From Pocillopora damicornis (taxonomy: Eukaryota), in the NCBI RefSeq assembly GCF_003704095.1, contig NW_020844421.1:1-64000 (forward strand): a stretch of DNA of 64,000 nt, given 5' to 3'. The translations under genes were made by a program, and so were the position numbers. This document shows, piece after piece, positions 1-64,000 of this stretch. A model generated the notes under the pieces. That model was not told the origin of the DNA, did not search any database, and saw nothing but the letters and a program-made list of their open reading frames with translations. Position 1 is the stretch's first letter, and each line of letters starts with the position of its first letter.

Positions 1-11118: not shown

Positions 11119-12909
11119 TTACAAATTTGGAGCAGACATTTTTATCAGAAAGTTCTTCTGTACTAACTTTCTCCCTCTTGGAGGAGAAATCATTTCTTCA
11201 TAACTACAAGAACTGCGAACCTGTGAAATAAATTTAGTTACCCTTAACAAAAGTTGAGAATCTGTCTTTTCTGTAAACTGACTGAAATTGATTTGTTTTA
11301 AATATCTGCAACTCTTCACAAGTGAGGAGATGGAAGCTTCACTTACACCAAAACAGCCAATAGCATCCAAGTAGGTCAGATTTGGACAATTTGCGGCAAG
11401 AGAAAATACCGAGTTACTTGTGATTTGAGCACAAGATTGTGACCCTCTAAAAGACACATCAAGATATTGCAACTTGTTGCAACCATGAGCAATACTGATG
11501 ATGCCAGTGTCTGTGATTCTATGGCACCCAGCGACACAAAGGTATTTTAACCTTGGGCAATTCTTAGCCAGTTGTTTTAAAGTTCTGTCAGTGAGCTTGG
11601 TGCAATAGGAGAGGTCCACATGATGAAGGAGAGTTAATGAGCCTTTAACTGATTTAAAATCCAGGTCAGAAACATATGAACATACCTGCATATCAAGCCA
11701 TTCAAGTTGGTTGCAGTTCTGCAGAATATCATTTATACTGCCGTCTGTTGCACGCAAACATTCAGATATCTCTAAGCTTGTTAAACCTTTACAGAAGGTT
11801 GCTAAAAGTTTTAGTGAAACATCAGAAATTCCTAAACAACCATAAATGTTGAGACCACACAACTTCTTGCAATTTGTTGTAATGGCAGCAATTCCAATGT
11901 CTGTAACCCCCTGACACCATTTGACATTTAACTGGTGTAAATCAGGGCAGTTTTCAGCAATTCTTTGTACTGCTACATCAGTAATGTTTCCTGCAGGCCT
12001 TGGCAGTTCACAGCCACACACATTCAACCACTGAAGCTTTTTACAATGTTCTGCAACAGTTTCAATTGACACATCTGTTACACCAGGACATCCTTCTGCT
12101 ATAAGCTGCAATAGGTTTGGGCAAACCTGTGCAACAACTTCAATACCTGCATCATTGATACTAGGACAGAAGGAAACATCGAGAGATTGTAACTTAGGAG
12201 AAGTACAAACCAATTCCCATAGTACATTGCTGTTAAGTTCAATACAACCTAGCAGGCCTATGCTGAGCAAATTGAACATATTTAAATCAGAAGTCAGATG
12301 TTCCTCGTCAAAAATTCCTGCGCCGTGGAAGTAGATTCTTTTCAAACTGTCACTCTCTTTCGCTGCCTTGAAGAACTGATTCGTTAAGAAAAAATTAGAT
12401 TCGTCTGAATCCTCTTCCTTCTCACAAATGACTGTCAACTCCTGGAGTGATTTACAAGATGTGATCAAATCCTTTAGAATGTTACACGTTATACTTGTTT
12501 TATATGCCACGATTTTTAAGTCTCGAAGGAGTCTGCAATTCGTTGAAATCACTTTCAACCCGTGGTCAGACAGTAATCGACAGCCTTTTAGATCAAGAAT
12601 TTCTAAATTGCCACACTTTTTGGCAATACTTTCCACACATGCATCATCCACTTGGTTACAGTTCGAAAGAATAACTTCTTTAATGTTGCCACACCAGGAC
12701 AAGACGTGATCCAAGGCCTTATAACAGAGTCCTTCGCAGTTTGGAAAATACAACTTCCTCCATAAACTTGAATCTGTTGACAAACGAGACCATTTCTTGC
12801 ACACAACTCGAAGTCAAAACAAATTATATATACGCTCTCCAGCTACAAAAGCGAAAATGTTTAGAATGACAGCCTCTGGTAAATCTTGGAACGTAATTTC
12901 TGCAGTCAT
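11119..12909 (-). CDS. Intronless F-box/LRR-repeat protein (FBXL, cysteine-containing LRRs) with an in-frame TGA at codon 32
   Basis: ATG at 12909 gives MTAEITFQDLPEAVILNIFAFVAGERIYNLF*LRVVCKKWSRLSTDSSLWRKL (F-box), in frame with the 561-aa ORF of LRR_CC repeats (LxxLdlsxCxxitD). TGA is at 12814-12816. Confidence 0.85.
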
Positions 12910-14805
12910 TTCTCCCGAAAGAGCTGCAGAGGTTGGCGCTCTACTTGAACTAAACTTCCGCCATTTCGAGTTTTGCTGAAAACAGAGAAAGGCTGGAATC
13001 TAGTTTTTAGCTCCCGCATCTCAACAAAATGTCCGAGAGCATCAGCTGATTAACAATTCCCTGGTAACAAGTAATTGTTTTGGTAAACAAATAGCTATTC
13101 AAGATATTCGCAATTAGAGTTGGCTTTTATTCATTAGTTTATTAATTGATTTGGCACTATTAGGTCGAGGAGCTACCCTGACAACTCCACCTTTTAATTT
13201 GCTCGCTATTATTACTGAACAACGAACAACAGTTAACTGTGTGATGTTTGACTAAATATTTCACAAAAGCAATTGATGGGTCAAGTCCGGTCTCTTCCAA
13301 ACAGTGTGTTACCGCCACCTATCAATAACTGCTGCTCAACTTTGGAAGCCATGAAAGAGGGGCAAATTAACACTTTGGAAACTAATCACCGAACTGAACG
13401 AAAAAGAATAATTGTTGCTTCACCTGAAGAACTCTGAGTGACTAGCATACAAATTCCCTCCTGAATCACACTAGAATAAAAGATATGATTTTAAGCAAAG
13501 TCTTCTTGTCAGCACCATAGGAAATGCCTAGAGAACAGTATGGAGATTATGTATACTGATATTAGGTTGTAAAGGTTGAAACAATGAAGGAATACCCACC
13601 CAACAATGAAACTCCCCATGAGAGAGACAATCCACCTGATCATTTAAAATCGCAAAATGTGAAGCTTTGTAAATCTTAGCGCGGAAAGATTTGTTTTGGA
13701 TTAACTCGCTGTTTGTCATTAAGGCGTTAGAGATCAGGGCGATGTTTGCGTAGCAGTTTTCAGTATATTAAATTTCAAGAAAACGTGGAGATCATATTTC
13801 ACTCCCACAGTAATCCAAAACGACAATTTTTTCCCAAACAGTGCGCCACCCTGTGAAACGAAATGATGGGTCTATTGATTCTCAGGAAGAACTGTCAAAA
13901 TTCTGAAATGACATGGGTAAGATTCCTCATAAATTTCATTAAAACATAGTAACAAGATTGGAATTGAAATTGTGTTCTCTTGTTTCAACTTTCAAACAGA
14001 CTGACATGACCGTTAGAAAACTAAAATTGCCTCCAAATAATTTGTAATTTGAACAACTTTGCAGAAGCTTCAAATCCCAAATAATTCATTTACGATACGT
14101 GAAATTTGAGAAAAGATAGAGAAATTTCCATTTATTCCTTTGCCAAAACCTGCGCAGCGCGAGTGCGAGGGAATCATGCATGTTGTACTTGCAAACTAGT
14201 GCTCCAGCTTTTACGCATCAGCTGTGGCTACTGAAGCACAACGAATGTACCAGATGTTGTAGACCTGAAGCTGAACGCCAACAAAAGCCTTTTACAATCA
14301 ACACACAATAGAATACCTAGACAATTGAAGTTTGAAATGTTTATTTTGAGATTGTACAAACTGCTCTCCTCCTATCTTCTGATTATTCATTTTGTGGTCG
14401 ATACACTTACTTCCCAATAACAACTGCGAGTAGATAGCAGCCTATTTGTAGCACAGGCGATATTATTAATATGAAAAAGAAGAATCGAAACAGCACTTTT
14501 TAATCGACAGTGTAATTTGCTTTCGCGGCTTTGCTGCGAAGAACAATATAGCCGTCAATAATTAACTCTTACATAATTATCCAACGCGTTTATGACACCA
14601 GTTTAATTGCTGCCTCGGTGACGTAGAATTTCTTAAGTAAATCAATTTGCATTACAACAAAAAGTTGTCGGATTTTGGGCAGCTCGCCTCAATCGTGTTT
14701 TTCAACACACCGTTCTCCTAGCTACAAGAGACAATGAGTGAGACGTTGATAAATACATCGAGAATGTAGTTCAGAGGAAAAATTTATCAATCCAAGTGCA
14801 AGGGG

Positions 14806-17800
14806 ATGGGGTGCAGTGAATCCAAGCCATCTCAAGGCAACGGGAGAGCCGAAGCTGAGGCAATTATTTCATCCAATGGAAACGGATTGCAGGAGACAGA
14901 GCCGGCAAAAACCAAAGCAACGGATAATTCGCTACAAGACGTGAACCCAATCCAATTAAATTCCACTCACGGAAGCGTTAAAAGACCTGAAGAGTCGAAC
15001 ATTATGAAACCACTGAGAGCAAGGCCATCCGGTCTGGAAAACGCCTGGGGTAACACAAGAGTCGTAAATGAAAACCTCGAAAATACTTTCAACAAGCCGC
15101 AAGTACAAAAGGTGGACGACTTTGGCAGCGAATATGGAAAAGATGGTGTTGATTTAGCCTCAAGTCACGTCCAAAGCGGGCAGGATGCTGAGAAATTCGT
15201 CAGTAACTCGCTTGGTGCGCGAACATCCCCCGATGGTACATACAGCGCTGATTACAATGAGAGACTGAACCATGAACGCCCTGGTATCCATAAGGTAAAT
15301 ATAATGCTAATGACCTGAGAGAGCGTTGTAAAGCACGATGGATTGGCAAATAAGACCACATAAGCGTTCATTTAATTTATTTTACGTCCAAGTCCTGGTT
15401 TGTTTTTCAGGATTTTTTCCCGCCTCCCATTTGACTTCCACTGGCCGATTAGTCAGATTTTTTTAAAGCAAAAATCGCTTTCTTTACGATTTTGACACTC
15501 CACAATACCTTTGGAAAAAAAACTTAAATAAATTTTATTCACCTGACAGGCTGTTGAAGTCGCAACATAAATGGTTTATTTTTTATTTATTTTCTCTTGG
15601 CAGAAAGAATCAGATGAATCTTTCGATCCGTCGAAATTAATAGATATTGAAAAATTCAAAGCGGCAAATGCCCCAGGAAAACAGGTATGAATGATCAAAA
15701 CAAATTGTTATGTTCGTCGGATTTTTCGTCGATCTTTTTTTTCCCAATTTTAATTTCTGCCTTTAGCCTACCGAATTAAACCTGATGAATAAAATTTTTC
15801 TAGCGATAAGGTCCTATTAATTATATCTCACGCAGGGATAATTGTTCATTAGTTTGAAATCCTGGTAAAATCCTTATTTTCGATCAGTGAACTACTGTAA
15901 AGAAACTAATGTGCAAAATAGACGCTTCCAACCCTAATGTCTTATGTTTTATTCCTAATGTTATTCACAGTTGTAAACCGGTGTTTTATTCTTTGAGGAA
16001 CGGAAAGAGACAGATAAAACATGGAAAGATGGCCGGTTAAAAGGCTGATCATTACCTCGCCGTTGTAATATCTGATAGAATTTACTGATGCACCAGACAA
16101 TGCAGTAGTTGCTAAATGTGCCGTGCAAAAATTAATTAACGGAATGAATTATTTCCTAGCTACATTTTTCCTAACGTAAAATTATAAATCCCTCTCCATC
16201 ATTTAACAACTTATATTTGAGATTAAAAGCGTATGTATTTAATCAATAAAAAACACTGTCACTTAATTGATCGAAGACAAATTCGGTTATTTTATCACAA
16301 ATTTTCTACAAGAACTAATTTTAATTGATTAACGAGCTCTGATGTAACTCCTGCTAAACCACCCCTTAAAGTTTTATTAACTATTTTTTTTTCCTGGGTA
16401 AATAGCTGTTATCTAACAGCTAACTCTTACTTTTCCTTGTTTTTCAGGTGCAAACGACCACCGCAAAACCAGGTAAGAATAAGAAACATGTTTGCGACAT
16501 ACGCATTTTAAATCAGCCTGAATGATTATCATATTAATTGCTCGCCTTAACGTTGTTTTGAACAATAATTATTTGCAAACATAACTAAACTCCGTGATCT
16601 GAAAACTAAACATTTTATTTTCTAATACAGTTTGAAACGAATCAAGTAGGAAATTAGGTTTGCAGGAATCTCTAATCTACACAAATAAATTAGATATATG
16701 GGAAACGAAAAGAACGTGATGCTATGTAATTATGTAAATGAAAAGATGTTTTTTTTTTAACAGTTTTATGTCTCACGGTTACTATGAAATGACTTAGCTT
16801 GAAGAGGAGAAAAGTTATCAAAAAAGAAGAGCACTGAAATGTATTAAGGCCAAATGAAATTTTAAAATAGTTAATCGTAAACTTTGAAAAACAGGGAACG
16901 GAGGAAATTTTTATAATTTACATATAGGTACTATGTAACGAAGCCTGGAACTAGCATCACATTACACGTAATTATACAGCAAAATAAAGCAAATATTGAG
17001 CTTTCGTGGCTACAGCAGATCAGGTGGGAGGATGCCTGACTCACTCCACACCTAGTGCCTTGTTTTTTGAGTTTAAGTCCTTGGCTCTCTTTAGGCGGCG
17101 ATTGTGTTTCGCAAGAAGCGCGCGCAGCGTAGCCTCATAGTTCAGAAAATGTGTGCTATATTGTTGTGAGATACTCGTTAACTGCCTATGGAAGTTTGAA
17201 TAATTTAAAGGCAGTAATGTCAACGAATTGGAGCTCCACTTTTAGGCATAGGTTAGTTTATCTTATGAGATCGTCTAGTTTTAGAGCTGAGGCTGAACTT
17301 ACTCATCCATTTATTTATCTATTAGTTTATTCATAAACGAACTTTGTGGTTTGAGCCTGATAATATCTTGGGGTGTTATTTAAGCTACTAGCTCTGATAT
17401 TTCGTCAAACCAACATAGACGTGACTAAAGTAAAATATAAATTTGTATTGTTTGCTTTGATGAAAAGAGAATTTAGCGAAAGGCCATAAATATTTTATGT
17501 GGCACAATTTAACACCGGATTCTTGAGGAAAAGGTGGTTAACTCATTTGAATGAGAACATCTATGCACTTTCCAAAGAAGATTACACGGAAAAAAAAAAC
17601 ATCTCAAACCGGGATTTACTCTGACGCAATATTTCTGTCCCAAGCATCTAGAATTCTATTTACTCAACTTTGCTATTTACTCACCATTAATGTTGTGAAA
17701 TAAAACCCAAGCAAAAAAAGAAAGGAAAAAAAACCACCTCTGTTCGATAAGTTGGGTTACCGAATTTTCGTATTGGGTATCATCCAAACTTCTTCGTAAA

Positions 17801-19085
17801 TCTTTCTTCTTATTTCAGAATTGTCAAATTTTGACGTATACCACAACGTTCTTGATGTCTCAAGAAAAGCAGCCAGGTGAGATTGTCCAGTTATTTCAGA
17901 ATTTGCCAAAATTTTTTTGCACCCTTCTTTTTCTTCGTCTCGTTTCATTTTTTGCTCGCTCACTGTGTGGCTTACTTAGTCTCTTTGCCTATCTTTCTGT
18001 TTCTCTGTTCGTCTGTCTGAGTTTATGTCTTATTACCCTTGGGCCTGTTTACATTATAGTCTGCCCGCTCGCGCCCTACGGTCCGTCGGACAAAGTCCCT
18101 GTCTGTTTGGCTCAAGAACTTCTTCCTCTAACCTATGACCGTAAACTCAAAGACCTCGTTTTCTTTTTCAAATGTCTGAATGGTTGTACCGATCTCAATG
18201 TTCGTGGTTTTGTTTCCTCTGTTTCTCACAGCCAAACCAGACTAAGTACTTCTTATAATCTTAAAACACCTGTATGTAAAACAAGTTCCTTCCAAGTCTC
18301 TTACTTCAACTGCAACGTTAACTTTGGAATTATATGTATCTGAAAATTATCACCTCCTAACAGTTTTCCAACTATAGAGTCCTTTCATAATTTTTTCAGT
18401 CGGCAGGTTTCATCTCCTTTAGAATTGCTTTGATGTAAACTATTCCTGTACTTGGAAAATTGTACGATCCTACTCCTGTCACCCGTAGTTTCTGGTTTCT
18501 TTTTCCTAAAAAATTATTCACCATGTTTTAGAATTCTTTGTGTTTTCTTTTGTTATCTCACGGGCGGTGCCTGGCATGGGTCCTTGTGTCCCGGTCGCAT
18601 CAGCCCCATTGGGTCCACGACGTTATTTTTCCTGCTTTGCTCTCTCAATAATTGTTCTTATTGTGTCTTGTATTTTCGAATCATATCGTATATTGTATTA
18701 GTATTATATGAGCCATACCCAATAAAGCTGTTAAAAAAGTCTGCAATGGTCTGTCGGTCAGTCTTTTCGCTTTTCTATCTGCTGCCTAGTTATGTACCTA
18801 CGTGCCTGTGCGTCTGTCTGTCTATTAGTCTGCCTTCTTGCTACCCCCTAACCTGTCTGTTCTGTCTGTCTACTGTTTTGCTTTAATATTCCTGTTCGTT
18901 CGTCCTTCCATCTCGCAGTATATATTCACCTTCTGGCGTCTACTAACTTTTCTTATGTTTATATCAACAGTAATGATGTAGAGAGGCCGCTAAACTATAA
19001 CGAAATTTACGACGACGATGAAAAGCAACTGATTGCCAGCATAGAGAATGACTTTGAGACAGCTTTGCCAGGATCTGTGTTCTAA
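14806..19085 (+). CDS. N-myristoylated/palmitoylated ~255-aa protein with a cystin-1-like C-terminus (5 exons)
   Basis: Exons 14806-15294, 15604-15684, 16448-16472, 17819-17876 and 18971-19085 join in phase with GT-AG. N-terminus is MGCSES. C-terminus is VERPLNYNEIYDDDEKQLIASIENDF...VF*. Confidence 0.75.
18100..18735 (+). mobile_element. 5'-truncated LINE (CR1/L2-like) 3' fragment inside an intron
   Basis: Translation LLPLTYDRKLKDLVFFFKCLNG...SHSQTRLSTSYNLKTPVCKTSSFQVSYFN resembles the post-RT C-terminus of CR1/L2 ORF2. It degenerates and ends near aataaa (18721). Confidence 0.65.
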
Positions 19086-20063
19086 CAAATAACCGTTCCC
19101 TCCTAGGTAATGAACGGTAATTTATAACCGCGTATTAAAGATACACGTAATTTACTACGCCAAGAAACTCACTCATTTTGGATGAAATTACCATTTAAGC
19201 TCCAAAAAAAATCTCATTGAATCAGTGTAATGACTTAAGGGATTTTCATCAAATTGTTATTGTGGCCAAGACTGTTTTTATAGCGATTAGTTCGGTTTTA
19301 CTCATCCTCACGACCAACGATATTCTGTTTTCTTATGTTTAATTTTTGTTTGTTTTTCAATAGAAATTCAAAAGTAGAGAAACAGCTCGATTCTCCTGGA
19401 AGTCACTTCCGTGAAGCTGCGTTTCTTTTAGCTTTACGAAGTTATTTTTGAATGCGATAGGATAAAGTCATGTTTTCAGTTTCACATCTCCATTCTATGG
19501 TTTCAGATCCCCGGATTTTACGGGCGTTTCACCCTGATGCATCAACGAAGTCAGAGAAGAGAAACACTATGTATTGTGAACGAAGTTTACCCTCAGGTGG
19601 ACATGGTAGACTGACAATAGCCATACCACAGTCATCAGTCTCACGAATTCCACTCACAGCTCAATTTTCCTAATGAAATGAAGGCGACTCATTCGTCAGT
19701 ACCAAATAAACGGCATAAAATCGTGTACACAACTTACACTGTTTCAAGGAATTCAAGTCGTTTAAGAACTATTTTTTATAAAGGGAAACATAAAAGAGCC
19801 TAACAATTTATCAGCGTCAAGGTTTTAACAGCAAGGAAGTAATGTCGAACTAAGTTTGACTTTATTTCTTTCAGTTACGGAAAACCTTGTTTGTCTCACT
19901 ACAGGGGCCTTTTGAGTATATGCATATTAGAAAACGTCGAAAAGTAAAGAAGTATATAAAACTGTGCATCGTTATCCTGTACAATATCAAGCACAGTCTC
20001 AGAATAAAAATCAGAATATAAAATTTTGAGTGGCTGCCCTTTCCTACTTTCCATGGACTTTCA

Positions 20064-22007
20064 TCAAGAAATCTCCAGCAGGTCCAAGGCATTTTGAAGG
20101 ATGTGTTTCTCTTGGTTTCTTAAGCTCAAGGCCAACTTTGCATTTTCAGATCGTTGGATATCTGAACTCAAGAATTTAGCAATATTTTTCTCATCTAACT
20201 CATAAGATATTAAAACCCTTTCAATTAAGTTTTGTCTCCATTGTGAAACTCTATTTTCAACATCTTTCCCAAGAAATTGACCAGTCAAGACTCTTTGCCA
20301 ATGTCTTTTGAAGTGGTCCTCCTTCATTGCGAGAACCCTCAACAAGACAAGTAGATTCCATGACAAACCACTTCCCTCTGAACAACATAAGTCCTTGTGT
20401 AGCTCGTTAATGGCAATTATTTCCCTCTTCTTTCTTGAAATACCAAAGATATCAGGTAGAACAACTGAGTAAATTAGATCTTCAGAGAAAGCAACAGTAT
20501 TGTGCAAGTTATGTGGCAAAATAAAGCCATATTCTAAAAGCAGTTTTCTGTTATCGTGGGGCCCATAGTTAATAAAAACCTGCATTCCTTTCTTGTAGGG
20601 CGTAAAAGTGCAAATTTCATAATGTTTACTTTCTTGGTTGAATCCAGCTTGGACCTACAAAACAATTTTGATATTCCTGAAAGAGTTTTAATCTACCTTA
20701 TTATTTATGTCAGCAAGAACAAACGATAAAATCTAAGGTGACTGAAAGAAGTTTGACCAGGGGAAATTAATGGGATGAGTACCAACACTGGTAAAAGGTG
20801 AATAAAATGATGATAGTGATGATAATGAACTACAGAACAATTACATCGGGGTTGACAATAATGAGAATAATAATGCTGGTGATAAAGGTGTAATTATGAG
20901 AGTAATAATCCTACAGTAACTGATACTGCTTATGGTGATGGTAATCACGGATGCTGAAGGGGTGTTTAGCAGTAATACACACTGGATAGGCTTCAAGATT
21001 TTTCCACTCAGGTTTGCAAATTACTAAAAGGGGCTACTATCAAAATGGCCGAATTTTCAAAAAGAATACTCAGACACTAAGGTTACATTCTTGGACTTGA
21101 TCATGAAGATGACAAGATCATAATGCTGTTACTGCTTACAGTGTTGAAGATGATGATTTGGTATACAAGTGGGAAGGGTTATTTTCATTGTGTCTATTGT
21201 CTTTGTCGTTATCATCATCATTACCATTGTTAAATTGTTAATTAGTAGAAATCTATATACCTCTGTTGTGTCATTATGGTTCAGCAAATCAAGAACTGGG
21301 GCAAGGGCATAGTTATCCTGTGTCTGTAACCTGCTGCCTGGTAACAAATCCATGCAGTTGGCTTTGAACACAGACCTTGTGTTAACTACAAACCACGCCC
21401 ATCTGAACTCATCAAAAGTCAAGAAATCCAAAAATGCTTTATCCAGCATAGTTGAATCATTTTCAACATATCCTTTCAGCTCTTCAAAAGATTCACGCAC
21501 AGTTTTGGTCTGGGTAACACACTGTTGCTGTAAACTAGACGGCAAAGCACTAAGCTCTTCTGCTTTGAAGTAAGCAGGAGTGTTAAAAGATGTGGGTAAT
21601 GTTCTAATGTAAGGGTACCAGAAAGAGCTTCCTCCCTGGAATTTTTCATACAAGATAAAAATGCATAAAATCTGAATCGCTGTCAGGGAATACTTCGGTT
21701 GTAGTTTGATGAACGTTTTCACAATCTGGCTCCTTTCCGCTGTTTTTGTCGTAATTAACATTTTCTCTGGAACAGATATCACTAAATCACCTTTTGAAAG
21801 CTTTCTACAAGTCATCAAACCTCTTCCTGTCTGTCGAAAGTACGCTGGACGAAGTTTACCGAAGGAGATGCCATTTCGTTTCGCCCACTTTAGGAGTTCA
21901 ATATAGCCTTGTTCAAACACAGCTGCACCAAATTCCCTTCGATAATCACCTTCCCTTTTACGCTTACGCCTTCTTCCAGTTCTACCATACGATCCCATTA
22001 ATATCAT
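20064..22007 (-). CDS. SETD4: SET domain-containing protein 4 (2 exons)
   Basis: Exons 22007-21261 and 20654-20064. Motifs: basic GRTGRRRKRKR N-terminus, F..TGRGL, SFWYPYI..LP, FRWAWFVVNTR, ALAPVLDLLNH|, QVFINYGPHDN..LLLEYGF. Start may be Met1 or Met4. Confidence 0.92.
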
Positions 22008-22214
22008 TTACAAATCAACCCAAAATAGAGCACTAAAATTGGATTGTAAGGTCTAACACGTTCGCCATTTTGAAATTCCAAAACGTCAGGGTCTGGGTTC
22101 TAAGATGTTTTTTCCATAGTGCATTGCAAACTGTGGAAGAACCAAAATAAAACATGGCGGACTAGTTTCCGCCTCTGTGAAGAAATATAGTGAATTCAGT
22201 TTTTTACGCCAAAC
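22008..22214. promoter_or_regulatory. Bidirectional promoter between SETD4 and EXOC3
   Basis: 207 bp between divergent start codons, with oppositely oriented YY1-like motifs cgccattttg (22063-22072) and aacatggcgg (22151-22160). Confidence 0.75.
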
Positions 22215-25200
22215 ATGTCCTTCGAAATTCAGAAGTGGAAAGCTGAGGCTCATGAAAATGCTGCAAAGACTGTGGCAAATATGCTCCAAGTAAGATCCTT
22301 ACTGCGATGTACAACGCTTGTTCAAGCACCTAAAAACAATATTCAGCTGATCGAAATATATCAAAACATGTTGCCCCACAAATGTATGGGTGTGGAATTT
22401 GATCTAGGCAAAACTTGCAATGTCCCTTGTGCTAGGATCATTGAAAGAGATAGCAGTGAATAGTATGATCGTTTTATAAACTGTCAATTTCCGTTTTCAT
22501 CGATTTACAATCGAGTATTCAGCACTAAACAGCTTTGTCTGAGACAGTATTTAATAGGGTTACACTTCAAGATAAACCCACATAAACCAGTTTCCGTCAT
22601 GCCTGATGGCCAAATTTTGCCGATTTTTTCAGCATCCTGACAGCCTGGACAAAGTGGAACAATGGAGACGGAGATATATGAGAAACAAGGTTTGTTGCAG
22701 TTCATCATTGCCCAATGCACATTCTAACCTCATTCTGGTGGCTGGAACCTGGACCTTTTTTCTTGATTATGAGTTCAACCCGTCCTCCTTTGATATTATA
22801 CATAAGTGTGAAATGGAAATGTCGTCTATAAAATGCGAGGTAGTCGAGGACTATCTAGTCTACACTCCTCAAAGAAGGAGAAATGACGCAATGGCCATTA
22901 TTGTGCGTCAGTGAGATGTAAATAGGTCGTCTTGTATTCTAAAGTTCTGCAGAAGTGATCATTAGTGTTTGGATTATTGAATACATGTTAAGCCAAAGGG
23001 GGAGAAAAGCACATTTAGTCTCATTAGAAGTGCTTTGTAGGGAGAAAATTTTAACTTTGTAATACTTCACAGGCATCAGCTGAAGCCCGACTGAAGACAG
23101 CTGTGCAGTCCCAATTGGATGGTGTCAGAACAGGGCTTCATCAGCTCCATGGGTGAGACAGATCTTGTATATGACAGAGTCAAATTATAATTCAAATTTA
23201 TCACAGTTTTAATCCTGGTTTTGATTTCAAGTTTTTTAATTTGGAAGGTTTTTCTTTTCAGAGCTCTTCAAGATATTAAGGAAATTAAGAAGAGGTAATT
23301 AATAATATTTATCTTCAGGTGTAACAATCTGTTACACCTAACTGTTTAGTTGAAATAATTTTGACTGGTTTAGAACATTTTACTTTGAGTTTTCAATTTT
23401 TGACAACCTTAACTTTGTGAATTGCCAGAAGTTTTAAATTGTTCACTGCCAGAGTTATACCATACAAAAAAAATTTGGGGGTTCACANNNNNNNNNNNNN
23501 NNNNNNNNNNNNNNNNNNNNNNNNNNNNNNNNNNNNNNNNNNNNNNNNNNNNNNNNNNNNNNNNNNNNNNNNNNNNNNNNNNNNNNNGCCAGGTCTTAAA
23601 TATGGGCCTCTCAATCCACAGAGTCCAGTGCACTCGCATTCGGCTGCTGCACCTCCCACTCCAATTACCTCTAGGGGTGAAAATTCATGTTAGCTGTAGT
23701 GTATTGATTTTTAGTATAAATTAATTTCTCTAATATTATTTCTTCAACAGATATCTAAAGCCTGTGAACATCTTAATCTTATCTTCACTGTTCCAGACAG
23801 TGTAAAAAAAACAGAAGCCTTGATCAATGAAGGAAAACTTCTCCTTGCTCACAAATGGTAATGAGCATTATGTTGTATTGATCACGGCAATCATTTAGCA
23901 AACCTTACTGTAAAATGGCCACTGAAATTTTAAGCAGATGGATACTAAACTGCATATGGAATGATGTATATGAACACCAAATTAATGTATTTTAAAATCA
24001 GCTAACCAGCTATTCTGAGTTTTGACCAGTTAGATTTATTTTTTCGTCCAAGAAAGTGTTATTTAAGTTGGAAAAATTGCAGGCATATGCGTGGAAGAGG
24101 GTATTTGCTAGACCTTCACAGTTGTACAAATGGTAGTTGTCATAAGTTGTAGTTAAACATGGTTTCAAGCTAGACTTGATTTGTATTTCTTTTGCTTCAG
24201 GATTGTGTTAAATGTACCAGGAACAAAGATGAAAATAAAGCCATGTTGTTTTAGATTATTTACACCTAAAATTCATTTTCCGCTACATTTGATTATAACC
24301 TTATGCCCAATGTAAAAAAAAAAAAGAAAAAGAAAAAGAAGGTAAATGGATGTAAAAAAATACTGTTGAATAGATATTAATTCTGAGCACTGTGGTCAAA
24401 TGTAGTTTGTCAGACTTGGAAGCCACCAGAGATGAACTCCTGCTGGAAGTTCACAAGATGGCACAGGAAGAAGAGGGTCCAAAACCTGATAAAACAGTGA
24501 GTTTGTTGTAACATTTACTAAGCTTGAAATATATACAACAACTTTAAGATATTGTTTTGCTCTGCCTTGAGGTTCTTCTCTCTGCTCCATTTTGATATGT
24601 CAGCATTTTTTATTCCATTTGTAATACAATATAATACCATGCAGTGTAAAGATACTGCATTTCTTTACATATAAAATTAACAACTAGTTTCAGTTTTGTC
24701 CTTCTAAAATTGAGCTGTGATTTGCTGGTTTTAATGGGACTGTTGAGCTCAATACAAGTGTTCAATTACATTCTACAAAAATTGTGTAGAAGCAATAGAC
24801 AAAGTGATATTAAAAGGTTGAAAGAACCTTAAAGTTTGTAGTGTCAATATACCTTACTTGGTCTGTTTTCACTTCTTCTTTCTTCCAGCCGCTGTACCAA
24901 TACTTCGATGTAGTCAAGAAGTTATCAGTAAGTAACATGTGTGAATTTATGATTTTTTTTTGTCTTCTTGTAAAGCAAGCCACTTACGTTTAACCCTTTA
25001 CACCATAACATCAGTAAAGGTATTTTCCATGCTGTTCTCCTTTAACTCCTATGAGTGACCAAGACAGAATTTCTCCTTACAATATCAATATAATGTCAAC
25101 CAGATAAGTGATGAGAATAAAGAAAAATATTAATTTTTGGGTAATTAGTTGATCCAATACTAAATTCTCAGAGCTAACATTACAAGAATTGTATGGTTGA

Positions 25201-28200
25201 CAGTAAGGAGAATTACTAATTTGATCTGGGAGTTAAAGGGTTAAACCAAAGAAAATATTTCAACATCTGAATTGAATGAATAGAGGAAGAAATACTGAAG
25301 AAATGTAAAATGGTTTCCTTGTTTACATAGCCTGATGTAAACACGCGGGAAGTTGGGAGAACATGAGATAAGTGTAGGAAACCACAACGTGAAGCGGAGT
25401 GGTTTCTAGCTTATGAGTGTTCTCCCAACCTCCCAAGTGTTTATATCAGGCTACGTAAACATGGAAACCATTTTACATTTCTTTTATAAAATAACTAATG
25501 AAAGAGGANNNNNNNNNNNNNNNNNNNNNNNNNNNNNNNNNNNNNNNNNNNNNNNNNNNNNNNNNNNNNNNNNNNNNNNNNNNNNNNNNNNNNNNNNNNN
25601 NNNNNNNNATGGTTGAACTTTGAAATTCACTTAAAGTGCATAATTTTTGAAAAAAAAATTGAAACTACTGTATTGTATCAGAAGAGTTTTAATATTCATG
25701 TATCATCTACTCACAGAGCTGATAAAAGAGCAGAGGAAAAAAAAACAAATATGGGATTTTCTGTGCCTGGACGGCCTAAGAAGTGGAGAGATAAAGCATT
25801 TAAGGTTCTAGAGGAGTCTGTCAGTAACAGGTTAATATGCAGTTATGAAAATTCTTGAAATTTAAACTAAATGCTATTTTGGAATATTTGTCACATGTCA
25901 TTGTAGATTCTAACTGTGGACAGGTTAGGGAGATTCTGACATTTGTTTCCTCTTCAGCTATTAATAACTTTGTATAATGCATACTCAAGAGCAATATAGT
26001 GTTTCTTTGTTGTATATTAATGGTGGATTTTACCATCTTGTTTTCTGCACTACTTCTCCTGTCTGTCCCTTAAATTTTTCAAGATGTACACACTACCACA
26101 CTATTTCGTACTTCCTCTTTCACAGGGTAACCAGTTCTTTGTTGGCTCTAGTTGCATTACTGTGCCTGGGTCACAGGGGATGCTAGCTTCATTTGTGGTT
26201 TACTTGTGGGGAGAGCCCTTGAAAGAATTGTATTTACATTTACATTTACCTCAAGCAGTGATAACATGATTTGGGAATTTCAGGTTTGAGAGTCTTGACA
26301 TGGAACTGCAGGATAGAATGGATGACAAGATGTGGCTGGTGAAACATCTTGAACGCACAAGGAAACTTGTTTTGGATGATTTGATTGTTGTCAAGGTTTG
26401 TTTTCTTACTCACCCTTATCTCATTAATGCCAAATGACAAAAATTTCATCATTACTGAAAGAAGCAGTTTTATTAACTTTAACCTTTCAACTCCCATTAG
26501 TGACCAAGAAAGAATTTCTCTTCATTATGTCAAACAAACAAGTGATGAGAATTTAATTAGGGAACTATTAGTTGATCCAACATCAAATTCTCCAAACTAA
26601 CAGCATAAGAATTGTATGGTAGACAGTAAGGAGAATTACTAATGAGATCTTGGGAGTGAGAGGGTTAAGAGAGCATTATGGGAGTATTTTTGGAGAGCGA
26701 GTGCTCGGTGTTTGTGTGTGAAATGTTTGGCTGCTATCGTTTATTTTTTTAAAGGAGGGAAAGGCGAGGGAGAGAAATAAATCCTATCACGTTTTTATTG
26801 TAATATTTACGTTCTTATTCGTCTTAGAACTTGTGTCAGGTTTGTTTCCCTCCAAGTTATGATATATTTGATCGCTACATCAAAATGTATCACAAGGCAC
26901 TCTCCGTCATGGTAAGGAGCTTAGAAGTCACTTCATTCATTAAATCTATTTGTTGACTTCGATACGAACCAGAGTATTTTCTTCAATTGTAGTTTCTTCG
27001 AATTTACGAGTTTGTATTGACAAGACGTGGAACGTTTGATTGTGGTTACAACATGAGGGTTATACCCAACATCCCGAGGGCATACATGTGCCTGGACCCG
27101 ACTATCGATTCTCGATCCCTCGGTCCTCGAATCTCGAAGACATTTAGGGTCGAGGGTCGTGTCGGATTTCGAGACGTTCGGGCCTGCTCGAGATATTGTC
27201 CAAGATCTTCGTGAAATATACGCGACGAGAAACAAACGATTTTTGGCGTGATTGCGTTGTCTGAGGTTCAATCGGTTTGAAGTGATTTAACGTTCATCTT
27301 ATTGATTTTGATTTTGCCAGTTGGAAAGATTTGTTCTGGAAGAAAGACTTGATTCGAATGAGTGCATCAGTCTGTTAACCTGGATCAAAGAATACAAGTA
27401 AGTAACTGAAGCAAAGGAAAAANNNNNNNNNNNNNNNNNNNNNNNNNNNNNNNNNNNNNNNNNNNNNNNNNNNNNNNNNNNNNNNNNNNNNNNNNNNNNN
27501 NNNNNNNNNNNNNNNNNNNNNNNNNNNNNNNNNNNNNNNNNNNNNNNNNNNNNNNNNNNNNNNNNNNNNNNNNNNNNNNNNNNNNNNNNNNNNNNNNNNN
27601 NNNNNNNNNNNNNNNNNNNNNNNNNNNNNNNNNNNNNNNNNNNNNNNNNNNNNNNNNNNNNNNNNNNNNNNNNNNNNNNNNNNNNNNNNNNNNNNNNNNN
27701 NNNNNNNNNNACGTATCATACAGTTCATAGGAATTTTTCCTCTCATCTTTTGCTAGCCCATTTGTTGCAGCCTGATCTTGCTAGTCATCATTCCCTTAGT
27801 CACTGTTCCGTTACTATTATGGGGCCTACATTTGTCGTGTGCATCGTTCGAGATATGTTTGGCAAACTGCTTTGGCAGATTATGTTCGCATTAACCTTTT
27901 GACCACCAACTAAAGAAACATTGATTTTTAAACAAATTCTCCTTGTCAGCACCTTAGGAAATGTATAGAGAACAGTATGGAGAATATGCATATGATGTTA
28001 GGGTGTAAGGGGTTAAACTTTAAATTCGTTGAGAGTTGGCGTGACTGCTGGACTTAAATATATCAGAACGAAACATAATTTGACTGCGCTTGATACATTT
28101 TTTTTACATTAGGGGAACTGATCTTATGATGCATCCAGAGCTACAGATTGATGTTGGATTCCTAGGACCTCTGTTATCGCCCAAAGTTGAACAGGAACTG

Positions 28201-31200
28201 CTAGACACGTAATCAAAACTTTGCTATGTACTTTCAAATTGTCCCTTTTACGTACTCCTCATCGTAATATGCTCGTGATGTCTCGCCACGTAATCACACG
28301 TAATGAACTTTTAAGGAGCCAAAGAGAATTGGGGTTGTAAGCAAGTAAAGAGTAGGAATCGCATGTAGTCAAGTTATAACTGGTTTCATTTTTGTATCTC
28401 ATTGGTTGAGATATTGGCGCGAGTTTTCGAGACCAATCAATGAACAGAGCGAAATCCTCGATCATTTTCGACACGAGATTGAAAGTTGTTTTTTAGTGAA
28501 AGTTAGATTAGTATAAATTACTACTACTGTGTCACAATTAATTCAACTTCTTTTTCATCAGCTACCTCACGACCACTAAAAACAACATGATGGAGTGGAT
28601 GGCCAGGCTGGCCGAAACAGATCTTCAGGTGATGAATTAACGTTTGTATGGTGCCGGTTTCACAGAGGATTTGGACTCCCCGGTTCAAATCAGTGAGCGG
28701 ATATGGACCCCCTCTCGCTGATTTGGACCGTTAAAAGACCGGGGGGTTCAAAGTAAGGGGCGTCCAAATCCGTTAGCACACTGGCAGTTGCTGATACTTT
28801 TTTGAATGTTTACTTTTGGTCGAATTATCAGTTTGGCCACCCTCTAGCTTTAAGAAGTGATTACTCTGCAAATTCATCTCTTCATTCTAATACATTATGC
28901 AGTAGACAGGCTACGAGATTAGACAATGTTATCAGTTGAAGAGTGTTGTTTTGATGCAACTGCAAACTCTCTCAACTTATTTACAAGGAAATGTGAGGCG
29001 TTAAGAAGGGAGAGTAACTTATCAGATCTTGGGGGTTATGAGGACAGTAGCTTGCTGTTACTTTTTGTTGTTTTTTTTTTTCATGGTAACTGCTGAGAGC
29101 TAGGTTTGAATATCTGTTGCGTTTCTAATTCCAGGACTGGAACAGGGACGCACCGCCAGAGACAGACATGGATGGTTTCTACAACACATCGCTTCCAGTT
29201 TTCCTTTTTAAAATGATCGATCAGAATGTGAGTTATTCTCTTATTTTTGCAAGAAATACTATCCAAAGAACAAGATTTGGCCCTTTTTTCCAATTTTTGG
29301 CCATCCCAGTAAACATTACTTTTTTTTTTTCAGCTGCAAGTTGCAGCGAAGGCTGGAGAAGAGATCAAACTACAGGTCAGCTATAGAAATGAATTATTCG
29401 CCGCATTAAACGTTAACTTCTAAAAGGGTTGTATGGTTTAGTGATGTTACATTAGGACCAAAGTGATCGTAGTAAAATATTGACAATAAACGTAAAAAAG
29501 ACTTAAAATCTAAAGTAATACCTTGCGATTTTCTTCTTTGCTCAGATTCTGGATATTTGTCTTGAGTCTATGCAAGGTTTCCAGAGGGAATATCGAGGTA
29601 ACTAGTTATTTAGATGGTAAAGTTTCAGCTTGTCTTTGAAAACGAGCTGAAAGAAAAGATCATATAAGAGAAAGATGTTTTTCGTCTGGTCACGAGCGTG
29701 GGAAGAACAGAAAATTCTGTGTCCATTTGAGGAAACGAACCTCAAACCTTCGGATTCCGCGCTCCGATACTCTACCACTGAGCCACTGGGACTCCACGGT
29801 GTACATTCATATATGACACGCATCCTGTATACTTCTTGGATCAGCAATGTCGAATAGTGTCATGTTTTTTAAATAGGATAAGAAAGATGGTAAGTTTTAA
29901 GCTCAGTAAAGACATGCAGAAAGATGTTTTTCGAATCATGTTATTCGTTGCGTGTGGTTTAATCCGTAGGTCAAATCAGAACTTTCAAGAGCAAACACTT
30001 TGAGGACAGAATGCAGCCTGTGAGATTTGTGGAATACATAGTAAGAATGTTGCTCAAAAGTTTGCGAAGTTAATATTTGATAGGCACTTATGGTAGTCTT
30101 GTGACACAATCTGGTGTCCCAAATTTGACACAATTCACTTAGTGCAGTAGTTTTTTCCACATTATTTCTTTTTTTGGTTTGTTTGTTTTGTCTAGATGTT
30201 CCGTATCCTTTATACTAATGTGCGTGACGCAGTTATAAGAAATAATCATCCTTATCTGTATTGGTGTGAGTTAAAGATAAAACTGACTTACTTGACTTCT
30301 AATAAAGGAGATAAGTTTTTAGAGAAACTGTGGTCCTGCGTCGGTGTGAGAGCGTAGCAAGTTAATTTGGTATTATCAACTGAGTTGATAATGTCAATTG
30401 GCCACCGTTAAGAGTTTCAAAGCTGACTATTCGAGCGTTAGCCCTTCGTCAGAGCGAACGGAGGAATCGTGGGTTTTGTGTGTTTTTATATGTAGACTTC
30501 GTCCGAGCGATAGTTGGCTAAAAGAAGATCAAAAGCGAATCACCGATAACGTGTCCGAATGTCACTGCTGGTGTACATTACAATAGTTATCGAGAGCGTA
30601 TCGGAATCACTAAGATCGAACGAGTGTCAGCGACAGCGCACGAAAATCACCACGAATACACGAAAGGGTCAAACTTTTCATCAGTCCTTCCCATTCATTT
30701 TCTTTGCTCCTCGCTCATTCACACAAGTAATTTCAAAGCCTTTACTCTACGTTTGTCTTGTAGAAGCTACGCTGTTCTTGAGTTTACAACTGAGTGTGAT
30801 TTTCCCTCTTTGCCAGGTGGCCATCGTAAACAACTGTAAGGCGTGTATGGACTTTACAGATCAACTAAAGGTAGGCTTCAAGATGCTAGAGCGCTTTTCG
30901 ATTGAATGTCATGAACCAAAACTAAAGTGATCACAACGGCCATTGAGAAGAAAGGGATATGCCTTAACCTGCCGATGAGAACTCGAAATAAAAACTTCCA
31001 AACTTCCTAAAGCGTGGGAAAACGCGGGTTACCAAGTGGTGATTGGTTTTTAACATGCATCTGATTGGTTGAGAGGTTAGCGCAAGTTTTCTGGATTAAT
31101 CACAGAGCGAAGGCTCGGATCAAGCGCGCACAACATCGGGTGGCTACAAAGGCGAAGAAGTGTAAGTCTAATCGACGTGAATGTATGTTTTTGCTCTTAC

Positions 31201-34200
31201 CTTTACCAACTTTTAACTCTTGTTTATTCTCTGTAGGAGCGGTTAGTGGCTGAACTTGGCCGAGCAACGTTTGGAGAAGATAAACAACGATCATTTAAGA
31301 GCGTCGTCGACTGCTTCGCTCAGATAGGAGAGGAGAGGTTTGTGCGCTGACACAAGTTTTATTTGTCAAAATGTTGGTTACTTAAGCGCTTTTTATCGGA
31401 GTATCGTAAAACGAATTCCAAAGTAATTACAGAGGCCAATCAGAACAAAGACAAATATCTCTTTGGGAAGTAATGGTAAGCCAGAGTGAAGAAGAAAAAC
31501 AATTTCCTCGAGGCGCGGGAAAAAAGGCGAGGCAGCAAGACGCGTTTTGTTTCAATTCTTCATCTAATTGGTTGAGAGGGCGTCGCAAACTGAGATGTCT
31601 CGACCAAAACAATTTCTTTGAGGCGCGGGAAAAGGCGAGGCAGCAAGACGCATTTTGTTCAATTTTTCGTCTAATTGGTTGAGAGGGCGACGCGGATTAA
31701 GATGTCTCGACCAATCACAAAGGGGAAGCAATTACGTCGATCCTGAAGCGCGGGAAAACACGAGCGACCAAGTTGCGAATTACTCTTGGCTTGCATCTCA
31801 TCTTAATTTTACTTATTTGCTGTTTCCAAATGAAATGTTTTTTTTGTTAATAATTTTCAGTGCTGGATACCTCTTGGATGAAGCATTCTTGGACCTGGAG
31901 CCTTTTTTCTCACAAATTATGACTCCTACATGGTATTGTATTTCATGTCCAACAAACTTTGCAATTTTAATGAAAAGTTGTTCAACCTTTTAACTCCCAT
32001 GAGTGACCAAGGCAGAATTTCTCCTTACAATATCAATACAATATCATGCTGACAAGTGATGAGAATAAAGAAAAATATTAATTAGGGGATTATTAGTTGA
32101 TCCAATACCAAATTCTTCAAACTAACATCACAAGAACTATATGGCAGACAGTAAGGAGAATTACTAATAGGATCTTGGGAGTTATAAGGTTAAAACTACA
32201 TTTGTGACAAGTTTTGTATTTGGAATTAATTTCCGAAGACCAGACAACTGAAACCTTTGGTCTTTCGACGACTGTTTGGATGCTATCCCACTGAGCTTCG
32301 CAGAACTTGATTTTTAGTGTCGCCATTTTCTTAGGTCCTATTTGACATTCGTCCTCCTGCCCAAAACCTTCCTTGATTTTTCACTCCTCTGAAAACATCG
32401 CACCTTTAGCTATTAAGCTTCGTTTACTAACTGAAAGAGAAAACTTCAAAGGGGTGGTGGTTGTTGGATCGTTAGTTGATCAAGGAAAGGTTTAAATCTG
32501 CTTACTCTTTTTAATAACAGTTTATTTCTAAAGGCCTGATATTTTCTGTTTTTTTTTTTTTTTTTAGGATACCAAGTCCAGAAGCTGTGGACACAATAAT
32601 TGTCACAATAGAGGATTACTACAATGACTTTTTACACTTGAAAGACAAGTAAAGTGAACTTGAATGTTTCTTTTACAGCTATAGGGAGTTTTAGTGCTAA
32701 CGGCATGATGTCTTTACAACGTCGCGCACACCGAGATACCACTCGATGTTTTGTGAACCGGCGTGAACCGAGAAAGCGTGAGCGCGACGTGAAAATGCTT
32801 TAAAGTGAAGTGAAAATTGTGGAAACTGGTTTATGATAAAAGAGAAGACTCGGTGACTGTTTGGGTTTTCTTACGGTGATTAGTTTTTCAATAAGACTCT
32901 TTTTTCGACAGATTTTTCGATAACCTCATGGAACAAGCTCTGAAGAAAGTGTTGTTAGAATATGTCCGTGCAATGCTGAACAAGTATGGTGTTGAATATT
33001 TTTAACTGTTTTGTATTTTGTGGACTTAACTTCTGGCATTGCCGTATTGCTTGCGAAAAACGGGAGTGTTTCAGATTTTCATGATGGTCGGCGATCATTC
33101 ACTTTGTAGCTTTGTCTGACGAAGACGTAAATGAACGCGTGGTGAAAATTCGCGCTCGTGGGGTTAAAAGGCATGAACGTTACGTGAAAATTTCTCAACG
33201 TGACATTTCTAAAAATTGAATAAGTGCGCTTTGAAAATGCGCGAACTTCAGCGACGGTTCGTGAGAATCTGGTACACTAACTGATGTAACTCAAAATCTG
33301 AGATTTTGTGTGTAAATCCGCGATAGTCTTGGACCTTCCCGGCATAAGGAGGCACACCTCAACTTAAGTTTTACAAGTTCTTTTTCATTTTTCTAGGCGT
33401 ATTACATTTAAGGATTACGAAGGAAGGAGGGATGCGGCAAAAAAGATCACGGAGGAATCCAAAAAGATCGAGAAACTCTTCAAGAAGTTAGCCAAAGCTA
33501 ATTTGCAGCCAGAAACTCAATGCTCCGTTCTTTCCACACTTGCTGAGGTCATCAAACTTCGAGATACGTCCATGATGGCTCTTGAAATTTCGGTAACTAA
33601 AGAGCAAATCACATCTAGCTAGAATAGTTAAATTTGTTATCATTTTTGGGTTTGAGACAAAGAAAAGCCATACTATTTTATGTATGTAAATTTGTATCAT
33701 AAAATTTATCTCATGATAATTTATAATAGTTAATGATAAGCTGTTTGTTAAGAATTTAAATGGAAAATGTGATCAGAAATATTGCTTATTGTCGCCCTCT
33801 TTTCAAGATAGGAAAGGTAATTTTGAATGTTCTCAGCAGTCATGGTTTGTTATCAACATGACATTCGGTTTTAAGTTTACTATGCCTGTTACTTTTCTCC
33901 TCAGGGAATTGCCAACAAGTACCCAGACTTCAAATCTGACCATGCCTTGGTCCTGTTGTTGATGAGAGGAGATCTTACCAGGACAGAAGCAAGACAGGTG
34001 TGTAGAGGATTAATCTCTCACAATCCTAAGCACAAACTTTCAGCTCCTCCCTCTGGGTGAATTAAGTTGACACATTGTGTCTTGGTGGTTAACTTGTTGA
34101 ACTCCTAATCTAGGGTTCAAGCCCTGTCTGTGTCCCTCTTTGAAGTTTTTCAGACAAGACTTATAATTTCTGCATTGCCTCTCTCAGCCCAGGGAAATAA

Positions 34201-34571
34201 GTGGGTACCTGAAAAATGTCAGAGAAATCTGACAAATTCCAGGTGGAATAAGCATCCCATTTAGGCCTTGGTTGGTTGAAGGATGAGCAGTGCCATACAT
34301 TGGATAAATATCTGTCTGATGGATAGCACCCTTGTTTTATGCAATGGAAATGGGATGAGCTGTAGCAGTTAGCTTCAGGCTTTCAGTTGTCAACCTTAAT
34401 GTTAATTTTTGTTGTTGTTATTTTTCCAAGTTAATTATGGAAACTCCTCTAGAAGGAAGACAGGATACTCCAGCTGATGACCCTGCCGCATTTTTCACTC
34501 AGATCATTGTGCCACCATCTGTGTTGGACAAGCTGGAAACATTGAAAGAAACAATGATGAAAAAGAAGTGA
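22215..34571 (+). CDS. EXOC3: Exocyst complex component 3 (Sec6), >25 exons, at least two hidden in gaps
   Basis: Spliced peptides: [10 protein letters not shown]|[19 protein letters not shown]|[22 protein letters not shown]; [12 protein letters not shown]; PGRPKKWR; KMWLVKHLE; CFPPSYDIF; [24 protein letters not shown]|LQVA; FKSKHFEDR...YI|VAIVNNC; [18 protein letters not shown]|GIANKYPD...LLMRGDL. Last exon is 34431-34571 (TGA). Confidence 0.95.
25039..25244 (+). mobile_element. piggyBac-like coral MITE (CMITE-type), apparently inserted into a related element starting ~24990
   Basis: cctttaactcc...gagtgaccaagacagaatttctcc...gggagttaaaggg-ttaa, a family with many copies in the window. Confidence 0.85.
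26479..26668 (+). mobile_element. CMITE-type MITE with TTAA flanks
   Basis: TTAA-cctttcaactccc...gggagtgagaggg-TTAA. Confidence 0.85.
28672..28786. mobile_element. Small MITE-like element with imperfect terminal inverted repeats (in an EXOC3 intron)
   Basis: ggatttggac near the left end and gtccaaatcc near the right end, with tgcc.g/c.ggca outer ends. Boundaries are approximate (left arm may start ~28652). Confidence 0.5.
29670..29930 (-). mobile_element. tRNA-derived SINE-like repeat
   Basis: Minus strand ~29787-29737 reads gtggctcagtggtagagtatcggagcgcggaatccgaaggtttgaggttcgtttcctca, with an A-box (TGGCTCAGTGG) and a B-box-like GGTTCGTTTCC. Confidence 0.6.
30310..30465 (-). mobile_element. 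Penelope-like-derived repeat with a degenerate minimal hammerhead ribozyme motif
   Basis: Minus strand 30455-30422 reads GCT-CTGACGA-AGGGCTAACGCTC-GAATA-GTC-AGC, followed by the shared repeat body. Confidence 0.7.
31496..31712. repeat. ~110-bp tandem duplication within a dispersed repeat
   Basis: aaaacaatttc...gaggcgcgggaaaa..ggcgaggcagcaagacgc...tctaattggttgagagggcg...gatgtctcgacc occurs twice. Confidence 0.85.
31982..32193 (+). mobile_element. CMITE-type MITE
   Basis: Same family body and terminal cctttaactccc/gggagtta.a.gg-ttaa. Confidence 0.85.
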
Positions 34572-35159
34572 AATTTGCATCAAATTAGCATGTAATTCGT
34601 TACTCTTCTTCACTCTGTGTATTATTAAAAAAAGTTCATTTTACATCTACTACTCTAAACAGGAAATTAAACTTGCAACATGTATTTTGGGCCCCAGACA
34701 TTGATCTGCCACTTTTTTTTCTGTGAAGATGTCAGTAAAAAATAAGTCTACCATAAAATTGCTATTAGAATGTGGAAATTGTTTATTAAAGATAGTTTAA
34801 GTGTTACTGGATCTGTATCAAACCACTTCATTAATAAAAATGAAACTTACAGTGTAGTAGATCTAAACATCTTTGAAGCTCTTGAGGACCCATCTTACAG
34901 TCCCTAAATTTACATAACCCTATGGGCCCCTTATTTTTACTGGAGCATATCTGGCTTTCCCAGTGTTTAGTGACTTAGGACTCCCTTGCTTCCCCTTTTT
35001 TGTATTCAATCATGTTCTTCCTGGCAGTCAGCTGGTACACATGACCTTTTACAGAGGCAAATAAGAGAGTTTTCCTAAAAGGGCCCTACTATTCTGAAGA
35101 CTTCTTGTTTTATACATCAGGGCTCAGCTGTTCAAAGGGAAGATAGCATGATCTAACAG

Positions 35160-35371
35160 TTAACCCTTTAACTCCCATTATTGACCAAGACAGAATTTCT
35201 CCCAACAATATCAATACAATATTAAGCAGATAAGTGATGAGAATAAAGAAAAGATCACTTTGGAGATAATTAGTTGATCTAATACTGAATTCTCTGAAGT
35301 AACATGATAAGAATTGTATGGTTAACAGTACTGGAAGAGTTACAAATTTGATCTGGGAGTTAAAGGGTTAA
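35160..35371 (+). mobile_element. CMITE-type MITE inserted at TTAA within an older palindromic MITE (~35120-35465)
   Basis: TTAA-ccctttaactccc...gggagttaaaggg-TTAA, flanked by the two halves of a ...gttcaaa..gatagc...gctatccag...ttatccagtgg...tttgaggaac element. Confidence 0.8.
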
Positions 35372-36116
35372 ATTGCTATCCAGTGCATAAAACGTACTGC
35401 ACTATCCAACAGATAGAGATTTATCCAGTGGCTAGCATTATCCACTCTTTGAGGAACAAGAGCCTAGATCTCTGCACCAGTCCTGCAGAGTCCTCATGAA
35501 ACTAATTCTCCCAGCCAGGTGAGAGGAAGGAGAAGACCTTGCTGGTGCTACCAGAGTCTCTTGAAAGGGCTTGTTTAGCCAGCTGCATTCTAGAAATACT
35601 TGTTTTGATGCTTGATAATGTCATCTCTTAGGGTAAACAGTTTTTGGCATTTTAAAGGCTGATTTTCTGCCGGGTGGTTGGGCATAGTTCCATGGATACG
35701 TAGCATGTGTTATAGGGGTTAAGTACGTGTGCTTCTTGATAACAACTCTTCCCAGCTGACTGTACAAAAACTGACTTTCTGGACCCTTGAGAAGGAAAAA
35801 AACAGACGGCTAAGTCAAGCTGATAAGGTGGACGAGTTAATTCTGGCAGTCAAAAGTCAAATGTCAAATGCTTGGTACAGGTTGGCATAATCCAAAAGTC
35901 ACAATTTCAATTATATTTGTAGTCGGTTTTGAAACAAGCATTTAGCATCTCGGGTCGTGAAAATGTGCATTATGTCCAATCGTATACCTTTTTAGAATTT
36001 AAAAATTTTAAAACAACAAACACATCGAAAGTTTACTGACTGGAAGCGAAGAAAGGCATAAAAATAAGAGTTATTCCGATATATTAAAGTTCACATGGCA
36101 ACCAGGTGGACAATCG

Positions 36117-36276
36117 GACATGGTTTGATGCTACTCTGGTTTAAAGATCTAATGAATGTAACCAAGAAGTTATTAGAGGAAGCACTAGACAGGATTGTCG
36201 AAACGTTGGGACTATGAATTGTAACGTCTCGTAACATTCATCAAATCTTTAAACCAGAGTAGCATCAAACCATGTC
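36117..36276. repeat. Long inverted repeat (32-bp perfect arms, ~44 bp with mismatches)
   Basis: gacatggtttgatgctactctggtttaaagat (36117-36148) / atctttaaaccagagtagcatcaaaccatgtc (36245-36276). Confidence 0.9.
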
Positions 36277-36701
36277 TTAGAGTTGTTCCGTTTAAAACAA
36301 AGCTTTTAAAATACCTTGTGATCTTGATTTGTGTGCCTTGGTAACGAGCGATTTTCGTGTTTCTCTGGTTTGCTTTCCTGCCTTTGATGAGCTCTGTAAG
36401 TTCGATCGCATAAACACTCTTCCTCAGTCATGATTCTGTTTACTTTGTCAACAATTTAGGATCTATAATTTTGAGAAGAAACCCTGCGAGGTGTACATCG
36501 TCTCCGAGTTCGATCACTCGCTGTAAACAAAAGAAGTGCCAGGCGACTCCTTGGACCCAGTCTCTTAACCGCGGGGTCAACATGGCGGGAAGTTTACACG
36601 ATGAATGTATCGCTCCAAAAGTTTTTATTCGCTGAACTTAAAATTTGGTCCCTTTAAGCTTCAGATGGAAAGGAACCGGAGTGTAGCTCGGATAATTTCT
36701 A

Positions 36702-39700
36702 ATGGAATCATATTCTCTGCTGGAAAAGCTCAAAGAGACCATAAAAAGAGATTTTCAAGGCAAGGTGTAAATTGTGCATGTTAAAAAATATTACTTTATT
36801 TTTCTTGGGTGCATAGAGATAGTCAAAGACCTTATTCTTTCTTATGGCCCCAAAAATTAAACTAGCATATTTATCGAAAGGATGGTATTAATCTAAAGCT
36901 GTCTGCCGTAAAGAATTTTACTTGAGAAAATCTAAAACACAACTGCAGCACTTTTCGAGTTTGTAAAGAAATCGAGAAAGAGACATATTATGTCGAGTTT
37001 TTATAGAAATTGAGAAACTTTCTCAACTTCTTTAAAAACTCGATCGCCAGCTCAAAAAGAGCTGCAGTTGTGTAAAGAATCTAGGTGGGATCTAACCCTG
37101 AGTTCATGGTAACTCTCCCTCAATTAGTTGAACAAATATGTGAGAGTTTTCTACCATGCCTTGTAGGTCCATCTGTTCAGTTTTAAAAGATTAGCATGCA
37201 CCCAAACTAAAGCTTTAATAGAGTTTAACCAATAGTATAGAGCAGGACAGGAGTTCTTCTGCATTTATCAGGCCTACACAGGGAAGTGCAAGACACCTGC
37301 CAGAGGAGAAGTGAAAAGAAAAATTTCCCCTTCCCTTGCACATCTCTTGCCTCTTGCTTGCCTCCTGCTTGCCTGAAAAATGCAAAAAATGATGCCCAAT
37401 CTATGAGTTAGGCTGACCATGTCTCTACATAAGGGACAAGAATGTTAAAGCTCTTGTCTTGACTCTTGGGCAAGAGTTGTACATCATTCTGACTTATGCA
37501 TCATTCATTATTAGTATGCATTGATAAAATTTGATCGTTTCACATTTTCCAGATCTCAGTGACAGATGTACAGAGTCTGATAAAAGGGTTCAGTGCTTGG
37601 AGAAAGAAAATACTCAGATAAAGGAGCAACTCAAACAACTTCAAGATGAAAATAATCAGTAGGAATTAAATCTTAAACTTAATTTTTAACAAAGTTGTAT
37701 GACCTCAGTTATAAAAATGCTTTTGGTTCAAAGCAGCAGAAACTGAGAGTATATTATGAAATTAATAGGATTTCTAATTTTGCAGAGATTGAGTTGCAAG
37801 ATTTGCAGAAATTTAAGAATAATATCTGTATGCTGGAGGGAAAATTATTCCACTTTCTGTTTGACTCTCAGGAAGGAAAGGAACCATAAATTCTTGAACT
37901 TAACTGTTACTACAATTGTCAAATATTGTATGAACAAAATGTGTAAGTTTATATGTATCTCCCATATGGTTTTCTTAGGATATCCATATTTTGGTTGCAA
38001 AATATGTTAATAATTAGTTAGATAAGAGTATTGTTTAGATGCTGATTGTGTTTTCTTGTTATTACTTTCAAACTATTGCCTCAAGTCTTAAAGAAACCTT
38101 GGCAAAGGTCGAAAAAGAGCTGGCATACAAGGATGAAAAGCTAAAGAGGTGAAAGTAGAAGGATGGGTTGAGATGATGGACTTCTATCCATTAACCCTTT
38201 AACTCCCAAGATCTCATTAGTAATTCTCCTTACTGTCTGCCGTATAGTTCTTGTGGTGTTAGTTTGGAGAGTTTGGTATTGAATCAACTAATATTCCTGT
38301 AATTAATATTTTTCTTTATTCTCATCACTTATCTGCATGATATTGTATTGATATTGTAAGGAGAAATTCTGTCTTGGTCACTCATGGGAGTAAATTCTTC
38401 CTCCCCTTTCCCTACATGTATGCCTTTCTTTTTACATCAGTTTTGTGACAATAATATTTCAGGAAATGTGATGAACTGCACAGGAAAGAACAATGGTGGG
38501 ACCAATTTCGAGATGAAACTCAGCGGAGGTTTAAAGGTTGGTTTTTACATACATGATGATATCAAAGTCTTAGACTTGGTCAGGAAATTAAATATTTGGT
38601 AAAAACTTTTATTTACCTCTTTTCCTTGATTATGATTTTGCATTTACACATACTGCAATCTTCAAATAGTTCTTCTCTTTTTCTGTAAATCCCTAGAAAT
38701 AGATTACAATATAATTACCAAATGAGTTAATTCACTAAGTATAATGAATTAGGCTGTGGTGTTAGCCTGTTTGTTTTTCTTTGTTAGAGAAATGGAATGG
38801 TTGTTTGTGTACAACTTCTGTTTAAATGTTCTTTCCTGCATTTTGCTCTACAGCAATGAAATCATATGGAACATTCCCTCCACACATCCTTGAAAAATAT
38901 GTAAATAAGGATATTTTCCAGGAGTTGATGTGAGTTGAAAAATCTGTTACTTACTTTTGCATTAAAGTAAACCCAGGTTGTAGTCCCTGTGTCAATTTTT
39001 GGAGGACTAAATTCTAGTTGGCTAATATAAAACTGATGAAATAATTTGAGAGTAGAGGGGTGCTAATGAAGAAATTGGTAAAGAGGGATAAGGAAGACTT
39101 CAAGTTTGATTAGGTAACATATTTGTCATCTTTTGTTTTAATCCTTTAACTCCTTGATCAAATTTGTAATTCTCCTTACTATCAACTTCACAATTCTTAT
39201 ATAATGTTAGTTCAGATAATATAGTATTGGATCAACTATTTATCCTCAAAAGGATAATTATTTTTTTTATTCTCATCTCGTATCTGGTTGATATTGTATG
39301 GATATTGTAAGGAGAAATTCTGTCTTGGTCACTCATGGGAGTTTAAGGGTTAATCCTCTACACCCTAACATTAATATCCTTATTAACGATACTGTTATCT
39401 ATAAACATTTCCTATGGGACCAATGAGGAGAATATGAGAGCTTCTTTGGCCAGCAATACTATCCTAAATTCTCATAATTTATCCTTGATGCTTGTTTTGG
39501 GGATGATACTGTAAGCAGAAATGAATTTGATGTAAGTTTCTCTAAGGGATGTAAGGGCTATGAAACTTTTGTGAATTTGTGTCCTCAGGAATAATAATTC
39601 TACTAGCTCTTCCTTATACAAAGAAGATTGCCTCGTGATCAACAAGAGGAATGGCAAACTCTCCACCCTTAAAAGTAGGAAGAAGGTTAGATACAACAAA

Positions 39701-42700
39701 GTGTCAGCCTCGCAGTCGACTGCTGCAGAGGAAGTGAAAACAAATTCTCAAGACAAAGACGAAACACACATCAGTGAAACTGAAGAAAAGGAAAAACTGA
39801 TAACGGATGATGACGAGGTTTATCCTGATACCAATGAAAGCACAAAACTTTACCATCATTCTCCACCTGATCAAAGGCAAGGAGGCAATATTTCTGCTCA
39901 TCCTGAGGTTCTTGTTCAAGAAACTGAGGATGTGTACACAGAAGAAGTTGGTGATGGCTTCGGTTGCTTTATAGGGGCACCTTCTGCAGCAAGTACTCCT
40001 CTTGCTGCCGCAAGTTCACTTCGTTTTGATTATGATAATGTTGACGATGGTGATGGTAATGATGATGATGATGATGATGTGAGTGTTGGTATTCTAGATA
40101 ATCCAAAACAATATCCGAAGGATGAAACTATGGATATTTTAACTAATGTTAAGTCGCAGCTAGCAAATTTGCCTAAATCAGATTCACAATTTCCAGTTGA
40201 CTTGTCGTACACACAGCCAGAATCTCCAACGATTCCAAGCCGTACGCGTTCTCTGCAACAAGACATGAACCTGACTGCTGATTGCTCAGTGTCGCTTTTA
40301 CCTCATGGACTCAAGGCCGAAGAGAAATCTGAGAAACAAGAATGCAAACCCAATTTTGATTCTAAATTGGTTGAGGACAATGTTAAAACAGAAATCGAGA
40401 ATGAACAAATGGAAAAACAACCTCCACCAATGAAAGCTGCAAGCACTTGCAAAAGCAAATCAACCAAACAGACAACTTTGGACACAAACTTTTTCAGCAC
40501 GAAAGGAGCTTTGAGCAAAAATGATTTTACCTCTGGGAAGAGAAAGAGGGACACTTCAGGGGAATTTTATGATCAAAAGTCCCATGGAAAAAATGAAGAT
40601 TTTAGGGTTAGTTAATTATTTACTTTTACGTTCAGTGTTTCAGTTAAAGTCTTTTTCCGTCAAAACTAAGACAAACTTTTCACTTTTGGCGAATTTATGA
40701 TTGTGTCGTTTAATCTAGTTTGACGATTTTACGCATTAAGTAGCGAAACAGCGCAAGGCCATGGTGCAATTATTGAGAGTTTATTGAAAACTGGTGAAGA
40801 TTCAAGTCTTCGTTGTAAGATTTTGTACTTAATATTTGCAAGTTGCTTAAAATTTTGAACGAACACAGTGCGACACGCTTTGCGCAGGTATAAAAAAAAA
40901 ACACTTATGACGTAATTTTCGGTCAAAAAGGAACGGACAGTAGTCTAAGGATGAAGAAAATTAGCACGGATTAGTAAGTATAACTTTGACAGATTCATTA
41001 TTTTTTTGGAACCATGTATTTGTTAGGGGGAAAAATTTAAGACTTTGTTCAAAGTACCTACGGCACCACCGCCAAAAACACCCGAAGTGATTCTACTGGA
41101 GGAATTTCCTTCACGCAGAGCTGATAAGAAGTCTTTTACCACTCCGTTGGGTAGCAGTGGAGATATCACAGGGCTGTACACGAGTGGTATGGACCTTTTT
41201 GGTAATATGGATGAATGCTGCTCATCAGGTAATCACCAGAATTGAAGAAAATTGCTTTCTTAAGCGCTCTGCGATTTGTTTAGAGCTCGCGCCGCTTTTG
41301 CAACCAATCAAATGCAGGACCGAACCAATCGTGACTTGGTCTCACGAATCGTTTCACCCGGGCTTGGACATGATCATGTAATTCTTCTTAGATTCTTCAC
41401 GGGCTTGTTGTTGCATTTGCATTGCTTTCAACCTCTTCGTCGATTGTGTCGAATCTGAAACTAATTTCAATGTACGAGTAGTGGCTGAATTTTAGGTGTT
41501 CTCAGTTTTCTTTAGTTATTATTTTTGCTGCATGTGTATCTTTTCATCGTTAGATGTGCAACAGGACAGTGAAAAAGAAGGTCTTTGCTTGGAGAACGAC
41601 GGAAAAGAAAATTTTACAGGCAAAAATGAGGTACTGACTGAGCTAATAGTTTGGCTATACGCACTTTCACCAAAGTGTTAAATAACAAGTTACCTTTTTT
41701 TCTTATAAACAGAAATATAGCAGTAAGGCTTCGCAAGAAAACAGGCCGAAAGATACGAATGAGTGTTCAAAAATGGGAGTCAGGTATTTGGTATTTGAAT
41801 TTATCAATTCCATCCAGTAGTTGAGCTAACGAGACATATACAGGTGTTTTGATAAGCTTTTTTCCATGGGGCATTAGGCGGCTGTACCCGGGAGAGGTCC
41901 GTAAGTCGAAACCTAAACACGAGTTTGCTCGTATGCTAAACGGACGGCGGTGAGAGGAGTAATGGGCAGCGGTAGACCGCTGTAAATCAGCTCTTTATGA
42001 AACTTACCCCTGCATACGAGATATGCCATGATGCTGATTCGTATAGCTACCGGAACTTCCTCCCCTCGGATGAGATGCTAGTCTATACTGGGTTACCCGT
42101 GGTCTCCGTGAGGGTTTGCAGTTAGCATAGGTAACAACATGATTTTGAGTGCAATTTGGTGTAAATAAAGACGAAAAAATTGTACGAGACCGTAGGGCGA
42201 GTGCAATTTGTGCAAATTTTACAAGTGTTTATTACACCAAATTGCTCGAGAATTCATTTTATGAGTTTTTAATAATGCACATGAAAGATCATCGCAGAAA
42301 GTCAAGACCGACGAAATTTTGAAAGCGTGCGCGCACTATTTGTAATTTGCACCCGTGTTACAACTTTGTAATCGTATTACAAATTTGCACGCGTGTTACA
42401 TGAGAATGCACTCGTTTTCAACCAATCAGAAGCGCCTTACTTTTTCATGTACATTATTACGGAATTTACAGGTAGGCGGGAAAAAGCCCTCTGAGTGTTA
42501 GCCTACGTGTAGCCGCACCCTTCCTCCCCAAAGGTGAAACAGAGGCGCCTACATTTTACCTTTGGGGGAAGGGTGCGGCTACACGTAGGCCCTCTGAGGG
42601 TAAGTTGTGTACAAGTGACGAAATGATCCTCGAGGGTGAGCTGCAACTGATAAACTGCGGAAAAAGTGGCTTTAACCCTTTATATAAAGGGTTAAATATT

Positions 42701-43955
42701 TCATATTCTCCATACCCCTCTCTATATGTTTCTACCGATACTGACAAGGAGAATTGATATGAAGATCAAAACCTCCAAGGCAGCGATCATTTCCTTTATT
42801 CTCATAATTTTAATGAATGGTTGAGCAGTATTACTGTGAGGAGAACTTAGATGCCGGTTACTCTTAGGGTTTAGCCCTTTAACTCCCATGAGTGACCAAG
42901 ATAGAATTTCTCCTTACAATATCAAACAGATAAGTGATGAGAATAGAGAAAAATATCAATTTGGGAGTGATTAATTGATCCAATACTAAATTCTCTGAAC
43001 TAACATTACATGAATTGCATGGTTGATAGTAAGGAGAATTTCAAATTTGATCTGGTAGATAAAGGGTTAAAGGGTCAAGAGATTTAGGCCTCGACGAGAT
43101 TCGAGCCCATGACTTCTAGGTACTAGTTCATTTGAGCAGCAAGGCCACATTTTGAAAGTGAGGCAAATTTTTGAGAATTCTTTGCTCCCATAAAGGAATG
43201 CTCCTCTTGAATTTGTCTTTCTTCCGACATATGGCTTTTTAGCTCAGTTAAAAATATTGTATTAAACGCGTACATCAATATTATTATTGCTAACGCTGGT
43301 GAATCATTCCCTCCTAAATTTGACTAGGAATAATGACGCTGAACCAAATTATAAATACGTAGAAGTTGTCCGGAAGAAAGATGAAAGAGCCAAGCTAAAC
43401 GGCTATAAATGTCGTGACTGCCAAGAGGTAACATGCCAGATTACTTAGACAGAAAAAAATAGTCCACTGAGTGAAAAAGTGAACTAAGACATTCCATGCT
43501 GGAATTTGGCCCAAAAGGCACTAAGTACAGGAAAACTTAGGCACGAAGAATACAGGAATTTTAAAGGCTTTTGAAGCGAACAAAACATACTAAAGAAGCA
43601 AGGCAGATCTTTTCATCGGTTTTTTTTTGTGGAAGTAATTTCTTCCTTGTATAGGGGGAATATGCATCATCAAGAACCTGTAGATTACTAAATAAGTTTA
43701 AAGTTAATAGTGTTTTAAATGGTATTAAAAAATGGTATTTAAATGGTTTAAAAGGAAGACCTTATTCCTGTTTTCTCGTCACCATATTCCTACCAATAAC
43801 GTAGCTCCACTTTCTGCATATAAACCCACACACAACTCACAATTCCTCCAATCGCTCTGACGAAGGGCTAACCCTCAAAATGTCAGGTTTTTTACCCTTT
43901 ACGGTGGCCAATTTACGTTTTCAACTCAATTGTTAACACTAAATTACCTGCTATA

Positions 43956-43998
<43 letters not shown>

Positions 43999-44661
43999 AC
44001 CTTTAGACCTAATCGCTGACGAGAGGTCATGAAAGAATGTCTGTTTTGGTTTAAGCCTTATAAAAGTTGGAACATGTGACCTGTTTTTCTCTCATTTTTG
44101 TTTAGTTTGAGAGCAATAGATAAAAATCAATTCAGCCGTTGGCGAAATTTATTCCCTTGTTTTTGTCCTTTTTTTAGGATTTGTATTGTATTGGCTAATA
44201 TGATGTTCTTCACGATGGGCGACTTTTTTTCAGTCTGTGCGTCAAAGTTTCGGTGTTACGTAACGAGTCAGTTAGAGTTGAGAAATGTTAAGCCGATTGT
44301 TGACAGTGGTCTCTCGAGTTCTCTTTTACATATTTAGATTATTTCATCTGTTTTGCAAATGTGATAAATTAGGTTTGCTATTGTGATTGCCAATCGAAAT
44401 GCGCTCAAAGACAGATATCCCTTTTCTTTTCAGTACTACCAGGGCCTTGATCTTCCCGAAGATGAGCTGAAAAAACGTTTGAAGCACTGTTCTCGTCACC
44501 GAGCGAAGTTTTCACCACCACCGTCCACTCCGCCAGGCTTTTGGAATTTAAGCTTTCCGGATACCCAAGAGTATATGGCTAAGGGCTATTTAAAGACTGA
44601 GTCGGAAGCACCGGCTCCGAAGAGACTTCGGAAAACACGACGGAATAGGATCGCAAAGTGA
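36702..44661 (+). CDS. RBBP8: DNA endonuclease RBBP8/CtIP (Sae2 family), ~11 exons
   Basis: N-terminal MESYSLLEKLKETIKRDFQ|DL (tetramerisation-like) and coiled coil (exons ~37553-37658, ~38086-38148, ~38463-38536, 38854-38929). Large acidic exon 39589-40606, then exons ~41027-41228, ~41554-41630, ~41713-41783. C-terminal YVEVVRKKDERAKLNGYKCRDCQE (43328-43427)|YY...CSRHR...STPPGFWNLSFPDTQ (44434-44661) carries the CxxC, RHR, CDK TP and TQ sites. The exact start is uncertain. Confidence 0.93.
38191..38395 (-). mobile_element. CMITE-type MITE (reverse orientation)
   Basis: ttaaccctttaactcccaagatctc...cttggtcactcatgggagtaaa. Confidence 0.85.
39138..39555. mobile_element. CMITE-type MITE (39138-39353) sharing a TTAA with an adjacent second-subfamily MITE
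   Basis: ...gggagtttaaggg-TTAA-tcctctacaccctaacat... Confidence 0.7.
42501..42590. mobile_element. Palindromic MITE-like hairpin
   Basis: gcctacgtgtagccgcacccttcc / ggaagggtgcggctacacgtaggc, with gccctctgag repeated on both flanks. Confidence 0.8.
42672..43075. mobile_element. Nested CMITE-type MITE cluster in a CtIP intron
   Basis: TTAA-ccctttatataaaggg-TTAA mini-palindrome, a second-subfamily body, then a full copy at 42871-43070. Confidence 0.75.
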
Positions 44662-45548
44662 AGTGTCTTTTCGAAGATTAACGATGAATTGCGAAGTTGA
44701 CATGAAGATGTCACGATCGCTGATTGCTCGGGTTATCCGTGTGGTAACGAAGAAAACCGATTGGTGGAAGATGATACGAGGCATAATACAAATATAGAAC
44801 TGTATTGTGAACAAGCCTCATGCATTTATACTAGAATGTACTGCTTGTCAATTTTTTTTCTTAAGTGTGTACATGTCGAGAAATATTACGAGGAGCCAAT
44901 GGGAACTCACTACAAGAAAACATGCCTGCCGCGCGGAAAAATGCGATTGAGCAAGTCGTCATTGGTTTAAGTTTTGAATCCATTTGCTTTTTAAAGTGGC
45001 GCGAGTTTCCTAGACCAATCTCCTATTCAGAGCAATCTCGGATAAATTTCAACACTTTTCTCTAGAGTGTATTTCGATCGAGCGTCATAAAACCGAAGTC
45101 AACGTAATCACAACGACCTATCTGACGAAAAAAATATCGCTTAGGGCAAATGGGAACCCAAATAGCAGAAGATTGTCCCCTCAGTTCAAAAAAGTCTGCT
45201 ATGAGAAATAATAATGACTGTTTATGAAAATCCTTCCGTAAATCAAGATGTAATTTACTGATCCACGAGTGTAATTTCAGAAATTCCAACATGCGTTCTA
45301 AAACCATCCTGATTTGAACTAAATTATTTTGAATCAAATGCTTCCCAATCACCTTTCTCGTTCCACTCCCTGTCTTGCAAGAGACGACGGAGAAAATTCC
45401 TTGGGGACCTGAATCCAAATGGATTTGCATTTTCAGCGCCATTTTTGAAGCGAACAGGATCAACACGAATAGCTCACTTGCCCTTGCAGTTCATTCCTGC
45501 ATTTAGCAGAAGGGCGATTTAAAGAAGCGTTAATTGTCCTTCCTTGCC
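43610..45548 (+). repeat. Segmental duplication copy A (CtIP last intron part, terminal exon, 3' region and TPX2-like promoter)
   Basis: 43610-43745 and 44005-44057 match 50900-51095. 44897-45548 matches 51196-51849. Confidence 0.9.
43845..44003 (+). mobile_element. Penelope-like-derived repeat with a degenerate hammerhead motif, present in duplication copy A only
   Basis: GCT-CTGACGA-AGGGCTAACCCTC-AAAAT-GTC-AGG at 43854-43887, then ...cccaccgacgcagcaccacagtttctttagaaacttacc. Confidence 0.7.
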
Positions 45549-47474
45549 CATATGACAGTGATTGCGTTTGTCCTTGAGAACTATATTGAATACGCGACAA
45601 ATACGAGCAAAAAATATTTTTACACATTCAAAATAAATCGATTAACATTTACCTATGGCGAAAGAAAAAAGAATTGGCCTAACTTTTATGGAATGTGCGG
45701 CTAACATCCGCCAATTTCCGCTGCTTTAACCGAAAATGAAATATTCGAAATTCATTGAAAATGAAGCTACCACAATGCAACGCAATCGGAGTGCGCACAT
45801 CTTTTTTAAGAGCGATTTTGCCGCAATTCAGCATTGAGTTCCTGCTCTCTTGGAAAGGCCTTTGGATAGTTCAAGGCATTGTTTGTACATGCAAGTGTTT
45901 TCCAGTGTTGGATAGCGGTTTTGTACATGTCTAAGGTGAGTGAATGAGGCGAAGATCGACTTTGCAGTCTTGGGAACGTGCAGACTGACTGCACTTCAAC
46001 AGGAAGTCTAGTTGGTCTTTTCGCTTATGACTGCGTTTCTCGTTTTGGTCACGAAACATCTTGCTCGGGAATTCGAAAGTTCAGAGAGCTCATCTCTCGT
46101 AATCTTTCAAAGAACGTCTAATCAAACATTTCAAAGTTGTGGATAAGGGCTTTGATCAACTTTTATAGGTATTTGTTTTCGATCACAGCTGTACCTAGTT
46201 ATAAACATAAATAAACATCTACGTACTAGTCGCCGGTTCGATGCGGTTGTAGTATTTTGGAATGTTTCTTAAGCTTTTCGCGGTATTCATGACCAGGAGA
46301 CAGTTTAATTTGCGAAAGGAAGCAAGATTGCTGGGAACATATTCCAACGTAATCGACGAAAAAAGTTCATTTGCAGCCATTTATAGTAACATAAACAACG
46401 GAGCTATTTTCTCGTCCATACATGTATCATGTATGAGCATCATGTCTTAGCGCAACATAGAGCCAGGGGTGTTGTAATTAATTATGAGCAATCATAGCAT
46501 GATTGTTTAACCTCTTATACCCTAACATCAGTCAGCATATTCTCCATTCTGTTCTTCATACATTTCTTGAGGTCGTGACGAGGAGAATTTCTCGAGCAAT
46601 CAAGAGTTTCTTTAGCTGGCGATCATTTCCTCCATTCTCATGAACTTACTGTTTTATTTGGGGGTGATACTGTAAGGAGAATCTAGACGCTAGTCACTCT
46701 TAGAGGTTACAACATGATTCTGCCTTTCTTCTTTTAATACCATGAAAGGTTTTAGGAATAAACTTTTTGATTCAAACAACAGGTGCTGGAAGAGCAATTT
46801 TATAGATAAAATTTAGAAGATCTCATACAATGTGAAGAGGGGCATATCATTCCTATGAGTTTTAAAGGATTTTTATGAAAGTATCAATGGACTTAACATA
46901 TGACTCGCTGCTTTGGAATTTATTTTCCATTGTCCTACTTTCAAACTATGGTCAGTCCAATAAGGAGTCTTAAAGCAATATAAGGGGATTTTAGTCTTTT
47001 TGTGTAGGAGGAGAGAGTAATATCTTGGATATGAATTCAAACTATATCGACAGAAACAGAAGTTTTCTGGTATGATTTTAGTTTTTGATGAGTTATGTGC
47101 TTTTGGTTCATTTTTGAGTTGTCTGATTGTCAAGCTGTTAATAAGTGTTTCTAGAAGAAAGGGTGTATTATGGTGCAAAATTCTTTCATGCAAGGCTGAC
47201 TGAAATATTTCTAAACAGGAAACTCTTTCTTCTTTGTAATGTTTAATTTACAGTCTTTTGTTTTTGATATTCCTAAGACATAGACTAGTATAGTTATTTT
47301 GAGATGTCTTGATATTGGTGTTGTGTTAACATTTTGTAGCCTCCTTTTGTGTGATGTATGATATTTGTAACAAGTTCGTGTCTTACTGTTTATTATTTCA
47401 TTGCAGGATACTCATGGTATTAAGCATCAAAAAATTTCTGTAAAACCGCTGTGTGTGCATTAGCGTTATCAATT

Positions 47475-50018
47475 ATGCCGATTCAAAAACCTCAAGGAAC
47501 AGAATTTCTTCAGTGTCCAATATGTTACAAGGAATTTGACAATCATGATCGGCAGCCAATCAGCTTGGGATGTGGACACACATTTTGTGTTTCCTGCTTG
47601 TCAAAACTGTCTAAAACACAGTGCCCTACTGATCAGGCTCCTGTAGAGACAGATATATCCAAACTTCCATACAACTTTGCTTTGCTTCAATTAGTTGGAG
47701 AAGAAATGCCAGACAATAGGCTTCCCCCAATTGACAGTCTTAGAGAATATGCCACTTATTATTTAAATTCAAAAGGCTGTATTGAAAAGCTTGCCCTGTT
47801 CTTGAAACCTGTCAGTGGCTCTGGTAATGGTACAGTGAATGGAAAAGTCAATGGCAGCACCCGTAATGGTTCTGTCAACAGCAATGGGAATAACGTCCTT
47901 ACGAGACCCATGCAGAGGAAGCTTGTGACATTAGTTAACTGTCAATTGGCTGAGGGTGAAGGAAGATCTAGAGCCATGCGTGCAGCCAGAAGCTTGGGAG
48001 AAAGGACAGTTACAGAGCTCATTTTATTGCATCAACAAGTCTCAGCTAATATATGGGCTGCTGTACGGAATCGTGGTTGTCAGTTTTTAGGACCAGCTAT
48101 GCAGGAAGAAGCTTTGAAACTGATTTTGTTGGCTCTTGAGGGTGGTGAGGCTTTGTCTAGAAAGGTTTTGGTTCTTTTTGTGGTCCAGAAGCTGGAATCT
48201 GTGTTTCCACAGGCTTCCAAAACAAGTATTGGCCATGTAGTGCAGTTGCTTTACAGAGCATCCTGTTTTAAGGTGAGTTTATGCTTTATGCTCCATTAAG
48301 GTGGTTTTCAGTGGATGTCTGTTAAATTGTCACTAAAAAGTGCTCTGAGATTTTTGTTATGTAGGAAATTGAGTATGCTTGTAATATATATTGAATGTAA
48401 TTAAGAGGTCTCTGTGTATTTAAAAGTATTGAACTGCAAATGTTGACTCAATTTTTTCATTCAGGTCGAGGAAAAGAACAATGAGCCATCTCTAATGCAG
48501 CTCAAAGAACAGGTACTGTTTCTTTGAAAAATTTAATAAGTGTTTTCAGATGTAACTGCCATTAAATTCACATGTTGGTTATTTTTTTCCATTGAATAAA
48601 CAGTGGTTAATAATTGTGTTGGTTGTGCTTTTTAGACTTAAAAACATTATATCATTCTTTTTTTTTTCTTTTTTTTTTGCTATCAGTACCGTACTTATGA
48701 TGCACTGCGGAAAGTACATGATGCACAGATAGTGCAAATTGCAACAGAGGCAGGGCTGCGCATTCTCCCAGACAAGTGGTCCTCACTGCTCTACGGTGAC
48801 ATGGATCACAAGTCTCACATGCAATCTATCATTGACAAGGTGTGTTGTTAGTTATGGCTTCAGCTTTAATGAAGTAAAACTGTACATTTAATACAATGGA
48901 TCTAAGCTAGTTTGAAATTTTTGATATCACTATTCAAGATTTAAAGCAGCAGGGCTATTATTGTATTTCTATCATGGGAAGACCTGTGAATTTTTTAATG
49001 GAGTGTTATGGTTTGCATCACAAGTTTATCCCAAAAAATGGTAGCATTACAGTTAAAACTAATTTCTTTTATTTTGTTTTCAGCTCCAAACCCCTGCCTC
49101 ATTCTCCCAGAGCATCCAAGAGCTGATCATTGCCCTACAGAGATCTGGCGATCCTGGGAATCTCTGTCAAATGAGAGATCAGTTTGAATTACTGTCCCAC
49201 ATTGATGCATCTCCAGGTTTGTGTGGCAGTCTTTTTTGCAAGAATGGCAAGTTGTTGCTTACAGAAGCACACAAATTTTCATTGACTGAAGCTTGAATAA
49301 GTTCTTGACATTAGTGGCCTGTTTTCACCAAGTTGTTCACTATAGCTTTGGGATCATATACATGTAGACACCCCAGTTGCACAGTTAATTACAGGTACAT
49401 GTACTTCAAGGTCAAAAACAATTGCATTACCAGTTGAGATAACATGTGTCTTTGATTTTTTTTCCTGCAGAGGCATCATGTCCAGCTTGGGATGAGCTAG
49501 AACAAGCCATGGTTTCTGTACATTCTGTGGTCCATGGATTTGTTAATTTTTCAAAAGTGAGTGGTGGTGTTTTTGTTTTTCAAAATAAAATCCACTGATT
49601 TCTTGATTTGAGTCTATTTTGATTACATGGAAACTACACGAGAGCTCTTTTGGCAGATGCAGGATGATCACTGTGATCAATGTTGCTTTTGGTTCTATTC
49701 TTTCATATTCAAAAGGTTAATTTGAAACATCTGCAGGCTCATTGATATAAAAGAGCAGATTAAAAAAAAGAAAAAAAAACTAGATGCATGCAGAAGCATC
49801 AAGAGCAGCTGTTGAACATTTAAGGGTCTCCTTTGTTTAACAGACAAGTCTTGCATTTCCAAAAGTTTATCATAACCATTGGTAACAGTTTAGTAATTTT
49901 AAAAGTACTGAGTAGTCTAAAGGATGGATTATGTTTTTCCTTTATTTTGATGATATCAGTCACATGGCAGAGGAATGAAAGGATCTGGTGATCCACCACA
50001 AGTAAGTACAATTTGAAG

Positions 50019-50058
<40 letters not shown>

Positions 50059-50867
50059 AAATTTCTTTAATTTCCAGTGATCTTGATTTAGTCTAGCTAA
50101 CTGTAGTCTTATTTGTGCGTCAGTTCAGGCAGGTGTACAGGTAAACTTGGTCTAGATTGTCCTTAAGAGTCAAGTAATAAGCCTATTATTTACATTGGTT
50201 CTTTTCGGGACAGTAGCAATTTTTTTCCTTTTCTTTTTTAGTCACACAACAACAAGTTCAAAACCAGTATGTGCAGGGATCACACTTGGGGGGGATGTCC
50301 AAGAGGTCCCCACTGTACATTTGCTCACTCAAAGGAGGAGCTAGAGAAGTGGGTGTTGATCTGATTCTTTGCTTTAAAGTTTGCAAATTAATGTTTTTCA
50401 TGCTAAGCTATTCTCAGGTCCAAATACTAATGTGTGTTTTTTTTGTTGCATTATCCTAAAGTCTAATTTCCAAATCCTACAATAAATATTTGGACATGAA
50501 TCACAAATGACCTCTTACTAACTAGTATTATCAGCCATGTCCCAAATTCAAGTTTCCTTCTATGATCATGGGCTGTTTATTATGTCTTGGAAAAATGATA
50601 ATAAATACTGATCTAAACATGATTTTTTTCAACGACCAGGGTTTGAGCATTAATCCTTGTTCTTCATTAACGCGCATCACTTTTAATCGCAGGTTTGGTA
50701 AAAGAAGAGCTCAGAGGCCTCGGCCCTCACCCATTGGTAGAGGACCAGTACCATCTGTGGCACCAGATCAGTTTTCACCCCTTGAAAATGGTTGTGATGG
50801 CAGTCCAACAGCTACCCAGGCTCCTACAAATTGTGTCAACGGCTCTGCAAGATCATCTCCTCTTTAA
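47475..50867 (+). CDS. RC3H1: Roquin (RC3H family), C-terminally truncated: RING + ROQ/HEPN + CCCH, ~513 aa, 8 coding exons
   Basis: Exons 47475-48272, 48465-48512, 48687-48839, 49084-49216, 49471-49556, 49960-50001, 50242-50348 and 50693-50867 splice in phase. Motifs: [16 protein letters not shown]...CPTD; [15 protein letters not shown]; [17 protein letters not shown]; [21 protein letters not shown]; [19 protein letters not shown]; KFKTSMCRD...CPRG..CTFAHS. A probable 5' non-coding exon ends ~46168. The symbol denotes the family only. Confidence 0.92.
50018..50058. repeat. (GTT)n microsatellite in a Roquin intron
   Basis: About 13 uninterrupted GTT units. Confidence 0.95.
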
Positions 50868-50899
50868 ATTTCTCCTGGTAAGGAGAGATGAAAATTTTT

Positions 50900-51849
50900 G
50901 TTCATCGGTTTTTTTGGTGAGGAAGTAATTGCTTCCGCGTATAGGGGGAATATGCATCTTCAAGAAACTGTAGATTACTAAATAAATTCGAAGTTAATAG
51001 TGTTTCAAATGATATTTCTTTTGACGGTAAAGATCTTCCTAAGGAGACCTAATCGCTGACGAGATGTCCTGAGAGAATGGCTGTTTTGGCTTAAGNNNNN
51101 NNNNNNNNNNNNNNNNNNNNNNNNNNNNNNNNNNNNNNNNNNNNNNNNNNNNNNNNNNNNNNNNNNNNNNNNNNNNNNNNNNNNNNNNNNNNNNNCAATA
51201 GGAACTCACTACAAGAAAACATGCCTGCAGCGAGGGAAAATACGATTTAGCAGGTGGCTACTGGTTTAAGTTTTGAATCCAATTGTTTTTAAAGTGACGT
51301 GAGTTTCCTAAAACAATCACTTATTCAGAGCAATCCCTAATTACTTTCGACATCTAATTGGAAATTTTTCTTTAGAATGTATTTCGATCGAGCGTCATTA
51401 AACTAAGGTCAACGTCAGATCACAACGACCAATCTGAAGAAAAAATATAACTAGGCAAATGGAACCCCAGTATAAGAGGACTGTCCCCTTCAACAAAATC
51501 TGCTATGAGGGCTAGAAATAACAACGACTGTTTATGAAACCCTTAGATGTAATTTACTGATCCATAAGTGTGATTTTCAGAAAACATGTGCTCTAAAAGC
51601 AATGATTTGAACTAAATTCTTCTTTACCGATTTTTTGGAACCCAGTACCAGTCACCTTTCTCGTTCCACTCCTTATCTTGCAGAGACGACGAAGAAAATT
51701 CCCTAGGGTCTGGACCCAAATAGATTAGCATTTTCAGCGCCATTTTTGAAGCGAACAGAATCAACATGAATAGTTCATTTGCTCTTGCAGTTTATTCCTG
51801 CATTTAGCGGAAGGGTGTGATAAAGACAAGTTAATTGTCCTTCCTAGCC
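50900..51849 (+). repeat. Segmental duplication copy B (interrupted by N gap 51096-51195)
   Basis: ttcatcggttttttt..ggaagtaatt...tatagggggaatatgcatc...; agacctaatcgctgacgaga; ggaactcactacaagaaaacatgcctgc; tcacctttctcgttccactcc...cagcgccatttttgaagcgaacag...ttaattgtccttcct all recur colinearly from copy A. Confidence 0.9.
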
Positions 51850-51857
51850 ACTGCTAG

Positions 51858-54800
51858 ATGGAAACTGATCCAAATTACGAGTTTGAAGCTCCAAAATGGG
51901 TCGACTTTACGGAAGATTTCGAAGATGAATTCAATGACTCGGGGTACGTTCAGTATTTTGCGAAAAGTTTGATTTGATGTTCTTAAAAATGGCATCGACT
52001 GATTGAATTGGTTACGATGTTGTTTGTAGATTTACTATATTAATTTTTTTTCCTTTGTATAACTTTTGTGTAATGCACAGAAATAATATATTTAAAACAT
52101 GAAATGTTTCGCTTTGCAGTCAGTAATGTATCGCCGTACGTTAATTTATATTGAAGCTTAAATATTTTGTAACTTTTAACGTCACTTCTTCATTGAATTT
52201 TTCTCAATACAGGAAGTTAGTGTAGGAAAACTTAAGCTTATCAGCTCTTCTTTTTGTTGCATCAATCGCGTTTTTGTTCTGATTTCTCAATGAAAGTTGA
52301 GCATTGCCATTATAATCACTTTCCTTTAACTCTCATTGCGGCAAAATGCATTATGTACAGAAATCTGCATGAAAGCTAAATGCCAAATATATGATGTTTT
52401 CAATTAAAAAAAATGAGATTTTAATGTTGTAGTTCCTAGGCTTAAACGCTTTCCAATGTGATGCAAACATTAGCAACATGTACATGTGTTTTGATTGGTC
52501 ATTAGTTATGATCTACTGGAGGACAGATGCATAGATAACGTCACTATTAACCCTTTAACTCCCAAGATCTCATTAGTAATTCTCCTTACTCTTTGCCATA
52601 TACTTCTTGTGATGTTAGTTTGGAGAATTTGGTATTGGATCAACTAATAATCCCTTAGCTAATATTTTTCTTTATTCTCATCACTCGTCTGCTTGATATT
52701 GTATTAACCCTTTAACTCCCAGAAGTGATTAACATGTCACTTCTCCCTATAATATCTATGCATTATCCAGCAAACAGGTAATGAGAATACTCAAACTCAT
52801 CAGGTAGGAGATATTACCTTGATTGAACACCAAATTCTCGTAACCAATTTACAAGAAAAAGTGTAGCAGCTAGAGGGGAGAATTACCAATCAGATCTTGG
52901 GAGTTAAAGGGTTAATATTGTAAGGAGAAATTCTGTCCTGGTCACTCATGTTGCCATGTGTCTGTTCAGGTATAGATAAAAGAAGATGATGAAATGTGGC
53001 GAGAACATCAGTGAAACATTCTGGTGCAGTTTGTATGCCACTGTTTTCATTCTTGCTTCATTATGACATCATCTCTGATCCATTACTGAACAGACACAAG
53101 GAAGCAACTTTTGAGTCTATTTGTGAAGCTGATTTTGTAACTGAATTTCTTCACAGTCTGAACAGTTCATGGTTTGAGAAAGTCCATCCACTTCATGAAC
53201 CAAAGGACCCATCACATCACGATGCAACTACCAAGCCACTACTTGCTGCTGCCCAAGTCGACAAGCCTGCCACAAGCTCAAAACCACAGCCCAATAAACT
53301 GAAGAAAAATTACAACAGCAAAAAGTCTCTTGGTATAAAGTCAATTCGAACACAACGTGGAGAACATGAGGGCATGAATAATAGAGAGAACAGTGGAAAA
53401 GTGCAAAGAGATGTGAAGTCATCAACAGCTAAAAAAGATGAAAAGAAGACCACACAAAGAAGTAGTTCTGAGGAGGGGAATTTAACTCCTGAAAGATTAA
53501 GACATCACAAACAGTGCAGTTTTACACCACCATGGACAAACTCCCCTCATAACAGACCAGGTAAAGATACCTCTCACTAACTGAGTTCAAGGTCCGTACT
53601 GTACATGTAAGTTACTGACCAGGTTTTATCTGTTTGGATTTTTGGCATGTGTGAAAAATGCAAGGGCCATTAATCTGAGCAGGAAAAAGCAAGGTTCTGT
53701 AACTTACAGTATGGACTAAGAAAATGAGTTTATATTTGTAATATTATTATATTTCCAGGTTCAAATAGAGGGAAAAGATTTTAATTCAAAGAAACTTTTG
53801 AATTGTATAGAGAACAGTCTGTGGAATATGTATACCAATGTCAGGATGGAACTGGTTAAAATTTCTTTTTTTTACATTTCAGAAAATGCATCACATGCTA
53901 ATAAGAAAGATGATAGAAGCAGTAGCCTGAACAACATGGCTGTCTTTTCTCCCCAACGTGTGCCTACTAATCAGTCCCCAATGTCTCCTGCACCAGTGCA
54001 AAGTGTTAAAAGGTCTTACACAGAATATGCTTCTTCACCAAAGACATCTCTGCTATCAAAGGCTGTCAGTGGATATCAGAAAGGAAATCAACCTGGAAGG
54101 AAAAGAAGACTGTTGCCTGCCATTCCCAGTATAAACAAGAATAGTCCAGGTAGTATTTGTACAAGTCCTGCATCACCTACTCAGCCGCATTATCAAATTG
54201 AAGGCAAAGAGGGCAAAATGAATGATCAAATGTTCTCCAAAGAGGCTGCTTGTAGTGTTTCTAACATGCCTCTTCGAGCAGTAGATTTGTCACAAGCCGC
54301 AAGTCAAGATCACTCTCTAGGACACCTTCAGAGTAACAATACTATTAAAAGAGAATTTCAGGACAAAAATATGTTCAGCCAAAGACCTTTAGAAGCAATA
54401 CATGAAAACAGTGCAAGCAAAGAAAAACCAAGCCAGCCCCTCGCACAAACAGATGGTGAAAAGAATGCATCCTCAAAGCATAAAATGGTAACACAATCTC
54501 ATGATGTTAGTCTGGAAGCACTGTTAAAACAACACAACAAGAAAATTGCAGCTGCAAGGAATAAGTATGATGAAAATGGCCGCAAAATCAGAACTGCAGA
54601 GCCAAACTTTTGTCCTGCACCAGGCCACAAGTCCATATCTTCATCATCCACAGTATTGTCACCATCTGCTGCTTGCAAGAGGCCCACAACAGCTGTGGAA
54701 CCTGTGGTTGGTGTGAAGCAGAAGCGCCGCTCTTGTGTTGCTGCTGTGAGCAGCACACAAAGTGAAAAAGCTACATTTAAGACAAACTCATCATCATCAA

Positions 54801-54964
54801 ACATAAATAGGAAGGGCAAGGAGGATGTTTGTAAACAAACAGTAAAGCAGAAACGTCGTTCATGTGTTGCTACATTTGGAAATAGTGGAAATGCAAAGTT
54901 AGACAAAGAACTGCGAGATTTAATTGCCCAACATAATTCAAAAGTTAAGGCTAAGAGGTCTTAG
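51858..54964 (+). CDS. TPX2-like protein: N-terminal Aurora-A-binding-like motif plus a basic, disordered body (~523 aa, 3 exons)
   Basis: Exons 51858-51943, 53157-53560 and 53883-54964 join in phase. N-terminus METDPNYEFEAPKWVDFTEDFEDEFNDSG|LNSSWFEKVHP resembles the TPX2 YSYDAPSDFINF...DSWFEEK motif. Confidence 0.75.
52547..52950. mobile_element. Nested MITEs: inner element 52708-52911 with TTAA target duplication inside an outer CMITE
   Basis: The outer body is interrupted at ...gatattgta[TTAA ccctttaactccc...gggagttaaaggg TTAA]tattgtaaggag... Confidence 0.9.
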
Positions 54965-55925
54965 ATTTTTTTGTGTACAGAGCTCAAGTAATTTAAATTA
55001 AAGTTGTAGGAATGTGGGATTGTAAATGTACATATACTTGTCAGTCAATTATCAAATGATTTAGATTTGATACTGGAATGCAAATCAGCACAAGACCATT
55101 TTAAACAAAGTGGAAACAGGGTGCATTACAATTGGCAATGCTTGTTACAGGCATTTATCCAATCTGTCTTTCAACAACATGAAACTGAATTAAGAAGCTG
55201 TCCTTTATGTGCTCCTTGTAAAAGTTGGCAAATTTTTTGTAGGTTTGAGATTTAAAATAATATAACATTTTTCTTGTGGATTTTTCCCAAGATGTGGTAA
55301 TACTTCGGGAGAATTTTAACTTCAGGAGTTAAATACATGCATGTTTGACCAGATTTAACACTGGTTTGAGATAATTCTTTGTGATATAGAGGTAGCTCAG
55401 TTGTGAATGCACAATCTTAAATAAATATCTCATTATCCAAGATGTATCAGTACTCATAATCAATTAATTATTCACAATTTTTACCTCACAAAGATGTAAT
55501 CTTAAGCCTGAAAACAATCTTTTCTGTACAAAAAAAAGAATTTAAAAGAGTTTCTTGCAAACATAGGATTTACCCTGTGGAATGCATGACTGAGGAAAAA
55601 TAGTTGATTTTTGGAAATTTTTGGAAATTTTTGGAATACTGTTTTTCAAGACAAAGACATTCTGAATTTCGTTTCAATATCACCCAGTTTTGATCCACCT
55701 GAAAAACTGAGGTTGAAATGCCCAATAATTTTTAACAGATGCTGACTTTGTGCCAATTACGATGATCAGGATTTAAGACGATCTAAGATGAGTCACAGAC
55801 GATGCTGTTTTCTAGGTCAGCAGTTGCTTTTCGAAGTCCACACGACAACGAGGCCGCACCGCCATCTTAGAATTTCTCCAAGGTTTTTTCCAACTTACGG
55901 TTAAAGTTGAATAACTTTTGTGGAG

Positions 55926-58900
55926 ATGTCGTTACTGAATAAGAAAAAGAAGTCTTTTATTGGAGTACCTGCTCCTCTTGGCTACGTACCCGGTCTTGGA
56001 AGAGGGTTCGTATTTGAATATAATTTCTGAATTCGTGTACTAAAGGAATCAAAAGATGTCACGCATTTCATGCCAGTGAAGTAATTTTGTAACCGCTCTA
56101 AGCAACAATGTGCTTGAATTTCGCAGTGCTACTGGCTTTACGACCCGGTCAGATATCGGTCCTGCTAGGGATGCTACGGATATAAGGTGAGAATCTTGCC
56201 AAACTTATTCAGGTGCTTATAATATGAACATGATAATATGATCAACATGATGATTGCATGAACGACAATAAAAAGTTGTATATGATAAATTTGGGTATTC
56301 TCATTACTTTTTTGCTGGATAATGTAAGGATATTATAGGGAGAAATTACGTTTTAATCACTTCTGGGAGTTAAAGGGACAGCTGAAATATTATCAACCTG
56401 GATGGGGGAGTTCTTCCTTAACCCTGCGTGTCATGTGTTTGCCTCTCATTATATGTTGTAGATTAATACTCTCATTTGAATCAACAGCGATGAGAGGCAT
56501 GGAAAACCAGGCTTTGCAAATGAAAAGAAGCCTCAAGAGGAAGATGAAGAGGAAGATTTAAATGACACAAATTATGACGAGGTACATCAACATGGATATG
56601 CATAATTTTGTAATTTTTGTAGCTGGGTATAGTGCACTAGGGGTCACTATGTGGTGTTGTTTGGAAAGAACAGATGGAAATAATAACTAGACAAGTTGTG
56701 GGTCTGGACCCAGTTGTTTGAAGGCCGATTAGCACCAACCCAAGGTTAAATTTTAATATAGGTTTCTTTATTCTTTTATTCAAAAGCCTTTTTGGGTTAA
56801 TTTTCTGTGTTCTTTTAAGAGCATCCAAACAAAAAGAAATTTGACTGAAATTTTTTTTAAAGCTTTCAGATCTGAAATGAGATTTCACACTAACCCTGGA
56901 TTATCTTAACCCAGCTTTGAACAACCTGGCCCTGGCTAACTTTTTATCTGATCGTAAACCCTCATCAGCCTTTGTAATGGATCTAAAAAATCTGATTAAA
57001 AGTAAAATGTTGATTGTGATAACTGTGTAAAAGTTTGCAGGATATGGTGGAAGCTTGTTCTCAAGCTGTCCTTATGAGAAAGATGATGAAGAAGCAGATG
57101 CCATTTATGATTCCATTGATAGAAGAATGGATGATAGAAGAAAAGAGAGAAGGTATGATGTTCTACACAGAGATAAATTACTGTGTACAGCTTATATATT
57201 GTATGGGTGTTCTTACGGGATCCTCTGAATATAGGTGGTTAAATGTGAATTTTTTTTGGCTTCATTTTCATTTTAGAGAGAAACGTTTTAAGGAAGAGAT
57301 TGAGCAATATCGTCAGGAAAGGCCTAAGATTCAGCAGCAGTTTTCTGATCTCAAGGTATTAGTTTTTGGTGTCGTTTTTGAGTATGATGGCATGGTACAT
57401 TTTAATAATAGAATTGCTGTGGACATTCAAAGCAACCAATCAGAAATTGAATAACTACTTGTGTCTTTGTTTTCAGCGGAAACTGGGTGAGGTATCTGAA
57501 GATGACTGGTTGAGTATTCCAGAAGTTGGTGACTACAGAAACAAGAAGCAGAGAAATCCAAGGACAGAAAAGTGAGTTGATTATTACAGAATTCACCATA
57601 GAAAACTCTGTATAACTGTTTGTTAATGATTACAGTGCTCTATTCATTCTTTTTACATGGTTTTTTTTCTTTTGACAATTCTCCTGTAGATTTACTCCAG
57701 TTCCTGACAGTGTCCTGCACAGTGCACTGATAAGTGGCGAGAAAATAACAACTCTTGACTCACGGCAACAGGTAGTGGAGAGTGTAAAGCCAAATCAAAT
57801 TGTTTTTGCTGCAGCAGCATATTTATTTTATGTTATTGGAGTAAAAACTTTTATGTGCAAATAGATGCCAGCTTTCCATGAGTGTATTCAACTGATGGAT
57901 CTGATTCCATGATTTTTGCTTTTAAAAGATTATTTGGTACAAATGGAATAATTGTTGACTCACAATTCTCTTTCTTGTCACAACAAATCATCATCCTGAG
58001 TGCACCATAATTTCTCCTTTTTTTTTTTTTCAAGAAATTTGGTGGTTTCCAGACTCCTTTCCCTGGAGGTATCACACCTGGAGGAATGACAACAGGTTTT
58101 TCAACACCATCAGCAGATCTTGACTTGATCAAAATTGGAGAAGCTAGAAAATCACTTGTTGGTGTTAAGCTAGATCAGGTTTGTAACTGTTTGTGAGGTA
58201 TTTGTATGCNNNNNNNNNNNNNNNNNNNNNNNNNNNNNNNNNNNNNNNNNNNNNNNNNNNNNNNNNNNNNNNNNNNNNNNNNNNNNNNNNNNNNNNNNNN
58301 NNNNNNNNNAACTGCACACTTTCCTTAGGTTGGATAGCTGCTGCCCGATTGGAGGAAGTGACAGGCCGCATGCAAGCTGCACGAAACACAATCATGAAAG
58401 GGACAGAAGTTTGCTCAAAGAACGAAGATGTGTGGCTTGAGGCTATTCGTCTGCAGGTTTGTTTCTCTTTCCAAGTTTCAAGTTTCTACTCTTTGAAAGA
58501 TTAGGAAAAAGTTGAACAAAGGACCTCCCGACCCTACCAAAAGTACATTATCGTAGTATGGTCTTGTGTTTTGTGAGATAAGGATATTTTCTCGCGAGAA
58601 TCACTGAAAGTGCACATTTGAAAGAAATCCTGAACAACGACGGATGGCATAAGAGCATAGACTTGCGGCCAAATAACGTAGTTGGTAAAGGGCTTTTGTT
58701 TTGTAATGTTCTGCAGCATGTGTTTAGGAGGCCAAGGTAGAAAATTTGGGGAAGTTCTTGTCCTGATTATTTGTTACTACGTGCTAGCCTTTTTGAAACC
58801 CTATCTTGGTCTTGAAGAATCTATTCTTGATCTCATTTCATCTTACCTTGTTGCAAAACATTTTAACACTTGTGCAGCTTCTTGTCGAACAGCAGAGGGG

Positions 58901-61900
58901 AACAATCCCTTTTTAAACCACGATATATGTTTTGATTGGTGTGATAGTCCGAAAGAAAAATTGTGTAGATGTTAGCATTCGAGCTTCATTTGTTATAAGA
59001 GGACCAGTGGTGATTAAATTGAATCAAGATTGAAAAAAAAATGTAGGAAGATGTTTTGACAATTTTAGGCCATCTTGACCCGATGAAAAATGTAAGTTAC
59101 TTAAATATATTATTGTATATTATTAAAGCACTAATGTCAGACAGGAGATGTAGATGCGCTTGAATCGAATAATCTCTTAATCTCCTCTTCGTAGCCCCCC
59201 GAGACAGCCAAATCCGTTTGCGCTCAAGCAGTTGGTCAGCTTCCTCAATCTGTCCGATTGTGGATCAAGGCTGCTGCTCTTGAAGATGAGACTAAAGCAA
59301 TGAAGAGAGTGTACAGAAAAGGTAAGAGAAGGAAATGATCCCATCTGCAGGTAAATTCCCTTTGCCGTATTTGCTAACAGTAACTGCTTTCGAGACGCAT
59401 CACGCGCGTTTGTCTTAAAAAAAAAAACAAAAACAACAATACAACAACAAAATAAATTAATGTGAGACAAAAACCGCCCTTTACATCGGGAGTGAGTTAG
59501 TCGTGAGACAAACGTTATTTTGTTAACTCACAATGAATAACCACGGTCTATTTGTTTTTTGTCGGTGTTTCTTGTAGCTTTGGAGCAGATTCCAAACTCG
59601 GTTAGGATTTGGAAAGCTGCTGTTGAGTTAGAAGGACCTGAGGATGCGCAGATTATGTTAAGCAGAGCAGTAGAATGCTGTCCCACAAGTGTAGAGGTAA
59701 AGGTCTTCCTTATTTCTCAAGGCGTTACCAATTAATTATCTATTCCGGTCACCCTAGAGGACAAAGAAAAGCATTAAAAGAGAACTGAAAGTAACAATGA
59801 GTAACCGACTGAAAGCGCGGGAAAACGCGGTTTGCTAAGCCGCGTTGGGTTTTAAATTTGTTTCTGATTGGTTGAGAGGATGGGGCGCATATTTTTTGCC
59901 AATCGCAGTAGCAATGTAAAGCAAAACCAGTGAACCTCACAAAGTAAAACTTTTATTCTTGGCCGAAGGCTGCAGGAATGCAAATACAAGGTGGTCATCG
60001 GATAATTGTCCGTTTAAATTCAGGGGTTGGTTGTTCGAAAGGCGGCCAGCTTTGTCCAAGAGTAATATCCGTCTCTGTTTTTCGCGTGAGGCAGTTTGAC
60101 AGAGTGTTTTTGATCGACCAAATTGGTAACTTATCACGTCCAATCTAGTCCCTGTCCCAGAAAATGTGAACTGTCAAAAGTTATTTGTAGGTTTGCTGAC
60201 CCCGTCCGTCTCTCTAATCATAATTTCACGAGAATACTGGAAACAACTCATTTGTGTCTGTTTTCTTCATAGCTTTGGCTCGCGCTCGCGCGACTGGAGA
60301 CTTATGAAAATGCAAGGAAGGTAGGCAACACTCAGTGTTTAAAGAAAATTTAATTTATTTCAATGCAGCTGTAAAGCTGAGCATTGTATTTCTTACACCT
60401 TGTGTTATATATGTTTATGTAGGTTTTGAACAAAGCTCGAGAGAATATCCCAACTGACAGGCAGATTTGGATAACTGCGGCCAAACTGGAAGAAGCTAAC
60501 AGCAATCTTCCTATGGTGGAGAAAATCATTGACAGAGGTACAAACCGACATATAAATACGTATTTTCCAATTGGTAATTAATTCAAGAAACGAACTGATT
60601 TTTGCTGTGAACTTTCTCAGGACAGCTCTTTTTTCCGGGTCGGAATTGTTTGCTACGTTTTCCGTTGAAATTTTGGGCGCGAACTGGACGCGTGGCTGGC
60701 CGAAATTTATCCCCTTGCGCACGCCTGATGTTCATTTGACCGCTGCGTTGAGGAGAGGCAGCACTCTTAGTTACTTCATGCCACGAAAACCGAAATATGC
60801 TTCAGTGGTTAGAGCCTCCTGGCTTGTGCGTAAGACCTCGCCTTACCTCGTTACGTTGTCAATCCCCTGTGAGTTGTTCAGTTTCACATGCGCATTCTTT
60901 GTTTCTCTTCAGCTGTAACGTCATTGAAAGCTAATGGCGTGGAAATTAACAGGGATTTGTGGATAAAAGATGCGGAGGAAAGTGAGAAAGCAGGCAGCGT
61001 GGTCACATGTCGAGCCATTATGTAAGTAATAACTTTTGAGGAGTTGAAGCGGTTCGCGATCGAGTGTTGCAAAGTTGACACCAAACTAACCACATAAGCT
61101 AATAGGAGCGAAGGAAAATATCGCAAGTGGTCATGAGAAATCCAAGTAAAAACAAGCAAACTACCAGGAAATGTGCGGGAAAACGTTAGTGGCTAAGTTT
61201 CGATCGTTTTAAGTTTACCATCTGATTGGCTCAGAAGCTGAAGCGTGTTTTCTCGGCCAATCAAACCATTGCAATGCGGGTTACTTATGACACTCATTCG
61301 AGAAATGTTCTTCGTTGAGAGGAGTGCAACTAAAAAACATAAGCGTTTAATGTATATGTTTGTCGCTCTAAATCCAATAATTTTGTTTTCAGAGATACTG
61401 TTATAGGTATTGGTGTTGAAGAGGAAGACAGAAAGCACACTTGGATGGAGGACGCAAATAGTGTAAGTACAAAATCAAATCAGCACATTTTATATCAAAT
61501 AATTATCCGCACTTTTCTTTTGTTGGAGACGTGCTACCCTAGTGGTAAGCAGGTTTAAATCTAGCCGTCGTCAATTAATTTTTTCACTCAGTCAGGAGAT
61601 TGAATGTCCGCGAAACTGGGGATGGACTTTCACGGACCAACAGTCGTTCTAGGCAGTACTACAAGTCACTCCACTCTACTGAAACCACAATAAACTCGCG
61701 CAGCTATGCAAATCTGTTTAGTAGCCGGAGTTGATATTTTTCACAAATCTGCTGATGAACTTTTTCTCTATCATTAGCCAATTTTGAGAGGCTGTCTTTT
61801 ATTTTCTATTTTTTCGTAGTGTATCGCCAATAATGCGTTTGAATGTGCAAGAGCCATCTATGCGCATGCTCTGTCCGTGTTCCCCAGTAAAAAGAGCGTT

Positions 61901-64000: not shown

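What the first reader, a model, noticed from the sequence alone, without database searches (positions are those of the whole stretch)
47475..51195. Genome-encoded 'half Roquin' that may borrow a duplicated CtIP terminal exon and escape NMD
Seen: 8 intact in-phase exons encode RING-ROQ/HEPN-CCCH and stop at TAA 50865-50867 (~513 aa). The frame would continue ATT TCT CCT G into a good donor GTAAGG at 50878, only 10 nt after the stop. About 20 nt later the sequence switches to a copy of the CtIP last intron, and no Roquin C-terminal exons follow before the next gene. Known: animal Roquins are ~1000-1200 aa, with a C-terminal region that contributes to CCR4-NOT recruitment. In mammals MALT1 cleaves Roquin near residue 510, leaving an N-terminal RNA-binding fragment of this architecture. 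Stops <50-55 nt upstream of the last exon junction escape EJC-dependent NMD. Inference: the donor splices onto a CtIP terminal-exon copy hidden in the 51096-51195 gap, which supplies a 3' UTR and polyA. This would give a stable truncated Roquin that could act as a decoy or modulator of mRNA decay while keeping its E3 RING.
Basis: partly seen in the sequence, partly recalled or inferred. Interest (0 to 1): 0.8.

Follow-up and report, generated by a model that had tools for sequence, protein, structure and literature searches.

The report
Truncated Roquin paralogue in Pocillopora corals
This coral carries a second, half-length copy of the mRNA-decay regulator Roquin, made by copying only the first eight exons of the full gene next to the DNA-repair gene CtIP; it is intact, transcribed and conserved in sister species, but it is already annotated and how its transcript ends is still unknown.

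Summary
Eight GT-AG exons (47475-50867) give a 513-aa RING-HEPN/ROQ-CCCH protein that ends at TAA 50865-50867, 10 nt before an intact donor.

What it is:
- It is identical to RefSeq XP_027038423.1, roquin-1-like of Pocillopora damicornis. P. verrucosa has a 513-aa orthologue.
- It is a DNA-level partial duplicate of the full-length Roquin gene on contig C4335. Homology, introns included, runs over window 45807-50882 and stops 5 nt into intron 8.
- The parent and an outgroup coral read TAC where this copy reads TAA. The C-terminal exons exist only at the parent.
- The junction, the stop and the donor recur in three independent assemblies, so this is not a misassembly.

Is it functional?
- The copy evolves faster than its parent (lineage omega 0.53 against 0.105), with changes at invariant residues such as K259E in the ROQ RNA-binding site.
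- It has no frameshift or premature stop.
- PolyA RNA runs hold about the exonic share of its words.

The borrowed-CtIP-exon idea is only structurally plausible. In P. verrucosa a CtIP terminal-exon copy with an intact acceptor lies 612 nt downstream. An AATAAA at 50981 offers a simpler end. The NMD argument is unnecessary.

The scan noted the flanking duplication before, on this same stretch.

The parts
45807..47474 (+). Upstream part of the duplicated Roquin block (candidate promoter, 5' UTR and 5' intron), homologous to C4335 28314-25154
   Evidence: Local blastn, 83-87% identity; own-genome search. The TSS was not determined.
47475..48272 (+). Exon 1 (266 codons): RING finger, linker, HEPN-N and the start of ROQ
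   Evidence: 89% aa identity to the C4335 paralogue.
48465..48512 (+). Exon 2
48687..48839 (+). Exon 3 (ROQ_II)
49084..49216 (+). Exon 4
49471..49556 (+). Exon 5
49960..50001 (+). Exon 6
50242..50348 (+). Exon 7 (CCCH zinc finger)
50693..50867 (+). Exon 8 coding part, ending in TAA 50865-50867. The parent and the outgroup have TAC there.
50878..50883 (+). Retained exon-8 donor GTAAGG. Whether it is used is unknown.
   Evidence: conserved in P. verrucosa and two Tara scaffolds.
50868..50889 (+). 9-bp hairpin with the donor GT in its loop, created at the duplication breakpoint
   Evidence: -11.8 kcal/mol, z -2.1; 7 of 200 shuffles fold as well.
50883..50900 (.). Breakpoint filler between the end of Roquin homology (50882) and the start of CtIP-intron homology (50901)
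50901..51095 (+). Copy B, left part: duplicate of the CtIP last intron (43612-43726 and 44005-44055), 88-90% identical
50981..50986 (+). AATAAA, a candidate poly(A) signal 114 nt after the stop. Copy A has AATAAG at the same place. It is conserved in P. verrucosa.
51096..51195 (.). Assembly gap, not filled. The flanks are collinear but 1.7-2.0 kb apart on independent contigs.
   Evidence: coordinates only.
51196..51849 (+). Copy B, right part: duplicate of the CtIP 3' flank (44897-45548). It ends 9 nt before the ATG (51859) of the next gene.
43612..45548 (+). Copy A: the end of the CtIP last intron, the functional terminal exon (44434-44661) and the 3' flank
   Evidence: SAE2 Pfam hit on the orthologous ORF.
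43762..44005 (.). Interspersed repeat of about 244 bp, inserted in copy A only. It explains the shift in copy spacing from 7290 to 7040.
   Evidence: at least 40 copies at 91-94% identity.
45555..45800 (.). Interspersed repeat of about 245 bp, exactly between the end of copy A and the start of the Roquin block (left junction)
   Evidence: at least 38 copies at 71-83% identity.

Best explanation
The gene is a Pocillopora-lineage paralogue of Roquin.

Origin (shown): a DNA-level duplication copied only the promoter-proximal region and exons 1-8 of the full-length gene, which now lies on contig C4335. The copy landed just downstream of CtIP, together with a duplication of about 1.7 kb of the CtIP 3' region that now flanks the insert.

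Product (shown): a 513-aa protein with the RING, HEPN/ROQ and CCCH modules and no C-terminal effector region. A derived TAC-to-TAA change ends the frame 10 nt before the orphaned exon-8 donor.

Status (shown): the gene is transcribed. It is kept open by selection, though under relaxed constraint, and it is shared by at least P. damicornis, P. verrucosa and P. meandrina.

3' end (inferred): the 3' UTR and poly(A) site must come from CtIP-derived copy B. One route is the AATAAA at 50981 without splicing. The other is splicing of the 50878 donor onto a CtIP terminal-exon copy. I rate these about equal.

Function (inferred, about 0.35-0.4): the protein lacks the region that recruits CCR4-NOT. It would therefore occupy Roquin stem-loop targets or partners without triggering decay, as a built-in antagonist or modulator. 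Alternatively it acts mainly through its RING. The K259E and S264P changes in the ROQ A-site suggest weakened or shifted RNA binding.
For: - Gene model and domains. The model is identical to XP_027038423.1; there are 513-aa and 489-aa orthologues in P. verrucosa and P. meandrina.
- Parent: window 45807-50882 aligns to C4335 at 84-87% identity, introns included, and all eight splice sites match. The parent reads TAC and continues into exons 9-14. Those exons are single-copy in the assembly, and exons 9-11 are conserved after exon 8 in an outgroup coral.
- Tree: the short copy is sister to the parent (support 99/97), with the outgroup outside. Branch lengths are 0.13 against 0.024.
- Selection: paralogue dS is 0.166, matching the intron distance of 0.162. 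There are 22 indel events in 1744 intron bp against one in-frame indel in the CDS. Outgroup-polarised counts are 20 synonymous and 36 non-synonymous changes in the short copy (omega 0.53) against 14 and 5 in the parent (omega 0.105). Fisher p is 0.007; omega below 1 has p 0.018. Orthologue omega is 0.13-0.58.
- Not an artefact: the CDS, TAA, donor and junction are the same in P. verrucosa chromosome CM071751.1 and in two Tara metagenome scaffolds.
- Expression: 7 runs on record as RNA, from 3 studies (most of them polyA or oligo-dT libraries), plus 11 probable RNA runs, hold 0.23-0.32 of the sampled words. Words lying wholly inside exons make up at most about 0.37-0.40 of the stretch by my count. 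DNA-like runs hold 0.57-0.78.
- Function: N-terminal Roquin fragments are inactive in tethering assays, and the C-terminal regions recruit CCR4-NOT (PMC5303829). Y250A/K259A/R260A abolish RNA binding (PMC9371910). The 4TXA alignment places E269 at K259 and P274 at S264.
Against: - The TSS, the splice junctions and the 3' end are not seen directly, and expression rests on k-mer shares.
- Omega 0.53 is high. Changes hit residues invariant in 18 outgroups (W8G, F52T, a 3-aa deletion at the HEPN-N/ROQ border, K259E, S264P, E282V, Q302K by human numbering). That could also mean slow decay.
- No functional data exist for any cnidarian Roquin.
- The antagonist role is by analogy with vertebrate and fly fragments only.
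Confidence: 0.62

Rival explanations
1. One reading: the exon-8 donor at 50878 splices onto a duplicated CtIP terminal exon lying in the unread stretch. That exon serves only as 3' UTR and poly(A) site, and the stop 10 nt before the junction avoids EJC-dependent NMD.
For: - The donor is a good match to consensus (G at -1, GTAAG) and is conserved in four sequences.
- In P. verrucosa a homologue of the CtIP terminal exon lies 612 nt after the stop. It keeps AG and 16 of 20 pyrimidines at the acceptor. It is 95.2% identical to the functional exon against 84-86% in its flanks. An AATAAA follows 126 nt after it.
- Block homology to copy A 44005-44875 also lies between the gap flanks on two Tara scaffolds.
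Against: - No junction read was obtained.
- A canonical, conserved AATAAA lies only about 100 nt into the would-be intron.
- The donor GT sits in the loop of a -11.8 kcal/mol hairpin.
- The NMD escape is not required. With or without the TAA, the stop would lie in the last exon or within a few codons of the junction.
- The content of this genome's own gap is unknown.
Confidence: 0.45
2. Transcribed but decaying partial duplicate: an unprocessed pseudogene or relic whose open frame survives by chance and has no function of its own.
For: - Protein evolution is about five times faster than in the parent.
- There are substitutions at otherwise invariant RING and ROQ residues and a 3-aa deletion.
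- The effector half is missing.
- A similarly divergent, even shorter roquin-1-like model (358 aa, K259Q) exists in Oculina patagonica.
Against: - About 19 indel events would be expected in the CDS at the intron rate, summed over both lineages. One is seen, and it is in frame.
- There is no premature stop in four independent sequences from at least two species.
- Lineage omega is 0.53, below 1 at p 0.018. Orthologue omega is mostly 0.13-0.39.
- All eight splice-site pairs are kept.
Confidence: 0.13
3. Assembly artefact: the junction at 50880-50900 is chimeric and the real gene continues into normal C-terminal exons.
For: A 100-N gap lies 230 nt downstream, and the scaffold is from a fragmented draft assembly (4393 contigs).
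Against: - The junction lies inside a contig, not at the gap.
- Window 41000-51095 aligns without a break to the P. verrucosa chromosome at 96.3%. Windows 43946-51095 and 44804-51095 align to two independent Tara scaffolds.
- The C-terminal exons are single-copy, at C4335.
Confidence: 0.01

Closest known systems
Full-length Roquin (RC3H1/RC3H2; Drosophila Roquin; C. elegans RLE-1), here the parent gene on contig C4335
   Same: The order RING, HEPN-N, ROQ, HEPN-C, CCCH is the same. The first 453 residues of human Roquin-1 (PDB 4TXA) align at E 3.7e-185. The RNA-contact residues R219, K220, K239, Q247, Y250, R251 and S253 are kept.
   Different: It stops at residue 513 and lacks the whole low-complexity C-terminal region that recruits CCR4-NOT. 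K259E, S264P, W8G, F52T and a 3-aa deletion are derived in this copy. Invertebrates are described as having a single Roquin (PMC5303829); this genus has two.
MALT1 cleavage product of mammalian Roquin-1 (aa 1-510) and Roquin-2 (aa 1-509)
   Same: Almost the same architecture and end point: the folded N-terminal region without the effector tail (PMC10691344).
   Different: That fragment is made post-translationally, on signalling, from the full-length protein. This one is encoded as such by a separate gene, all the time, and has diverged in sequence. No link to a coral paracaspase was tested.
Partial or chimeric gene duplicates that recruit a 3' end from flanking DNA (as described for young genes in Drosophila and mammals; from general knowledge)
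   Same: Only the 5' part of the parent is copied, with its introns. A new stop and a new 3' UTR come from sequence at the insertion site.
   Different: The recruited 3' sequence is itself a duplicate of the neighbour's last intron, terminal exon and flank, made in the same rearrangement. The insert is therefore bracketed by a direct repeat of about 1.7 kb.

Membership tests
Roquin (RC3H) family | N-terminal RING finger | tested here: met
   Pfam zf-RING_5, zf-RING_UBOX and zf-RING_2 at residues 13-54. The Cys/His ligands align to 4TXA. F52T and W8G are derived.
Roquin (RC3H) family | ROQ domain flanked by HEPN lobes | tested here: met
   PF21206 at 5.8e-37 and PF18386 at 8.7e-29. Residues 93-418 align to the 4QIK and 4TXA chains.
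Roquin (RC3H) family | CCCH zinc finger after HEPN-C | tested here: met
   PF00642 at 23.9 bits against a cut-off of 20.5, in exon 7.
Roquin (RC3H) family | Full set of ROQ A-site RNA-contact residues (Y250, K259, R260 and others) | tested here: not met
   Y250 is kept and R260 is K, as in the parent. K259 is E and S264 is P in this copy only. K259A is part of the triple mutant that abolishes binding (PMC9371910). The effect of E alone was not measured.
Roquin (RC3H) family | C-terminal effector region that recruits CCR4-NOT | tested here: not met
   The frame ends at residue 513. The parent's exons 9-14 occur only on C4335.
NMD-immune transcript by the 50-55-nt rule | Stop codon less than 50-55 nt upstream of the last exon-exon junction | tested here: inconclusive
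   The TAA is 10 nt before a potential donor.
NMD-immune transcript by the 50-55-nt rule | EJC-dependent NMD operating in this organism | not tested
   No data were gathered on cnidarian NMD.
Partial (5') DNA-mediated gene duplicate | A parent locus with collinear exons and introns, and a defined breakpoint | tested here: met
   84-87% identity, introns included. Homology ends at 50882, 5 nt into intron 8.
Partial (5') DNA-mediated gene duplicate | The copy is younger than the parent lineage (nested in the tree) | tested here: met
   the short copy plus the parent form a clade (99/97) inside the corals, with P0154 outside. The outgroup locus has exons 9-11 after exon 8.

The most novel reading that the evidence does not exclude
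Pocillopora corals have evolved a constitutively encoded equivalent of the MALT1-cleaved Roquin fragment. It is an effector-less RING-ROQ-CCCH protein with a re-tuned RNA-binding site. It competes with full-length Roquin on stem-loop mRNAs or on partners, and so sets the level of Roquin-dependent mRNA decay, for example in stress or immune responses. Its mRNA is completed by splicing onto a duplicated terminal exon of the neighbouring CtIP gene.
Probability: 0.15. Interest if true: 0.65.

Novelty: new variant of a known kind. Interest (0 to 1): 0.42.

Why it matters
Roquin is described as a single-copy gene in invertebrates. Its N-terminal half is known in mammals only as the inactive product of signal-induced MALT1 cleavage.

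Here a coral genus keeps that half as a separate, selected and transcribed gene. That is a natural experiment on what the RNA-binding and E3 half does on its own. It could act as a decoy, a modulator or a ligase.

The locus is also a clean, datable example of a new gene made by partial duplication with capture of a neighbour's 3' end. Pocillopora is a main model for coral stress biology, and public RNA-seq could show quickly when the short and long forms are used.

The gene model itself is already in RefSeq. The new parts are its origin, the selection analysis and the altered RNA-contact residues.

Tried and rejected
There are therefore no junction, depth or 3'-end data. After that I sent no reference containing those places to any search tool. 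Local scripts that aligned whole window stretches to loci already fetched did include them.
- Transcript contigs could not be reached through the protein tools. The 90% cluster of the 513-aa protein holds only genome-derived members.
- Local BLASTP of the parent's C-terminal open frames against Roquin representatives of 700 aa or more gave nothing. These regions are too variable. Conservation was shown in an outgroup coral locus instead.
- The look-up of the Oculina patagonica 358-aa model found no record.
- A literature search for a dominant-negative effect of N-terminal Roquin found no primary source in the library. My memory of such a result in Leppek et al. 2013 is unverified and is not used as evidence.
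- The joined step was left out. The whole protein was searched only as the database entry P0265, which equals the model. Exons were joined only inside local scripts, for translation and dN/dS.
- The gap was not filled. On the Tara scaffolds and in P. verrucosa I used coordinates of homology blocks. In P. verrucosa, a different species, I also used feature-level summaries. No letters of that stretch were printed or taken over.
- Rejected: misassembly; a transposable-element origin for the flanking repeat, since only two copies exist in the genome; retroposition, since the introns are retained.
Full report
**Observation.** The window is scaffold C1056 of a 234-Mb assembly in 4393 contigs. Between 47475 and 50867 there are eight exons with GT-AG introns. 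They sum to 1542 nt and translate to 513 residues with one terminal TAA at 50865-50867. Pfam finds a RING finger, the Roquin ROQ domain and ROQ_II, and a CCCH finger. Ten nucleotides after the stop lies CTG|GTAAGG (donor G at 50878). From 50901 the sequence is a copy, 88-90% identical, of the CtIP last intron at 43612 onward. The N run follows at 51096-51195.

**Identity.** The spliced model is residue-for-residue identical to XP_027038423.1, 'roquin-1-like [Pocillopora damicornis]'. The same cluster holds XP_058954248.2 of P. verrucosa (513 aa, 98.4% identical) and a 489-aa P. meandrina model that ends at the same C-terminus. So the gene model is already in public annotation. Its origin and meaning are not described there.

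**Origin.** A second Roquin locus lies on contig C4335.
- Window 45807-50882 aligns to C4335 28314-21592 at 83-87% identity, introns and upstream DNA included. All eight exons and splice sites correspond.
- Homology ends at 50882, 5 nt into intron 8.
- Where the window has TAA, the C4335 copy has TAC. It reads on through the same donor into six further open exon-like frames.
- Those C-terminal frames occur only once in the assembly.
- Three of them are conserved, in order, downstream of exon 8 in an outgroup coral genome. That genome also has TAC at the stop position.
- A tree of exon-1 proteins puts the short copy as sister to the C4335 copy (support 99/97), with the outgroup coral outside both.

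The window gene is therefore a DNA-level duplicate of the 5' part of the ancestral full-length Roquin, and it arose in the Pocillopora lineage.

**The insertion site.**
- The duplicated CtIP segment (copy A 43612-45548, copy B 50901-51849) occurs only twice in the genome, so it is not a transposon.
- Copy A holds the functional CtIP terminal exon (44434-44661). Copy B abuts the start codon of the next gene (51859).
- A 244-bp interspersed repeat entered copy A later (43762-44005).
- Another repeat (45555-45800) sits exactly at the left junction.
- The earlier scan note s1-780560 describes the same flanking duplication. I confirm it.

**Not an artefact.** The P. verrucosa chromosome CM071751.1 aligns without a break to window 41000-51095 at 96.3%. 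Two independent Tara Pacific metagenome scaffolds do the same across the junction. All three carry an intact 1542-nt CDS, the same TAA and the same donor.

**The gap.** I did not fill it or read its letters. By coordinates only, the two flanks are collinear on those three contigs but 1.7-2.0 kb apart. The first 560-870 bp after the left flank form a block homologous (84-88%) to copy A from 44005 onward: to 44875 on P. verrucosa and one Tara scaffold, and to 44593 on the other.

In P. verrucosa, a different species, I looked at features only.
- A homologue of the CtIP terminal exon lies 612 nt after the short-Roquin stop.
- It keeps the AG acceptor and 16 of 20 upstream pyrimidines.
- It is 95.2% identical to the functional exon, against 84-86% in its flanks.
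- It carries an internal stop at codon 37.
- An AATAAA follows it.

It does not show what lies in this genome's gap, or that the exon is spliced.

**Selection.**
- Between the paralogues, dS is 0.166 and dN is 0.041. The intron distance is 0.162.
- The introns show 22 indel events in 1744 aligned bp. At that rate about 19 would be expected in the CDS. One is seen, and it is 9 nt and in frame.
- With the outgroup coral, changes polarise to 20 synonymous and 36 non-synonymous in the short copy (omega 0.53), against 14 and 5 in the parent (omega 0.105). The difference has Fisher p 0.007. Omega below 1 in the short copy has p 0.018.
- Among Pocillopora orthologues, omega is 0.13-0.58, on few changes.

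The gene is under relaxed but real constraint.

**What changed in the protein.** Against 18 animal Roquins, 18 differences are derived in the short copy and 5 in the parent. Alignment to human Roquin-1 (PDB 4TXA, native numbering) gives window residue = human + 10 in the ROQ domain. The short copy has:
- W8G and F52T in the RING region;
- a 3-residue deletion at the HEPN-N/ROQ border;
- K259E and S264P in the ROQ A-site;
- E282V and Q302K.

Y250, K220, K239, Q247 and R251 are kept. The Y250A/K259A/R260A mutant abolishes RNA binding (PMC9371910). RNA binding may therefore be weakened or re-tuned. This is inference.

**Expression.** Seven runs on record as RNA, from three studies (most of them polyA or oligo-dT libraries), and eleven more probable RNA runs hold 0.23-0.32 of the sampled 31-mers of 47475-51095. 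Words lying wholly inside exons make up at most about 0.37-0.40 of the stretch, by my count. DNA-like runs hold 0.57-0.78. At about 90% identity the paralogue would share only about 4% of words. This indicates spliced transcripts of this copy. Junctions and the 3' end were therefore not seen.

**How the transcript ends.** This is unresolved. Whatever the route, the 3' UTR and poly(A) site derive from CtIP-derived copy B.
- Route 1: no splicing, and use of AATAAA at 50981. This hexamer is conserved in P. verrucosa, and copy A has AATAAG at the same place. A 9-bp hairpin (50868-50889, -11.8 kcal/mol, z -2.1) that holds the donor GT in its loop might favour this route.

I rate them about equal. 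The NMD argument is unnecessary. Without the TAA, the unspliced frame would stop at TGA 50886-50888. A spliced frame would enter the CtIP exon out of phase and stop after about five codons, judging from copy A as proxy.

[quoted passage not shown] N-terminal fragments are inactive when tethered. Invertebrates are said to have one Roquin (PMC5303829). MALT1 cleavage yields Roquin-1 aa 1-510 (PMC10691344). By analogy, the short coral protein should not trigger decay. The most likely role is a competitor or modulator of the full-length protein, or a RING-dependent role (about 0.35-0.4). A slowly decaying relic remains possible (about 0.13).

**Verdict.** This is a real, conserved, transcribed, truncated Roquin paralogue whose origin is now clear. 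The exon-borrowing and NMD parts of the interpretation are unproven. It is a new variant of a known family, of moderate interest.

Noticed in passing
window 43762-44005: An interspersed repeat of about 244 bp, with at least 40 genomic copies at 91-94% identity (a young SINE- or MITE-like family). It is inserted in the CtIP last intron after the local duplication.
   Followed up: partly
window 45555-45800: An older interspersed repeat of about 245 bp (at least 38 copies at 71-83% identity). It lies exactly between the end of copy A and the start of the Roquin block. It may have taken part in the rearrangement or landed there later.
   Followed up: partly
window 42871-43092, 52526-52920, 56283-56377: MITE-like elements sharing a CCCTTTAACTCCC terminal motif, in direct and inverted orientation around the locus.
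   Followed up: no
window 50868-50889: A 9-bp hairpin formed across the duplication breakpoint, with the orphaned donor GT in its tetraloop. It is conserved in P. verrucosa. The parent sequence cannot form it.
   Followed up: partly
P0169 (Oculina patagonica roquin-1-like, 358 aa); also P0170, P0163: Other scleractinians have divergent, long-branch Roquin exon-1 copies. The Oculina model stops inside exon 4 and has K259Q. Short or divergent Roquin duplicates may have arisen more than once in corals.
   Followed up: partly
window 51859-54965: The next gene starts 9 nt after copy B ends, so its promoter lies in the duplicated CtIP 3' flank. It has a 523-aa orthologue in P. verrucosa with no Pfam hit.
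   Followed up: no
L025:13993-14220 (P. verrucosa): The second CtIP terminal-exon copy is much better conserved than its flanks (95% against 85%), with 7 of its 11 differences at third codon positions, yet it has an internal stop. Gene conversion or constraint as part of a transcript could explain this.
   Followed up: partly
window 50018-50058: A (GTT)n microsatellite in intron 6 of the short Roquin.
   Followed up: no
L026 and L027 (outgroup coral, ERZ25067556): Two contigs carry identical Roquin exon-1 products. Their intron lengths agree for the first three introns and differ from intron 5 onward. They are probably haplotigs rather than a second duplication.
   Followed up: no
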